From positions 32,001-96,000 of the forward strand of contig JBBRLQ010000009.1 in NCBI GenBank assembly GCA_038231275.1: a DNA stretch of 64,000 bases, read 5' to 3'. The stretch comes from Polyangiales bacterium (GTDB lineage: Bacteria; Myxococcota_A; Polyangia; Polyangiales; Polyangiaceae). The position numbers and the translations under genes are program-made. Of this stretch, positions 1-64,000 are shown piece after piece. Numbering within the stretch: position 1 is the stretch's first letter; each line of letters starts with the position of its first letter. The notes beneath the pieces are model-generated. The model ran no database searches. It worked only from the letters and a program-made list of their open reading frames with translations, and was not told where the DNA came from.

Positions 1-1770
1 ACGATCGACGAGCTCATCGCCGCCTGCGACGTCGTGCTCACCGGCCGCTACGCCGTGCACCACCAAGAGCAGATGTACATCGAGCCGCAAGGCATGATCG
101 CGCACTGGGAGGAGGAGGGCGGACCGACCCCGGGGGTCCACGTTACGGGCTCCCTCCAATGCCCCTTCTACGTGCACAAGGCGATGAAGCGCGCGTTCGG
201 GCTCGAGGGCGACAAGGTCCACATCGGCCAAGCGGTGACCGGCGGCGGCTTCGGAGGAAAAGAGGAGTACCCCAGCATCGTCGCCGCGCACGCCGCGCTC
301 CTCTCCAAGGTGGCCGGCAAGCCGGTCCGCATGATCTACGGCCGCAAAGAAGACATCGAGGCCACGACCAAGCGCCACCCGGCGCGCGTCGAGATCACGA
401 CGGGATGCACCAAGACCGGCGAGCTCGTCGCGCTGAAGATCGAGTGCGCTATGGACGGCGGCGCGTACGTCACGCTCACGCCAGTGGTCCTCTCGCGCGG
501 CATCCTCCACGCGGCCGGCGCCTACAAGTGGAAGCACGCGCGCGTGCACGGCTGGGCCGTCGCCACCAACACGCCGCCGAACGGCGCCTTCCGGGGCTTC
601 GGCGCGCCGCAGACGATCTGGGCGATCGAGCGCCACATGGACCGCCTCGCCGAAAAGCTCGGAAGAGAGCCGCTCGCGCTGCGCCAGCAGAACGTCCTCG
701 GCATCGGCTCGGTGACCGTCACCGGCCAGACGCTCACCGAGAGCGTCGGCGTCGTCGAGTGCATCGAGAAGGCCACCAAGGCCAGCGACTATTTCGTGAA
801 ACGTGCACACTACAATGAACCGTCGCCGCCCCACGCGCGCACGCGCCGCGGCATCGGGGCCGCCGTGTTCATGCATGGCGCGGGCTTCACCGGCAGCGGC
901 GAGCGGCGCCTCAAGGGGAAGGTTCAGGTCGACCTCGAGCAGGGCGGCGTCCTCCGCGTTCGCAGCGCGTCGACCGACATCGGGCAGGGCACCGAGACGA
1001 TCTTCCGCCAGATCGCCGCCGACGCCGCGGAGCTCCCGTTCGACTCCATCGTCGTCGAGACACCCAACACCTCGAACGTCCCCGACTCGGGCCCCACCGT
1101 CGCGTCGCGCACCGTCATGGTCGTCGGCTCCATCGTCGGCAAGGCCGCAAAGCAAGTCGCCGATCGCGTCCGCGGGACCGGCGCCGGCGACTTCGCGAAG
1201 CTCGCCGACGCGCTCCTCGCGAAGGAGAAGACCGTCAGCGCCCTCGTCGAGTACGAGCCGCCCCTCAAGATCCAGTTCAACGACGAGACGTACCGCGGCG
1301 ACGCGTACCCTTGCTACGCGTGGGCGTGCGACATCGCGGAGGTCGAGGTCGATCTCGACACCTTCGAGACCAAGGTGCTCGGGTTTTGGGCCGCGCAGGA
1401 CATCGGCAAGGCCATCCACCCGCTGATGTGCGCCGGCCAGGTCGAAGGCGGCACGCTGCAGGCCATTGGCTGGGCGCTCTACGAGAACGTCGTCTGGAAG
1501 GACGGGCACATCATGAACCCGCGCATGACCAACTACGTGATCCCAACCAGCAAGGACGCGCCGCCGTTCACGACGTTCCTCGTCGAGCACCCGTTCTCGG
1601 GCGGACCGAGCGGCGCAAAGGGGGTCGGTGAGCTCCCGATGGATGGCGGGGCGCCCGCGATCGCGGCCGCCGTCGAGCAGGCGATACGTGCAAAGTGCAA
1701 CGATCTGCCGCTTCTCCCCGAGGATCTGTTCCGCGCCGTACGCGCGGCCCGCGAAGGAGCGCGATCGTGA
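1..1770 (+). CDS. Xanthine dehydrogenase family molybdopterin-binding subunit (5' end truncated by the window)
   Basis: Frame is open from position 1. Molybdenum-hydroxylase motifs GGGFGGKE, AFRGFG, DIGQG, GQVEGG and AKGVGE are present. It is followed by FeS and FAD subunit genes and purine catabolism genes. Confidence 0.9.
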   Translation, partial: TIDELIAACDVVLTGRYAVHHQEQMYIEPQGMIAHWEEEGGPTPGVHVTGSLQCPFYVHKAMKRAFGLEGDKVHIGQAVTGGGFGGKEEYPSIVAAHAALLSKVAGKPVRMIYGRKEDIEATTKRHPARVEITTGCTKTGELVALKIECAMDGGAYVTLTPVVLSRGILHAAGAYKWKHARVHGWAVATNTPPNGAFRGFGAPQTIWAIERHMDRLAEKLGREPLALRQQNVLGIGSVTVTGQTLTESVGVVECIEKATKASDYFVKRAHYNEPSPPHARTRRGIGAAVFMHGAGFTGSGERRLKGKVQVDLEQGGVLRVRSASTDIGQGTETIFRQIAADAAELPFDSIVVETPNTSNVPDSGPTVASRTVMVVGSIVGKAAKQVADRVRGTGAGDFAKLADALLAKEKTVSALVEYEPPLKIQFNDETYRGDAYPCYAWACDIAEVEVDLDTFETKVLGFWAAQDIGKAIHPLMCAGQVEGGTLQAIGWALYENVVWKDGHIMNPRMTNYVIPTSKDAPPFTTFLVEHPFSGGPSGAKGVGELPMDGGAPAIAAAVEQAIRAKCNDLPLLPEDLFRAVRAAREGARS

Positions 1771-2243
1771 TCCGCTTCAAGGTCAACGGCGCCGCGCGCG
1801 AGACCGACGCGCCGCCCCTGGCGCGATTGCTCGATGTTCTTCGCGTACCCCTCGGGCTCACCGGGACCAAGGAGGGCTGCGGAGAAGGGGAGTGCGGCGC
1901 GTGCTCGGTCCTCCTCGACGGCGTGCCGGTCAACTCGTGCCTCGTCGCCGTTGGGCAGTGCGAAGGCCGAGACATCGTCACCGTCGAAGGGCTCGCCCAT
2001 GGAGAAGAGCTGACACCGCTGCAGCGCGCGTTCGTCGAGGATGGCGGCGCGCAGTGCGGCATCTGCACGCCGGGCATGCTCGTCGCCGCGGAGGCGCTCC
2101 TGCGCCGGAACACCCGACCCACCGATGACGACATCCGCGACGCCATCGCCGGCAACCTATGCCGGTGCACGGGCTACCAGCGCATCGTCGACTCGATCCA
2201 GGCCGCCGCCGCCGCCGTTCGCGCGAAAGGGAGCCGAGCATGA
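1767..2243 (+). CDS. Xanthine dehydrogenase family (2Fe-2S)-binding subunit
   Basis: GTG start overlaps the upstream TGA (GTGA). Motifs GTKEGCGEGECGAC, QCGICTPG and NLCRCTGY. Confidence 0.93.
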   Translation: MIRFKVNGAARETDAPPLARLLDVLRVPLGLTGTKEGCGEGECGACSVLLDGVPVNSCLVAVGQCEGRDIVTVEGLAHGEELTPLQRAFVEDGGAQCGICTPGMLVAAEALLRRNTRPTDDDIRDAIAGNLCRCTGYQRIVDSIQAAAAAVRAKGSRA

Positions 2244-3139
2244 GCGCCTATGCCCCCGCCGGCCTCGAGCGCACGGAGATGGCGCGTCCCAAGACGATCG
2301 TCGAAGCGTGCAGGATCCTCGCGCAGGCCGTTCGGGCAAAAAAGACCGCGAGCCTGCTCGCCGGCGGCACAGACGTCATCGTCGATCGCCACCTGATGCC
2401 CGTGGCGAAGGCGCACGCGATCGATTTGATCGTCGACGTCACCGGAGTCGAGGAGCTCGTGCGCATCTCCGAACGCGACGTCGGCGGCGAGCGGCACCTC
2501 GTCTTCGGAGGCGGCGTCACCTACTGGCAGCTCCGCACCGACGCGCGCGTCACGGGCACGATCCCCATGCTCGACGCGATGGCCAAAGACGTCGGCGCCG
2601 TGCAGATCCAGACGCGCGGCACACTCGCCGGAAACATCGCGACCGCGTCGCCCGCGGCCGATGGCGTGCCGGCGCTGATGGCGCTCGACGGCAAGGTCAC
2701 GCTCGTCAAGGACGGCGGCGCGCGCACGGTGCCGCTCGACCAGTTCTTCCTCGCGTACCGGAAGACCGTGCTCGCGCCCGACGAGCTCATCGCTGAGATC
2801 GCCGTTCGCGTTCCAAAGGACGGCGCGCGCGTTCGGTGGCGAAAGGTCGGCACCCGCCTCGCGCAGGCGATCAGCAAAGTGGCGCTCGCGAGCGTCGTCG
2901 AAGAGGAGGGCGGCGTCATCACGCGCGCGCGCTTCGGGATGGCGTCGGTCGCCGCAGTCCCGCACCCGCTCGCCGGCGTGCGCGCCCTCGTCGAAGGAAA
3001 ATCCACCAAGAGCCTCGACCGAGCCGCCATCGACGCGGCGATCGACCGAGAAATCAAGCCGATCGACGACGTGCGCAGCACCGGGCCGTACCGGCTCCAC
3101 GTGGCCAAGGCGCTCGTGTGGCGGGCGCTCGCTCCATGA
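2240..3139 (+). CDS. Xanthine dehydrogenase family FAD-binding subunit
   Basis: ATGA overlap with the upstream gene. Motifs LAGGTD, QIQTRGTLAGNIATASPAAD and PIDDVRST..YR. Confidence 0.9.
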   Translation: MSAYAPAGLERTEMARPKTIVEACRILAQAVRAKKTASLLAGGTDVIVDRHLMPVAKAHAIDLIVDVTGVEELVRISERDVGGERHLVFGGGVTYWQLRTDARVTGTIPMLDAMAKDVGAVQIQTRGTLAGNIATASPAADGVPALMALDGKVTLVKDGGARTVPLDQFFLAYRKTVLAPDELIAEIAVRVPKDGARVRWRKVGTRLAQAISKVALASVVEEEGGVITRARFGMASVAAVPHPLAGVRALVEGKSTKSLDRAAIDAAIDREIKPIDDVRSTGPYRLHVAKALVWRALAP

Positions 3140-4494
3140 TCTTCGTCTCGCGCCGCGTCGCGCTCCCGGACGGCGTGCGCCCCGCGTCGGTGCACGTGAC
3201 GGGCGGCACGATCGTGAGCGTCCGCGGCCCTCTCGACCTCACGCCCGGCGAACCGGTCACGGACGTCGGCGAGGCGGTGCTCTTGCCGGGCCTCGTCGAC
3301 ACTCACGTCCACATCAACGATCCGGGCCGCGCCACGTGGGAGGGATTCGACACCGCTACGCGCGCGGCGGCGGCAGGCGGCGTCACTACGCTCGTCGACA
3401 TGCCGCTCAACAGCATCCCGCCGACGACGACCCTCGCCGGCCTCGAGGCCAAGGCGAGCGCCGCCGACGGGCGCCTCATGGTCGACGTCGGCTTCTGCGC
3501 CGGGCTCGTCCCGAGCAGCGTCGGCCAGCTCCGCGCGATGTGGGACGCTGGCGCGATCGCGTTCAAGTGCTTCCTCGCCGACTCCGGCGTCCCCGAGTTC
3601 TCGCACGTCGAAGAGGCGGATCTGGCCGCTGGCATGCGCGAGCTCGCCGGCTTCGGCGCGCCGCTGCTCGTCCACGCCGAGCTCCCGGGCCCCCTCGCCC
3701 GCGCGGCCGAGGCGCAAGCGAAGGCCGGCGCGATCGATCCGCGCACCTACGCCGCGTGGCTCGACTCCCGCCCGCGCGAAGCCGAGGACCTCGCGATCGA
3801 TCTCGTTATCCGCCTGTCGAAGGACACCGGCGCGCGCGCCCACGTCGTGCACCTCTCGAGCTCCACCGCGCTCGCCGCGATAAGGCGTGCCAAGGACGCG
3901 CACGCGCCGTTCAGCGCCGAGACGTGCCCGCACTACCTCACGTTCGCGGCCGAAGAGATCCCAGAGGGCGCCACCGAGTACAAGTGCGCGCCGCCGATCC
4001 GCGAAGCCGAGAACCGCGATCGGCTCTGGGACGCCCTCCGCGAGCGCCTCCTCGATCAAGTCGTCACCGATCACTCGCCGTCGACGGCGGAGCTGAAATG
4101 CTGCGGCTCCGGCGATTTCGTCGCCGCGTGGGGAGGCATCGCCTCGCTCCAGCTCGGACTCGCCGCGGTCTGGACGAGCGCGCGCGCGCGCGGCGCCACG
4201 ATCGCAGACGTCGCCGATTGGATGTGCGCGGCGCCGGCCCGCCTCGTCGGCCTCTACGGCGCGAAGGGCTGCATCGCAGCGGGTGCGTCGGCCGATTTCG
4301 CGGTCTGGGATCCGGACGCCGACTTCGCGGTCGACGCGCTCCGCCTCGAGCACAAGAACAAGGTGACGCCCTACCACGGGCGCACGCTGCGCGGACGCGT
4401 CCTCCAGACGTGGCTGCGCGGCGAGAAGATCTTCGACCGCGGGACCTTCCCGGCGTCTCCACGAGGACGCTGGCTGAGACGAGGAGCAGCATGA
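3136..4494 (+). CDS. allB: Allantoinase (amidohydrolase superfamily)
   Basis: ATGA overlap. Motifs PGLVDTHVHINDPGR..WEGF, DMPLNSIP, ETCPHYL, KCAPPIR, TDHSP and WGGIASLQ. Confidence 0.93.
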   Translation: MIFVSRRVALPDGVRPASVHVTGGTIVSVRGPLDLTPGEPVTDVGEAVLLPGLVDTHVHINDPGRATWEGFDTATRAAAAGGVTTLVDMPLNSIPPTTTLAGLEAKASAADGRLMVDVGFCAGLVPSSVGQLRAMWDAGAIAFKCFLADSGVPEFSHVEEADLAAGMRELAGFGAPLLVHAELPGPLARAAEAQAKAGAIDPRTYAAWLDSRPREAEDLAIDLVIRLSKDTGARAHVVHLSSSTALAAIRRAKDAHAPFSAETCPHYLTFAAEEIPEGATEYKCAPPIREAENRDRLWDALRERLLDQVVTDHSPSTAELKCCGSGDFVAAWGGIASLQLGLAAVWTSARARGATIADVADWMCAAPARLVGLYGAKGCIAAGASADFAVWDPDADFAVDALRLEHKNKVTPYHGRTLRGRVLQTWLRGEKIFDRGTFPASPRGRWLRRGAA

Positions 4495-5978
4495 GCGACT
4501 TCACCGAGCTGGTCGATCTGGCCGCCGAGCGCCTGGGCGCCGCGGCGATCGCGACGAACGACGATTTCTTCGCCTCGAAGGACAACCTCCTCAAGGCCGC
4601 GCCCGCGGTCTTCATCGACGGCAAGTACACCGATCGCGGAAAATGGATGGACGGCTGGGAGTCGCGCCGAAGGCGTACGCCCGGCCACGACTGGTGCATC
4701 GTGCGCCTCGGCGCGCCGGGCGTCGTGCACGGCGTCGTCGTCGACACCGCGTTCTTTCGTGGCAATTTCCCCGAGGAATGCTCGATTGAAGCGTGCAGTG
4801 TGCATGCAAACGCCGACGCCGCGTTCCTCACGTCGGGCGATGTGACGTGGTTCGAGCTCCTCCCGAGGACGACGCTGCAGGGCGACACGAAGAACGCGTT
4901 CGAGATCGCCGCGCGGCAACGCGTCACGCACCTGCGCCTCAACATCTTCCCCGACGGCGGCGTCGCGCGCCTGCGCGTGCACGGGCGGGTCATGCCCGAC
5001 GTGCGCTGGATGGGGAAGGCCGGCGCCGAGGTCGACCTCGCGAGCGTCGAGAACGGCGGCGTCGTCACGTCGTGCAACGACATGTTCTTCGGCTCGCGCC
5101 ACAACCTCGTCATGCCCGGGCGCGGCGTGAACATGGGCGACGGCTGGGAGACGAAGCGCAGCCGCCGCGAGGGACCTGACTGGGTCATCGTGAAGCTCGC
5201 CGCGCTCGGCGTGCTCTCGCGCGTCGAGGTCGACACCGCGCACTTCAAAGGGAACTTCCCCGAGAGCTGCGCGCTTCAAGCGCGGCGCGGCGATGGGCCG
5301 TGGCAGGACGTGCTCCTGCGCACCAAGCTGCAAGCGCACACGCGTCACTTCTACGACGCCGAGCTCCTCGCGCACGATCCCGCGACCGAGGTGCGCCTGC
5401 AAATTTTCCCCGACGGAGGCGTCAGCCGGCTCCGCCTCTGGGGGACGGTCACGACCGAGGGGCGCGAGGCGTTCGGCATCGAGCGGCTGAACCTGCTCTC
5501 TCCCTCCGACGCCGAGCGCGAGCTCCTCGCGTGCTGCGGCGCGCCGTCGTGGGCGAGAACGATGGTCGCCGCGCGCCCGTTCGCGAGCCTCTCTTTGGCG
5601 AAGAGCACCGCGCGTGAAGTTTGGAGCACCCTCACGAAGAGCCACTGGCTCGAGGCGTTCCGTGCGCATCCGCGCATTGGCGAGAAGAAGGCCGAGAAGG
5701 AACAAGGCGCGACCGCCAAGCAATGGTCGACCGAGGAGCAGTCGAAGGCCGCGACCGCGAGCGCCGAGACGATCGCCGCCCTCGAGGCCACGAACCGCGC
5801 GTACGAGGCCAAATTCGGCCACATCTACATCGTGTGCGCCACCGGCAAGACCGCCGACGAGATGCTGGCGCTCGCGAAGGCGCGCCTGGGGAACGACGCG
5901 GCGACCGAGCTCGCGGTCGCCGCCGAGGAGCAGGCCAAGATCACGGATTTGCGGCTCGAAAGATTGGTGAGGGGATGA
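4491..5978 (+). CDS. alc: Allantoicase fused to C-terminal OHCU decarboxylase (UraD) domain
   Basis: GAGGAG RBS and ATGA overlap. Two allantoicase repeats (MDGWESRRRR / MGDGWETKRSR, DTAFFRGNFP / DTAHFKGNFP, IFPDGGVARLR). From about 5475 the UraD motifs follow: EAFRAHPRIGE, EQS, YEAKFGHIYIVCATGK, EQAKITDLRL. Confidence 0.9.
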   Translation: MSDFTELVDLAAERLGAAAIATNDDFFASKDNLLKAAPAVFIDGKYTDRGKWMDGWESRRRRTPGHDWCIVRLGAPGVVHGVVVDTAFFRGNFPEECSIEACSVHANADAAFLTSGDVTWFELLPRTTLQGDTKNAFEIAARQRVTHLRLNIFPDGGVARLRVHGRVMPDVRWMGKAGAEVDLASVENGGVVTSCNDMFFGSRHNLVMPGRGVNMGDGWETKRSRREGPDWVIVKLAALGVLSRVEVDTAHFKGNFPESCALQARRGDGPWQDVLLRTKLQAHTRHFYDAELLAHDPATEVRLQIFPDGGVSRLRLWGTVTTEGREAFGIERLNLLSPSDAERELLACCGAPSWARTMVAARPFASLSLAKSTAREVWSTLTKSHWLEAFRAHPRIGEKKAEKEQGATAKQWSTEEQSKAATASAETIAALEATNRAYEAKFGHIYIVCATGKTADEMLALAKARLGNDAATELAVAAEEQAKITDLRLERLVRG

Positions 5979-6310
5979 GCATCACGACCCACGTCCTCGA
6001 TACGTCGCGCGGCAAGCCCGCCGCAGGCGTCGCGCTGCAATTGAGCTTGAGCGAAGGCGGCACCTTCCGCCTCCTCGGGCGCGGGATGACCGACGCGGAC
6101 GGGCGGTGCCGCGATCTGCTCACACCCGGGCCGCTCGCGCTCGGTGTCTACCGGGTGACGTTCGACGTCGCCGCGTACTTCGCAGCGCAGTCGATCGAGA
6201 CCTTCTACCCGACGGTGAACATCCACTTCGACGTGAAGGACGCGGGCGGTCACTACCACGTGCCGCTCCTCTTGAGCCCGTGGGGATATTCGACCTACCG
6301 GGGGAGCTGA
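5975..6310 (+). CDS. uraH: 5-hydroxyisourate hydrolase (transthyretin-like)
   Basis: N-terminal ITTHVLDTSRGKPA, DGR, HYHVPLLLSPWGYSTYRGS with the diagnostic C-terminal YRGS. Confidence 0.96.
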   Translation: MSITTHVLDTSRGKPAAGVALQLSLSEGGTFRLLGRGMTDADGRCRDLLTPGPLALGVYRVTFDVAAYFAAQSIETFYPTVNIHFDVKDAGGHYHVPLLLSPWGYSTYRGS

Positions 6311-6354
6311 CGTCGAGGAGTGGATGCGCGACGAACGAGGAGTAGTCTACGCCG

Positions 6355-7272
6355 ATGACGGACGAAGGCGCGAAGCCCCCGAGCGATCCCGAGACCGAGC
6401 CCAAGGACCCGAAGGCCGACCCCGCGGCACCTGCCGCGCCGGTCGTACCGGCCGCACCAGAGCGCGAGCGAACGGTGCTCGGCCTTGGAGACTCTCCGCC
6501 GGAGCCGGAGCCGGCCCCCAAGCCTGCCGCCGCGCCGGCGCCCGCGCCCGCGCGCGAGCCGACGGTGACCGGCGTGGGGCCGCGCGAAAAGACCGTCATC
6601 GGCATCGGCGAAGACCCGCCTTCGGCCGTCGGGCTGGTCGTCGCGCCGGAGCCATCGAAGCCGGAGGTCGCGAAGAAGAAGGCCGAGTCGGCGAAGCCCG
6701 CGGCCGAGGCGCGCGTGGTCCCCGAGCCGGCGCGCGAGAAGAAGAAGACCCCCGAGCGACCCGCACGCAAACGCGTCGCGGTGGACACGAGCGACTCGGT
6801 GCACATCCCCACCAGCGGAAGCGGCGGCAGGCTGCTTGCCATCGTCGCGCTCCTCGCGGTCGCGGGCGTCGCGTACGTCGAACGCGCGCGCATCTTCGGC
6901 GAGACGCCGGCGCCCGTGGTGCCTCCCGTCGTCCGCGACGTCGCCCCATCGAGCACGATCCCACCGCCGCCGCCGCCGAGCGCGATGGCGGCCGGTGCGG
7001 TCGACGCGACGACGCAGGACGCGATGGCGCTCGACGCCCAGAGCGACGCCCCCGCGTCCGACGCCGGGCGCGACGCTGGAATTACCGATGGGGGCCGCGC
7101 CGATGGCGGTCGCGACGCCGGCAAACCGGACGCCGGCAAGCCCGACGCCGGAAAGCCCGACGCGGGAAAGGCCGCGCCTGCACCGACCGCGCGCACCGGC
7201 GGCGCCCCGACCAAGCCTCCGCCGCCCAAGCCGGCGCCGAAGCCCAAGCCCGAGAGCGACAACCCGTATTGA
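6355..7272 (+). CDS. Proline-rich single-pass membrane protein, unknown function
   Basis: Codon usage fits the genome. One hydrophobic segment (LLAIVALLAVAGVAYV), repeated TV(L/T/I)G(L/V/I)G motifs, DAGKP repeats and a C-terminal NPY. Confidence 0.7.
   Translation: MTDEGAKPPSDPETEPKDPKADPAAPAAPVVPAAPERERTVLGLGDSPPEPEPAPKPAAAPAPAPAREPTVTGVGPREKTVIGIGEDPPSAVGLVVAPEPSKPEVAKKKAESAKPAAEARVVPEPAREKKKTPERPARKRVAVDTSDSVHIPTSGSGGRLLAIVALLAVAGVAYVERARIFGETPAPVVPPVVRDVAPSSTIPPPPPPSAMAAGAVDATTQDAMALDAQSDAPASDAGRDAGITDGGRADGGRDAGKPDAGKPDAGKPDAGKAAPAPTARTGGAPTKPPPPKPAPKPKPESDNPY
7114..7170 (+). repeat. 15-bp tandem repeat (about 4 copies) encoding DAGKP
   Basis: gacgccggcaaaccg gacgccggcaagccc gacgccggaaagccc gacgcgggaaag. 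Confidence 0.85.
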
Positions 7273-7295
7273 GCCGAAGTCTCCGCGGCGGCCGT

Positions 7296-7379
7296 TAGAG
7301 CAAGCGTCGTTACTACGTAACGCTTGCTCTAGCCTTCAGGTGGGTCGCTCCGGTCGTTTGCCCGCCACGGTCAAACGAC
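7296..7379. terminator. Two stem-loops between convergent genes; probable bidirectional terminator or palindromic element
   Basis: TAGAGCAAGCG(TCG)TTAC-tac-GTAACGCTTGCTCTA at 7296-7331 and GTCGTTTG-cccgccacggt-CAAACGAC at 7353-7379. Confidence 0.55.
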
Positions 7380-7394
7380 ATCCGCTCTACTTCG

Positions 7395-8932
7395 CTACTT
7401 TTTGTGCGGCTTGCGCGGCCGCTTGCGCACCGGTTTGCCCGGCTTCTTGGGCGGCTTCGGGTGCGGCGCGACCTTCGGTGCGCCCGCGTCGGTGGCCACG
7501 CGGTGACCGGCGTCGACGATCTCTTCCTCGCCCGCGTCTTCGTCGTCTTCGTCGTCTCCGCCGTCGTCGTCTCCGCCGTCGTCGAAGTCCATGGCCGCCA
7601 AAGGGGACGCATCCTCCATGGCCGTCGCGTCGATTGAGCCGCCCTCGTCGGCCGCGTCCGCGACGGGCGGTCGCTCGTCACTCTGCGCGAGCGTCGTCGA
7701 CGCGACGGACGCGGGCCCCTTCGTCTCATAGAACGTCTCGTACAGCTCGCGCGCGAAGATGGCCCCGTAGAGGAGGCAGGTCACCAGCGGAATGCTCGAA
7801 CGCCGCGCCCGCCGCAGAGGCACGGACTCCGATGCCGACGCCGACGCCGACGCCGACTCCGACTCCGACTCCGCCGCCGACCCCGCCGGCTCCGACGCCG
7901 GTTCCGGGGGCTTCGTCCGCGGGGGCGGCGGAGGCGGCGGCACGACCGGCTCGAGATCCCCCTCGGACAAGTGCTGCGTCGGCTCCACCGGGGGCGCGGC
8001 GGGGAGCGGCACCGAGATCGGCGCGAACGCGGGCACCGTCGCCGCCTCGCCGGCGTACTCGACGAGCACCTTCTCCACGTCGGCGCGCATCGCCGCCGCG
8101 TCCGGATAGCGATCCTCTCGCCGGAACGCGAGCGCGCGATCGATCACGCGCGCGAAGCGCTCCGACACGCTCGGCGCGACGTCGCGGATCGGCGGCGCGG
8201 GGAGCTTGGCCATCTTCGTGACGACCTCGACCGGGTTGTCGCCCTCGTGGATGCGCTTGCCGGTGAGGAGGCGGAAGCCGGTCGCGCCGACCGCGAACAA
8301 GTCGGTGCGCCCGTCGATCTCCTCGGTGCGCCCCGCGGCCTGCTCGGGAGACATGTACGATGGGGTCCCGAGCGCGAGGCCCGCGCCGGTCACGCGCTCG
8401 CCCTCCATGAGTCGCGCGAGGCCGAAATCGAGCACTTTCACGCGGAGCGCGCCGTCCTCGTCACGCGCGAGGAAGAGGTTCTCGGGCTTCAGATCGCGGT
8501 GGACCACGCCGTGCGCGTGCGCGGCCTCGAGCACCTCGAGCACGGCGCGCGCGATTGTCAGAAATTCGCGCTCCGTCAACGGAGGCGCACGCTCCGCGCG
8601 ATCCTGGAGCGACTCGCCGTCGAGCAGCTCCATCACGAGGTAGGCGGTGCCGTCGTCGGGGCCGCCGCTCACGATGTCGTCGTCGAGGACCTTCACCGCG
8701 CCGCGATGCTCGACGCGGTTTGCGGCGTACCCCTCGCGAAGGAAGCGTTCGCGCACCTGCGAGATCCGCGCGAGGTTCGAATGGAGCAGCTTCACCGCCG
8801 CGCGGGCGCCGTTGCGATGACGCCCGGCGTACACCGCCGCCATGCCGCCCACGCCGATGAGGCGCTCGAGCGTCCACTTGTCGTTCAGGACGTCGCCGAC
8901 GCGCGCCTGGGCCCGGACCTCCGCGTCGTCGC

Positions 8933-8936
<4 letters not shown>
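7395..8936 (-). CDS. Hanks-type Ser/Thr protein kinase with Pro-rich linker and possible C-terminal TM segment
   Basis: IGVGGMAAVY, AAVKLL, HRDLKPEN, DFG, GTPSYMSPEQ, DLFAVG. The proposed TTG start overlaps the upstream TGA; the start position is uncertain. Confidence 0.9.
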
Positions 8937-9463
<527 letters not shown>

Positions 9464-9507
9464 GGCCGACCCAATCTACCCGATCCTGCGCTGCCGCCGA
9501 AACGGCC

Positions 9508-11124
9508 TTATTTCCCGGGCAGCGTGAGCTCGACGGTCGCGGTGCCCTTGGCCTCGACCTTCAGCTTCTGCGTCACGCGACCGAAGATCTCGTGCCACGC
9601 GCCGATCTCGATCTCCCCGCCCGCCGGGACGTTCTCGAGCACGACCTCGCCCTTGTCGTTCGATACCGCGAAGTACGGGTGCGCGACGACGCCGACGAAG
9701 CCGCTCATCCACGGGTGAATGTCGCACTTCGCGGTGATCATGATCTCGGGCCGGCCGAACGTCTTGGTGAGCCGCGTGTCCTTCGTCGCCATCGCCTCGT
9801 TGAACGTCGCGTTGTCCTTCGCGATGGTGCGGACGTTGTGGAACACCGGATCGCTGTTCAAGAAGGTCACCCGCTGCCCGACCTGCGCGCCGACAACGTG
9901 CGGGCCGTACATGCACGCGCGCTGATCCACGGTCACCTCGTCGTTGGGCGGGCCGTCGCGCCACTCGCCGATGCCCTTGTCGATCCAGACGAACGCGTTC
10001 TGCACGAGCCCCGCCTTGACGAGCGCGGTGTTCGAGAGGAACGGCCCCTTTACGTCGGGCGCGCAGTTGCTCGGGATCGCCAGCTCCACCGGCGGCGGCA
10101 CCGCGCCTCCGAAGTGGACGATCGCGCGCACGGTCCCCACGCCGCCCGGCGATTTCGGCGCGAAGCTCGGGCCGCCCTTGCTCGGCGCGAACACGAGCGG
10201 CAGCGGCTTCCCTCCGCCGTCGCCGGACGACGCCGTCGACGTCAGGCCGGAGTTGGCGACGACGAGGACCGTGCCCAGGATCGCGAAGACGATCCCCGGC
10301 GAGCGATCGCCTGTGTTCTCGAAGTGCCGCGCCGCCGCGCCGACGATCATGAGGCCGCCGAGCACCGCCCACGCCCACGTGCTCCCGTACGTGGTCGGGA
10401 AGTGGTTCGAGAGCATGATGAACACGACGGGGTACGTCATGTAGTTGTTGTGACGGGAGCGCTGCTTGGCGCGCTTGCCGAGCGTCGCGTCGGGGGCGCG
10501 CCCCTCCTTCACCGCGGCGACGAGGCCGCGCTGCGCCGGGATGATGCGCATCGCGACGTTGCCCACCATCCACGTGCCCATCATCGCGCCGGTGTGGATG
10601 TACGCCGCGCGCCCGCTGAAGAAGCGCCCGAAGAACCACGCCGACCCGACCACGAACGCGAACGTGACGATGGCGCCGAAGAGCGTGCTCTTCGCGAGCG
10701 GCGAGAGCCAGAACAGATCGTAGAGGACCCACGACACCGCGATGGTGCCGAGCCCGATCGCCATGCCCACGGGCGCGGAGATGCTCGAGACGCTCGCGTC
10801 GAGGAGGAGCACGCCGCCGCCCGTGTAGTAGACGACGCCGAGGAGCACGACGCCCGTGATCCACGTGAAGTACGCCTCCCACTTGAACCAGTGGAGCGTC
10901 TTGGGCATCTCGCTCGGCGCGACGAGCTTCTTCTCGACCTGGTAGAAGCCGCCCGAGTGGACCATCCACAGCTCGCCTTCGACGCCCTTCTTCGGCGTCG
11001 CGGGTTTCTCGAGGTGGCTGTCGAGCCAGTTGAAGAAGATCGACGTTCCGATCCACATGATCCCCGCGAGGATGTGCATCCAGCGGACGATGAGGTGGAG
11101 CCATTCGCTGACGAGGGCGCCCAT
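9508..11124 (-). CDS. puuD: PuuD-family membrane urate oxidase domain fused to a C-terminal cupredoxin-like beta-sandwich domain
   Basis: N-terminal RWMHILAGIMWIGTSIFFNWLD, LWMVHSGGFY, LHWFKWEAYFTW, GRAAYIHTGAMMGTWMVGNV and RSRHNNYMTYPVVFIMLSNHFP match the PuuD/DUF989 membrane domain. The C-terminus has DQRACMYGPHV, NSDPVFHNV and KCDIHPWM. No CxxCH is present. Confidence 0.85.
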   Translation of the reverse strand: MGALVSEWLHLIVRWMHILAGIMWIGTSIFFNWLDSHLEKPATPKKGVEGELWMVHSGGFYQVEKKLVAPSEMPKTLHWFKWEAYFTWITGVVLLGVVYYTGGGVLLLDASVSSISAPVGMAIGLGTIAVSWVLYDLFWLSPLAKSTLFGAIVTFAFVVGSAWFFGRFFSGRAAYIHTGAMMGTWMVGNVAMRIIPAQRGLVAAVKEGRAPDATLGKRAKQRSRHNNYMTYPVVFIMLSNHFPTTYGSTWAWAVLGGLMIVGAAARHFENTGDRSPGIVFAILGTVLVVANSGLTSTASSGDGGGKPLPLVFAPSKGGPSFAPKSPGGVGTVRAIVHFGGAVPPPVELAIPSNCAPDVKGPFLSNTALVKAGLVQNAFVWIDKGIGEWRDGPPNDEVTVDQRACMYGPHVVGAQVGQRVTFLNSDPVFHNVRTIAKDNATFNEAMATKDTRLTKTFGRPEIMITAKCDIHPWMSGFVGVVAHPYFAVSNDKGEVVLENVPAGGEIEIGAWHEIFGRVTQKLKVEAKGTATVELTLPGK

Positions 11125-11215
11125 GTTCAGGCGGTAAAGTACTCGTTTTTCGGGGGTTTTAGCCACATTTCGCGCGGACCAAACCGCGGGCGCGACGTGC
11201 TGCTACACTGACACT

Positions 11216-11875
11216 GTGATCCGCGTCGTAGAGGTCGTCGTCGCCGTCGTGGTCACGTGTCTCGGCGCCTGCGCGTCGCACGACACCAAGCCGACCGCGC
11301 AAGGCGACAACGTCACGCCGCCCCCGTCGCCGCAGCTCCCTCAGACCGGCGACTACCCGCCAGGACCGTTCGGGTGGACCGTCGGCGACGTCTTCCCGCG
11401 CGTGCAAATGATGGGGTACGTCGGCGGGCAGAAGCCGTGGACGACCATCGACACGAAGGACTACTTCGATCCGCACGGCACGCGCGGCATCTACGGCGTC
11501 TACATCACGGTCAGCGCGCCGTGGTGCTCGGGCTGCAAGATCGAAGGGCAGGAGCTCCCCGCGCTCTGGACCGCGCAGTACAAGGCACGTGGCGCACGCA
11601 TCATCACGGCGCTCCTCCAGAACGACGCGTACGAACCGGCGTCGCAGAACACCGTCGACGCGTGGGTCGCGACCTACGCGACGCCGTACGACATCTCGGT
11701 CGGCGCCCTCTCGTCGATGCTCCCCCCCAAGACGCCCGGCAACGGCGTCGCGCTCCCCTACAACTACGCGGTCGATCCGCGGACGATGCGCATCGTCGGG
11801 ATCGACTCGGGCGACTACTTCCACGGCGACACGCTGCCGGCGCTCAACGTCGCGCTCGCCACCAACGGGAAATAG
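11216..11875 (+). CDS. Thioredoxin-fold (TlpA/redoxin-like) lipoprotein
   Basis: Lipobox LGAC, SAPWCSGC active-site-like motif, and ALPYNYAVDPRTMRI (cis-Pro region). GTG start. Confidence 0.7.
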   Translation: MIRVVEVVVAVVVTCLGACASHDTKPTAQGDNVTPPPSPQLPQTGDYPPGPFGWTVGDVFPRVQMMGYVGGQKPWTTIDTKDYFDPHGTRGIYGVYITVSAPWCSGCKIEGQELPALWTAQYKARGARIITALLQNDAYEPASQNTVDAWVATYATPYDISVGALSSMLPPKTPGNGVALPYNYAVDPRTMRIVGIDSGDYFHGDTLPALNVALATNGK

Positions 11876-11917
11876 CGAGAGCGAGCCGCGATCGTCAGGC
11901 GGTCGGGCGGTCACCGG

Positions 11918-13366
11918 TCAGCCGGGCGTGCCCTTGCGGCGGCTCTCCATGATCTTGGCGAACGATCGGCCGCGGATCTCGTCGAGCGTGAGGCCGGTGG
12001 CGAGCGCCTCTTCTTCCGTGATCGCGCCGCTGTTGATGCCGCGGAGGAAGAAGTTGAGGAGTCCTTGGCCGGTCGCAGCGTCGTCGAAGACGTCGCCGAC
12101 GAGCGTGGCCTGGGCCGCCTTCTGCACGAAATTCTTGAGGCGCTCGCTCGCCGCCGGCAGCCCCTCGAGGAAGAACGCGATGACCGTGGCGTAGCGCGTG
12201 GGGAGCTGCGCGGGGTGCAGATCCCAGCCCTGGTAGTAGCCCTGCTTGAGCGAATGCAGAACTTGCTCGGAGTGCAGGCGCCACGCCGAGTGAACGGCCG
12301 CGCGGTTCTCGACGATCTGTTGCGCGGTGAGCGCAGCGCCGTCCTTCGCGCGGTGCGGCGCGATGGGCATGATGTTCGTCGCGCCGTCGGAGAGCCACAC
12401 GCCGGTCGCGGCGAGCGTGACCTGCATGACGTGCTTCGCGAAATCGCAGGCCGGGTGCGTCATCCCTTGGTAGGCGGCGGTGATGCTGCAGCTCGCGGTG
12501 TAGTCGTACGTCCCGAAGTGCGCGGCGACGAGGCGGCCGCGGCTGGCGTCGAGCAGGTGAGAGGCAGTCGCCTCGCCGTCCGCGTCGAAGACCGACTGCG
12601 TCGTCTCGATCATGATCTCGAACTTGAGCGAGCCTTGCGGCAGCTTGAGCTGGCGCTCGAAGATGTCGAAGAGATCGGCGAGCGCGGTGACCTGCTCCGG
12701 GATGGTGACCTTGGGGAGCGTCACGACGAAGTTCTGCGGGAGGCCCTTGCCGGTGGCGATCAGCGTGGACAAGAACACGTCGACCGTGCGGAAGCTCCGC
12801 GCGCGCAGCTCCTCGGTGAACGGCTTGATGCGGATGCCGATGAACGGCGGCAGCGAATTTTGCGCGATGCCCTTCGCCACCTCTTCGGCGGCGGCGACGG
12901 CGTGACCGTCCTCTTCTGCGTCGGGGCGGTTGCCATAGCCGTCCTCGAAGTCGATGCGAAAATCCTCGACCGGCTCGTTGGCGAGCTTGGCGGTGACGCG
13001 CGAGTAGACCGCGTGAGCGAGCCACGCCGGTGCGTTGCCTGCGCGCGCGCCCGCCGGATCGTCCGTGACCTTGCGCACGAGCGCGCCGATCTCGGCAGGC
13101 GCGTCGGGCAAGCGGTCCCACCCGGGGAGATGAACGGCGCGCGCGAAGGTGACGAAGTCGGGTGCGAACTGCTCGAGCGAGCCAAGCGCCACCTTGCCGA
13201 GCTTCGCCGCCGCGTCCGACTTGAAGAGGTGCGCGCCGCCGTACACCGTGTGGACCGGCTGCCGGCGGCTGCTCTCGCCCGGGTAGCGCCGCGCGAACAT
13301 GACGTTCGCGTCCTTGAGGCGAGCGGTGAGGGCGTTGGTCGTCTCGGGGGTCAGCGTCGTCTTCAT
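11918..13366 (-). CDS. CitE / HpcH-HpaI aldolase superfamily protein (DUF6986-like)
   Basis: RQPVHTVYGGAHLF, RIDFEDGYG, TLPKV, IMIET, HFGTYDY, LSDGATN and GWDLHPAQL parallel the CitE-family motifs DLED, IET, FGxxD and GKxxIHPxQ. Confidence 0.75.
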   Translation of the reverse strand: MKTTLTPETTNALTARLKDANVMFARRYPGESSRRQPVHTVYGGAHLFKSDAAAKLGKVALGSLEQFAPDFVTFARAVHLPGWDRLPDAPAEIGALVRKVTDDPAGARAGNAPAWLAHAVYSRVTAKLANEPVEDFRIDFEDGYGNRPDAEEDGHAVAAAEEVAKGIAQNSLPPFIGIRIKPFTEELRARSFRTVDVFLSTLIATGKGLPQNFVVTLPKVTIPEQVTALADLFDIFERQLKLPQGSLKFEIMIETTQSVFDADGEATASHLLDASRGRLVAAHFGTYDYTASCSITAAYQGMTHPACDFAKHVMQVTLAATGVWLSDGATNIMPIAPHRAKDGAALTAQQIVENRAAVHSAWRLHSEQVLHSLKQGYYQGWDLHPAQLPTRYATVIAFFLEGLPAASERLKNFVQKAAQATLVGDVFDDAATGQGLLNFFLRGINSGAITEEEALATGLTLDEIRGRSFAKIMESRRKGTPG

Positions 13367-13432
13367 GTCTTGTTCCGCGTCGCACGTTAGCAGATGCAGC
13401 GGGCGCCGTGGCGCGTGTACCCTCCCCGGTCG

Positions 13433-13912
13433 ATGCCTCAGCCCCTCGTACGCTTCGGCCGATGGACGGTCCGCGCCGAGCCGGAGAAGACCCGCGCCGC
13501 GTACACCGGCCTGGTCGCGGCGTCGGAGCGCTGCGGGTGCAACATCTGCCGCAACTACCAGGCCGCGCGCGATCAGGTCTTCGGCGACGCGCCGCGCGCG
13601 CTCCTCGCCCAGCTCGGCATCGACGCCACGCGCGAGATCGAGGTCCTCCACACGCACCGAATCGCGCGCGGCCGCCACGCGTACCAGGGGTGGTTCCACC
13701 TGTTCGGCGGCCTCGAAGGGGGCAAGGACGCCTACGTCCCGCGCGGACCAGAGGCGTTCGCCGTCGAGCTCGAGGCGTGCGGCGAGTCGCTCTCGTTCGG
13801 CTTCACGACGCGCCTCGCGCTCGTGTCGAACGCGTGGGTCAACGCGCAGGTCATCCAGCTCGAGTTCGCGGCGATCGTCCCGTGGGTGCTCGAGATCGAC
13901 GAGCCCTCGTGA
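13433..13912 (+). CDS. Hypothetical protein with CxCxxC motif
   Basis: CGCNICRNY, YQGWFH and C-terminal IQLEF..IVPWVL. The stop overlaps the methyltransferase start (GTGA). An alternative start exists at 13394. Confidence 0.7.
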   Translation: MPQPLVRFGRWTVRAEPEKTRAAYTGLVAASERCGCNICRNYQAARDQVFGDAPRALLAQLGIDATREIEVLHTHRIARGRHAYQGWFHLFGGLEGGKDAYVPRGPEAFAVELEACGESLSFGFTTRLALVSNAWVNAQVIQLEFAAIVPWVLEIDEPS

Positions 13913-14790
13913 CGCGGCGCGAGATCGTCCACGCCGACAACCTCGCCGTGCTCGAACGTCTGCCCGACGCCTCGTTCGATCTCGTCTACGTCGACCCGCC
14001 GTTCAACACCGGCAAGCGCCAGCGCCGCACGACCATGACGACGGTGCGCAGCGAAGACGGCGATCGCACGGGATTCGGCGGCCGTCGCTACGCCACGACG
14101 CGCACTGGCGACTCGAGCTTCGCCGACGCGTTCGACGACTACCTAGGCTTCCTCGAGCCGCGCATGCTCCACGCGCACCGCGTGCTGAAGCCCACCGGCG
14201 CGCTGTATCTGCACCTCGACTACCGCGAGGTCCACTACTGCAAGGTCATGCTCGACGGCATCTTCGGGCGCGTGAACTTCCAGAACGAGATCATCTGGGC
14301 GTACGACTACGGCGCGCGCGCGACCAAGCGGTGGCCCGCCAAGCACGACAACATATTGTATTATGCAAAGAACGCCGCGAAGGTGTACTTCGATACGAGC
14401 GCCGTCGATCGCATCCCGTACATGGCGCCGGGGCTCGTCGGGCCCGAGAAAGCGGCGCGCGGAAAGCTCCCGACCGATACGTGGTGGCACACGATCGTCA
14501 GCCCCACCGGCAAGGAGAAGCTCGGCTATTCGACGCAGAAGCCGCTCGGCGTCGTAAGGCGCATCGTGACCGCGTCGTGCCCGAAAGGGGGGATCGTGCT
14601 CGATTTCTTCGCGGGGAGCGGGACGGCGGGCGCCGCGGCGATGGAGCGCGGGTGCGGGTTCTTGCTCGTCGACGAGAGCGCCGAGGCGATCGCCGTCATG
14701 AAGCGGCGCTTCGCGGGGCAGGGGGTGAGCTTCGTCGACGGGCCGACCGCGAAGGGGACGGAAGGGACGACGCGCGGGCGCGTACAATAG
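13909..14790 (+). CDS. Site-specific DNA methyltransferase (N6-adenine/N4-cytosine, beta class)
   Basis: Motif IV YVDPPFNTG precedes motif I VLDFFAGSGT. NEIIW, KHDNIL and YSTQKP are also present. Confidence 0.9.
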   Translation: MTRREIVHADNLAVLERLPDASFDLVYVDPPFNTGKRQRRTTMTTVRSEDGDRTGFGGRRYATTRTGDSSFADAFDDYLGFLEPRMLHAHRVLKPTGALYLHLDYREVHYCKVMLDGIFGRVNFQNEIIWAYDYGARATKRWPAKHDNILYYAKNAAKVYFDTSAVDRIPYMAPGLVGPEKAARGKLPTDTWWHTIVSPTGKEKLGYSTQKPLGVVRRIVTASCPKGGIVLDFFAGSGTAGAAAMERGCGFLLVDESAEAIAVMKRRFAGQGVSFVDGPTAKGTEGTTRGRVQ

Positions 14791-14797
14791 GGAGGAG

Positions 14798-16090
14798 ATG
14801 AATGCTCGGCAGGTGCTGCTCGCGTGCGCCCTCGCGCTGGCGAGCGGGTGCGCGTCGCGTCCTCCTTCGACGGCGGCCAAGAGAGGGCCAGGTCAGCCCG
14901 CCGACGCTCCGCAAATCGAGGCGCTCGGGATCGCGTGCGACGCCGGTGACGCGATCTCGTGCGGCCGTCTCGGCAACGCGTACCTCCGCGCCGAGTCGGT
15001 CGCGCACGACCTCGCGCGCGCCGAGAAGCTCCACCAGAAGGCGTGCGGCCTTGGTCTGGCCGCGAGCTGCACGAACTGGGGCGCGCTCGTCGCGACGCGC
15101 TCGCCCGCGCAAGCCTTCGCCATCTACGAAAAATCCTGCGCCGCCGGAGACAACACCGGCTGTTACGACGAAGGGCGCGCGCTCCTGACCGGCGAGGGCG
15201 TCGCGAAGGACCTCGTGCGTGCCGCGCGCCTGCTGCTCGGCGCGTGCGAGCGCGGGCATCCGTCGGGGTGCAGCCTGACCGGGCGCGCGTACATGCTCGG
15301 CGAAGGCTTCCCGAAGGACGAGGCGAAGGCGGCCACCTACCTCACGCGCGCCTGTGAAGGCGATCAGTCGAAGCTCTCGCAAGCGAACGGCGCGCCGCTC
15401 CCGGCGATGGCCGAGTCGTGCTCCGCCGCGGCGAAGCTCCTCGAGCCGCTCGCCAAGACCGACGCCGAGAAGCGCCGCGTCGCGACGATGCTCGAGAAGG
15501 CGTGCGACTGGGGCTACAACCGCGCGTGCAACGACGCGGGCACGGCCTACGTGGAGCTCGGCGGCGAGGCAGACAAGTCGCACGGCATGCCGATGATCGC
15601 GCGCGGCTGTGACATGGGCGATCCAACGGCGTGCGCGAACATGGGGACGTTCCGCCTCGAGAGCGATCCGTTCGGCGCCGCGCCGTTCCTCGAGAAGGCG
15701 TGCGCGGGCAAGAACGCTCAGTCGTGCTCGAACCTGGGGTTCCTCTACTCGAAGGGCTCCGGCGTGATGCTCGACATGCCGAAGGCGGTGCGCCTCTTCG
15801 AGCGCGCGTGCGAGCTCGACAACATGCTCGGCTGCCTCTTCGTCGGCGGCGCGTACTACGAAGGGCGCGGCGTGAAGGAGGATCGCACGCGCGCGCGCGG
15901 CTTCCTCGAGAAGGCGTGCGACGGCAAGGTCGGCAAGGCGTGCGCGGCGCTGGCGCGGATGTACGAGTACGCGCTCGGCGTCGACGAGGACATGACGCGC
16001 GCCCGCAGCTACCACCGCCGCGCCTGCGACGCCGGCGAGGCCGAGCAGTGCGATCGCGCCGCGCCCGCCCCGCGTCCGAAGGCGAAGTAG
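14798..16090 (+). CDS. Sel1-like (Cys-paired) repeat lipoprotein
   Basis: GGAGGAG RBS, lipobox LASGC, and about 9 repeats of the form KAC..G....C..LG..Y..G.GV..D. Confidence 0.88.
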   Translation: MNARQVLLACALALASGCASRPPSTAAKRGPGQPADAPQIEALGIACDAGDAISCGRLGNAYLRAESVAHDLARAEKLHQKACGLGLAASCTNWGALVATRSPAQAFAIYEKSCAAGDNTGCYDEGRALLTGEGVAKDLVRAARLLLGACERGHPSGCSLTGRAYMLGEGFPKDEAKAATYLTRACEGDQSKLSQANGAPLPAMAESCSAAAKLLEPLAKTDAEKRRVATMLEKACDWGYNRACNDAGTAYVELGGEADKSHGMPMIARGCDMGDPTACANMGTFRLESDPFGAAPFLEKACAGKNAQSCSNLGFLYSKGSGVMLDMPKAVRLFERACELDNMLGCLFVGGAYYEGRGVKEDRTRARGFLEKACDGKVGKACAALARMYEYALGVDEDMTRARSYHRRACDAGEAEQCDRAAPAPRPKAK

Positions 16091-16125
16091 CTCGTGCCGC
16101 CTTCTGAGCGCTATCGTCGTGGAGC

Positions 16126-16647
16126 ATGCCGACCTACCGCGAAGGCCCCACCATCCGTGTCCGTCTCGCCGACGACGGTCGTCCGCTCGGCGCCGCCGCG
16201 CAGGGGCGCATCGAGCGGCCCGTCGCCGAAGTGTGGGCCGCCATCGCCGACATCGAGCGCTACGCGCGCCACTTGCCGATGGTGCACCGCGCGACCCGTC
16301 GCGGCGATCGCGTCACGTTCGAGCTGAAGTTCCGCGTCGGTTTCTTTTCGGTCGGCTTCGAGTTCACCGCCGACGCGACCTACGAGGCCGAGAAGTGGCT
16401 CGAGCTCCGGTGGGTCTCCGGCGAGCCGAAGGACATTCGCCTCCGCTTCGAGCTCTCGCCCACCGACGAGGGTAAGGCCTGCCTCGTGGAAGGGGACGGC
16501 TCGTTCGATCTCCACTCCCTCGGGTGGCTCGTGAAGTATTTTCTCAAGCATCATCCGGAGATCCAGCACGGGATTTTCCCCGGCGTCGCGCTCGTCCTCA
16601 TCGACTCGCTACGTCGCTCCGTGGGGGAGCTGCCGCCCGCCAAATAG
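16126..16647 (+). CDS. SRPBCC / polyketide cyclase-like family protein
   Basis: IERPVAEVWAAIADIERYARHLP, typical of the SRPBCC N-terminus. GGAG RBS. Confidence 0.7.
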   Translation: MPTYREGPTIRVRLADDGRPLGAAAQGRIERPVAEVWAAIADIERYARHLPMVHRATRRGDRVTFELKFRVGFFSVGFEFTADATYEAEKWLELRWVSGEPKDIRLRFELSPTDEGKACLVEGDGSFDLHSLGWLVKYFLKHHPEIQHGIFPGVALVLIDSLRRSVGELPPAK

Positions 16648-16735
16648 ATCGAACGGGGGACATGTACGTCCGTACGTGGACCGCGCGCGGCCGGCCTTTG
16701 TGTAGGCTCGTCCCACGCTCTCCCGGAGGCTGCCC

Positions 16736-19700
16736 ATGAATCGTCCGCTCGCTCCTCTCGCGTTGGCCGCGCTCGTGATGGGGGCCGTCGCGCTCGGCGG
16801 GTGTCCGGGCCAGAAGCCTCCGGTCTCCGGCGCGTCCGGACGGGACGGCGGCAAGACGACGACGTTCAAGATGAGCAAGTCGGGCGTTGGCTTCCGCCTC
16901 AGCAACGCGGACGACGACGAGGCGGCGGACCACGCGCCGAGCGTGAAGTCGACGGCGCTCTCCGCCGACGCCACGAACAAAGTTCTCGCACGCCTCCCCC
17001 CGCTCGTGGCCTCGCCCGACGACGATCAGGACTTCGCGCTGCGCGACAAATCGATGCCCGCGCCGCGCACCGGCAAGACCGTGACGGAGACGTTTCCGCC
17101 GCCAGGTGGTAGCGGTGGGCCTCCAGTGGTTGCGCCTACCGTGGGCGCGCTGACTGTCGTGCGTCACTCGCCGGAGGGGAACGTCGATCTCGCGCCGTTC
17201 CTCTCGGTGAGCTTCTCGCAGCCGCTCGTCGCGATCACGTCGCACGCCGATCTCGTGAAGCGCACGCCGCCCGTGAAGCTTTTGCCGCAGCCGCCCGGCG
17301 AGTGGCGGTGGCTGGGGACGCAGACGGTCGTGTTCCAGCCCGAAAAGCGCTTCCCGATGGCGACGGATTTCTCCGTCGAGGTCCCCGCGGGGACCAAAGC
17401 GGCGAGCGGCGCCGCGCTGGCGACGGCGGAGCGATGGACCTTCGCGACGCCGCCGGTGAAGCTGGTGCAGCAAGCGCCGCAGAGCGGCCCCGTCGATCTC
17501 GAGCCGGTGATCTTCGCGGACTTCGATCAAGAGATCGATCCGCAAGCGGTCCTCGCCACCATCAAGCTCTCGGCGGGAAACGGGGCGCCCATCGCGACGC
17601 GCCTCGCGACCGAGTCCGAGGTCGAGTCCGACAAGCTCGTGCGACCGCTCGCGGCGAAGGCGCAGCCGAAGCGCTGGCTCGCCTTCCGCGCGCAAGACAA
17701 GCTCACGCCGGCGACGAGCTACCTCGTCAAAGTGGGACCCGGGACGCCGTCCGCCGAAGGACCGAAGAAGAGCATTGGCGAGCAGACGTTCGGCTTCCAC
17801 ACCTACGGCCCCATGCGCATCGAGCGAGCGTCCTGCGGTTGGACGGATCACTGCCCGCCGCTCATGCCGTGGACCGTCGTGATGAGCAACCCCATCGACC
17901 CGAAGAAATTCGACAAGGCGATGGTGAAGGTCTCGCCGGATCTCCAGGGCATGAAGGTGTCGATGAACGGCAGCGCGATCACGCTGCAAGGGCGCTCCAA
18001 GGGGCGCACGCACTACAAGATCACGATCGCCGGCGGCATCGGCGACACGTTCCGGCAGACGATGGGGCAAGACGCCGACACCGCGATCGACGTCGGACCG
18101 GCCGAGGCCGCGCTCTTCGCCGAAGAGGGCGAGATGAGCGTCCTCGATCCCGCAGCGACCGCGACCTTGCCCGTCTACAGCGTCAACGAGCCGCAGCTCC
18201 GCGTGCGCCTCTACACCGTGCGCCCCGAGGACTGGATCGCGTACGAAAAATTCCGCGCGAACTGGGATCAGGAAGCGAAGGAGACGACGCCGCCCGGTCG
18301 ACTCGTGCAGACGACGATCGTGTCGCCGCAAGGCGCGCCCGACGAGCTCACCGAGACGCGCATCCCGCTCAGGGTCGCGCTCAACAAGGAGGGGCTCGGA
18401 CAGGTCGTCGCCATCGTCGAGCCCACGCACGCGCCGCGTAAGGACTGGGGCCGCCAGTGGCTTCGCACGTGGGTGCAGGTCACCAAGATCGGCCTCGACG
18501 CGTTCCTCGATCATGATCAGCTCTTCGGGTGGGCGACGGCGCTCGACACCGGCGCGCCGCTCGCGGACGTCGACGTCAGCATCCTCAAAGGCGGAACCGC
18601 GAAGAGCGGCGCCGACGGCCTCGCGCGCATCGAGCTCGCGGGTGCACCGGGCGATCTCCTCTACGCCAAGCGCGGCACCGATCTCGTGATCCTCCCCGAG
18701 CGCTACGGCTCGATCGCGGGTCTTCAAGGCGTCGGCGTCGCCCCCGACTACTCGCAGTGGCTGGTCTTCGACGATCGCCACATGTACCGACCCGGCGAAG
18801 AGCCGCGCGTGAAGGGTTGGGTCCGTCGCCAGAGCCAGCAAAAGGGCGGCGATCTCAAGATGACGCCCGACATCGGCAAGAAGGTCTCGTGGACGGTCCG
18901 CGACGTGCGCGGCGCCGAGGTCACCAAAGGCAAGACCGAGCTCGACGACGCCGGCGGCTTCGACTTCACGTTCAAGGTCCCGACCAACGCCAACCTCGGC
19001 CAGGCGCAGGTCGAGCTCCGCCTCGACGAGACGATGCTCGCGAACGCGGTCCACTACCACGGGCTCTCGTTCGAAGAGTTCCGGCGTCCGGAGTTCGAGG
19101 TGACCGCGCAAACGACGAGCGGACCTCACGTCGTCGGCGATCACGCCATCGCGACGGTCTCCGCGACATACTACGCGGGCGGCGGCCTCCCCAACGCCGA
19201 CGTCAATTGGATCGTGCGCGGCAGCCCCGGCCACTTCGCGCCGCCGAATCTCCCTGGATTCGCGTTCGGTCCCCAGGCGCGTCACGCCTTCTACGGCTAC
19301 GGCCGCATGCACGGCGGAGGCGAGACCATCGCGCCGGAGACGTGGACCGCGAAGACCTCGCCGTCGGGCGCCCACCGCCTCCGCATCGACTTCGACGCGC
19401 TCGAGAAGCCGGGACCGATGTCGATCCAGCTCGACGCGTCGGTCACCGACGTGAACCGCCAGGCCTGGAGCGCCCACGCGAACCTGCTCGTGCACCCCGC
19501 CGACCTCTACGTCGGCCTCAAGGGCCCTCGCGCCTTCGTGCGCGCCGGTGAGCCGATCGCCGTCGACGTCATCGTCAGCGACTTGGACGGCAAGAAGATC
19601 AGCGGCAAGAAGGTCACCCTCAAGGCCGCACGGATCGACTGGGAGCAAGAAGGCACCGACTGGGTCGAGAAAGAGCGCGACGTCGAGACGTGCGACGTCG

Positions 19701-22700
19701 AGACGAAAGACGACGCGCAGCGCTGCCTGCTCAAGACGAAGGACGGCGGCAACTACCGCGTCTCGGCGACGGTGACCGACGGCATCGGACGGAGGAGCGT
19801 CACCGAAGTGCCGATCTGGGTGCTGTCCGACCACATGCCGCCGATGCGCGAGCTCACCGCCGGCGCCGCGCAGCTCGTCACCGACAAGAAGGAGTACCTG
19901 TCCGGCGACACCGCGGAGATCCTCGTGCTCGCGCCGTTCGCGCCGGCCGAGGGCGTGCTGACCGTGCGACGCCAGGGGATCGTGAAGCTCGAGCGCTTCA
20001 CGATGAAATCGAGCGCGCAGACGATCGCCGTGAAGCTCGACCAAGGATGGCTGCCCGGCGTGTCGGTGCGCGTGGATCTCCTGGGCGCGGAGGTGCGCGC
20101 GAACGACGCCGGAGAGCCCGACGCGTCGCTCCCCAAGAAGCCGGCGTTCGCGACCGGTGGCGTCCAGCTCGTCATCCCGCCGAAGGAGCGCGCGATCACG
20201 CTGACGGCGCGGCCGCGCGACAAGGCGATCGAGCCGGGCGGCACCACGAGCCTCGAGCTCGACGCGAAGGACGCGCAAGGAAATCCGGCGGCGGGCACGC
20301 AGCTGGCCGTCGTGGTGGTGGACGAGGCGGTGCTCGCGCTCTCGGGGTACAAGCTCCCGATCCGCTTAGTGCATTCTACACGCAACGCCCCGATGGTGCG
20401 CGGGAGCTGGCGATCCGCGATCGCGTCCTCGTCGCGAAGCCGCGGGAAGACGGGGGCGGCGCCGGCATGATGCAGCGCCGAATGCATGCGGTAGGCGGGC
20501 ACGCGGGGAGCGGCGGAGCGATGCGGTCGGCCCCTCGCTCGCCGGCACCGGTGGCGACCGCGACGGCGGCGGCGTCCGCGGCCCCGGCCATGGAGGCCGC
20601 GCCCGATCGCGCCGACACGCTCCGCGACGAGTCGCGCGACGAGAAGAAGAAGGACAAGGCCGGCGAGGCTCAGGACAATACGCCGATGGCGGTGCGCACC
20701 GACTTCGCCGCGCTCGCTGCGTTCTTTCCGAAGGTGACGACCGACGCGAGCGGCCACGCCGCCGTGCCGATCAAGCTCCCCGACAGCCTCACGCGCTACC
20801 GCGTGATGGCGGTCGCGGTCCAAGGCGAGAACCGCTTCGGCAGCGCGGAGGCCACCGTGACCGCGCGTCTTCCGCTGATGGTCCGGCCGTCACCGCCGCG
20901 CTTTCTGAACTTCGGCGACAAGTTCGAGATGCCCATCGTCGTCCAGAACCAGACCGACGCGCCGATGGACGTCGACGTGGCGATGCGCGCCTCGAACGCG
21001 ACGGTCACCGGCACCGGTCGGCGCGTCACCGTGCCCGCCAACGATCGCGTCGAGGTCCGCATCGGCGCCGCCGCCGCCAAGGCCGGCATCGCGCGCTTCC
21101 AGATCGGCGCCGCGTCGGGGCGATTCAGCGACGCGAACCAGATGGAGCTCACGGTGTGGACGCCCGCCACGACCGAGGCGTTCGCGACGTACGGAACGAT
21201 CGACGACGGCGCGATCGCGCAGCCGGTCAAGATGCCGCCCGACGTCGTGCCGCAGTTCGGTGGCTTGGAGATCACCACGTCGTCGACCGCGCTCCAGGCG
21301 CTCACCGACGCCGTCCTCTACCTCGTTCACTATCCCTTCGAGTGCAACGAGCAGATCTCGTCGCGCGTCGTGTCGATCGCGGCGCTGAAGGACGTGCTCG
21401 GCGCGTTCAAGACGAAGGACATGCCCTCTCCCGAGGCGCTCCTCTCGAGCCAGAAGAAGGACATCGATCGGCTCAAGTCGCGCCAGTCCTGGTCGGGCGG
21501 CTGGGGCTTCTGGCCTGGCGCCGAGGCGCACCCGTACGTGAGCGTCCACGTCGCGCACGCGCTCGTCCGCGCGAAGGACAAAGGGTTCGACGTCGATCCG
21601 CAGGTGCTCGCGCGCGCGCAGAGCTATCTCCGCGGCGTCGAGGCGCAGATCCCGAGCTGGTGGCCCGAGGACGCACGCAGGGCGCTCATCGCCTACGCGC
21701 TCAACGTCCGCTGGCGCATGAAGGACGTCGATCGCGGCCGCGCCAAGGGGCTCGTCGCCGAGGCGGGCGGCGCCGACAAGCTGCCGCTCGAGGCCCTCGG
21801 CTGGATTCTCCCCATCATCAGCGAGGATCCGGGCGCCGCCGGCGAGCTCACGCAGATCCGCAAGCACCTGGCCAACCGCGTCACCGAGACCGCCGGCGCC
21901 GCGCACTTCGTCGCCTCCTACAAGGACGCCGACTACTTGATCCTGAACTCCGATCGGCGCGCCGACGGCGTCCTCCTCGAATCGCTCATCGGCGATCAGC
22001 CGCAGAGCGACGTCATCCCGAAGATCGTCACCGGCCTCCTCGCGCACCGCAAGGCGGGGCACTGGTCGAACACGCAGGAAAACGCGTTCGTTCTTCTCGC
22101 GCTCGACCGCTACTTCAACACCTACGAGAAGACGACGCCGGACTTCGTGGCGCGCGCGTGGCTCGGGGACAAGTACGCCGGCGAGCACGCGTTCAAGGGG
22201 CGCACGACGGAGCGGTACCAGGTAAACGTGCCGATGCGTCAGCTCGCGGACTTTTCGAAAGGCACCGATCTCGTCCTCCAGAAGGATGGCCCCGGCCGTC
22301 TCTACTACCGCATCGGCATGCAGTACGCGCCGAAGGATCTGAGGCCGCCGCCGATCGACCGTGGCTTCACCGTCACCCGCAGGTACGAGGGCGTCGACGA
22401 TCCGAAGGACGTGACGCAGGACGACGACGGCGTCTGGCACGTCAAGAGCGGGAGCAAGGTGCGCGTGCGCGTCGGCATGGTCGCGCCGTCGCGCCGCTAC
22501 CACGTCGCGCTCGTCGATCCGCTTCCCGCGGGCTTCGAGCCGATGAACCCTGCGCTCGCGGTGTCGGGTCCGATCCCGCAAGATCCCAAGGCCGCAAAAT
22601 CGCCGTACTGGTGGTGGCACAGCACCTGGTACGAGCACCAGAACCTGCGCGACGAGCGCGTCGAGGTCTTCGCGTCGCTCCTCTGGGAGGGCGTCTACGA

Positions 22701-22824
22701 CTACACGTACGTCGCGCGCGCGACGACGCCGGGCGACTTCGTGGTCGCGCCGCCGAAGGCCGAAGAGATGTACATGCCGGAGACGTTCGGCCGCGGCGCG
22801 GGGGACCGGGTCGTCGTGGAATAG
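16736..22824 (+). CDS. Bacterial alpha-2-macroglobulin family lipoprotein, split by a frameshift near 20356-20358 (about 2029 aa if restored)
   Basis: Lipobox LGGC, Ig-like/MG domains (FDDRHMYRPGE, EEFRRPEFEV, VVDEAVLAL), bait-like region, VRTDF, KLPDSLTRYR, PRFLNFGD, thioester motif YPFECNEQ and C-terminal EEMYMPETFGR. The two halves lie in different frames. Confidence 0.88.
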
Positions 22825-22848
22825 ACGACGTCGTGCTACTGAGGAGAG

Positions 22849-24177
22849 GTGGCACAAGCGCCCTCCAAGTCGTCTTCCACCGAAGGCGTACGCGCGCTCG
22901 CGATCCCGGTAGGTCCGCGCCTCGAGAAGGTGCTCGCCGTGGCGTATCGGGCGCGTCGGGCCGTGCTCCTCGAGGGGCCGACCGGCGTGGGAAAGAGCGA
23001 AATCGTCCGGCGCGTCGCCGAGCAGCTCGGCATCCAGACGACGATCCTCGATCTGAGCCTCCTCGAGCCGCCGGACCTCGTGGGCCTCCCCGTCGTGAAG
23101 GACGGGCGGACCGAGTACGCGCTCCCGCACGTGCTGCCGAAGGACGGCGCGGGCATCCTGATGCTCGAGGAGCTGAACCGCGCGGAGCGGTACATCCAGC
23201 AGCCCGCGCTCCAGCTCCTCTCCGCGCGCCGCCTGCACGAATACGAGCTGCCGCCCGGGTGGATGTGCGTCGCGACGGTGAACCCGCAGACCGCCGAGTA
23301 CCACGTAACGGCGCTCGACAAGGCGCTACGCGCGCGGTTTCTCCAGGTGAGCGTGCGCGCCGATCGGGCGTCGTGGCTGGCGTGGGCCCAGACGCAGAAC
23401 CTCCACCCGGGGATCCTCGCGCTCGCGCACACGCACGAGCGTCTCCTCGACGACGTGCCGCCGCGCACGTGGACGTACGCCTCCGAGCTGCTCCAGGCGT
23501 TCTCGCCCGACGAGCTGATGGACGGCGCGCTCCTCCGCGACGCGCTCGGAGGATTCTTGCCGACCGCGTGGGTGGAGGCGCTGCTCGCCTCGCAGGGCTC
23601 GTGGGGGTCGCGCCTCGCGTTCGACGTTCGTGAGCTGCTCGCGACGTACGCGCCCGGCACGCCGCGCGCGAAAGAGATCTCCGGCTACCGGGAGCAAGGC
23701 AAGACCGATCGCCTGGACGAGATCGTCGCGCGCCTCGTGCCGCTTCTGTCAGGCCCGGAGGCCGGCGTCCTCGCGGCGCAGAGGCAGCTCACGCTCGCGT
23801 CGTTCGAGGCGCTCGTCGCGGATTTGCCGGGCGATCAACGCGAGCGTTTGCAGGAGGCGCTCGGAGGAAATCCCACCGCCGCCACGCTCGTCGACGTCGC
23901 GCCGGGAGAGCTCGTCGCCGGATTTTCCGGCAGCGCCGCCGAGAAGAAGATCGCGGCATGGCGCGGCGATCCCAACAAGCGCCACCGCATCTCGCTCGCC
24001 GTGACGGCGCTGCGCTCGTTCCTCGAGCAGCCCGCGCGCCTCCCCGAGCTGAAACGAAGCAACGTCGCGCGCCAGTGCCTCGGGCACCTCCTCGTGCAGC
24101 TCCCCGAGAAGGACGCGCTCCCGCTCGTCGACACCTTGAAGCGCGTGGGCATCACGCCGGTGCGTCCGGGATCATGA
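22849..24177 (+). CDS. MoxR-like AAA+ ATPase
   Basis: GAGGAG RBS and GTG start. Walker A GPTGVGKS, EPPDLVGLP, Walker B-like LMLEELNRA, ATVNP, LDKALRARF and PPRTW. Confidence 0.88.
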   Translation: MAQAPSKSSSTEGVRALAIPVGPRLEKVLAVAYRARRAVLLEGPTGVGKSEIVRRVAEQLGIQTTILDLSLLEPPDLVGLPVVKDGRTEYALPHVLPKDGAGILMLEELNRAERYIQQPALQLLSARRLHEYELPPGWMCVATVNPQTAEYHVTALDKALRARFLQVSVRADRASWLAWAQTQNLHPGILALAHTHERLLDDVPPRTWTYASELLQAFSPDELMDGALLRDALGGFLPTAWVEALLASQGSWGSRLAFDVRELLATYAPGTPRAKEISGYREQGKTDRLDEIVARLVPLLSGPEAGVLAAQRQLTLASFEALVADLPGDQRERLQEALGGNPTAATLVDVAPGELVAGFSGSAAEKKIAAWRGDPNKRHRISLAVTALRSFLEQPARLPELKRSNVARQCLGHLLVQLPEKDALPLVDTLKRVGITPVRPGS

Positions 24178-25415
24178 CCGCCGCGCGCACGTCGCCGAGC
24201 GAGCTCGAGGCATGGCTCGACGGGTTCCTCCGCGATCCAGGCTTCCTCGAGGCCTACCCCTATTACGCGGCGATCCTCGCGAAGCTCACGCCGGTCGCCG
24301 ATCCGTCGGTCGCGCGCATGGCGGTGTCGCTTCACGGTGGGCGGTTCTACCTGCATGTCAACGTCGAGTCGTTCATGGCCGAGCCGCAGTACCTGCGGGG
24401 CGTCCTCCTGCACGAGGTCCATCACGTGGTCCTCGGCCATCTCGCGCACCCCAAGTTCGCCGAGGCCACAGAGCCGGAGCTCATGGATCTCGCGATCGAG
24501 ATGTCGGCGAACGAGTACATCGAGGAGCCGCTGCCGCCGGCGATCACGTGGCGCGCGTACGCCGCGGTGGGATTGCGCGCGCACCAGAGCACGCGCGATC
24601 GGTACGACATCCTCGTGCGGCACATGGAGGGGACGGGCACGCGGCCGCGCCCCGAGCAAGGAGAGCGCGGCGCCGGGACGATCGACGATCATCGTCACCT
24701 CGGTCGCGGCGAGGTGTCACCGGGAGGTGTCGCGCAGACGGGGCTCATGATCCAGCGCGCGGTCGCCGAAGCGCCGAAGAACGCGGACGCCGAGGACGAC
24801 GCGGATGGCCGTGAATCACGCCGTTTTCTCGTGGCGGGGCGGACGCCGGGGCGCCTCCTCGAAGAGCTGTCGGAGACGACGCGCGCGCCTGCCGAGGTGA
24901 TGGACTGGCGTGCGGCCCTCGCGATGTTCGTCGCGCGCGCGCGCTCGCCGGTGCACACGTGGTCGCGCCCGAGCCGACGGTTCCCTCATCGCATCTTCGA
25001 GGTGCCGGGCCGCACGTGGGCGCCGCGCCGCACGGAGGATCCGCGCCTCCTCGTCGCCATCGACACCTCGCTCAGCATGACGACCGCGGAGCTCGAGCAG
25101 ATCGCCCGGCAGCTCGTGGTCTTGTCGGAGCGCGCGCACGTCACGATCGCCGAGTGCGACGTGTCGGTCGCGCGGATTTATCCGTTCGCGGGGAGGATCG
25201 ACAACGTCGTCGGTCGCGGCGGCACCGATCTTCGCCCCATCTTTTCGCCCGCGGTGCTCGGTGCGCACGACGTCGACGGCGTCGTCTATTTCACCGACGG
25301 CGAGGGCCCGTTCCCACCGGAGCCCGCGCCGGTCCCGACGCTGTGGGTCCTCACCAAGCCGCTCGCGTTCCGCTGTCCGTGGGGTGAGCGCGCGCGCCTG
25401 CGCAGCACGGGGTGA
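24174..25415 (+). CDS. DUF2201-like putative metallopeptidase with C-terminal vWA-like domain
   Basis: ATGA overlap. LLHEVHHVVLGH (HExxH), WSRPSRR, MIDAS-like IDTSLSM, GRGGTD and YFTDG. Confidence 0.85.
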   Translation: MTAARTSPSELEAWLDGFLRDPGFLEAYPYYAAILAKLTPVADPSVARMAVSLHGGRFYLHVNVESFMAEPQYLRGVLLHEVHHVVLGHLAHPKFAEATEPELMDLAIEMSANEYIEEPLPPAITWRAYAAVGLRAHQSTRDRYDILVRHMEGTGTRPRPEQGERGAGTIDDHRHLGRGEVSPGGVAQTGLMIQRAVAEAPKNADAEDDADGRESRRFLVAGRTPGRLLEELSETTRAPAEVMDWRAALAMFVARARSPVHTWSRPSRRFPHRIFEVPGRTWAPRRTEDPRLLVAIDTSLSMTTAELEQIARQLVVLSERAHVTIAECDVSVARIYPFAGRIDNVVGRGGTDLRPIFSPAVLGAHDVDGVVYFTDGEGPFPPEPAPVPTLWVLTKPLAFRCPWGERARLRSTG

Positions 25416-25443
25416 TTCGCGACCTCGGCGCGGTTCGGGTCCG

Positions 25444-27195
<1,752 letters not shown>

Positions 27196-27316
27196 GGATA
27201 CGCCGACACCAAAGTCGACCCTAGCGGAGCCCGATTTACAAGGGTTTCGAAGGATCTCCTACCTTGGCGCCCCGGGATGACGGATACTGGATTGCGCGTT
27301 CGCTTCAGCAGTCGCG

Positions 27317-28987
27317 ATGAACGTTCCTCTCGCCGCACGCCTCGCCGTACTTGGGATCCTGGCTGCCGCTTGCGCGGGCGGGGCCGTCGCGGCGCGCGCG
27401 CGGTACCTGCCGGCGGGGCAGATCCTCCCAGGGCTGCGCGTGGATGGGCAGATTGTGTCGGATCCCGCGGACCTGCCCGCGCTGGTTCACACGCGTGTCA
27501 CATCGCTCGCCGCCCGAAAAATGAAGCTGGTTCTGCCGGGCGAGCCGGACCGACCGGTCCTCGAGGTGTCGCTTGGCGACCTAGGGCTCGCGGTCGACGA
27601 GGCGGCGGTCGTGCGCGCGGCGCAGCGTGTCGGCCACGAAGGAGACCTGCTCGAGCGTGCCGACGCCGCCGAGCGGGCGGCGGCCGGGGCGATCGACGTG
27701 CCGCTCTTGCCTACCCTCGACGACACGCGCGTGATGCCGCTCATGACGCGCATCAAGGAGACAGAGGACTCGCAGCCCGTGTCGGCGCGCCTCGATCTCG
27801 ACCGTCACACGACGGTTCCGGAGAAGCCAGGGCGCTACCTCGACGCGCACGGCGCCTTCGCCGCGCTCGAGCAGGCGGCGCGCGATCCCGACGCGACGGT
27901 GGTGACGATCCCGGCGGTGGAGGTCGAGCCGCGCATCACGACGTCGTTCGTCGCCGCGCTCGACGTGCACACCGTCATCAGCGAGTACGAGACGTATTTT
28001 TCGCGCGCGGGCGATCAGCAGCGGCGCGGAAAGAACATCGACGTCGCGGCGGCGAAGCTCGACGGCCTCGTCTTGTCGCCGGGAGAGCTCCTCAGCTTCA
28101 ACCAACTCGTCGGCGAACGGAGCGAGGAGAACGGCTTCCAGAAGAGCTGGGAGATTTTCAAAGGCGAGATGATCGAGGGCATCGGCGGCGGCACGTGCCA
28201 GGCGGCGTCGACGTTCCATGCGGTCGCCTTCTTCGGCGGGCTGGAAATTGTCGAGCGCTTGCCGCATTCACGGCCGAGCGCGTACATCCCGATGGGGCTC
28301 GACTCCACGGTCGTCTACCCGATCGTCGATTTGAAGGTGCGAAACCCGCACTCGTTCCCGGTCGTTTTGCACGCGAAGACCGAGGGGAACAAGCTTCGGA
28401 TGGAGCTCCTTGGCCCGTCGCGGCCGGTGCGCGTCGCGTTCGGGCGCGAGCTCTTGAAGACCGTGCCGTACCCGCGAAAGATCGTCGAGCAGCCGATGCT
28501 CGCGGGCAAGAAGGTCGTGGTGAAGCAGCACGGGATCCGCGGCTTTCGCATCAAGCGGTCGCGCATCTTGACGTTCCCCGACGGGACGCACCGCACCGAG
28601 ACGAACACCGATTTCTATCCGCCGACGACCGAGATCTACGAAGTCCCGGTGGACTTCGACGTCGCGCTGCTCCCACCGCTGCCGCACGCCGACGGTGACG
28701 AGGGCGAAGGCAGCGACTCGAGCGCCCAGACCGCCGCCGCCGCCGCCGCGACCACGACTACGACGCCGACCGCGACGCCGACTGCGACCGCGGCGCCGCC
28801 CGCGACCACGACCACGACCACGACGCCGACCGCGACTACGTCCACGACACCGACCGCGACGACGCCGACCGCGACTCCCGACGGCCAGCAAGCCGTGACG
28901 GATCTTCAACTGGTCGACGGACCGGGCTCGCACGCACCCACCAAAGGCCAGGCGAACCCGGCAAAGACCATCTGGGTTCGCCGGTAA
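27317..28987 (+). CDS. VanW family protein with peptidoglycan-binding and G5-like regions
   Basis: RGKNIDVAAAKLDG...PGELLSFNQLVGER, GIGGGTCQAAST, ERLPHSRPSAYIPMGLDSTV. N-terminal membrane anchor and Thr-rich tail. Confidence 0.88.
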   Translation: MNVPLAARLAVLGILAAACAGGAVAARARYLPAGQILPGLRVDGQIVSDPADLPALVHTRVTSLAARKMKLVLPGEPDRPVLEVSLGDLGLAVDEAAVVRAAQRVGHEGDLLERADAAERAAAGAIDVPLLPTLDDTRVMPLMTRIKETEDSQPVSARLDLDRHTTVPEKPGRYLDAHGAFAALEQAARDPDATVVTIPAVEVEPRITTSFVAALDVHTVISEYETYFSRAGDQQRRGKNIDVAAAKLDGLVLSPGELLSFNQLVGERSEENGFQKSWEIFKGEMIEGIGGGTCQAASTFHAVAFFGGLEIVERLPHSRPSAYIPMGLDSTVVYPIVDLKVRNPHSFPVVLHAKTEGNKLRMELLGPSRPVRVAFGRELLKTVPYPRKIVEQPMLAGKKVVVKQHGIRGFRIKRSRILTFPDGTHRTETNTDFYPPTTEIYEVPVDFDVALLPPLPHADGDEGEGSDSSAQTAAAAAATTTTTPTATPTATAAPPATTTTTTTPTATTSTTPTATTPTATPDGQQAVTDLQLVDGPGSHAPTKGQANPAKTIWVRR

Positions 28988-29034
28988 CCGTGTTTTGGTG
29001 CTTATTTGACGCCTCGCCCGGCGCGTGCGATCGA

Positions 29035-31272
29035 ATGGCAATGCGTCGCAGGATGTCCGTAAGTGTGTGCGTGCTCGGCCTCCTGGCCGGAACCGCCCAC
29101 GCCGCACCTGCCTCGCCGCCCTCGACCGCGAGCACGACTCCGACTCCGACTCCGACTCCGACTCCGACTCCGACGCCGACGCCGAAGGCGACTCCGACGC
29201 CGACTCCGACTCCGACTCCGAAGGCGACTCCGACTCCGACTCCGAAGGCGACTCCGACTCCGAAAGCGAACGCGAGGCCGACCGTGAAGGGGGGCGCGAA
29301 GCCTGCGCCCGCCAAGGGGCGGGCGACGGACACGTCCGCGCGACGGCAAATTTCCGGCGGGCCGACGTCCGAGGACGTGATGCTCGGGCCCGACACCGCG
29401 GAGCTTCGCGCGCTTCACGCCGCCGAGCGGGAGCTCTTCCCGATCGCGATGCCCACCGCGACCGCCGCGGATCTTCCGTATCCGCTCGCCGCGACCGACG
29501 AGGCGCCGCGCGTTCATGCGACGGGGTTGCCGCCGACGCCGAGCGCAGGTCCGCCTCCGGGCTCCGAGGGGGGGCGCGATCTCTCGTGGCTCGGCAAGCT
29601 CGACTTGCCCGACGTGCCGGTGCGGTGGGACGCGCGTCTCGTGCGGTACCTCGAGTTCTTCAAGGACGATCCGCGCGGGCGCGCGATGCTCGGCGTCTGG
29701 CTGCGGCGCTCGGGTCGCTACAAAGACCAAGTGAAGAAGGTGCTGCGCCGCAAGGGCGTGCCCGAAGACCTGGTGTGGCTCGCGATGATCGAGAGCGGCT
29801 TCGAGCCGACCGCGCGCTCGCCAGCCGGCGCGCTCGGCATGTGGCAGTTCATGCCCGACACCGGTCGCGCGTACGGGCTCCCGCAAGATCGCTGGGCCGA
29901 TCAGCGACTCAACGTCACGTCCGCGACCGAGGCGGCCGCCGATTTTCTGGCGGATTTGCACCGACGCTTCGGGAGCTGGGATCTGGCGATCGCCGCCTAC
30001 AACATGGGCTACGGGGGAATTCTCTCCGTCGTGCGTCGCTACAACACGAACGACTTCTGGACGCTCACGCGCCTCGAGGGGGCGCTGCCCTGGGAGACGA
30101 CGCTGTACGTGCCGAAGATCCTCGCGGCGGCGATCGTCGCGAAGAACCTCGGCGTCTTCGGCTTCGCGGAGCTCGTGCCCGACGCGGCGATCGAGGCCGA
30201 CGAGGTGAGCGTGCCTCCGGGCGTCGCGCTCACCGCCGTCGCCGCCGCCGCGGGATGCACCGTAAAAGAGGTCGAGGCGCTTAATCCCGAGCTTCGGGCG
30301 TCGCGCACCCCTCCGCCGCCGCCGGCTGCTCCGGGTGCTTCGTCGCCGACCGCGCCCGCCGACTACGCCGTGCGCGTGCCTTCGGGGAAGGGCGCCGCGT
30401 GCACCGCCAACCTCGCGAAGTCGAAGAAGGACGTGCTCGAAAAATACGTCGTGCGCTTCGGCGAGACGCTCGAGCAGATCGCCAAAGACCATCGCGTATC
30501 GACGCAGAAGCTCGTCGAGCTGAACGGCATCGCGCAGGGCGAAGTGGTGCGCGGCGGCGCCGTGCTCATGGTGCCGAAGGTCGATCCGCCGAAGCCCGCT
30601 CCCGAGGCCCCGGCGCCGAAGCCGGTCGAGGGCGGCGCGCTCGCCACCACGCTCGCGCAGCAGCCGTCCGCGCCGCTCCCGGCCGGCACGTCGCTCATCG
30701 TCACCGTGCCCACCGACGTCTTCGTCTACCCCGATCGCCGGCGCGTGTTCTATCGCGTCACCGTCGGCGACACGCTCCCGCAGATCGCCGGCGCGTTCCA
30801 CGTCTCCGTCGACGAGCTCCGCCGTTGGAACGAGCTCGACCCCGCGGCGCGTTTGCTCGAGGGCATGACGTTGCAGCTCTTCGTGCGCGAAGACGCGGAT
30901 CTCACGCAGGCCGTGCACCTCGCCGAGTCGGACGTGCGGGTCGTGACCGTCGGGTCCGAAGAGTTCTTCGCCTATCACGAGGGCCTGAAGGGCCGGAAGC
31001 GCATCACGATCGCGGCGAAGGTCGGCGACACGCTCGAGGCGATCGGCCGCAAGCACGGCGTCTCGCCGGCGGTGATGGAGCGCATCAACCGGCGACCACG
31101 CGCGCAGGCGCTGAAGGAGGGCGACACCGTGGCGCTCTACGTCGCGCAGAACGGGCCCTCGGGGAGCGGCGGCGGCCCTGCGAGCATTCCGCACGCGCAG
31201 CTCGCGCCGCAAACGAACGGCCCGCTACCCGCGGCGCCGATGCCCGATCACTTGCCGCGCGTCGGTCCGTAA
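29035..31272 (+). CDS. Lytic transglycosylase (SLT domain, MltD-like) with multiple LysM domains
   Basis: LAMIESGF, AGALGMWQFMP, AIAAYNMG, ETTLYVPK. LysM-like YVVRFGETLEQIA, YRVTVGDTL and KVGDTLEAIG. The start could also be 29041 or 29053. Confidence 0.9.
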   Translation: MAMRRRMSVSVCVLGLLAGTAHAAPASPPSTASTTPTPTPTPTPTPTPTPKATPTPTPTPTPKATPTPTPKATPTPKANARPTVKGGAKPAPAKGRATDTSARRQISGGPTSEDVMLGPDTAELRALHAAERELFPIAMPTATAADLPYPLAATDEAPRVHATGLPPTPSAGPPPGSEGGRDLSWLGKLDLPDVPVRWDARLVRYLEFFKDDPRGRAMLGVWLRRSGRYKDQVKKVLRRKGVPEDLVWLAMIESGFEPTARSPAGALGMWQFMPDTGRAYGLPQDRWADQRLNVTSATEAAADFLADLHRRFGSWDLAIAAYNMGYGGILSVVRRYNTNDFWTLTRLEGALPWETTLYVPKILAAAIVAKNLGVFGFAELVPDAAIEADEVSVPPGVALTAVAAAAGCTVKEVEALNPELRASRTPPPPPAAPGASSPTAPADYAVRVPSGKGAACTANLAKSKKDVLEKYVVRFGETLEQIAKDHRVSTQKLVELNGIAQGEVVRGGAVLMVPKVDPPKPAPEAPAPKPVEGGALATTLAQQPSAPLPAGTSLIVTVPTDVFVYPDRRRVFYRVTVGDTLPQIAGAFHVSVDELRRWNELDPAARLLEGMTLQLFVREDADLTQAVHLAESDVRVVTVGSEEFFAYHEGLKGRKRITIAAKVGDTLEAIGRKHGVSPAVMERINRRPRAQALKEGDTVALYVAQNGPSGSGGGPASIPHAQLAPQTNGPLPAAPMPDHLPRVGP
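29137..29262. repeat. (ACTCCG)n hexamer microsatellite with AAGGCG interruptions, encoding TP/KA repeats
   Basis: Directly visible ACTCCG/ACGCCG units. Confidence 0.9.
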
Positions 31273-31285
31273 TACGACGTCGACG

Positions 31286-31879
31286 TCAGCCCGGTGGCGC
31301 GCCGCCGCAGGTGCCGAGGTCCTGCGGAATTCCCCAGTCGCCGTTCGAGCCGGTACCACACCCGTTCAGGCCGCCGGGGCAGCCGGGGTGGGCCATCTCG
31401 CACAAGACGGCGCCCTTGCTCGAGACGCACATGGTCAGCGGCTGGCAGCTCGACGTGGAGACTCCGCCCCCCCCGCCGCCGCTGCGGACGATGCAGCACA
31501 CCGTGAGGTTCGTGCACTGCGTGGTGCGGGTGCATGCGAACTGGCTCGGCGGATCGCCAGAGGTTCCCGCGGGCGCGGGGCCGGCGCACTTCGGGCCGGG
31601 CTGGCAACTCCCGACGTAGCCGTTGCCGGAGCTCGTCCGGTAGAGGCAGCAGATGCTCTTGATCTCGCACGAGCCTCCGGGCGCGCCGGGGCAATCGATC
31701 GGACCGGGCGCTGCGCCGTCGACGCCGCCGTCTTCTGCCGCGCCGTCGTTCGTCGTCGCGTCGCTGGTCGCGCCGCCGTCCGAACCGCCGCCGCCATCGC
31801 CACCGCCAACGAACGAAGGGGAACCGCACGCCGTGAGGACCACCACCGCGCCCGCGAGCGCGCGCAAGGAAAGCGCCAT
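31286..31879 (-). CDS. Cys-rich lipoprotein, unknown function
   Basis: Lipobox LTAC, Gly/Asp linker and many Cys including CC pairs. Confidence 0.7.
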   Translation of the reverse strand: MALSLRALAGAVVVLTACGSPSFVGGGDGGGGSDGGATSDATTNDGAAEDGGVDGAAPGPIDCPGAPGGSCEIKSICCLYRTSSGNGYVGSCQPGPKCAGPAPAGTSGDPPSQFACTRTTQCTNLTVCCIVRSGGGGGGVSTSSCQPLTMCVSSKGAVLCEMAHPGCPGGLNGCGTGSNGDWGIPQDLGTCGGAPPG

Positions 31880-31894
31880 GGTCCTAAAGATACC

Positions 31895-33343
31895 TCAGAA
31901 CTTGTAGTTCAGCCCAACGCCGAGCACGTCGGCGCGCGCGGCGTAGGTGCCGCCGTTGATCGCGTCGACGGTCGTGGGGTTGCCACGCACCGGATTCACT
32001 CGGGGAACCGCCGCTTCGGACGGCGAGACGGTGGTGCCGCCCGTGAACACGTGGGCATACACGCCGTCCAGCCGCAGGTGCTCGCCGATGTGGAGGCCGC
32101 CGCCGATTCCGAGCGTCACCTTGTCCATGTCGATCGTCAGCGGCGACAGGTACGCGCTCGGGATCGCGCTCGTCTCGTAGTTGACGCCCATGCGCACGTC
32201 GATGACGTACGAGCCGACCGCAAGGGTGTACTCGCCGCCGAGGCGGACGGAGTTGCTGTCCTGGAAATGGCGGGGGAGCGAGATCGGCGCGACGCCGAAC
32301 GGGCTCGGGAACCCTTGGATGTTGAGGAGCGTGATGTTGTCCGGCGTGATCGTGATCGCGTCGTGCATCGACCAGAACTCACGCACGTACGTGAGCTCTA
32401 CGCGGAGGAGCGACTTGTTCGCGAACTCGTTGCGCCCCTCGATGCCCGCGCGGAGGATTGCCGGCAGCTTGAAGCGCACGTGCGCGTCCTGGCCGGCTTG
32501 GGTCGCCTTGTCGAAGACCACCGCGTTCGGCAGCTTCACCCTCACAGTGGCCGGCGCGTTGATCGTGAAGGGGAGCTGCCCGCTGATGCCGATGCGCACG
32601 TGCTTCTCCGGCACGAACGTGGCCCCCGCGTTGCCGCTCGGCGCGAAGATGGGGCCGACCTTGAGCTGCGCGAACGAGTCGTACGTCGGATCCTCGGGCG
32701 CGCACACGAGGTGATCGGTCGGACACGCGCTGAATACCTCGGTCGACGCGAACGTGCCGACGAGCGCTTGCAGCCCGATGCCAACGCGCACCTGCTCAAT
32801 AGGCTTGTACGCCATGTAGAGGCCCGGCACGACGAGCGCCGAGCCATCGAGCGACACGAGCGAGTACCGCGACGGTGCGGGCTGCCCGTTGAGCGTCTGC
32901 GGGTACGACGTGATCGCAGTATACGGCGCGAGGATGCCGAATGCCGCGGTCCACTCCTTCCTCTCGCCAAACGCGTACGAGACGCCGATCGTCGGGATCG
33001 GCAACACCGGCGACGTGCCGTTCACCGTCGGAAAGTCGTAGTTGCGGACCGTGCCGCTCCCGTCCGTCGCCTGCGAGCGGCGCGTGTACTCGCTCGTGAA
33101 GTGGAGCCAGGAGAAATCGCTCAGGATGCTCGTGCCCGCGTCGGCGAGGCCGGCCGGGTTGTACCACATGGCCCCGAGATCGTCGGCGCCGGCCACGAAC
33201 GCGCCGCCGCGTCCGAGCGGACGTACACCGCGGTCGGAGAAATAGAGCCCTGCGGCGTGCGCTTGCGAAGCCGACAAGAGGAGCAACGACAACAGCGGCG
33301 CGGCGAACAGGCGCTTCGAATGGCGCCTCGTCTTCGAGAGCAT
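31895..33343 (-). CDS. OmpP1/FadL family outer-membrane channel
   Basis: Signal peptide (AHA-AG), LGRGGAFVAGADDLGAMWYNPAGL hatch motif, alternating beta strands and C-terminal YKF. Confidence 0.88.
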   Translation of the reverse strand: MLSKTRRHSKRLFAAPLLSLLLLSASQAHAAGLYFSDRGVRPLGRGGAFVAGADDLGAMWYNPAGLADAGTSILSDFSWLHFTSEYTRRSQATDGSGTVRNYDFPTVNGTSPVLPIPTIGVSYAFGERKEWTAAFGILAPYTAITSYPQTLNGQPAPSRYSLVSLDGSALVVPGLYMAYKPIEQVRVGIGLQALVGTFASTEVFSACPTDHLVCAPEDPTYDSFAQLKVGPIFAPSGNAGATFVPEKHVRIGISGQLPFTINAPATVRVKLPNAVVFDKATQAGQDAHVRFKLPAILRAGIEGRNEFANKSLLRVELTYVREFWSMHDAITITPDNITLLNIQGFPSPFGVAPISLPRHFQDSNSVRLGGEYTLAVGSYVIDVRMGVNYETSAIPSAYLSPLTIDMDKVTLGIGGGLHIGEHLRLDGVYAHVFTGGTTVSPSEAAVPRVNPVRGNPTTVDAINGGTYAARADVLGVGLNYKF

Positions 33344-36300
33344 CAACGGACCGTGCCTTGCCTCATGATTTCGTAGAACTGCTCGAGACCCCGCTCCTTA
33401 TTGAGCAAGAAGTCGTTCACGTTGTCGGTGACGCTCGCGTAGTCGTCGGCGCCGAACTTCTCGGTCTTGTCGGGGAACAGGCGGTTCACGTCGCCGATGA
33501 CGTCGATGATGACCTGCAGCGGCGTCTGCCCGAGCGTCCCGTCAGCGGCCTTCATCGGCGTGACCAAGTTGGCGAGCGCGACGTTCAGGATCTGGTTCGG
33601 ATCCAGCTCCTTGTTGCACGCCTCCTGAGTGCCCGTGAAGGCGCGGCCGCTGATCCTGGCGAGGAGCGCGGTCTGCGCGTCGACCATGCTTTTCTGTCCA
33701 CCCTTACCGGTGGCGGTGGCGGATGCCATCACATGGAAGAGCGGCACGAGGTTCGCGTCGTCGCGGAGGAGCTGGATGATGTCGCTCGACGACGCGAGCA
33801 TGGAAGCCAGCGCGTCGTTGTTGCTCGCGCTGTCGAGCAGGTACGACAAGAGCGACTCGAGCTGCGTACGCGCGTCGTCGTTCTGACGGATCGCGTCCAG
33901 CAGATCCATGGTGGTCGCGAAGAGGGGTCCAGCGACGACGTCGCTCATCTTCTGGGTCATCTCGGTCTGCGCCCACGCGCATTTCGCGTACGGCGGCGTG
34001 AACGACGTCGGGCAGTGCGCGAAGAGCTGCGCGCGAAGGACGTCGACGAGGACCGGCGTGATCTTGGGGAACGACTTGTTCCGGAACGACGCGTTCGCAC
34101 CGTTGCCCTGCGCAGCGAGGAACTGATCGACGAGCTGCGATCGCGCCGACCGCCACTGCGTCAGGCGCGCGTTGTCATCGGGGTGCGATTTTGCGTAGTC
34201 GTCGAACGCCGTGTCGATGGCATGGAGCGCGTTGGTGAGCAGGTAGACCGGCGTGACCTGTGGGTTGGTCTTCCCGTCGTTGCGGAGCGCGGTCGTCTTG
34301 CCGTTGCGGTCCTTCACGCCGTTCTTCTGCGAGACCGCCGGATCGACGAGCGCGCGCGTCGCGTTCGCGATGATGGCGATGCCGTTCATGTCGACGGAGT
34401 CGGTGCACTGCTTGGTCGCGGCGTCGACCGCGTTGCAGTGCTTGATCGTCGTGGTCTGCATGACGTTCACGAGATCGTGGAGCGCCGGCAAGATGTCGGT
34501 CTTCATGGCCTCGGCGAGGAACGGCTCGTAGCTGACGGCCCCCTCCTTCGTACACGCGACGCCGCCGAGGTCGCACTCCGACGCGGTCATCTTGTCGTCG
34601 CCCCAGTGCTTGTGGAGCGCGTCGAGGAGCGCGAGGAAGAGGTCCTCCTGCTTGTGAGCGACGAAGGCCTTCAGCATGGGCGTCATCGCCTTGTAGAAGC
34701 CCATCATCTCCCACGGGAAGAGGGCGTCTTGATCGCGCTCGAAGAGCGACTGCCCCGGCGCGCAGTTGCGGAGGCCGTGCACCTTTCCGTCGGGCGACGC
34801 GTCGGCCGCGCCCGGATCGGGATCGTCGATCACGCGCTCGGGGCACGACAGCGTGCCGATCGTGTTCTTTCCCTGCAGATCGATCAAAAAGTCGTGGGTG
34901 GTCTGGTTGCCGCCGGGGTTGTCGAGATCGAAGAACACGAGGCGGTTGAGCCATTGCGGACGCGGGTGGAACGACTGCGCGCTCGTCGGATCCCAGAAGC
35001 CCGTCGTGTCGTTGGAGCCGAGGCCGATGCCGCTCGACTGCTCGATCGTGTCGACCTTCGCCGCGCCGATGCCGAAGACGCCGTTACGCAGGATCGAAGG
35101 CCGGAAGTAGAGGTTGGCCTTGCCGACGATGGCGTCGAGGTAGAAGTGGCCGAGGTTCTCGATCTTGAAGACCTCGCACTCCTTGTAGGAGCCGCCGCCG
35201 ACGGGCAAGTCGAGCGAGCCGGCGATGGGGACGCCCTTCGCGTGCACGACCGCCTTGTCCTTGTTGCAGGCCGTCACGCCGATCGCGTCGTGGATCGCGC
35301 GGCTGAAGCGCTGCATGTCGCTCTGGTTCCAGCCCGTGTCCGCCTTCGCGCGATCGACCGACGTCTTGGGGTCGCTCCCGTCGCCGGTGGTGAGATTCTT
35401 CGCCGGGCCGTTGAGCGCCGAAGGATCGTACGAGATGTGATCCTTGTTCTGCATGAAGGAGGAAAAAATCCCGCCGAGCGCGAGTGAGTCGTCCTGCCCG
35501 AGCGCGAGGAGCAAGTCTTCGAGGAGACCGGGCTCCTGCGCGATCTTCGCGACCACGTCGAGCACGTCGTCCCACAGCGTCGAATCGAGGGGGATTTTTG
35601 CCTCGGCGTGCTTGTTTCCGAGGTCCTTCACCGCGAGGCCGTTGCCGATGATGCGCGCGAGGGCCGGCGTCTGCTTCGTGAAGAGCGTGCTCGTGTACGA
35701 GAGGACGTCGTCGGTGTTCTTGTCCGCGAGGATCTGGCCGATGGCGTAGACCAAATCGAGCATCGGCGCCTTCTCGGGGTGGAAGGCGTCGTACTTCACC
35801 GACCCGCCGCCGTTGTAGCCCTTGGTCGTCGTCGGGCTCCCGTCGCGCGTGCCGAAGATGACCTTCGCGCCGGCGAGCGTGTACATCACGGTCTCGTGGT
35901 TCTGCGCGGGGTCGGGGTTCACGAGCGGCTTCATGTCGTTCATGAGGCTGGCCGCGAAGGTGTGGCTCGTGTCGATGTACTCGTAGAGCGGCGTGGTCCC
36001 CGTCAGGAGCGGGCGGCCGAAGGCGTCGCGGGTCGCCGTCACGGTCGACGTCACCGTCAAGAACGGGCTCGGCGCGCCGCCACCGCTCCCACCTGAGGTG
36101 ACGAAGCGGCCGAGATCGTCGACGTCGGCGAGGCCGTCCTTGTCGTTGTCGACGAAGGGCGCCGGCATCGCGCCGTTGGCGAGCGCGACCTGGGCGTAGC
36201 CGCGGCCGTCGCGCTTGACGATGTAGCGTGAGTCGCCGCCGCCGAACGCCGCGTCTTGCGCGTAGAAGAGCTGCTGCATCACCTCGAGGTTGTCGCGCGT

Positions 36301-37236
36301 GCGCGAGAGGACGTCGCGTCCGATCGCCGCATCCTTGCCGACCTGGAGCGGCGGGAGCGCGGTGTCGGCGCTCGCCGTGAGGAGCTCCTGCGTCATCACC
36401 TCGAGCGCCTTGTTGAACTGCGCGTTCGCGGCGCCCGGCACGGGGACGCGCATGCCGTGATCGAGCTTGGGGTTCGCGGCGTAGGGCTGGCTGTCGGCGG
36501 ACAGAAGGCTGAGCGTGGCGTTCGCCATGTCGCGTAGGCCTGGGTACGCGATGACGGGGCGCATGGCACCGAGCGCGACCTCGACGGGGCGGTACCCCTG
36601 ACGCGCATCGAAGTGGGCCATCGCCTGCTGCGACTCCTTCGACGCCTTGAACGCCTGCATCAACTTCGCGAGCGACTCGGTCGACTGCGGGATCGTGCCG
36701 TCGTTGTAGAGATCCTGGAAGCGGCCGAGCATGTCGCTCAGCTCGTCGTGGTAGCGCGCTTGCGCGGCGAGGGGGGTGCAGCTCTTCGTGGCGTCGCCGT
36801 TCTTCACGTCTTTGACGGCGACCTTGATGTCGGGGAACGTCGCGTCGAGCGCGGCGATGAGATCGACGCGACGTCGGGCGAGCGCCTCCACGCGTGCGAT
36901 GGCGTACCCGCGCGTCGCGGTCTGCTTGTCCATCGTGACGGCGTTGCCGCTCGTGTCGACGGCGTCCGCGCTGAGCGCGGGGAGGAGCGTCTGATCGACC
37001 TTGCCCCCCCACTTGCCGTCGAAGTCTTTGTGGCACACGCCGCGGAACGACGCGCCGGTCAGATCTTCGTGAAGCGCCTGCCCGCCGACGCGGTCGCAGA
37101 GGACGCCGTACATCTCTTCGCCGAGCGTCCCGCGCGCCGGCGGAACACGAGACGTGTCGAAGTCGTTCGCGCACGCGGCGAGCGCCAGCGTGCCGAGAGC
37201 CCCCAATCCCGTCAGAACTCGCCCCGAACGTCGCAT
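33343..37236 (-). CDS. Large (1297 aa) lipoprotein of unknown function
   Basis: Lipobox LAAC, codon usage consistent with the genome, and a DNDKDGLAD Ca-binding-like motif. The stop overlaps the FadL start (TGATG). Confidence 0.8.
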   Translation of the reverse strand: MRRSGRVLTGLGALGTLALAACANDFDTSRVPPARGTLGEEMYGVLCDRVGGQALHEDLTGASFRGVCHKDFDGKWGGKVDQTLLPALSADAVDTSGNAVTMDKQTATRGYAIARVEALARRRVDLIAALDATFPDIKVAVKDVKNGDATKSCTPLAAQARYHDELSDMLGRFQDLYNDGTIPQSTESLAKLMQAFKASKESQQAMAHFDARQGYRPVEVALGAMRPVIAYPGLRDMANATLSLLSADSQPYAANPKLDHGMRVPVPGAANAQFNKALEVMTQELLTASADTALPPLQVGKDAAIGRDVLSRTRDNLEVMQQLFYAQDAAFGGGDSRYIVKRDGRGYAQVALANGAMPAPFVDNDKDGLADVDDLGRFVTSGGSGGGAPSPFLTVTSTVTATRDAFGRPLLTGTTPLYEYIDTSHTFAASLMNDMKPLVNPDPAQNHETVMYTLAGAKVIFGTRDGSPTTTKGYNGGGSVKYDAFHPEKAPMLDLVYAIGQILADKNTDDVLSYTSTLFTKQTPALARIIGNGLAVKDLGNKHAEAKIPLDSTLWDDVLDVVAKIAQEPGLLEDLLLALGQDDSLALGGIFSSFMQNKDHISYDPSALNGPAKNLTTGDGSDPKTSVDRAKADTGWNQSDMQRFSRAIHDAIGVTACNKDKAVVHAKGVPIAGSLDLPVGGGSYKECEVFKIENLGHFYLDAIVGKANLYFRPSILRNGVFGIGAAKVDTIEQSSGIGLGSNDTTGFWDPTSAQSFHPRPQWLNRLVFFDLDNPGGNQTTHDFLIDLQGKNTIGTLSCPERVIDDPDPGAADASPDGKVHGLRNCAPGQSLFERDQDALFPWEMMGFYKAMTPMLKAFVAHKQEDLFLALLDALHKHWGDDKMTASECDLGGVACTKEGAVSYEPFLAEAMKTDILPALHDLVNVMQTTTIKHCNAVDAATKQCTDSVDMNGIAIIANATRALVDPAVSQKNGVKDRNGKTTALRNDGKTNPQVTPVYLLTNALHAIDTAFDDYAKSHPDDNARLTQWRSARSQLVDQFLAAQGNGANASFRNKSFPKITPVLVDVLRAQLFAHCPTSFTPPYAKCAWAQTEMTQKMSDVVAGPLFATTMDLLDAIRQNDDARTQLESLLSYLLDSASNNDALASMLASSSDIIQLLRDDANLVPLFHVMASATATGKGGQKSMVDAQTALLARISGRAFTGTQEACNKELDPNQILNVALANLVTPMKAADGTLGQTPLQVIIDVIGDVNRLFPDKTEKFGADDYASVTDNVNDFLLNKERGLEQFYEIMRQGTVR

Positions 37237-37445
37237 AAGCCGACCTCCACCTACATCGGAACTATCTAGCAGGAGATGCGCCAGAGCGCCGCCCTAACTC
37301 AACGCGGGCCTCCGCTCGGCGGATCGGGGTTTTCCAGCCCGAAGCGCCGCGGAATCGGACTAGCCTCTTTGCTTCTCCGGATCCACGTAGATCCACCAAG
37401 CGGCGCCCTGGGTGGCGCGAAAAGCCGAAAGAAGAGGATAGCTCC

Positions 37446-38888
37446 ATGGCGACGATCCCGGCATCCCTGGCCACCACGACCGCCCTGATCCTTGCGGCCG
37501 GCCAGGGCACGCGCATGAGGAGCGCCACGCCGAAGGTGCTCCACCCGATGTGCGGGCGGCCGCTCCTGCACTACCCCGTGCGGGCGGCGCTCGAGGCGGG
37601 GTGCGGCGAGGTCGTCGTGGTGGTCGGGCATGGGCGTGAGCTGGTGGCCGGTTACCTCGCGAAAGCGTTCGGCGATCTCGGCGGTCGCGTGAAGACGGCG
37701 GTGCAGGAGCAGCAGCGGGGGACGGGCGACGCTGCGCGCGCAGGGCTCTCGGCGGTGTCGGCGATGGCGACGCGCGTCCTCATCTTCTACGGCGACGTCC
37801 CGCTGCTCGAGGCGAACGACGTCGCGGCGGTGGCGCGCGCGCTCGACGACGAGACGGCGGCGGCGGTGTCGATGGCGACGTGCGTGGTGCAGAACCCGTT
37901 CGGCTACGGCCGCGTGCTGCGCGACGGCGCCGGCAACATCACCGAGATCCGCGAACAGAAGGATCTCAAGACCGACGCCGAGCGCGCCGTCGCCGAGATG
38001 AACCCCGGCATCTACGCCGCGAGCGTCGCCTTCTTGCGCGATACGCTCGAGAAGCTCACGCCCAACAACGCGCAGGGCGAGTACTACCTGACCGACATCG
38101 TCAGCGCCGCGGTGAAGCAGGGGAAGAAGGTCGTCGGCGTCGCGTCGCGCGCGAACGTCATGGAGGGAGTCAACGATCGCCACCAGCTCGCGACGCTCGA
38201 GGACGAGATGAGCGCGCGCATCGTGGAGCGGCATCGCAAGAGCGGCGTCACGGTTCGCACCGGCGCGCGGATCGAGGACGGCGTCGAGATCGGCACCGAG
38301 ACGACGATCGAGAACGGCGTCGTCCTCCGCGGACGCACCCGAATCGGCAAGGGCGCGACGATCGACGTCGGCTGCGTGCTCACGAACATGTCGGTCGGCG
38401 ACGGCGTGAACCTAAAGCCCTACTCGATCGGCCAGGACTCGACGATCGAGCAAAAGGCGCAAATCGGGCCGTTTTCGCACCTCCGCCCGGAGAGCCACAT
38501 CGGCGAGGACGCGCACGTCGGCAACTTCGTCGAGACCAAGAAGACGCGCATGGACAAGGGCGCGAAGGCCAACCACCTCGCGTACCTCGGCGACGGAATC
38601 ATCGGCGCGGGCGCCAACGTCGGCGCGGGCACCATCTTCTGCAACTACGACGGCTTCCTCAAGCACACGACGACCATCGGCGCGGGCGCCTTCATCGGCA
38701 GCGACTCGCAGCTCGTCGCGCCGGTCACGATCGGCGAGGGCGCGTACGTCGCGACGGGCACCACGGTGACGCGCGACGTTCCGCCCAACGCGCTCGCCAT
38801 CGCGCGCGTGAAGCAAGAGAACAAGGACGACTACGCGACCAAGCTGAAGGCGCGCCTCAAGGCCGCGAAGGACGCCGCGAAGAAATAA
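37446..38888 (+). CDS. glmU: Bifunctional UDP-GlcNAc pyrophosphorylase / glucosamine-1-phosphate acetyltransferase
   Basis: LAAGQGTRMRS..PKVLH, EQQRGTG, NNAQGEYYLTD, GNFVETKK, NHLAYLGD, CNYDG and hexapeptide repeats. Confidence 0.97.
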   Translation: MATIPASLATTTALILAAGQGTRMRSATPKVLHPMCGRPLLHYPVRAALEAGCGEVVVVVGHGRELVAGYLAKAFGDLGGRVKTAVQEQQRGTGDAARAGLSAVSAMATRVLIFYGDVPLLEANDVAAVARALDDETAAAVSMATCVVQNPFGYGRVLRDGAGNITEIREQKDLKTDAERAVAEMNPGIYAASVAFLRDTLEKLTPNNAQGEYYLTDIVSAAVKQGKKVVGVASRANVMEGVNDRHQLATLEDEMSARIVERHRKSGVTVRTGARIEDGVEIGTETTIENGVVLRGRTRIGKGATIDVGCVLTNMSVGDGVNLKPYSIGQDSTIEQKAQIGPFSHLRPESHIGEDAHVGNFVETKKTRMDKGAKANHLAYLGDGIIGAGANVGAGTIFCNYDGFLKHTTTIGAGAFIGSDSQLVAPVTIGEGAYVATGTTVTRDVPPNALAIARVKQENKDDYATKLKARLKAAKDAAKK

Positions 38889-38891
38889 CCG

Positions 38892-40058
38892 TCAGCGCTG
38901 CGTGAAGAGGAAGAGGCCGTTCTTGTTCGATACGGCGATGTCCGGCTTGCCGTCGCCGTCGACGTCGGTGACGGCGATCTGGCGACCCACTCCGCTCGCG
39001 TCGTCGACGTCGCGGCGCTCGAAGGCGCCGCCGCCGAGCAGCCGGTAGAAGACGAGCTTCGCGGGGTCCTCGGCGCCCGGATCGTCGGTGTGCGCGTATT
39101 TGGTCTTGCCGCCGACGAGCTCGGGGACGCCGTCGCGATCGAGATCCGCGAGCTCCATGGCGTGCATCTGCGAGATCGAGTCGTCCGCCACGCGCTCGGC
39201 GAAGGAGCCGTCGGGGAGCTGCTTCCACCAGCGCAGCCCATACGTGTGCGGGTGCGGGCAAATGACGTCGGACTTGCCGTCGCCGTCGAGATCGCGCGCG
39301 AACATCGAGCTGCACTCGGTCGCGCCGCCGAAAGAGAATGCGTGCAGAATCCATGCATCGCGATTCGCCGTTGGCTGGAACCACCCGGCGCTCGTGAGCA
39401 CGTCGAGGCGCCCGTCGCCGTCGACGTCTCCCGCGCCGAGTCCGTGCGAGAACGAGCCGGCCGCGGTGAATCGCGGCGCGCTGATGGGGTGTGCGACCCA
39501 CGGCGCGGCCAGATCGGCGGCCGGCGCGAACCACGCGAGGACCAGGTCCGGTGAGACGCCCATCACGAGAACGCGATGCCCGTCGCCGAAGAGATCGACG
39601 TAGATCGGCGTCTCCATCCCCGCCGCGAGCGCCGGCGCGACGACGTGCGCGGTCCAGTGCCCTTCGCCCCCGCGAGGGTTCGCGTACCAGACCATCGCGT
39701 CGGTGGGGTAGGGGACGACGAGGAGATCGGTGAAGCCGTCGCCGTCGAGATCGTCTCCGTACGCGCCGTTGCAGAGGCTGTACCGGGCGGCCGGATCGTA
39801 GGCTTCGGGTGCCCGGACATCGACCGGCGCGAAGGAGGGGGCACGGTACCAGCGCTGATCGGTCACGAGATCGAGGTGGCCGTCGCGGTCCACGTCGAAC
39901 ACCGCGACCCCCTCCGCGCGGAACGCCGTGTCGAGCGTCTGCTTTCGAAACGCAGGCGATGGCGCCGTCGTTCCTGTGGATCGCCCGCACGCGCCGGCGG
40001 CGATTCCCGCGGCCCCGATGGCACACGCGACGGCAATGCAGCGGCGAAAGGAACCCAT
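38892..40058 (-). CDS. FG-GAP/VCBS repeat lipoprotein
   Basis: Seven DxDxDGxxD-type repeats (DVDRDGHLD, DLDGDGFTD, DVDGDGRLD and others). Signal/lipobox AAGAC. Confidence 0.85.
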   Translation of the reverse strand: MGSFRRCIAVACAIGAAGIAAGACGRSTGTTAPSPAFRKQTLDTAFRAEGVAVFDVDRDGHLDLVTDQRWYRAPSFAPVDVRAPEAYDPAARYSLCNGAYGDDLDGDGFTDLLVVPYPTDAMVWYANPRGGEGHWTAHVVAPALAAGMETPIYVDLFGDGHRVLVMGVSPDLVLAWFAPAADLAAPWVAHPISAPRFTAAGSFSHGLGAGDVDGDGRLDVLTSAGWFQPTANRDAWILHAFSFGGATECSSMFARDLDGDGKSDVICPHPHTYGLRWWKQLPDGSFAERVADDSISQMHAMELADLDRDGVPELVGGKTKYAHTDDPGAEDPAKLVFYRLLGGGAFERRDVDDASGVGRQIAVTDVDGDGKPDIAVSNKNGLFLFTQR

Positions 40059-40094
40059 CCGAATGAGGAGCCTACTTCCGCCTATACTCCCAGT

Positions 40095-41156
40095 GTGCAG
40101 CGATCGCGCCGTGCCCTCCTCGCCGCCGGCGCGCTCGCCACACTGGGAGGAGCGTGCGCTTCCGTGCTCGGCGTCGACGATTTGTCGTATGCCGCCGACG
40201 CCGGCACGCCGCCGATCCCCGACAGCACGATCGACGCGCCCATCCTCTCGGACGCCGCCAGCGACGCCGATGTCCTCGTCGACGCCGGGCCGTTGCCGCC
40301 CGATGGCCCCTCGACGTACATCGTCCAGCACCTCACCGCGCCGCCGACGCAGCTCGCGACCGACGGCTTCTGGCTCTTTTGGGCGAGCGGCCCGCAGATC
40401 TCGCGATCCAAAGGTGCCCCCGACGCCTCCACCACCTTCGTGGACGCGTCGGGCGCGGTCCTGGACTTGGTCGCCACGGGCACCTACGTCGCGTGGTCCA
40501 CCGGCTCGGCGCTCGAGGCATCGCCGACCGCCGGCGGCTCGGTGGTCGGCGAGGTCAGCGGCCGGCGCATCTTCACCGCGGTCGGAGATCTCGCGTATTT
40601 CGTGGCGGGCTCGGGCGGCGGGACGCAGATCAACGACTGCTCGATGGCCGCGCCGTGCGGCGATGCAGGCGCGCTCTTCGCCGCACCCTATCTAGGCATG
40701 CATGACCTGGTCGCCGACAAGGCGGCCGTCTTCTTTCTCGGGGCCTACGACGCAGGGGGTCAAGCCGTCTTTTCATGCCCACTCTCGGCGGGCTGTCCCG
40801 CCGGATCGGCCTCGTTCAGGCCGGGCCTCGGATCGCCGACCGCGCTCTCGTTCGACGTAGCTTCGCTCTTCTGGGTCGATGTGGGCAGTATCAAGACGCT
40901 GCCGCGCTCGCTCGCCGGCATGCCCTCGATCATTGCCAGCGGCGAGCGCAGCCCCCAAGCCGTCGTGAGCGACGGCACGTACGTGTACTGGACCTCGGCC
41001 GACGGCATTCGCACGAGTGAGATGGACGGCGGCTCGGTCCGAACGCTCGTGCCCGCGGAAGGTGGCACCCCGACCGAGCTCGTCGTCTTCGGTCCATGGC
41101 TCGTATGGCTCGATCCGGCGAATGAGAACGTCGTCGCTGCCGCGCGGCCAAAGTGA
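40095..41156 (+). CDS. Putative beta-propeller lipoprotein
   Basis: GTG start, LGGAC lipobox, DAG linker, and repeats of [10 protein letters not shown] / [11 protein letters not shown] type. Confidence 0.65.
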
Positions 41157-41229
41157 CGCGCCCCGCGCCTCCGCGCACTTTGCGGGCACATTACTTGGCA
41201 TCGGCGCGTTCTTTTGGCAGTACTCGATC

Positions 41230-42510
41230 ATGGACGCGATAAGGGTCAAGGGCGGGGTCCCCCTCAAGGGGACGGTGCGCATCAGCGGTGCCAAGAACGC
41301 GGCGCTCCCCATCCTCTGCGCCACACTCCTGTCGGACGGCGCGAGCAAGCTCCGCAACGTTCCCAAGCTGCGCGACATCGACACGACGGCCGCGCTCCTG
41401 CGCTTCCTCGGCCGCGACGTCACCGTCGACGCGCCCGAGGTCCACGTCGCCGCCGGCTCCACCGTCCGCCCCGAGGCGCCGTACGAGCTCGTGAAGCAAA
41501 TGCGCGCGAGCGTCCTCGTCCTCGGCCCGCTCGTCGCGCGCTTCGGCCGCGCGAAGGTGTCGCTCCCCGGCGGCTGCCAAATTGGCGCGCGCCCGATCGA
41601 TCAGCACCTCAAGGGCCTCGAGGCGATGGGCTGCAGCATCCACCTCGAACGCGGATACGTCATCGCCGAAGGTCCGAACGGCGGCGGGCGCCTCAAGGGG
41701 GCCGAGGTCGTCTTCGATCTCCCGACCGTCACGGGCACCGAGAACCTGATGATGGCCGCCGCGCTCGCGAAGGGGCGAACCACCCTCGTCAACTGCGCGC
41801 GCGAGCCGGAGGTCGAAGAGCTGGGTCGCATCTTGAACAAGATGGGCGCCGAGGTCGACGGCGCCGGCACCGACGTGATGCACATCCGCGGCTCCGACCG
41901 CGGCGAGCTCGCGCCGTTCGATCACGCGATCATCCCTGACCGCATCGAAGCCGGCACGTATATGGTCGCCGCCGCCGCGACGATGGGAGACGTCACCCTC
42001 GAAGGCGCCGAGCTGCGCGACCTCGAGGCGCTCGTCGTGAAAATGCGCCAGGCCGGCGTCGAGATCGCGAGCGAGGGCCAAAACGTTCGGGTGCGCCGCA
42101 CCGGCCCGATCCGCCCCGTCAACGTCACCACCGCGCCGCACCCCGGATTTCCCACCGACATGCAGGCGCAGTTCCTCGTGCTCATGAGCCTCGCGCAGGG
42201 CGAGAGCGTGATCAGCGAGACGATCTTCGAGAACCGATTCATGCACGTTCCCGAGCTCCAGCGCATGGGCGCCAGCGTCGCGCTTCGCGGGAACACCGCG
42301 GTAGTGCAAGGCGTCAGCAAGCTGTACGGCGCCAGCGTCATGGCGACCGACCTTCGCGCCAGCGCGTCCCTCGTCATCGCCGGCCTCGTGACCGAGGAAG
42401 AGACCGAGGTGCGCCGCGTGTACCACCTCGACCGCGGCTACGAGCGTATCGAGGAGAAGCTCGGGCGCCTGGGCGCCACCGTGCAGCGCGTGAAGAACGC
42501 CGAGGCCTGA
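41230..42510 (+). CDS. murA: UDP-N-acetylglucosamine 1-carboxyvinyltransferase
   Basis: [57 protein letters not shown] and HLDRGY. Confidence 0.97.
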
Positions 42511-43118
42511 CCGATGGCCGCCTTGACGATCGCGGTCCCCAAGGGGCGCATCCTGAAGCCCCTCGCCGCGCTCCTCTCGCGCGCGGGGATCGCCGCGGAT
42601 GCACTCCTCGCGGACGATCGCGCGCTCATTCGCGTCGTGGGGGACGAGCTTCGCTTTTTGCTCCTCAAGCCCGACGACGTGCCCACCTACGTCGAGTATG
42701 GCGCTGCGGATCTCGGCGTGTGCGGGCGCGACGTGCTCGACGAGCGCGAGGCGCAGCTGTACCGCCCGATCGATCTCGGCATCGGCGTGTGCCGCATGGT
42801 CGTCGCCGGCCCCGTCGGAAAGGACGAGCCGCGCGACCTCCCGCGCGTCGCGACGAAGTACCCGCGCACCGCCGCCGCGCACTTCGCGCGGAAGGGGGTG
42901 CAGGCGGAGATCGTGTACGTCGGCGGCTCCGTCGAGCTCGCGCCAATCACCGGCCTATCGGATCTCATCGTCGATTTGGTGGAGACCGGCTCGACGCTCG
43001 TAAAGAACGGCCTCGCCGAGCGCGAAATCGTCTCGCGGGTGTCGAGCGTCCTGGTGGCGAACCGCGCGTCGTACAAGTTGCGGCAGACCGAGATCGGCCC
43101 GCTCGTCGAACGCCTCCG

Positions 43119-43669
<551 letters not shown>

Positions 43670-43673
<4 letters not shown>

Positions 43674-44002
43674 GCGAACGCCTCGCTCGAGTGGCGCGGG
43701 GCGCCGCTGCCGCCGGCGGTGTTCGCGAGGTCAGGCCGCCGATCGTCCCACACCGTCGGATCACGCACCTGCATCGTGCCGTTGAGCGGAAGCGCGTCCA
43801 GTCGGACCGTGAGCGACCCGTCGCGGTTGGTGAAGGCTGCGCCGATCTTCACCCAGAAGGCCTTGCCGGTCTTGTTCTCCACGACCGTGTAGACGTTCTT
43901 CACGCTCCCGTTCGTCGGGCCGGCGTTGCCGCCGATGCCGTTGCCGTTGCCGTTGCCGTTGCCGCCGATGCCGTTGCCGTTGCCGTTGCCGTTCGCTTCC
44001 AT
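43670..44002 (-). CDS. Small hypothetical protein with Gly-Asn repeat N-terminus and compact beta-rich domain
   Basis: AGGAGAG RBS-like site upstream, domain FWVKIGAAFTNRDGSLTVRLDALPLNG, and a stop overlapping the comEA GTG start. Confidence 0.75.
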
Positions 44003-44237
44003 GACTCGATCTCTCCTGTTCGTGCGACATCGCGCACGCTGAGGGCATTAGCGACGGCCGTGCCAATGGCGATAGCCTTGAATTATGCGGGTTTCGTCGT
44101 CTCACGCAGTGTCCCGGACGGCGGCATGGGTGTCCCCGGACGATTTCGCCGACACCGGCCCCGGACGCGATCGTATTGCCTCGATGACGCGCGCGATGGA
44201 TTCGCGGTGTCGTCACGCAACGAGAAGGAGAGGGGTC

Positions 44238-44681
44238 ATGCATCGAGCAGCAGCATGCGCGGGCGTCGCGGCGCTCGTGGGGTCGATCGGGTGCGCGCCT
44301 TTGGGCGCAGCCAACGGGGAGGGCGCGGCGACTGCCGGCCTGGCGTTCGAAGTTCCGGCGGATGTCACCGATGCGTGCACGCCGTCGGGCAGGACGCGGA
44401 TTCTGGCGACGGGCGTGGCGGAGTCGGAGCCGGTCCTCGCGCGCGCGCACGAAGGGTGGCTCTCGCTGACCTTCACGAGCCTGGAGCGTGGTCGCACGAC
44501 GCTCGATCTCGAGCTCGGGACGTTGAACGTGCTCGTCGCGCGTTCGACGTCGCTCGCGGCGCCCGATGTCGGCTCGCTCTCTGCCATCAACGAGAACGGT
44601 CACGGCGTGCAGGCGTGGCTGATCCCAGGCCCGAGGGGCACCGTCATCGCCGCGGCTCCGCTGGAGTGCGCGCATCGCTGA
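44238..44681 (+). CDS. Hypothetical lipoprotein
   Basis: AGGAGAGG RBS and signal peptide with SIGC lipobox-like end. Confidence 0.55.
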   Translation: MHRAAACAGVAALVGSIGCAPLGAANGEGAATAGLAFEVPADVTDACTPSGRTRILATGVAESEPVLARAHEGWLSLTFTSLERGRTTLDLELGTLNVLVARSTSLAAPDVGSLSAINENGHGVQAWLIPGPRGTVIAAAPLECAHR

Positions 44682-44718
44682 GCACCAACGGCTGCCGGAC
44701 TCGCGGCGCCCCACGACG

Positions 44719-44764
44719 AAACGCCCGCGCGCAGGGAGCTGCGTCGCGGGCGTTTTGCTATTTT
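44719..44764. terminator. Rho-independent terminator, likely bidirectional
   Basis: AAACGCCCGCG-CGCAG-ggag-CTGCG-t-CGCGGGCGTTT followed by a T-rich tract, between convergent genes. Confidence 0.75.
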
Positions 44765-44804
44765 GTGGCTAAAAAATAGGCAAATAGAGCCAACAGAAGA
44801 GGGC

Positions 44805-45497
44805 TCAGCTCTTCGAGCGAACGCCCGTGAGGACGCGGCCTGCCGCAGCGCCGAGGCCCATCAAGATGATGATCGGTGTGATGTGGCCCACGAGGACGTG
44901 CGCGGGACCGGCGATGGGGCACCACAGATCGACGAGGACGCCAGCGATCGCGCCCATCGCCACGCCGCGCGCCGCGCCGGTCGCGCCAGGGTATGCGGGG
45001 TTCCGCTCGCGGCGCACATACGAGAGCGCGATGAGAGGCCATGCGGTCATCGCCAGGGTGAACGAAAGGCACTTGAAGCCGACGCGGCCAGGGATTTCGC
45101 GCATCGTCTCAGGGAACTGCATGTTCCACAGGAGCATCCAGCCGAAGAGGACGACCGGCGTGAGAATCGCGATCGCCAGGAGCCACGACAAGCGGCGGCC
45201 GAGCATCGACGCGCCACGCGTGAAGGCGAGCCACATCGCGACCGCGGCGACCGCCGACCAGCCTATGACCGTCGCGCACACGAACGTGAGCGGCCGATCG
45301 GGGATGGGGATGCGCCCCGAAGGATCGCCGATGTGCACGCCGCCCAACCAAAAAAACAGCGCCGCCGCGAAGAGTACCGCCGCGATCGTGACGAGGATGA
45401 CGACCCTTCGCGCGGCCTGGCGCGTCGGCGCGGCCTCACGCTTGGCCGCGTTCATGATCCGCGATTTGAGGTCCGGCGAGAGGTTCACTGCAGCCAC
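44805..45497 (-). CDS. NrsF/DUF1109-like membrane anti-sigma factor
   Basis: Multiple TM segments with GFKCL and DLWCP....HVLVGH. It overlaps the ECF sigma gene. Confidence 0.75.
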   Translation of the reverse strand: MAAVNLSPDLKSRIMNAAKREAAPTRQAARRVVILVTIAAVLFAAALFFWLGGVHIGDPSGRIPIPDRPLTFVCATVIGWSAVAAVAMWLAFTRGASMLGRRLSWLLAIAILTPVVLFGWMLLWNMQFPETMREIPGRVGFKCLSFTLAMTAWPLIALSYVRRERNPAYPGATGAARGVAMGAIAGVLVDLWCPIAGPAHVLVGHITPIIILMGLGAAAGRVLTGVRSKS

Positions 45498-46075
45498 TCC
45501 TTATCTAGCATGTCCCCCATCGATGCGCGCAGGGCGTCATAGGCCCTGAACGCACGCAATTTTACGGCGTTGGGCGAGATCTCGAGGACCTCGGCCGCCT
45601 CCGCGAGGGACAGTCCGTCGACCTTCACCAACATGAAGGCCTCACGTTGCGTCTCCGGCATCCGGGAGAGCTCCACCTCGACGCGCTCGGCGACCTGACG
45701 GGCCTGGAGCACCTCGTCCCCGCGCGGGTCTCTCGAGGGGGGCGGTGCGCTGTCGAGATCGGCGTCGCGCGAGATCGGTACTTGGCGATGGCTCTTGCGG
45801 CTGGCGTCGATGAGCAGGCGCCGCGCGATGGTGAAGGCCCACGGCGTCACCCTCGCGCCGCGGAAGAAGCTCGCGCGCGCGCCGCAGATGTTGAGGAACG
45901 TCTCTTGGAGGAGATCTTCGGCCTGGCCGACGTTGCGCGTCTGACGGTGGAGGAAGCGGAGGAGGCGCGGCGCGAGCGCGTCGTACACCTCGCCGAACGC
46001 GGCTTCGTCGCCGTCGGCGTAGCGCTCCATCGCGGCATCGACCGCAGCGCAGTCCGTTTCGTCGCGCTTCTCCAA
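45485..46075 (-). CDS. ECF RNA polymerase sigma-70 factor
   Basis: GDEAAFGEVY, AEDLLQETF, WAFTIARRLLID, QREAFML...GLSLAEAAEVL....NAVKLRAFRA. Confidence 0.92.
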   Translation of the reverse strand: MEKRDETDCAAVDAAMERYADGDEAAFGEVYDALAPRLLRFLHRQTRNVGQAEDLLQETFLNICGARASFFRGARVTPWAFTIARRLLIDASRKSHRQVPISRDADLDSAPPPSRDPRGDEVLQARQVAERVEVELSRMPETQREAFMLVKVDGLSLAEAAEVLEISPNAVKLRAFRAYDALRASMGDMLDKEWLQ

Positions 46076-46362
46076 GCCAGACCCCCGAGCTACGAACCAC
46101 TGCGCGTTGCCGTCCCCCGGCCCTCACGGAGGGAATACGAACCGCGCCTCCTCTGGTGTCGCCCTTCTACACATGAATCGCAGAAAGCGGGCGATTCGTC
46201 TGCCGCACGCGTTTTTTTTCTCTCGGTCGACACCGCGCCGATCGCCCGTCGTATTGCCTGATCGCGCCGGTTGGTCGCCCTGCGAAGGGGACGCCGGGCG
46301 TGGGCGGGGTTGGCGACGAGACAGCGCGCGCGAAGGCGTGGCGCAATAGGTGGAGGTGTTCC

Positions 46363-46890
46363 TTGGAAACGACGACCAAGATGATGGGGATCGTGTGCGC
46401 GCTCGGCGCGCTCATGGGATGTGCGGAAACGCAATCGGCGGCGCACGCGACGACGGCCGCCGCGCTGAGCGACGACGACGTGGCGGACAAAAAGCCGGTC
46501 GTTCGCCTGCGCATGGAAGCGGCGGAGGACGCCGTGCAGCAAGCCGCGTTCACGTCGGTCCGTCGCACGCTCGTGGAGCAGGGCTTCGTCGTCGGGAGCG
46601 GCTTCATCGAGGGTCACGACGCCGATGTCGTGATTCGCAGCTCTCGCGAAGGCGCCGTGACCCGCGTCTCGCTCGCCGCGCGGCTCGGCTCGCGCGCGAT
46701 GGTGCCCGTCACCGTGGACGTCGCGGGCGATGGCGGCGCGGCCGACGACGACGCCGTCGGTGAGATGGCGATGCGCTGGCAGCGGCGCTTCAACCGAAGC
46801 CCGCACCTCGACCGGCACCTCGAGGCCGATTTCGTCTCGCTCCCGACGTTCACGCCCGGCGCCTCCAGAGGGCTCGAGGGGACGAGGTGA
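46363..46890 (+). CDS. Hypothetical lipoprotein
   Basis: GGAGGT RBS before TTG (alternative ATG at 46381) and LMGC lipobox. The stop overlaps the next start (GTGA). Confidence 0.6.
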   Translation: METTTKMMGIVCALGALMGCAETQSAAHATTAAALSDDDVADKKPVVRLRMEAAEDAVQQAAFTSVRRTLVEQGFVVGSGFIEGHDADVVIRSSREGAVTRVSLAARLGSRAMVPVTVDVAGDGGAADDDAVGEMAMRWQRRFNRSPHLDRHLEADFVSLPTFTPGASRGLEGTR

Positions 46891-47930
46891 TCCCGTTTCG
46901 GGCCGAGACCCTCCGCGTCCTGGCGGTGTGCATCGCCCTCATCGCGATCCCTGCGTTCACGCTCGTCGCGTGCTCGGGGCGCGGCGGGCCGAACGAGCCG
47001 TTCGAGTGCAAGAGCGACATCGATCACCCGAAGGAGCTCGCCTGCACGGGCCTCTATTCGAGATGGTCGGGCAAGGACGTCGCACAGGATGTCCTCCCGT
47101 TTACGCCGGGCTTCGCGGCGTGGAGCGACGGAATGGAAAAGCAGCGATGGATCGCCCTCCCCGCCGGGGCGAAGATCGACACGACGAACCCCGACGAATG
47201 GGTGTTCCCGGTGGGCACGCGCGTGTGGAAGGAGTTCCGCCACGGCGTGACGCGGATCGAGACGCGCTTCGCGGAGAAGCTCGCGAGCGGAGAGTGGATG
47301 CGGACCACGTACCGGTGGTCCGCGGACGGCGAGTCGGCGGCGACGGAGCTCACCGCCGGCGAGAAGGACGTCGCGGGGATGGGCTACGAGATCCCCTCCC
47401 GCGAGAGCTGCGCGACGTGCCATCGTGGTCGCGCGGACGGCGTGCTCGGCTTCGACGCCATCACGCTGTCGGCGCCCGGCGCGACCGGTCTCACGCTCGC
47501 CGAGCTTTCGCGGCGCGATCTTCTCACCGTCCCCGTCGCTGCGCCGATCGTGCCCGGCGACGAGGGCGCGGTGGCGGCGCTCGGTTGGCTCCACGCGAGC
47601 TGCGGCGTGCCCTGTCACAACGCGTCACCTCGCGCGACCGCTCACTTCACCGGCTTGAACATGCGCCTCGACGTCGCCACGCTGGCCGCCGGCGTCGAAG
47701 GAACGAACGCGTACCGCACCGCGGTCGGCGTTCCCTCGAATTTCCAGGCGCCCACCGGCGCCCACGTCCGCATCGCCCCCGGCGATCCCGACGCCAGCAC
47801 CCTCGTCTTCCGCGCGGGCTACCGCGACCCGACGGGCCAGTACCAGATGCCGCCGCTGGGGACCCACTCCGTGGACCCGCGAGGCCTCGAGGCGCTGCGC
47901 ACCTGGATCGCAAGCCTCCACACGCTCTGA
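46887..47930 (+). CDS. Putative c-type cytochrome lipoprotein (SO2930-like diheme domain)
   Basis: LVAC lipobox, WSDGMEKQRWIALP, WVFPVGTRVWKEF, IETR, CATCH, CGVPCHN, IAPGDPDAS and QMPPLG. Confidence 0.75.
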   Translation: MIPFRAETLRVLAVCIALIAIPAFTLVACSGRGGPNEPFECKSDIDHPKELACTGLYSRWSGKDVAQDVLPFTPGFAAWSDGMEKQRWIALPAGAKIDTTNPDEWVFPVGTRVWKEFRHGVTRIETRFAEKLASGEWMRTTYRWSADGESAATELTAGEKDVAGMGYEIPSRESCATCHRGRADGVLGFDAITLSAPGATGLTLAELSRRDLLTVPVAAPIVPGDEGAVAALGWLHASCGVPCHNASPRATAHFTGLNMRLDVATLAAGVEGTNAYRTAVGVPSNFQAPTGAHVRIAPGDPDASTLVFRAGYRDPTGQYQMPPLGTHSVDPRGLEALRTWIASLHTL

Positions 47931-47960
47931 CTGCGACTTCTTTAAAAAATGGAGCTGACC

Positions 47961-48704
47961 ATGAAACGTGCACTCGCGATCACGACGATCCTCGCCCTCC
48001 AAGGCTGCAGCGGCGACGACACGACCGCCGGCTCCCCCGACGCTTCTGCGCACGCCGACGGCGCTGCAGACTCGAGCGTTCCGGTCGATGGCAACGGCGG
48101 GCAGGACGTCACGCCGCCCCCCGACACGGGCTCCGACGCGGACGGTGGCACCATCGCCGACGCGACCCCCGACGTGAACGACGCGGACCCCGACGCGTGT
48201 CCGTCGTCGTGGACGACCGCGCCCGCGGTCTCTCCGCCCATTCAGTTCCCCGCCGACGGCGGAAGCGCGCTCCTCCACGCGGGCGCGATCGGCACCCAGA
48301 ATTACACGTGCTCGCAGGTTACGGTCGACGGCGGCACCGCGTACGCGTGGGTCTTCGTAGGCCCCGAGGCCGATCTCGCCGACTGCCACGCCGCCAAGAT
48401 CGGCACGCACTTCGCGAGCGACGCCGGCGCGGCCGCCCCCGAGTGGCAGACGACCGACGGCACGTACGTCATCGGCAAGAAGCTCGCGGCGCTCACGCCC
48501 GACGGCGGCGCGACCGCGATCCCGTGGCTCCTCATCCAGGAGACCAGCAACGGCGGTACCGGCACGCTCTCGAAGGCCGGCTACGTGCAGCGCCTCAACA
48601 CGGCCGGCGGCATCGCCCCCGCCGTGACGTGCGACGTGAGCAACGTGGGGACGACGCAGAAGGTATCGTACACCGCCGATTACTTCTTCTTCGGCACTCC
48701 GTGA
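47961..48704 (+). CDS. DUF3455-like lipoprotein
   Basis: LQGC lipobox, GTQNYTC, GPEADL, IGTHF, PEW, AIPWLL, YVQRLNTAGGIAP and YTADYFF. Confidence 0.82.
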   Translation: MKRALAITTILALQGCSGDDTTAGSPDASAHADGAADSSVPVDGNGGQDVTPPPDTGSDADGGTIADATPDVNDADPDACPSSWTTAPAVSPPIQFPADGGSALLHAGAIGTQNYTCSQVTVDGGTAYAWVFVGPEADLADCHAAKIGTHFASDAGAAAPEWQTTDGTYVIGKKLAALTPDGGATAIPWLLIQETSNGGTGTLSKAGYVQRLNTAGGIAPAVTCDVSNVGTTQKVSYTADYFFFGTP

Positions 48705-48729
48705 CCGCGGGCGCGCGACGGCTGGCGCG

Positions 48730-50157
48730 TCAGTAGCTCGCCATCGCGTGCGTGCTGCGCGCTGGCGGAGCGGCGACGGCGCGCTGCGTCCATGCGGCGC
48801 CGTCGTACTCCCACGTGTCGTTCACGAGTGTCGTTCCCGCATCGCCTCCCGCGATCTCGCCGCCGAAGAGGACGACCTTGCCGCCCAATGTGGCCGAGGC
48901 GTGATCGGTCCGCCCGATGGGACCCGCGATCGCGGCCTTGGCCCAGGCGCTGCCGTTCCACTCCCAGGTGTCGAGATCGTGCGACGAGCCGCCGAAAAGG
49001 TTCGTCTCGCTGCCGCCGAAGAGGACGACCTTCGTCGGGAGCGCGGACAGGCTCATGTCGTTGCGCGCGTTCGGGCCCGACGTTGCGGTGCCGCCGCTCC
49101 ACGCTGTGCCGTTCCACATCCACGTCTCGCCGGGGGCCGCTTGGAAACCGGTGCCGTCGCCGCCAAAGAGGAGCGTCTGCGCGCCCAGCGTGGCCATGCG
49201 GTGGCCGACGCGACCGGAGGGCGTGGTCGTGAGGACGTGCCTCGTCCACGACGCGCCGTTCCACTCCCACGTATCCGTGGGATCGACGACGCCGCCGTCT
49301 CCGTCGATGGCGCTGCCGCCGAAGAGGTAGACCTTGCCGGCGAGCGTGGCCATCGCCATGCGCCTGCGCGGCTCGGGCCCGGCGACGGCGCGCTTCGTCC
49401 ACGTCGATCCGTCGAACTCCCACGTGTCCGAGAAGCGGTTCGTGCCATCGAAGCCGCCGAAGAGGACCACCTTGCCGTTCAGCGCCGCCATCGCGTGGTA
49501 CTGGCGCGCTTGCGGACCGGCGATCGAGCGCCGGGTCCACGACGCGCCGTCCCAGATCCACGTGTCGCCGAGGACGTTCGTGCCGTTGTGACCTCCGAAG
49601 AGGAGCACGTGACCGGACGGCTGCGGCGGAACGCACGCGCTGCTCGTGCACGTCGCGCCGCCGGTGCACACGCCGCACGTCGCGCCGCCGGTTCCGCATG
49701 CGCTCTCGGTGGTGCCGGGCGCGCACGTCCCGCCGGCGCAGCAGCCGTTGCACGTGGAGGGACCGCACGCGCATCCCGCCGAACAGACGCTCGCGCAGCC
49801 GTCGCTCGCGCCGCACGCCTTGCCGTTGCAGCTCGGTGTGCACGTGCCGGTGCCGCACAGGTTGGGGCCACCGGCGCCGCACGTGAGGCCGCCCGGGCAC
49901 GCGGAGCAGTCGATGACGTTGCCGCACCGGCCGACGAGCTGGCCGCACTTGCCTGCGCAGTCGGCGGCGTTGAAGGGGACGCAGGCGGCGCCGTCGCCGA
50001 CCGTCGCGTCGCCGACCGGACCAGGACCAGGACCGGCGTCGCCCGCGACCGAGGCGTCGGAGTCCGAAGGGAAGACGACGCCGTCGGCGCCGCCGCACGC
50101 TGCGAGACCGACGGCGAGCGCCGCCGCGACGAGGAAGGCCGCTCTGACGTTTGGCAT
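48730..50157 (-). CDS. Kelch-repeat lipoprotein with Cys-rich N-terminal region
   Basis: LAAC lipobox and six VVLFGG...DTWEWNG..W...P..R..HAMA repeats. Confidence 0.88.
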   Translation of the reverse strand: MPNVRAAFLVAAALAVGLAACGGADGVVFPSDSDASVAGDAGPGPGPVGDATVGDGAACVPFNAADCAGKCGQLVGRCGNVIDCSACPGGLTCGAGGPNLCGTGTCTPSCNGKACGASDGCASVCSAGCACGPSTCNGCCAGGTCAPGTTESACGTGGATCGVCTGGATCTSSACVPPQPSGHVLLFGGHNGTNVLGDTWIWDGASWTRRSIAGPQARQYHAMAALNGKVVLFGGFDGTNRFSDTWEFDGSTWTKRAVAGPEPRRRMAMATLAGKVYLFGGSAIDGDGGVVDPTDTWEWNGASWTRHVLTTTPSGRVGHRMATLGAQTLLFGGDGTGFQAAPGETWMWNGTAWSGGTATSGPNARNDMSLSALPTKVVLFGGSETNLFGGSSHDLDTWEWNGSAWAKAAIAGPIGRTDHASATLGGKVVLFGGEIAGGDAGTTLVNDTWEYDGAAWTQRAVAAPPARSTHAMASY

Positions 50158-50314
50158 GGGTGCGCGACCGGGAGATACGCGTTGGCGTGCGCACCCTTCC
50201 CTCCACCCCCGCGAAATCCCAAAGGACCGAGCTCTGCCGCTGCGCGCGGGTGCCTAGTTGGCGCAGCCATTTCGTGCCATGCTAGCCTTCCGAAATCTCA
50301 CGAGGGAGCAAGCC

Positions 50315-51400
50315 ATGAGCGACCGTGGAGCGAACGACGTCATCGCGAAAATCGAAGAGGATTCGAGCCTTAGCCGGCGCGCGTTCGTCGGTGCAGCTGC
50401 CGCGGCAGCCGTCGCAACGACCCTCCTCTCCTCTACTGAGGCCGCTGCCGAGGAGAAGAGCCTCGCCGCCGCCCCGCCCGCCGGCTTCACGCCGATGTCG
50501 GCCCCCGGCAAGATCGTGAAGGTCACGAAGAAGGACTGCCTTCAGACTAACCAGCTCTACCCCAAGGAGGACGACGCCAAGGCGATGCTCACGCGCGCCA
50601 TGACGGAGTTCACCGGCAAGGGCGATCTCGTCGAGTCCATCAAGCTCTTCATCCACCCGCAGGACATCGTCTGCGTGAAGGTGAACGGCATCGCGCTCCA
50701 GAACATGGGCACGAACAAGGAGCTCGTTCTCCCGTTCCTCGAGGCGATGATCGCGTCGGGTGTCCCGGCCGAGAACATCACCGTGCTCGAGCAGTACGGC
50801 AGCTTCCTCGGTGGCACACGCATCAACGCGCAGAACGTCCCCAAGGGCGTGAAGGTCGTCGTCCACGGCAACGGCGACACGACGATGCCCGATCGCCTCA
50901 TCCCCGGCACCGGCGTGAAGACCAAATTCTGTCGCACGCTGACCGAGTCGACCGCGGTGGTGAACTTCTCGCTGATCAAGGACCACTCGATCTGCGGCTA
51001 CACCGGCCTGCTCAAGAACATGACGCACGGCACGCAGACGTCGCCGCACAACTTCCACTCGCACCACGCGAGCCCGCAGATCGCGCAGCTGTACGCGCAG
51101 GACATCATCAAGTCGCGCGTGCGCTTGAACATCACCGACGGGTTCAAGATCATGGCGCACGGCGGCCCGCTCTACAAATCGCCGAAGCACGTGCGCGCGC
51201 ACGAGAGCGTCTACGTCTCGACCGACGCGGTCGCGATGGACACGATCGGCGCGGAGCTCGTCGACAAGGCGCGCGCGGACTTCAACCTGAAGTCGCTCGC
51301 CGACGAGGGGCGGGCGCCGGCGTACATCAAGGCGGCGGCGGACCTGGGGCTCGGGATCGGCGACAAGGCCCAGATCCAGCTTCGCGAAGTCACGATCTGA
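50315..51400 (+). CDS. DUF362 domain protein with Tat signal
   Basis: GGGAG RBS, SRRAFVG twin-Arg motif, VCVKVN, IKDHSICGYTGLLKNMTHG, NITDG and STDAVAMD. Confidence 0.8.
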   Translation: MSDRGANDVIAKIEEDSSLSRRAFVGAAAAAAVATTLLSSTEAAAEEKSLAAAPPAGFTPMSAPGKIVKVTKKDCLQTNQLYPKEDDAKAMLTRAMTEFTGKGDLVESIKLFIHPQDIVCVKVNGIALQNMGTNKELVLPFLEAMIASGVPAENITVLEQYGSFLGGTRINAQNVPKGVKVVVHGNGDTTMPDRLIPGTGVKTKFCRTLTESTAVVNFSLIKDHSICGYTGLLKNMTHGTQTSPHNFHSHHASPQIAQLYAQDIIKSRVRLNITDGFKIMAHGGPLYKSPKHVRAHESVYVSTDAVAMDTIGAELVDKARADFNLKSLADEGRAPAYIKAAADLGLGIGDKAQIQLREVTI

Positions 51401-51466
51401 CCGTTCGCGAGAATTTTCTGCGACATGTGACGGCCCGGCGGCTCTTCCCGCCGAGGTGCCGGTCAC

Positions 51467-52458
51467 ATGGTCTTTCGTCGTAGGTTCTCGGGAGTTCTCC
51501 TCGCCGCGGTCGCAATGGCCGCATGTCACGCGGCGTCGGTGGGTGGTGGGACCACGTGCCAAAGCGCGCCCGTCTGTCCTGGCCAGACCGTCGACGCGTG
51601 CACCACGACCGACGAGAGCGGCGCGTGCACCCAGATCACGTACGCAATGGGCGACAAGAAGTGGACGTGCGCGGCGTGCGGCGATTGCGTCGCGGCCGCG
51701 AGCGCCGTCGCTACGGCGTGCGGCGCCGGAGGGGGTGACGCGGGGGTCGTTGGCGACGGCGCGGTGCTCGACACGGGGAGCGGCCCACGAGGAGACGCGG
51801 CCGACGGCGGCGAGACGAGGCCGGTGACGTCTTGTGAAGGACCGAGGACGTGTGCGAGCGGGGAAACGCTGCGCCACTGCACGACGACACTAGGCGGCGC
51901 GTGCGTCACCGAGGCGTATGCATTCTCCAACGGAGACTCCCAGTCGTGCACCTGTGGGAGCTGCGCGCAAATCGCAGCGCTCGCGTCGGCGCGATGCGAC
52001 GGACCCGGCGACGCGGGCACCGACGCCAGCACCTGCGGCACTCCGCCGGCGCTCCATCCCGAAGCGACGCCAGGTGTGTATTGTCCGTTCACCGCGGCGG
52101 GAAAGTCCGTGTGTGCGGCCGGCGAACAATGCTGCGAGCCTCCCGCGGCGTCTGGGCAGCTCTCGGTGTGCGCCCCCGGGGGCACCGCGTGCGGCGTCAC
52201 GGGCGCGCTCGTGTGGAGATGCGAGGACGCGCTCGATTGCGCGGGCAATGCCGCGACGCCCGTGTGCTGCGGGAGCGGCGCGGTGGTGCTCGACGCCACG
52301 TGCGGCTTCCACCGTGGGAGCGCGTTCACCGGCTCGCATTGCGCGGCGAGCTGCGGGGCGGCGGAGGTCCAGATTTGCGAGTCGGCCGCGCAGTGTCCCG
52401 CGGGGAAGACGTGCACGCCGTTCAAGACGAATGGGCTCGCGATGGGGGTGTGCCTGTA

Positions 52459-52459
<1 letters not shown>
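51467..52459 (+). CDS. Cys-rich lipoprotein, unknown function
   Basis: MAAC lipobox, more than 30 Cys, two related CTTT...GAC...YA...C..C..C modules and DAG linkers. Confidence 0.7.
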
Positions 52460-52530
<71 letters not shown>

Positions 52531-52534
52531 GCTT

Positions 52535-53557
52535 TTATTTTTTTGGATACGCCGCGGCGAGCAGCGCCCACTCCTCCGCCGTCACCGGCCCATCCGGATC
52601 CGACATGATGTCCGACGGCTCTCGCTCATCGAGGTACGCGCAGCGGGACATCTCGTAGGTCTTTGCGTAGCGATCGGCGAAACCCAGCACATGGCCAATT
52701 TCATGGGCGATCGCGTGCGCGCGCACGTCCGGGTTCAACAGGATCTCGCGGTGCTTTTCGGAGACGTGGGAGGGCTCGCCGGCGGTGTCGCCGAGCTCGA
52801 AGCGGTAGGCGTTCGGCTTGGTCGCCTGCGAGGTCCAGCGGACGCGCACCGCGAGCGCCTTCGACGTCCACACGCCCTCGATGTATGCCGCAACCTTCGC
52901 CTTGTCGCGCTCGAACGGACCCGCATCGAGGAGAACGGTGAGCGCGTCGCCCTCGCGTGTGACGGCGGCGTCCGGCTTGGCGGCGTGCGGAGGGAGTGAG
53001 GTGTGTGTCGTGTCGCGCCACACGCCGGCGACGACGCGCGCCGTGTCGAAGACGAGGAGCGCGCGCGCTTCGCGTGCGAGCGTGATCCATCCCTCGTCCA
53101 CCACCGGCGCCGGGCGCGCTGGGCGCTCGGCGAGAAACTCGGCGAGCGCGTCCCACGAACGTTCCCGAGTCGTCCAGCCGGCGACGGGAGGCGGCGCGTC
53201 TCCCTCGCGCACGTACGTGGGGCCGAGTCGAACGCGCTTCGTCGACTTCGCTTCGGCGAGCGATGCGCCGCGCGCCTCGATCTCGGGCCACACCGCGTCG
53301 ACCGCCGCGGCGATCTCGCGTCGCGTGTCTCGGACCTTCCCCTCGCACGTGTCGACGTGCGTGCCTGATTCGATCGCGCGGACGCGTTCCAAGAGCGGCG
53401 AAGCGGTCGTCGCGCCTTCGCGAGCGGCGGAGGCAGGTGGAGACGTCGTGGACGAACCCGACGAGGACGAGGACGAGCAGCTACGCGACGAACATCCCGC
53501 GGTGGCCATCCACGCGGCGGCGCACGCGATCCGGATGCAGAGGCGAGCTCGAGTCAT
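52535..53557 (-). CDS. Putative zinc metalloprotease lipoprotein (metzincin-like)
   Basis: AHEIGHVLGFAD (HExxHxxGxxD), Met-turn-like DIMS and TAGC lipobox. Confidence 0.72.
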   Translation of the reverse strand: MTRARLCIRIACAAAWMATAGCSSRSCSSSSSSGSSTTSPPASAAREGATTASPLLERVRAIESGTHVDTCEGKVRDTRREIAAAVDAVWPEIEARGASLAEAKSTKRVRLGPTYVREGDAPPPVAGWTTRERSWDALAEFLAERPARPAPVVDEGWITLAREARALLVFDTARVVAGVWRDTTHTSLPPHAAKPDAAVTREGDALTVLLDAGPFERDKAKVAAYIEGVWTSKALAVRVRWTSQATKPNAYRFELGDTAGEPSHVSEKHREILLNPDVRAHAIAHEIGHVLGFADRYAKTYEMSRCAYLDEREPSDIMSDPDGPVTAEEWALLAAAYPKK

Positions 53558-53659
53558 GCGCGTGATCGAGAGTACGCCCGCCTGCGCTCACGCGCGACCG
53601 CCCCGGTTTGACCGCCGCGGAGCACAGCGTTACGACCTACGGCGTTCGAAGGAGGCTCC

Positions 53660-54043
53660 ATGCGTGTCACGATCCTCGGTCTCACGGCGCTCGTCCTGGC
53701 GCTGGCCGCATCGTGCGGCGGAAGCGGGACAAGCAGCGGGAGCAGCGGAAGCAGCGGAGCCAGCAGCAGCGGCGGTGGCAGTAGCAGCGGCTTCGGGACC
53801 AGCGGCGCGAGCGGCAGCGGAGGCGGCGACGCCGCGCCCATGTCCGATGCCTCGCGCGACTCCGGCCTCGGCGCGTGCACCCGCGCGACGGATCTCGACG
53901 TCGACTGCAAGACGAAATACGGCACCGTCTCCCCCAACGGGTGGACGTGCCCGTCGTTGAGCCCCTTCGACACGCCCCCCTGTCAGCCCCTCGACACACG
54001 CGGCTGCACCGAGGTGTGCACGAACCGCTGCTGCCCCCCGTGA
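53660..54043 (+). CDS. Small Cys-rich lipoprotein with Ser/Gly linker
   Basis: AGGAGG RBS, AASC lipobox, SG repeats and 8 Cys in the C-terminal domain. Confidence 0.75.
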   Translation: MRVTILGLTALVLALAASCGGSGTSSGSSGSSGASSSGGGSSSGFGTSGASGSGGGDAAPMSDASRDSGLGACTRATDLDVDCKTKYGTVSPNGWTCPSLSPFDTPPCQPLDTRGCTEVCTNRCCPP

Positions 54044-54056
54044 CGCGGAGTCTCTT

Positions 54057-54719
54057 GTGAATCGGGCCCTCGGGCTCGTCGCGGTTTGCATCGGCTTTCA
54101 TTGCGCGCCCGCGACGCCGCAGCGCGCGCTCGCGCCAGCTCCCCCTCGCACCGCCCACGCCTCTTCGGCGCCTGCCGCGGTGGTCGCGTCTGCACCGCCG
54201 ATCGTCCGCTTCTTGCCCGGCGCGGCACCGCCTGAGCCTCACTGCTTCGCGTGGTCAAAGGCGCGTGAGGCCTACGCGTGCATGTTCGGGCACCATGAGG
54301 TCGGGACCGGCGCCACCGAGACGCGGGTGATGGTGCTCGGGCGCGGCAAGGGCGCTGCCGTTCCGCTCGCGAACGGCCGCCTCGACGAATCTGCGCGCGC
54401 CGCCCTCGATGCGCTGATGGTCGACGGCGCGTTCGTCGCCGTCCCCGACGCGCCGTGGTCGACGAGCGCTGCGCCAATGACCGCAGGCGCATTCAAGATT
54501 GTCGCCGACACCACGACCATCCACGTGGAGCACGACGGCGCCGTGCTGTTGGACGCTCACCGCGGGTACATCAAGAAATTCACGCCGACGTGCAAGCACC
54601 GTCTTTGGCCCGTGAACGCCGACGGCATTGTCCTCGAGCGGAGCTGCACGCTTCGTGACGAAGGCGTCGACGTCACCGAGCTCGACGTGTGGTTCTGCGA
54701 CGCGACGCGCTGCACGTGA
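54057..54719 (+). CDS. Hypothetical exported protein
   Basis: GGAG RBS, GTG start, signal-like N-terminus. It fills the gap between called genes. Confidence 0.55.
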   Translation: MNRALGLVAVCIGFHCAPATPQRALAPAPPRTAHASSAPAAVVASAPPIVRFLPGAAPPEPHCFAWSKAREAYACMFGHHEVGTGATETRVMVLGRGKGAAVPLANGRLDESARAALDALMVDGAFVAVPDAPWSTSAAPMTAGAFKIVADTTTIHVEHDGAVLLDAHRGYIKKFTPTCKHRLWPVNADGIVLERSCTLRDEGVDVTELDVWFCDATRCT

Positions 54720-54722
54720 CCG

Positions 54723-57446
54723 TCACTTCCGCGTGAAGAACGCCTTCATCGATGCCTCGTGCGTCGCGCGGCGCTTCGTGCAGAGTCGGATGTCCTCCAC
54801 CGTCGACGCAAGATCGCGCGGGCCGCCGTCGAACGCGCCCATGCGCGGCTCGAAGAACGCCTTCACTTCGGCGGCGTGCGCCTCGTCGCAAAAGCCGCGC
54901 GGCATCGCCACCAGCTGGTTCGCGCCGAACGGAACGTCTTTGAGGCGCGCAAACACGGCGTCGTAGTTGGCCTTGAGCCATGTCCACGCGGCCTCCCGCG
55001 TCTCGACGCGACCGAACTGAATCCACAGTGGTGTGGTCATCTCGTTGCCGCGCAGCGCAGGATCGAGGGCGAGACGGCGGCCTTGCTCGGCGGCGTCGGC
55101 ATCTAGCACCGATGCCGCGGCGGAGATGAGGCGGTCGCGATCGACGGCGTTCTCCGTCTTGCCGAGCGCCGCGCGCAGCACGTCGAACGTCTTGCGGTCC
55201 CCGTCCTCCGCCCAGACGCGGAGCGTGAGGCTGCGCAAGTCGGACGAAGCCGCCGCGTCGTGAAGCGCGCCGTCGTCGGTGAAATACGCGCGACCGCGCT
55301 TCTTCAGCTCCGCGCGTACGCCGGGATCCTTCCCCTGATCGACGAGCGCGTAGAGGACGTCTCTCCGCAGCGCGCCGCGCGTCGCGTCCTCGCCCTTCTT
55401 GGGCTCGAAGCCGAGATTCTTTGCGACGGGTCCGAAGAGCGTGCGCGTGTACGCCTCCACGCCCAGTCGCGCCGGATCGCCGTACAGCCACTCGTGGGCC
55501 GTGCCGAGGAAGCCCATCGGCTCGCGCGCGACCTCGTTGGTCGGATCGTTCGCGAGGGCGCTCGCTGCCTCGAGGATGTCGCCGAAGGGAAGCGCGGCGC
55601 GGTTGAACGCCGCGCGCAGCCCGTTGCCGAACGCGATCCGCTCGGCGACGTCGAGCTCTTTGAGGCCGCCCTTCCGAAGCTTCGCGAGATCGGCCGATGC
55701 GAGCGCGAAGCGGAAATAGCCGCCCGCGCGCGCGTTGGGCATGACCCACTCCGGGCACGCCGCGAGCGGAACGTCGGTCTGCTCCCCCTCGAGGAGCGCG
55801 CACGCCTCCTTCGGCGGCGAGCCTTTGACGCCGTAGCGCGCGCACATCGGCAGCTTCCACGTCACGTTTGCGTTGCCGGTGGAGCCGGTCGGAAGATAAC
55901 GCGACTGGACGACATGGAGATGCGGCGCGCCGTCGCAGACCGCCGACACTTCGAGGAACGGCACGCCGGGTTTGTCGAGGAACGTGTGCATCGCCGCGCC
56001 GACGTCCTTGCCCGCGGCCGCCGAGACCGCGGCCAAAAATTCGTCGGACGTCGCGCTCCCGAACCGGTTCTTCTCGAGGTGCGCGCGGACCCCTTTCTGG
56101 AAGGCGTCTTCGCCCACCCAGCGCTCGAACATTCGAATGACGCCGGCGCCCTTCTGGTAGGTGATGCCGTCGAACGCGTTCTCGATGTCGTCGTTGGTGG
56201 CGATCGGCTGTCGGATGGCGCGCGCGCTCGCCAGCGCGTCGGCGCTCATCGCACCTTGCACGCCTTCGAGAAGGAGCAAGCTGCTCCGGACCTTGGGATC
56301 CCAACGGTCGGCGATCTTGGCGGATGCCCACGTCGCGAAGGCCTCGTTGAGCCAGATGTCGTCCCACCATCGCATCGTCACCAGATCGCCGAACCACTGG
56401 TGCGCGAGCTCGTGCGTCACGACGCTGCCGAACGCGCGCATCTGCCAATCGGGCGCGCTCTTCGGATCGACGAGGAGCGTGTCCTCGGAGAAGGTGATCG
56501 CGCCGGCGTTCTCCATCGCGCCTTGGCGATCGGGGATCGCGAGCATGTCGAGCTTGTCGTACGGGTAGGGGAGGCCGAAATACTCCTCGAGCTTGGCGAC
56601 GATCGCGCCGGTGCTCGCCATCGCGTAGGCCAGCTCGGGGCCGCGCCCTTTCGCCGCGACGCCGCGCAACGGGATCGCCTTCTTGCGGATCGCGCTCGGC
56701 GGGATGTCCGGCGCGGACACGACGTCGTACGGCCCCACCGCGAACGCGACGAGGTAGCTCGGGATCGGCAGCGTCGGCGCGAAACGCACGCGCACGCGCT
56801 CGGCCGGCAGCACATCGCGCCCGACCTCGGCGGCGTTGGAGATCGCGGCGTCTGCGCGAGGAACCACGAGCGCAATCTCGTAAGGGATCTTCGCGGACGG
56901 CTGATCCAGGCAAGGAAACGCGCGCCGCGCGTCGATTTCTTCGAACTGCGTCGCCGCATACGCGAGCCCGCCTTGCTTCGAGACGTAGAGCCCGCGCGTC
57001 CCCTTCACGTACGGCGCCTCCCACTCGAAATGCAGCGTCGCCTTGCCTGCGGGCAGCGGCTTCGCGAGGAGGATCCGCGCGACTCCGCTCGGGTGCGCGT
57101 CCTCCCATTGCGCGGCGATCGGAGGCCCGCCCGCGTTGATCTCCAAGCGAGTCACGTGAAGCCCGCGCCCATGAACCCAGATGACGTCGCGCGGCGCGGC
57201 GAGCGACAGTTCGAGATCCGCGACCCCGCGGAAGTTCGGCGCCTCCGGATCGATGACGAGCTCCACGCGCTCGCGGACGGCGACGACGTCACGCGGAAGC
57301 TCCAACGTGGGCACGGGCTCGGCGCTCTTTTGGATCGGTGCGCCCGACCCGACCGAGGGCGCCGGCGCCGCGGAGGGCAGCGACGGCCCGCACGCGGCAG
57401 ACACGAGGAGCGAGAGGGAGACCACCCAGGGTTGTCGGTTGCGCAC
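54723..57446 (-). CDS. M1 family aminopeptidase with ERAP1-like C-terminal domain (lipoprotein)
   Basis: ATQFEEIDARRAFPC, GAMEN, HELAHQWFGDLVT..WWDDIWLNEAFA and YQKGA. The VSAAC lipobox follows the proposed GTG start at 57446. Confidence 0.92.
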   Translation of the reverse strand: MRNRQPWVVSLSLLVSAACGPSLPSAAPAPSVGSGAPIQKSAEPVPTLELPRDVVAVRERVELVIDPEAPNFRGVADLELSLAAPRDVIWVHGRGLHVTRLEINAGGPPIAAQWEDAHPSGVARILLAKPLPAGKATLHFEWEAPYVKGTRGLYVSKQGGLAYAATQFEEIDARRAFPCLDQPSAKIPYEIALVVPRADAAISNAAEVGRDVLPAERVRVRFAPTLPIPSYLVAFAVGPYDVVSAPDIPPSAIRKKAIPLRGVAAKGRGPELAYAMASTGAIVAKLEEYFGLPYPYDKLDMLAIPDRQGAMENAGAITFSEDTLLVDPKSAPDWQMRAFGSVVTHELAHQWFGDLVTMRWWDDIWLNEAFATWASAKIADRWDPKVRSSLLLLEGVQGAMSADALASARAIRQPIATNDDIENAFDGITYQKGAGVIRMFERWVGEDAFQKGVRAHLEKNRFGSATSDEFLAAVSAAAGKDVGAAMHTFLDKPGVPFLEVSAVCDGAPHLHVVQSRYLPTGSTGNANVTWKLPMCARYGVKGSPPKEACALLEGEQTDVPLAACPEWVMPNARAGGYFRFALASADLAKLRKGGLKELDVAERIAFGNGLRAAFNRAALPFGDILEAASALANDPTNEVAREPMGFLGTAHEWLYGDPARLGVEAYTRTLFGPVAKNLGFEPKKGEDATRGALRRDVLYALVDQGKDPGVRAELKKRGRAYFTDDGALHDAAASSDLRSLTLRVWAEDGDRKTFDVLRAALGKTENAVDRDRLISAAASVLDADAAEQGRRLALDPALRGNEMTTPLWIQFGRVETREAAWTWLKANYDAVFARLKDVPFGANQLVAMPRGFCDEAHAAEVKAFFEPRMGAFDGGPRDLASTVEDIRLCTKRRATHEASMKAFFTRK

Positions 57447-57478
57447 GCCGGCATTCTGTTCGTCGACGGGCCGCGTGG

Positions 57479-57799
57479 CTATCGCAAACGCGGGCGGGCC
57501 CGACTCCAAAGCGCGCCGGCGCGATCCTTGAGGTCCGGCGACAGCCGATCCTCGCGGCTGATGAGTCGGAGCCGCAGCCCGACATCGCCGTCGTGCCGTC
57601 GCGCGACTACCGGACGGCGCACCTCGGAGGCGAAGCCTCTCAATACCCGTTTGCGCACCGCAACGGCCTTTAGGGTGAACCCAGCAGCTTCGGCCCAACC
57701 CGCGAAGGCAAGGTACTCGTCGATCGCCGCCGCGACGGCGCCTGCCTTCATCAAGGCATCGCCACGCGTCAGGCACTCGCGTGCGGCGTCTCCGTCCAC
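57479..57799 (-). pseudogene. Possible truncated TPR-like protein
   Basis: N-terminal LTRGDALMKAGAVAAAIDEY...GFTLKAVAVRKRVL is TPR-like. The C-terminal half runs antisense through the Uma2 remnant. Confidence 0.35.
57530..57622 (+). pseudogene. Remnant of a Uma2-family (PD-(D/E)XK) endonuclease gene
   Basis: Translation EVRRQPILAADESEPQPDIAVVPSRDYRTAH resembles the Uma2 core (VRxQxP...SEPEPDxAVV...DY...HP). No start and no downstream LxxEV motif. Confidence 0.5.
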
Positions 57800-57959
57800 C
57801 GCGGCAGCTTAACAGCAGGAGTCGCGCGAGGGCTGAGTCGACGTTACTCAGAAATCGATGGACCCGAGTGGGGGGCAGGTCAGGAAGACCGTCCACCCAA
57901 CGGGAAGGCGACGCCGCGAAGCGGATCGAGAGCTGCTCGAAAGTGCTACACTTGTCGGG

Positions 57960-58205
57960 ATGGCGAACGACGATCAGCAAGCGCGGGAAGCACGCGCAGA
58001 ACATCGGCGGGCGACCTGGACCGGCGGCGTCGTGAAGGGGTTCGCGGCGATGGAGGAGGCAGATCTCGCCTTTTGGGCGTTGGCCACCCCTGGCGAGCGG
58101 ATTCGAGCCGTGACCCTCTTGATCGACGAGATGCGCGCCATGGGAGGTGTGAGTGGACCTAGCCCCCGACTTCAGAGATCTATTGGAGGAGCTCGTACGC
58201 GGTAG
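57960..58205 (+). CDS. Small protein upstream of nucleotidyltransferase; putative antitoxin partner
   Basis: 81 aa with DLAFW..ATPGERI motif and C-terminal PRLQRS. It overlaps the next gene. Confidence 0.65.
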   Translation: MANDDQQAREARAEHRRATWTGGVVKGFAAMEEADLAFWALATPGERIRAVTLLIDEMRAMGGVSGPSPRLQRSIGGARTR

Positions 58206-58611
58206 CGTCGAGTTCGTCATCGTCGGTGGGTACGCGGTGGCTTTCCACGGTCGCCCGCGCGCGACGAAAGACATCGATCTCGTGCTTGCGGGTAACGACG
58301 CGAATCTCGGACGCGCCGCCGACTCATTGGCGCGATTCGGGGCGCCGCGCGGCGTCGTGGATGGTCTGCGAGCTCTCGCCCCATCCGACGTCGTGTTTCT
58401 TGGACAACCGCCGCTGCGCATAGACTTCATGCGCGCCATCGACGGCGTGACCTCCGAAGCTCTCTTCGAGCACGCCGTCCGGGCGGAGTTGGACGGTGTC
58501 GCGGTGAAGGTCATCTCGATCGACGACTTGATCGCGAACAAGCGGGCTGCAGCCCGGCCACAAGATCTCGTGGATGCGGAATTTCTGGAGCGGGTTCGCC
58601 GCAAGAAGTGA
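58153..58611 (+). CDS. Nucleotidyltransferase (Pol-beta superfamily; DUF6036/AbiEii-like)
   Basis: FVIVGGYAVAFHGRPRATKDID, RIDF and LIANKRAAARPQDLVD. Confidence 0.85.
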   Translation: MDLAPDFRDLLEELVRGSVEFVIVGGYAVAFHGRPRATKDIDLVLAGNDANLGRAADSLARFGAPRGVVDGLRALAPSDVVFLGQPPLRIDFMRAIDGVTSEALFEHAVRAELDGVAVKVISIDDLIANKRAAARPQDLVDAEFLERVRRKK

Positions 58612-58894
58612 CGCGGCCCCGAAGGCCGCCTTGCACGCGTGCTCTGACGCTCAAGGCTCAAGAGGCATGCGGCTCCGCACCGTCTTCTTCGGCGTCTGGT
58701 GCAACGTCCAGCGCATCACCAGCTGCATGCGGTACGTGAAGTAGCGGCGCGGCGCCTCGTGTGCCCCGCTTCACCGGGGCGCCAAGCACGCGCGATCTCG
58801 CCCTGTCGCCGCCCTGCGCCACCTTTGGGTGCACAGTCCCCGCAAATATCGCGGAAAAGCAGCCGCGGCGTGACGTTTGCAAAACGTCTTGGCC

Positions 58895-59458
58895 ATGAGC
58901 CCGCGCGGCACTCTCGGCCTCCTCCTCGCACTCGCCACGACCTGCGCCCTCGGGTGCGGGTCGACGCCGCAGATCGTCCCGCTCATGACCGCGGCGGGGG
59001 TCCCGCTGACCGATCCCACCACCGTCCCGCTCCGCGTCGTCACGCGCTCCACCGCGGTCAACGATCCGCTCCACATGCGCGGCAGCAACGTCGAGTACGG
59101 CGACATCGAGACCGCCCTCGGCCACGCCATCGCGTCGGCGACCGTTCCGTGGGCCGACGGTCACCGCACGCACGCCACGGCGCGTGAAGGATGGCAGCTG
59201 TCCGTCGAGGTGACCGCCGCCGACGCCGTCTACGACGACGGCCGCGTGATCTTTTCGATCGGCGTCCGCGCCACGCTCCGCGCGCGCGCCGGCAACGTGT
59301 ACCTCGCGCAGACGCAGACCAGCTGCCGCCAGGGAGGGCTCGTGCCTCCGGACAAGGGCGCGCACACGATGTACCGCTGCATGATGGAAATCGGCCGCGA
59401 TCTCGCCGGCTGGCTCGACGGCATCGATCTCAACGCCGTCTCGACGCGCACGACCTGA
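58895..59458 (+). CDS. Hypothetical lipoprotein
   Basis: ALGC lipobox. It is the first gene of a co-oriented three-gene cluster. Confidence 0.7.
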   Translation: MSPRGTLGLLLALATTCALGCGSTPQIVPLMTAAGVPLTDPTTVPLRVVTRSTAVNDPLHMRGSNVEYGDIETALGHAIASATVPWADGHRTHATAREGWQLSVEVTAADAVYDDGRVIFSIGVRATLRARAGNVYLAQTQTSCRQGGLVPPDKGAHTMYRCMMEIGRDLAGWLDGIDLNAVSTRTT

Positions 59459-59543
59459 CTGCTCACGACTCTCGATCGTCGTCCTAGAAACCAAAACCAA
59501 ACGAAGAGGCGCGCGGTCATTCCGCCGCCAGACGGGTGCTCTC

Positions 59544-60842
59544 ATGCGTTCACTCTCGATCATGGGCTTGTCTGTCGTCGCGCTGTACGCGCTCACCATG
59601 GGTGCGGGGTGCGCGGCAGGTGTCACCGTTCAGCCTGGCCATCGCGCGCTGCTCTTCGATCCGAGCAACGGCGGAATTCAGCACGAGGTCCTCCAGCCCG
59701 GCCGCTACAAGACGCCGTGCCCGTTCTGGAAGGCCGAGGCCGCGTGCCCGACCGTCGTCGACTTCGACGTCACGTTCTCGACGTCGAAGAAGACGCTGCA
59801 TGCGCTCTCGCAAGAGGGGCTGCCGCTCGATCTCGCGATCGCGGTCACCTACCGGCCCATCGTGTCGGAGCTGTACCTCCTCGACACCGAGATTGGGCCC
59901 AACTACTTCGACGAGATCATCGGCCCGGAGTTCCAGAGCGCGGCGATCGGCGTCTTCGCGACCACGTCGTACCTGGACCTTCACAAGCGCAACGGCGTCA
60001 TCGAGGACGCCGTCGAGAAGCAGCTGCGCGATCGCCTGAAGGGCAAGCACATCGAAATTTCTCGCGTGAACATCGAAAACGTCGCGTACGCGCCGGAGAT
60101 CCGGCAGTCCGAGACCGAGCGCGTCGTGTCGCAAGAGCAGTCGCTCCGCGACAAGCAGCTGATGGAGAACGCGGCGATGCAGAAAAAGCGCCAGCTCGAG
60201 CTCGCCGCCCAGACGCGGAAGCTGGAGCTCGAGACCGCCTCCGAGCAGAAGAAGCTGGAGCTCGAAGCGCAGACCGCGCAAAAGAAGCTCGAGCTCCAGG
60301 CCCAGGCCGAGCAGAGCAAGCTCACCGCCACGAGCAAGCTGGAGGTCGACAAGATCCAGATTCAGGCTTCCACGGAGCAGGAGAAGTACCGCTTCGATTT
60401 GGAGCTGCGCAACAAGCAGACCGAGAAGAAGCTGCTCCTCGAACAGGCGCAGATCGATCGCATCCGGGCGGAGACCGACGCGTCGTCGAAGATCACCGCC
60501 GCGAAGGCCGAGGCCACGTCGCGCATCGCGCTCGCCAAGGCCACCGCCGACGAGACGCGCGCGTCCGTCGCCAACGTCACGCCGATGCACGTCATGATGC
60601 ACGCGTACGACGCGCTCGGGCACCTCGGCGGAAGCGGAACGACGATCATGCTCGGCGACTGGTCGCGCACGCCGCAGTTCTTGTTCCCGAAGATGCCGGG
60701 CTTCCAGCAGGTGTTCAATCCGTACGCAGGATTTCCGGCGGTGATGCCGGCGCCTGCGCCCGCTCCGTCACCGGGCGCGAGCAACGGCGCCGCGCAGACC
60801 TGGGGTGGCAAGCTCTCGCAGAACACCGCCAACCCGTACTGA
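59544..60842 (+). CDS. SPFH/Band 7 (prohibitin-like) domain protein with long coiled-coil tail
   Basis: VTVQPGHRALLF, LSQEGLPLDL...VTYRP, IGPNYFDEII.P, IEISRVNIENV, then QKKLELEAQ repeats. Confidence 0.82.
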   Translation: MRSLSIMGLSVVALYALTMGAGCAAGVTVQPGHRALLFDPSNGGIQHEVLQPGRYKTPCPFWKAEAACPTVVDFDVTFSTSKKTLHALSQEGLPLDLAIAVTYRPIVSELYLLDTEIGPNYFDEIIGPEFQSAAIGVFATTSYLDLHKRNGVIEDAVEKQLRDRLKGKHIEISRVNIENVAYAPEIRQSETERVVSQEQSLRDKQLMENAAMQKKRQLELAAQTRKLELETASEQKKLELEAQTAQKKLELQAQAEQSKLTATSKLEVDKIQIQASTEQEKYRFDLELRNKQTEKKLLLEQAQIDRIRAETDASSKITAAKAEATSRIALAKATADETRASVANVTPMHVMMHAYDALGHLGGSGTTIMLGDWSRTPQFLFPKMPGFQQVFNPYAGFPAVMPAPAPAPSPGASNGAAQTWGGKLSQNTANPY

Positions 60843-60855
60843 AGAGGAGAAGGCC

Positions 60856-61830
60856 GTGCGAACGCTGCTCTTGCTCGCGGCTGCGATGCCGCTCATGGCG
60901 TGCTCGGCGACGCTGCGCCGCCCGGTCGCGACCACCGACGCCGCGGGGGAGCTCGAGCAAGTGACGCGCTCGAGCGAGAACGAGTTCGATCCAGCGATCT
61001 CGCCCGATGGAAAGTCGATCGCGTACGAGGTCGCGTCGTCGACGGACGCGGTGCCGCGCGTGGAGGTGAGGTCGCTCGCCGACGTCGGTGCCGTACGCGC
61101 GTCGCCTCCGCTCTACACCTCGAAGGACACGATGGGTCTCGAGCCGACGTGGATGCCCGATGGCTCGGGGCTCATCTTCGTCTCGCAGACGAAGAACTCC
61201 GCGAAGGCGCTGATGCAAACGATGGGAAAATCGCCTGCGCAGACGAACTTTCTCGCGGAGGCCGGCGATCCGTACTTGGTGGCCGAGTGGCCGGCGATGT
61301 CACCGGACGGGCAGACGATGGCGATGTCGCTCGTCAATGTCGCGCGTTTCGAGTCGGGCTGGCGATCGGCGCGGCACTTCGATCACGCGCTCGGCATGTC
61401 GGATCTTCTGGGCACAGGGGTGACGGTGGTCGGATCCGGATCGGCGCCAGCGTTCAGCCCCGACGGGAGGCGCATCGCATTCTCGCGCACGACCGGGAGC
61501 CACGCGCACGTCTTCGTCGCCAACGCCGACGGGAGCGAGGCGCATCAGATCACCGAAGGCCCCGCCGACGACGTGGAGCCCGCGTGGTCGCCCGACGGCC
61601 GCTACCTCGCCTTTTGCTCGGCGCACGGCAACGACGACAAGTACGTGCAGGCGAACCTCTTCGCGGTGCGCCCCGACGGATCGGGGCTCGTTCAGCTCAC
61701 CGAGGGAGATCACATGTCGTCGCGACCCGCGTGGGGGAAAGACGGCTTCGTCTACTTCCACGCGAACGCGACCGATCGCTTTCACATCTGGCGCGTGCGC
61801 GTGCAGGGAGATCTCGCCAGCCGAACGTGA
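60856..61830 (+). CDS. TolB-like PD40 repeat lipoprotein
   Basis: GAGGAG RBS, GTG start, LMAC lipobox, and PAISPDG, PAMSPDG, PAFSPDG, PAWSPDG repeats. Confidence 0.88.
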   Translation: MRTLLLLAAAMPLMACSATLRRPVATTDAAGELEQVTRSSENEFDPAISPDGKSIAYEVASSTDAVPRVEVRSLADVGAVRASPPLYTSKDTMGLEPTWMPDGSGLIFVSQTKNSAKALMQTMGKSPAQTNFLAEAGDPYLVAEWPAMSPDGQTMAMSLVNVARFESGWRSARHFDHALGMSDLLGTGVTVVGSGSAPAFSPDGRRIAFSRTTGSHAHVFVANADGSEAHQITEGPADDVEPAWSPDGRYLAFCSAHGNDDKYVQANLFAVRPDGSGLVQLTEGDHMSSRPAWGKDGFVYFHANATDRFHIWRVRVQGDLASRT

Positions 61831-61849
61831 CGCGCTCGAATGCGCAGCG

Positions 61850-63607
61850 TCAGCGGAACGGACCCGCGGCGATCTGACCGCGGAGGGCACGCGCGGCGGA
61901 GCACAATCGCTCGAGGAGCGGCTCGGTGGTCTGCGGATCGACGAGCGCATCGGGCAAGAGAACCGCGAGCGCGCTCGCGGAATAGTGCGTGGCCGCGCTC
62001 GCGGAGAGTTCACGAAGCGCGGCGCGCGCGGCTTGCGACGTCGTTGGCGCGTCGAGATCCACGTCCATCGGAGGATCGAGCACGACGGCGACGCGCGCCC
62101 CTGCGATCTCGCCCTTTTCGCCCCAGAGCGTCCCGACTTCGACGGGATCGGTCCCCCACGTGCCGCGAATCCACATGCGACCGCGCTCGAGCCGTCCGTG
62201 GAGTCGCGCCGCGAAAGCCTCCCACGTCGGCACGTGCGCGGCCATGGCAGCGGGCGGCGGCACGGTAGGCAGCGCAGTCGCGAGCGCCAGCGCGATCGCC
62301 TTGTAGCGCGCGACAGCACGAATCAGCCGATCGACCACCTGCGCGTTTCCTCGGTGCGCGAGGCGCGCGCCGTGATCGTCGACATGGACGACGTCGAGCT
62401 CGACGAGCAGGTCCAAGAGGGCGGGCGAGAGGAGCGCCTGCGCTTGCGCGTGCTCGCGCGCATGGATCGTGAATTTGCGCGAGGCCTTGTCGTGCGCGAC
62501 GTCGACGTGATCGCCGAACAGGCTCGTCCACTCGCGCTTTCCCAGTGTCAGATCGATCCCGAGCGGCGGCCACGACAGCGCCGCGCTCACGAACATGTCG
62601 CCGCCGCGCGCCTCCATCTGAACGACGAGCGACACGTCGCCTGCCGTGAGGAGCATCCGCTCTTGCTCCGCGTCGTTCACGAGACCCAGGCGCGCCGCGA
62701 CGTCGTTCCACACCACGGCACGTCTCTCACGACCGACCGGGGCCACGCGTCCCTCGCGCACGCGCCGCCCCGCGTTGCTCTCGGCGGGCTGAACCACGAT
62801 CGGCACACGCAGCACGACATCGCTCCCGAGCGCGACGTCCGCGCGGAGCTCGAGCTGGTAGTCGAGGTGGAAGAGGTGCGCCTGGAACGTAGGCGCGACG
62901 TGCGCGGGAAAGGCGAGGCGAAACGGAACGGACGATCCCTCGGCCGGACCGCCGGCGTGGATCTGCGCGCCGAGCCGCGCCGCGTAGAGATCGCTCGCGA
63001 ACGTCGCGTGGCGGTGCTCGAGCCCGAGGATGGTCGCCCGCACCTCCCGGATTTTCTTCGCCGGTACGTTCGCGAGGGACAGCGATCCGCTGACCGCCTC
63101 CCCCGCGACGATCTCCGTCCGATCGAGCGCCGCCTCCATGTACGGCGCCCCGCCGGTCGGCCCCGCGGTGTTCGTCGCGAACGTCTGCGGCTGTGGCTCG
63201 GCGACCGCGCGCGGCGCCCATCGCACGGGCACGACGTACGACTCGCGTCGATCGGGCCACCAAGGGATCGATACGTGTATTTTGCAGATGTACTGGATCG
63301 AGCTCTCGGCGCCGGTGAAGGACGCGGGGGAATCGCTCGCGATCGGGAATTTCCCGGCGAACGTGCGTGATCCGGCGGCGAGCACTCCGGGCTCGTGGCG
63401 GACGTGCAAGCGGCTCAGCGTGTGCACCGAGGCGCGGCGCGAGTTGCCGCCGCCCGTGAACATCTGCTCGAACGCGTGGAGCTCGATCTCGATGAAGTCG
63501 CACGGCGTCTCGGAGCGGCTCTCGACCAGCAGCTCCGCGACGAACGTCGTCCCCGGGTAGATCGCCCCCGGCGCGAGCGTGAGCTTGACGCGCGGGCGGC
63601 TCCGCAT
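61850..63607 (-). CDS. Protein with two tandem arrestin/SpoOM-like domains and a C-terminal region of unknown function
   Basis: IYPGTTFVAEL...PASFTGAESSIQYICKIHVSIPWWPD and IVAGEAVSGSL...PTFQAHLFHLDYQLELRADVALGSDVVLRVPIVV. Confidence 0.6.
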   Translation of the reverse strand: MRSRPRVKLTLAPGAIYPGTTFVAELLVESRSETPCDFIEIELHAFEQMFTGGGNSRRASVHTLSRLHVRHEPGVLAAGSRTFAGKFPIASDSPASFTGAESSIQYICKIHVSIPWWPDRRESYVVPVRWAPRAVAEPQPQTFATNTAGPTGGAPYMEAALDRTEIVAGEAVSGSLSLANVPAKKIREVRATILGLEHRHATFASDLYAARLGAQIHAGGPAEGSSVPFRLAFPAHVAPTFQAHLFHLDYQLELRADVALGSDVVLRVPIVVQPAESNAGRRVREGRVAPVGRERRAVVWNDVAARLGLVNDAEQERMLLTAGDVSLVVQMEARGGDMFVSAALSWPPLGIDLTLGKREWTSLFGDHVDVAHDKASRKFTIHAREHAQAQALLSPALLDLLVELDVVHVDDHGARLAHRGNAQVVDRLIRAVARYKAIALALATALPTVPPPAAMAAHVPTWEAFAARLHGRLERGRMWIRGTWGTDPVEVGTLWGEKGEIAGARVAVVLDPPMDVDLDAPTTSQAARAALRELSASAATHYSASALAVLLPDALVDPQTTEPLLERLCSAARALRGQIAAGPFR

Positions 63608-63616
63608 CGTCTGCGC

Positions 63617-64000
63617 TTACTTCGCGGCCTGCGCCGCCCAGCCGTCCTTGAGCGTGATGGTCCGGTTCATGACGAGCGCGCCGTCCTTCGAGTCCGCGTC
63701 GACGCAGAAATACCCGATGCGCTCGAACTGCACGCGATCGAGCGTCTTCAGCGAGGCGAGGCTCGGCTCCACCTTCACGCCCTTCACGACCTCGAGCGAG
63801 CCGGGGTTCAGGTGCTTCAAGAACGCGTCCTTCTCCTCGCCGGCGGTCGGATTCTCGACCGAGAAGAGGCGATCGTAGAGGCGCACCTCGGCGTCCTTGG
63901 CGTGGCTCGCGCTCACCCAGTGGATGGTGCCCTTCACCTTGCGTCCGTCGTGCGGCGCGCCGCCTTTGCTCTGCGGGTCCCACGTGCACACGAGCTCGAT
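63617..64000 (-). CDS. glnS: Glutamine--tRNA ligase, C-terminal part (truncated by the window)
   Basis: DGRKVKGTIHWVSA, AEVRLYDRLF, LNPGSL, QFERIGYFCVD and NRTITLKDGW. Confidence 0.95.
   Translation of the reverse strand: MELVCTWDPQSKGGAPHDGRKVKGTIHWVSASHAKDAEVRLYDRLFSVENPTAGEEKDAFLKHLNPGSLEVVKGVKVEPSLASLKTLDRVQFERIGYFCVDADSKDGALVMNRTITLKDGWAAQAAK

Follow-up and report, generated by a model that had tools for sequence, protein, structure and literature searches.

Our study revealed a gene in a member of the Polyangiales that probably encodes a PuuD-family urate oxidase, integral to the membrane, whose cytochrome c domain is replaced by a periplasmic mononuclear type-1 copper cupredoxin held within a beta-sandwich. 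Electrons derived from urate would most likely leave the enzyme through this periplasmic type-1 copper centre instead of through haem c. The copper-type PuuD is a widespread natural variant. In the text of Doniselli 2015 (PMC4562309), the source of the urate oxidase role and of the electron-transfer model of PuuD, the CXXCH motif is described as strictly conserved and the C-terminal cytochrome c domain, which also has a distal Met, is treated as defining. As the protein studied here combines the lack of CxxCH with a cupredoxin C-terminal domain, we class it as a PuuD variant, to which the name 'cytochrome c urate oxidase' does not apply.

Gene model and membrane domain

The analysis was based upon a stretch of 64 000 nucleotides, referred to here as the window. 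The puuD-like gene lies on the reverse strand at 9508..11124 and consists, by the open reading frame list and its translation, of 538 codons and a stop codon at 9508-9510. Translation of the window gave a longer open frame (9508..11166, reverse strand) of 552 aa from a GTG at 11166, which would add 14 residues compared to the ATG start at 11124. The ATG is the start in the database copy (P0002) and in the homologue consensus, and both agree with the extent of 9508-11124 that a preliminary description of this DNA had given to the gene. The frame has a GC3 of 0.95, compared to a GC content of 0.69 for the window. Only three cysteines are present in the 538-aa protein (residues 354, 404 and 467), and a motif scan of its whole length found no CxxCH, in line with what had been reported beforehand.

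The preliminary description had also assigned the N-terminal 290 or so residues to PuuD/DUF989, and this assignment was borne out by a full-length match to Urate_ox_N (PF06181) at residues 4-286 (10267..11115, reverse strand; residues 18-300 in the 552-aa form). The match had an E value of 1.7e-110 and a score of 369.5 bits, well above the gathering cut-off of 26.9, and covered positions 2-285 of the 295 in the profile. A profile search of the genome, which is 9.3 Mb in size and assembled in 164 contigs, placed the match at C9:42267-43115, equivalent to 10267-11115 of the window, and found this gene to be the sole PF06181 match. An alignment of 51 rows contained 26 membrane-domain residues that are invariant over the copper, cytochrome c and domain-less forms; all 26 are retained here, and they include R14, H17, H56, R172, K220, R222 and H241.

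The AlphaFold2 model of the whole protein had a pLDDT of 87.2, and a separate model of residues 1-295 had a pLDDT of 91.5. Eight helices were modelled (residues 5-36, 82-100, 117-140, 147-168, 171-206, 213-239, 251-271 and 277-290), with a beta-hairpin at residues 48-66 in the first cytoplasmic loop. Lysine and arginine residues number ten in the odd loops and zero in the even loops and N-terminus, a bias that puts the C-terminal module on the periplasmic side, in agreement with the published topology of PuuD. By the positive-inside rule alone, the topology is predicted to be N-out/C-out. The periplasmic topology that had been put forward for checking is therefore consistent with both the helix count in the two models and the charge bias. 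In the text of Doniselli 2015 (PMC4562309), PuuD likewise spans the membrane with eight helices, its loops I-II and V-VI lie in the cytoplasm and its C-terminus is periplasmic.

A structural relationship of the membrane domain to haem-b four-helix proteins was considered but is not supported by the structure searches. The VIA scores against E. coli superoxide oxidase (7.5), Dcytb (6.8) and cytochrome b561 (6.8) are at the background level for helical bundles, the best match in a wide VIA search was a designed helical protein (Z 8.4), and a Foldseek search of the PDB with the model of residues 1-295 gave no match at E ≤0.001. As these matches represent only background, neither a cofactor nor a relative can be deduced from them.

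The gene lies in a purine catabolic cluster

Beside the puuD-like gene, genes for xanthine dehydrogenase, allantoinase, allantoicase/OHCU decarboxylase and 5-hydroxyisourate (HIU) hydrolase lie within 9 kb in the window, all on the forward strand. The xanthine-dehydrogenase-type genes (1..3139; Pfam MoCoBD_1/2, Fer2_2, FAD_binding_5 and CO_deh_flav_C) comprise a molybdenum-binding subunit that is cut by the window start and ends at 1770, a 2Fe-2S subunit (1695-2243) and an FAD subunit (2159-3139). Their best NCBIfam matches were pucD and XdhA, with a score below the cut-off for the protein truncated by the window start. These are followed by allantoinase AllB (2836..4494; TIGR03178, 544 bits against a cut-off of 357.85) and by a one-frame fusion of allantoicase and OHCU decarboxylase (4500..5978; 492 aa; Pfam Allantoicase and OHCU_decarbox), for which TIGR02961 (422.9 bits) and TIGR03180 (171.2 bits) both exceed their cut-offs. 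The HIU hydrolase, which consumes the product of urate oxidation, is encoded at 5981..6310 (PF00576, E 9e-38; TIGR02962, 135.3 bits against 87.45).

The cluster lacks only a urate oxidase, which argues against the possibility that this copper-domain DUF989-type oxidoreductase has some other substrate, while urate is oxidized elsewhere by an unrecognized or FAD-dependent enzyme. We regard this alternative as unlikely. It draws some support from short DUF989 relatives that have copper-module or cytochrome c partners and sit outside purine clusters. Purine genes were also found within the fetched range at only 6 of 12 copper-type loci in a phylum sample of genomes; at the other six, where several contigs were short, none were found in that range. 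Against this, among 10 copper-type loci from species representatives of other genomes, 9 had the HIU hydrolase gene directly downstream and also an allantoicase gene, and 1 showed no purine gene, and the Urate_ox_N match is full length and keeps every residue that is invariant across the purine-linked PuuD forms. The preliminary description had noted that no classical uricase was visible, and a profile search of the genome, which is 94% complete, indeed found no PF01014. It had likewise noted the absence of an HpxO-like gene; this statement holds for the scanned ORFs of the window, among which no HpxO/HpyO-type FAD urate hydroxylase was seen, a scope that leaves the non-urate alternative some weight. 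Taken together, oxidation of urate by the product of this gene is the reading we prefer.

Further genes close to puuD were considered. A DUF6986 protein with a malate-synthase-like TIM barrel is encoded at 11918..13699 on the reverse strand (PF22484, E 1.7e-185); it is recurrent in purine clusters, and 16 of 80 loci have a homologue close to puuD. Two lipoproteins were considered as copper or redox helpers and rejected as conserved partners, namely a thioredoxin-fold-like lipoprotein (11216-11872, divergently transcribed) and a cysteine-rich lipoprotein encoded downstream (8933-9463), as neither had a homologue in the 80 related loci.

A predicted divergent cupredoxin within a beta-sandwich

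Helix 8 is followed by a linker rich in serine, glycine and proline (residues 291-327; 10144..10254, reverse strand), of which the segment 295-309 was modelled with a pLDDT below 50. The periplasmic module that follows, also on the reverse strand, has a first part at residues 328-394 (9943..10143), a type-1 copper-like cupredoxin domain at residues 395-481 (9682..9942) and a putative C-terminal CarboxypepD_reg-type beta-sandwich at residues 482-538 (9511..9681), with strands at 485-487, 493-500, 504-511, 515-522 and 528-535. Two strands modelled in the first part (329-338 and 378-383) may complete the C-terminal beta-sandwich, which would leave the cupredoxin domain embedded within it.

The cupredoxin assignment made in the preliminary description was supported by structure comparison, sequence search and residue conservation. 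Residues 396-480 of the model, in a region with a pLDDT of approximately 90-97, matched plastocyanin 7pcy in the VIA search with a Z score of 12.9 and an rmsd of 1.5 Å over 84 of 98 residues. A total of 305 chains matched at Z ≥8, of which the best 50 were all cupredoxins or cupredoxin domains, and the same was true of the best 50 Foldseek matches, with E values for cupredoxins of 3.8e-7 to 2e-4. The modelled domain has a Greek-key cupredoxin fold. By sequence, phmmer matched the Nitrosopumilus cupredoxin 5fc9 (E 0.0011) and amicyanins (E 0.04-0.65), and a profile of the module searched against the PDB matched 5fc9 at 1.4e-4 and amicyanin at 3e-3.

The phmmer alignment placed H429, C467, H470 and M473 upon the amicyanin ligands H53, C92, H95 and M98. 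These putative copper ligands are encoded at 9838-9840 (His429), 9724-9726 (Cys467), 9715-9717 (His470) and 9706-9708 (Met473) on the reverse strand, exactly where the histidine of NSDPVFHNV and the CDIHPWM loop had been located beforehand; the latter, starting at residue 467, is the single C..H..M motif of the protein. All four residues are conserved without exception, both in the 65 full-length fusions that were aligned and in the 42 alignment rows of stand-alone modules. The C-x2-H-x-W-M loop is present in each of 134 module sequences, and a stricter pattern with an upstream D..HN in 132 of them; on the strength of this invariance, the motif represents more than chance. Two further cysteines share the same invariance, Cys354 (10063-10065) in the first part of the module, in the same 65 fusions and 42 rows, and Cys404 (9913-9915) in the cupredoxin domain, and the two may form a disulfide.

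Curated models gave a weaker signal. None of the Pfam cupredoxin models matched this protein at E ≤1, and the NCBIfam models for amicyanin and pseudoazurin reached only 14.2 and 13 bits, far below their cut-offs of approximately 110. Judged by sequence, the domain appears to be a divergent cupredoxin and not an orthologue of amicyanin or pseudoazurin. PF00127 is assigned to 22% of the members of one Atlas cluster of module homologues. The carboxypeptidase-regulatory-like part that had been put forward for checking received weak support, as PF13620 (CarboxypepD_reg) is pre-computed on many homologues, whereas its match to this protein (E 0.023) reached 15.5 bits and is under the cut-off of 32.3. 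The module profile also matched beta-sandwich modules of scaffoldin and SdrD (E 1.2e-4 to 1.2e-3).

Beta-sandwiches of this type are usual in non-redox, surface-associated proteins, and the stand-alone module family is very large with no assigned role. It could accordingly be argued that the cupredoxin-like module does not export urate electrons, and instead brings electrons in, senses or stores copper, or has a structural or anchoring function, particularly as both its partner and the direction of electron flow are predictions. We consider this improbable. The module sits exactly where the cytochrome c domain does, after helix 8 and a linker, and the complete type-1 ligand set is invariant. 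The single-cysteine C-x2-H-x2-M loop is the electron-transfer type of cupredoxin site, and copper and haem forms replace one another among close relatives, which together favour export of urate electrons through the module.

Distribution and domain exchange

The survey of PuuD C-terminal domains called for in the preliminary description showed the copper type to be common. A phylum sample of 301 genomes contained 67 full-length PuuD genes, of which 54 were of the cytochrome c type with CxxCH and 13, or approximately one-fifth, were of the copper type. Because the fusion recurs across genomes, being found in 71 among 120 listed database matches with PF06181 and the module from independent sources, and in 10 of 80 species-representative loci, and because the two parts are adjacent in 12 of 12 phylum-sample loci and share one uninterrupted frame of high GC3 here, an artefact, whether through chimeric assembly or through a frameshift that fused neighbouring genes, is effectively refuted.

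A quick maximum-likelihood tree of the N-terminal domains was inferred from 102 rows, comprising every third row of alignment A1 and all 80 loci, with one cut row (L060) included. The copper forms were divided between a clade of 9 rows from Bdellovibrionota (support 100), a 20-row clade (support 94) and three stray positions. This topology needs five changes, of which the starred branches force at least two. By an AU test, however, a common clade of all copper forms was not rejected (p 0.143), and the number of swaps is therefore given as one to several. A lack of cytochrome c biogenesis was rejected as the reason for the swap in this genome, as it has three Cytochrom_C_asm matches and can therefore make c-type cytochromes.

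Split forms were also found. In G222, the gene for a short DUF989 relative precedes a second gene that encodes a copper-module lipoprotein, and in G177 a relative of that short gene adjoins a gene for a lipoprotein cytochrome c. These were rejected as a Rosetta stone for urate oxidation, as they lack the hairpin loop and have no purine genes nearby; they support the interchangeability of the carriers only, and not the urate function.

In the literature searched, which included the text of Doniselli 2015, no account of a copper-type PuuD was found; the supplementary figures of that paper might list sequences without cytochrome c. One candidate, PMC12423496, proved to be unrelated. The suggestion that the architecture is possibly undescribed thus holds for the literature searched, but not for sequence databases, where the fusion is common and automatically labelled 'uncharacterized membrane protein/plastocyanin' (JGI) or 'urate hydroxylase PuuD' (NCBI).

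Proposed mechanism and comparison with known systems

We propose that the neighbouring xanthine dehydrogenase would form urate in the cytoplasm, and that the Urate_ox_N domain, with its eight helices, would oxidize it on the cytoplasmic side. The 5-hydroxyisourate formed would pass to the adjacent HIU hydrolase, OHCU decarboxylase, allantoinase and allantoicase. The electrons would cross to the periplasmic side and reduce Cu(II) held by His429, Cys467, His470 and Met473, and the copper centre would hand them singly to the respiratory chain, so that no H2O2 would be produced. Copper binding, the outward direction of electron flow and the acceptor are inferred in this proposal.

Compared to the cytochrome c PuuD in the text of Doniselli 2015 (PMC4562309), the copper-type protein shares the eight-helix Urate_ox_N domain, its conserved residues, the predicted N-out/C-out topology, the purine context and a linker leading to what would be a periplasmic one-electron redox domain. 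The chemistry is also expected to be shared, with urate predicted to be converted to 5-hydroxyisourate without H2O2. It differs in the absence of CXXCH and in the module of approximately 210 aa, with its cupredoxin H/C/H/M site in a CarboxypepD_reg-like sandwich, and is accordingly longer, at 538 aa compared to approximately 390-420 aa for the cytochrome c forms in the loci examined.

The cupredoxin domain shares its fold (Z 11-13) and its predicted periplasmic location with plastocyanin, amicyanin, pseudoazurin and 5fc9, and with amicyanin also the aligned ligand positions and an equal C-x2-H-x2-M loop length. Unlike these small blue-copper carriers, which are free and soluble, it forms part of a membrane enzyme and sits inside a second beta-sandwich, its identity to them is only approximately 17-28%, it misses the cut-offs of the curated cupredoxin HMMs and it carries the extra invariant Cys354 and Cys404. 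Exchange of haem and copper carriers is well known, as cytochrome c6 is swapped with plastocyanin, and cytochrome c550 with pseudoazurin, at the same electron-transfer step in different organisms. However, those textbook carriers are soluble and are regulated by copper supply within one cell, whereas the exchange described here is between fused domains of one enzyme.

To our knowledge, PuuD is the least understood urate oxidase and the evidence for its mechanism is solely genetic. A putative blue-copper domain in the position of cytochrome c indicates that the periplasmic domain serves as an outlet for single electrons, can be exchanged and takes no part in the catalytic chemistry, which supports the electron-transfer model of PuuD. 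Annotation rules based upon CXXCH are also corrected by the variant, and the predicted type-1 copper signal would provide an optical and EPR handle on urate-driven electron flow.

The copper-type PuuD points, in addition, to a family of tethered cupredoxin modules that is very large and as yet has no name. The stand-alone module lipoproteins share the module of approximately 210 aa, at 30-40% identity, with the invariant H, C, H and M and the two cysteines, and differ in having a signal peptide, a lipobox-like GCGG and a tether rich in alanine, proline and threonine in place of the PuuD membrane domain. Tentatively, and with rather less than even confidence in the joint claim, the module may characterize a large class of type-1 copper carriers in the periplasm, consisting of a cupredoxin embedded in a beta-sandwich, usually as a lipoprotein and across thousands of sequence clusters, which would serve as an exit wire, interchangeable with c-type cytochromes, of DUF989-type membrane oxidoreductases. 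Were this the case, the recovery of purine nitrogen and carbon in Myxococcota and Bdellovibrionota would be copper-dependent and independent of haem c, and the copper-type PuuD would be a spectroscopically visible reporter for the chemistry and cofactor of the membrane domain. At E ≤0.001 the stand-alone family comprised 9,903 cluster representatives, and at E ≤1e-10 it comprised 4,662; its members are labelled 'plastocyanin' by JGI and 'carboxypeptidase regulatory-like domain-containing protein' by NCBI.

Gene model and domain composition of the copper-type PuuD

The puuD-like gene lies within an open frame of 552 codons with a GTG start and a third-position GC of 0.95 (9508-11166, minus strand), in a window of 69% G+C. 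Both P0002, a database protein of identical sequence (538 aa), and the consensus of 65 homologues start at the ATG at 11124, and the gene is therefore placed at 9508-11124, as in the preliminary description. A Pfam scan of the product returned Urate_ox_N (PF06181) at E 1.7e-110 over profile positions 2-285 of 295, which bears out the assignment of the N-terminus to the PuuD/DUF989 membrane domain. This domain places the protein in Pfam Urate_ox_N, and it is classed here as a variant of PuuD. CxxCH was looked for over the full length of the protein and is absent, as had been claimed, there being only three cysteines (354, 404 and 467). The single C-x2-H-x2-M motif is CDIHPWM (9706-9726), and this loop and the His429 codon (9838-9840) were found exactly where they had been described.

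The C-terminal domain was not recognized by the curated cupredoxin HMMs in Pfam and NCBIfam scans of the protein, in which amicyanin and pseudoazurin were the sole NCBIfam matches, both very weak. When the last 222 residues were searched by sequence against PDB chains, the Nitrosopumilus blue-copper domain 5fc9 was the best match (E 0.0011), followed by pseudoazurin and amicyanins (E 0.04-0.65). Alignment to amicyanin placed H429, C467, H470 and M473 on H53, C92, H95 and M98 (positions counted from the printed alignment), in agreement with the blue-copper ligand set proposed earlier. These four residues, together with Cys354 and Cys404, are invariant in 65/65 fusions and in all 42 rows of an alignment of stand-alone modules, and C-x2-H-x-W-M was present in 134/134 module sequences. 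The whole protein was modelled with AlphaFold2 from an alignment of 65 sequences; the model had a mean pLDDT of 87.2 and a pTM of 0.85, with pLDDT of about 90-97 across most of the C-terminal part. The best 50 Foldseek matches of the model in the PDB were all cupredoxins (E 3.8e-7 to 2e-4), and included the NirK cupredoxin domain, 5fc9, amicyanin, plastocyanin and pseudoazurin. VIA re-alignment of plastocyanin 7pcy with model residues 396-480 gave a Z of 12.9 and an rmsd of 1.5 Å over 84 aligned residues. The C-terminal domain is thus, by predicted fold and by aligned ligands, a cupredoxin in which the type-1 ligand set is complete, as the preliminary description had it. It shares fold and ligands with amicyanin, pseudoazurin and plastocyanin, yet is the orthologue of none of them.

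In the model, beta strands flank the cupredoxin, at 329-338 and 378-383 before it and as a C-terminal set (485-535) after it. CarboxypepD_reg matched the extreme C-terminus below threshold in the Pfam scan, PF13620 is pre-computed on many homologues in database annotation, and the module profile also matches scaffoldin beta-sandwich modules (E 1.2e-4) via its last 50 positions. The cupredoxin therefore appears to sit inside a CarboxypepD_reg-like sandwich or to pack against one.

Recurrence of the fusion

Copper-type fusions are natural and recur across genomes. With the C-terminal part as query, 286 proteins were found, and among the 120 matches listed 71 also carried PF06181. The best 80 species-representative loci comprised 10 copper-type, 59 CxxCH and 11 without a periplasmic domain (one of these cut by a contig end); of the copper-type loci, nine belong to Bdellovibrionota and the tenth to a MAG labelled Acidobacteria. 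The window's phylum was sampled evenly with 301 genomes, of which 125 had a PF06181 match, full-length in 67; the copper module directly followed the domain in 13 of the 67, the remaining 54 all being CxxCH. Adjacency was confirmed at 12/12 fetched copper-type loci of this sample, the window's own not counted. Within the window's family, 8 of 23 sampled genomes besides the window's own had PuuD, one copper-type (G215) and seven with cytochrome c. A gene for HIU hydrolase lay directly downstream, with allantoicase nearby, at 9/10 species-representative copper loci; purine genes were within the fetched range at 6 of the 12 phylum-sample copper loci and at none of the other half.

The suggestion that this architecture was possibly undescribed holds in part. 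Our literature searches found no published description of a copper-type PuuD; however, the architecture is visible in automatic annotations, as 16 of the matches listed bear the JGI name 'uncharacterized membrane protein/plastocyanin' and four the NCBI name 'urate hydroxylase PuuD' (Labilithrix, Myxococcales, Bacteriovoracia and Pseudomonadota MAGs).

Topology and proposed electron transfer

Eight long helices are seen in both AlphaFold2 models, that of the whole protein and a separate one of residues 1-295, and the first loop holds a beta-hairpin (48-66). Loops 1, 3, 5 and 7 hold 10 Lys+Arg residues, against zero in the N-terminus and loops 2, 4 and 6; this charge bias points to an N-out/C-out protein, and therefore to a copper module in the periplasm. 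The same topology is given for PuuD in Doniselli 2015 (PMC4562309). In a 51-row alignment, 26 membrane-domain positions were invariant among the copper, cytochrome c and domain-less forms, including H17, H56, R172, K220, R222 and H241, and all are kept in the window protein. Foldseek against the PDB found no solved relative of the membrane-domain fold at E ≤0.001, and the best VIA score (Z 8.4) was within the helical background.

According to the same paper (Doniselli 2015, PMC4562309), urate degradation in Agrobacterium fabrum requires PuuD, for which a cytosolic uricase can substitute; unlike the latter, PuuD does not raise catalase. From this it was inferred there that electrons travel, by way of cytochrome c, from an active site facing the cytoplasm to the domain in the periplasm. 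The window protein is likened to characterized PuuD in its working, with the membrane domain kept and the carrier exchanged from cytochrome c to cupredoxin. Because the membrane domain is unchanged and a one-electron carrier of similar kind stands at the same place, the simplest and most likely reading is that copper-type PuuD would release urate electrons via Cu(II)/Cu(I) in place of Fe(III)/Fe(II), and that acceptors of the aerobic chain, in the periplasm or the membrane, would then take them up. We argue that copper and haem carriers are equivalent partners for DUF989-type domains, since close relatives bear either domain and since a short DUF989 protein has a separate copper-module lipoprotein (genome G222) or a lipoprotein cytochrome c (genome G177) as its neighbour.

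A quick tree needed five domain changes, at least two of them forced by supported branches; a single copper clade was not rejected by the AU test (p 0.143). A swap forced by missing cytochrome c maturation was rejected, as the genome has three Cytochrom_C_asm matches.

Genomic context

The source genome (9.28 Mb, 164 contigs, 94% complete) has one Urate_ox_N match by profile search and no match to the uricase family PF01014, in line with the earlier view of a pathway without classical uricase. The window holds xanthine-dehydrogenase-type genes for three subunits (1-3139) and, all above NCBIfam cut-offs, allantoinase AllB (2836-4494), both activities of an allantoicase/OHCU-decarboxylase fusion (4500-5978, plus strand) and 5-hydroxyisourate hydrolase (5981-6310). 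The fusion occupies one continuous frame and is of the PRK13797 type, because both halves match that single 521-position NCBIfam profile. Between urate and ureidoglycolate, urate oxidation is the only step without another candidate in the cluster.

On the opposite side of puuD from the purine genes, 11918-13699 (minus strand) encodes a member of the DUF6986 family (PF22484, E 1.7e-185) that weakly resembles the malate-synthase TIM barrel. In 16/80 related loci puuD has a homologue of this gene nearby, and the protein is a candidate for an unassigned step downstream of ureidoglycolate or glyoxylate. Divergent from puuD, 11216-11872 (plus strand) encodes 219 aa with a hydrophobic N-terminus, a WCSGC motif and weak AhpC-TSA (thioredoxin-fold) similarity (E 0.0086); no homologue was seen in the 80 related loci. 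Two long minus-strand ORFs in different frames, 8933-9463 and 7395-9404, overlap at 8933-9404. The former begins 44 nt after puuD and would give a lipoprotein-like product that has a (Thr-Pro)n tract and is rich in Cys at its end; the latter encodes a Ser/Thr kinase whose kinase domain starts at residue 178, with a putative N-terminal extension of Asp-Pro/Asp-Ser repeats.

Other PuuD forms and stand-alone modules

A third form of PuuD, about 256-283 aa long and mostly from Acidobacteriota, stops after helix 7 and lacks a periplasmic redox domain (loci L052, L059, L064, L070, L073, L075, L080, L082 and L083, also L074, and L060, which is cut by a contig end). No same-orientation cytochrome c or copper gene was seen directly downstream; nine rows formed a single clade (support 100), and HIU hydrolase was nearby at 8/11 loci and DUF6986 at 7/11. 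This form is distinct from the short DUF989 proteins with four helices that Doniselli 2015 (PMC4562309) describes, which lie outside purine clusters.

Short DUF989 relatives of about 260 aa lack the hairpin loop bearing the invariant His56. In G222 (locus L140) such a gene (195-977) is followed by a separate copper-module lipoprotein gene (884-1756); its relative in G177 (locus L143, 1580-2467, minus strand) is divergent from a lipoprotein cytochrome c with CIVCH (910-1536, plus strand). No purine genes lie near either, and their substrate is therefore probably different. Further variety in the periplasmic part comes from di-haem PuuD proteins of about 510-513 aa, which have two CxxCH (loci L056, L095, L121, L124 and L125), and from a 731-aa PuuD with CxxCH at about residue 659 (L068). 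Among the 54 CxxCH forms of the phylum sample, four have two CxxCH and about 510 aa.

The stand-alone modules (P0072-P0121 and P0122-P0267) belong to a very large beta-sandwich/cupredoxin family without a name, whose cluster representatives number 9,903 at E ≤0.001, 4,662 at 1e-10 and 325 at 1e-30. Members are mostly lipoproteins of 250-320 aa, and most of the best 150 of the 9,903 have 250-300 aa. Those aligned share a signal peptide, a lipobox-like GCGG motif and a tether rich in Ala, Pro and Thr. The module occurs twice or more in some proteins: in P0076 one site is degenerate and the other intact, and P0148, of 3,178 aa, has seven stretches matching the module.
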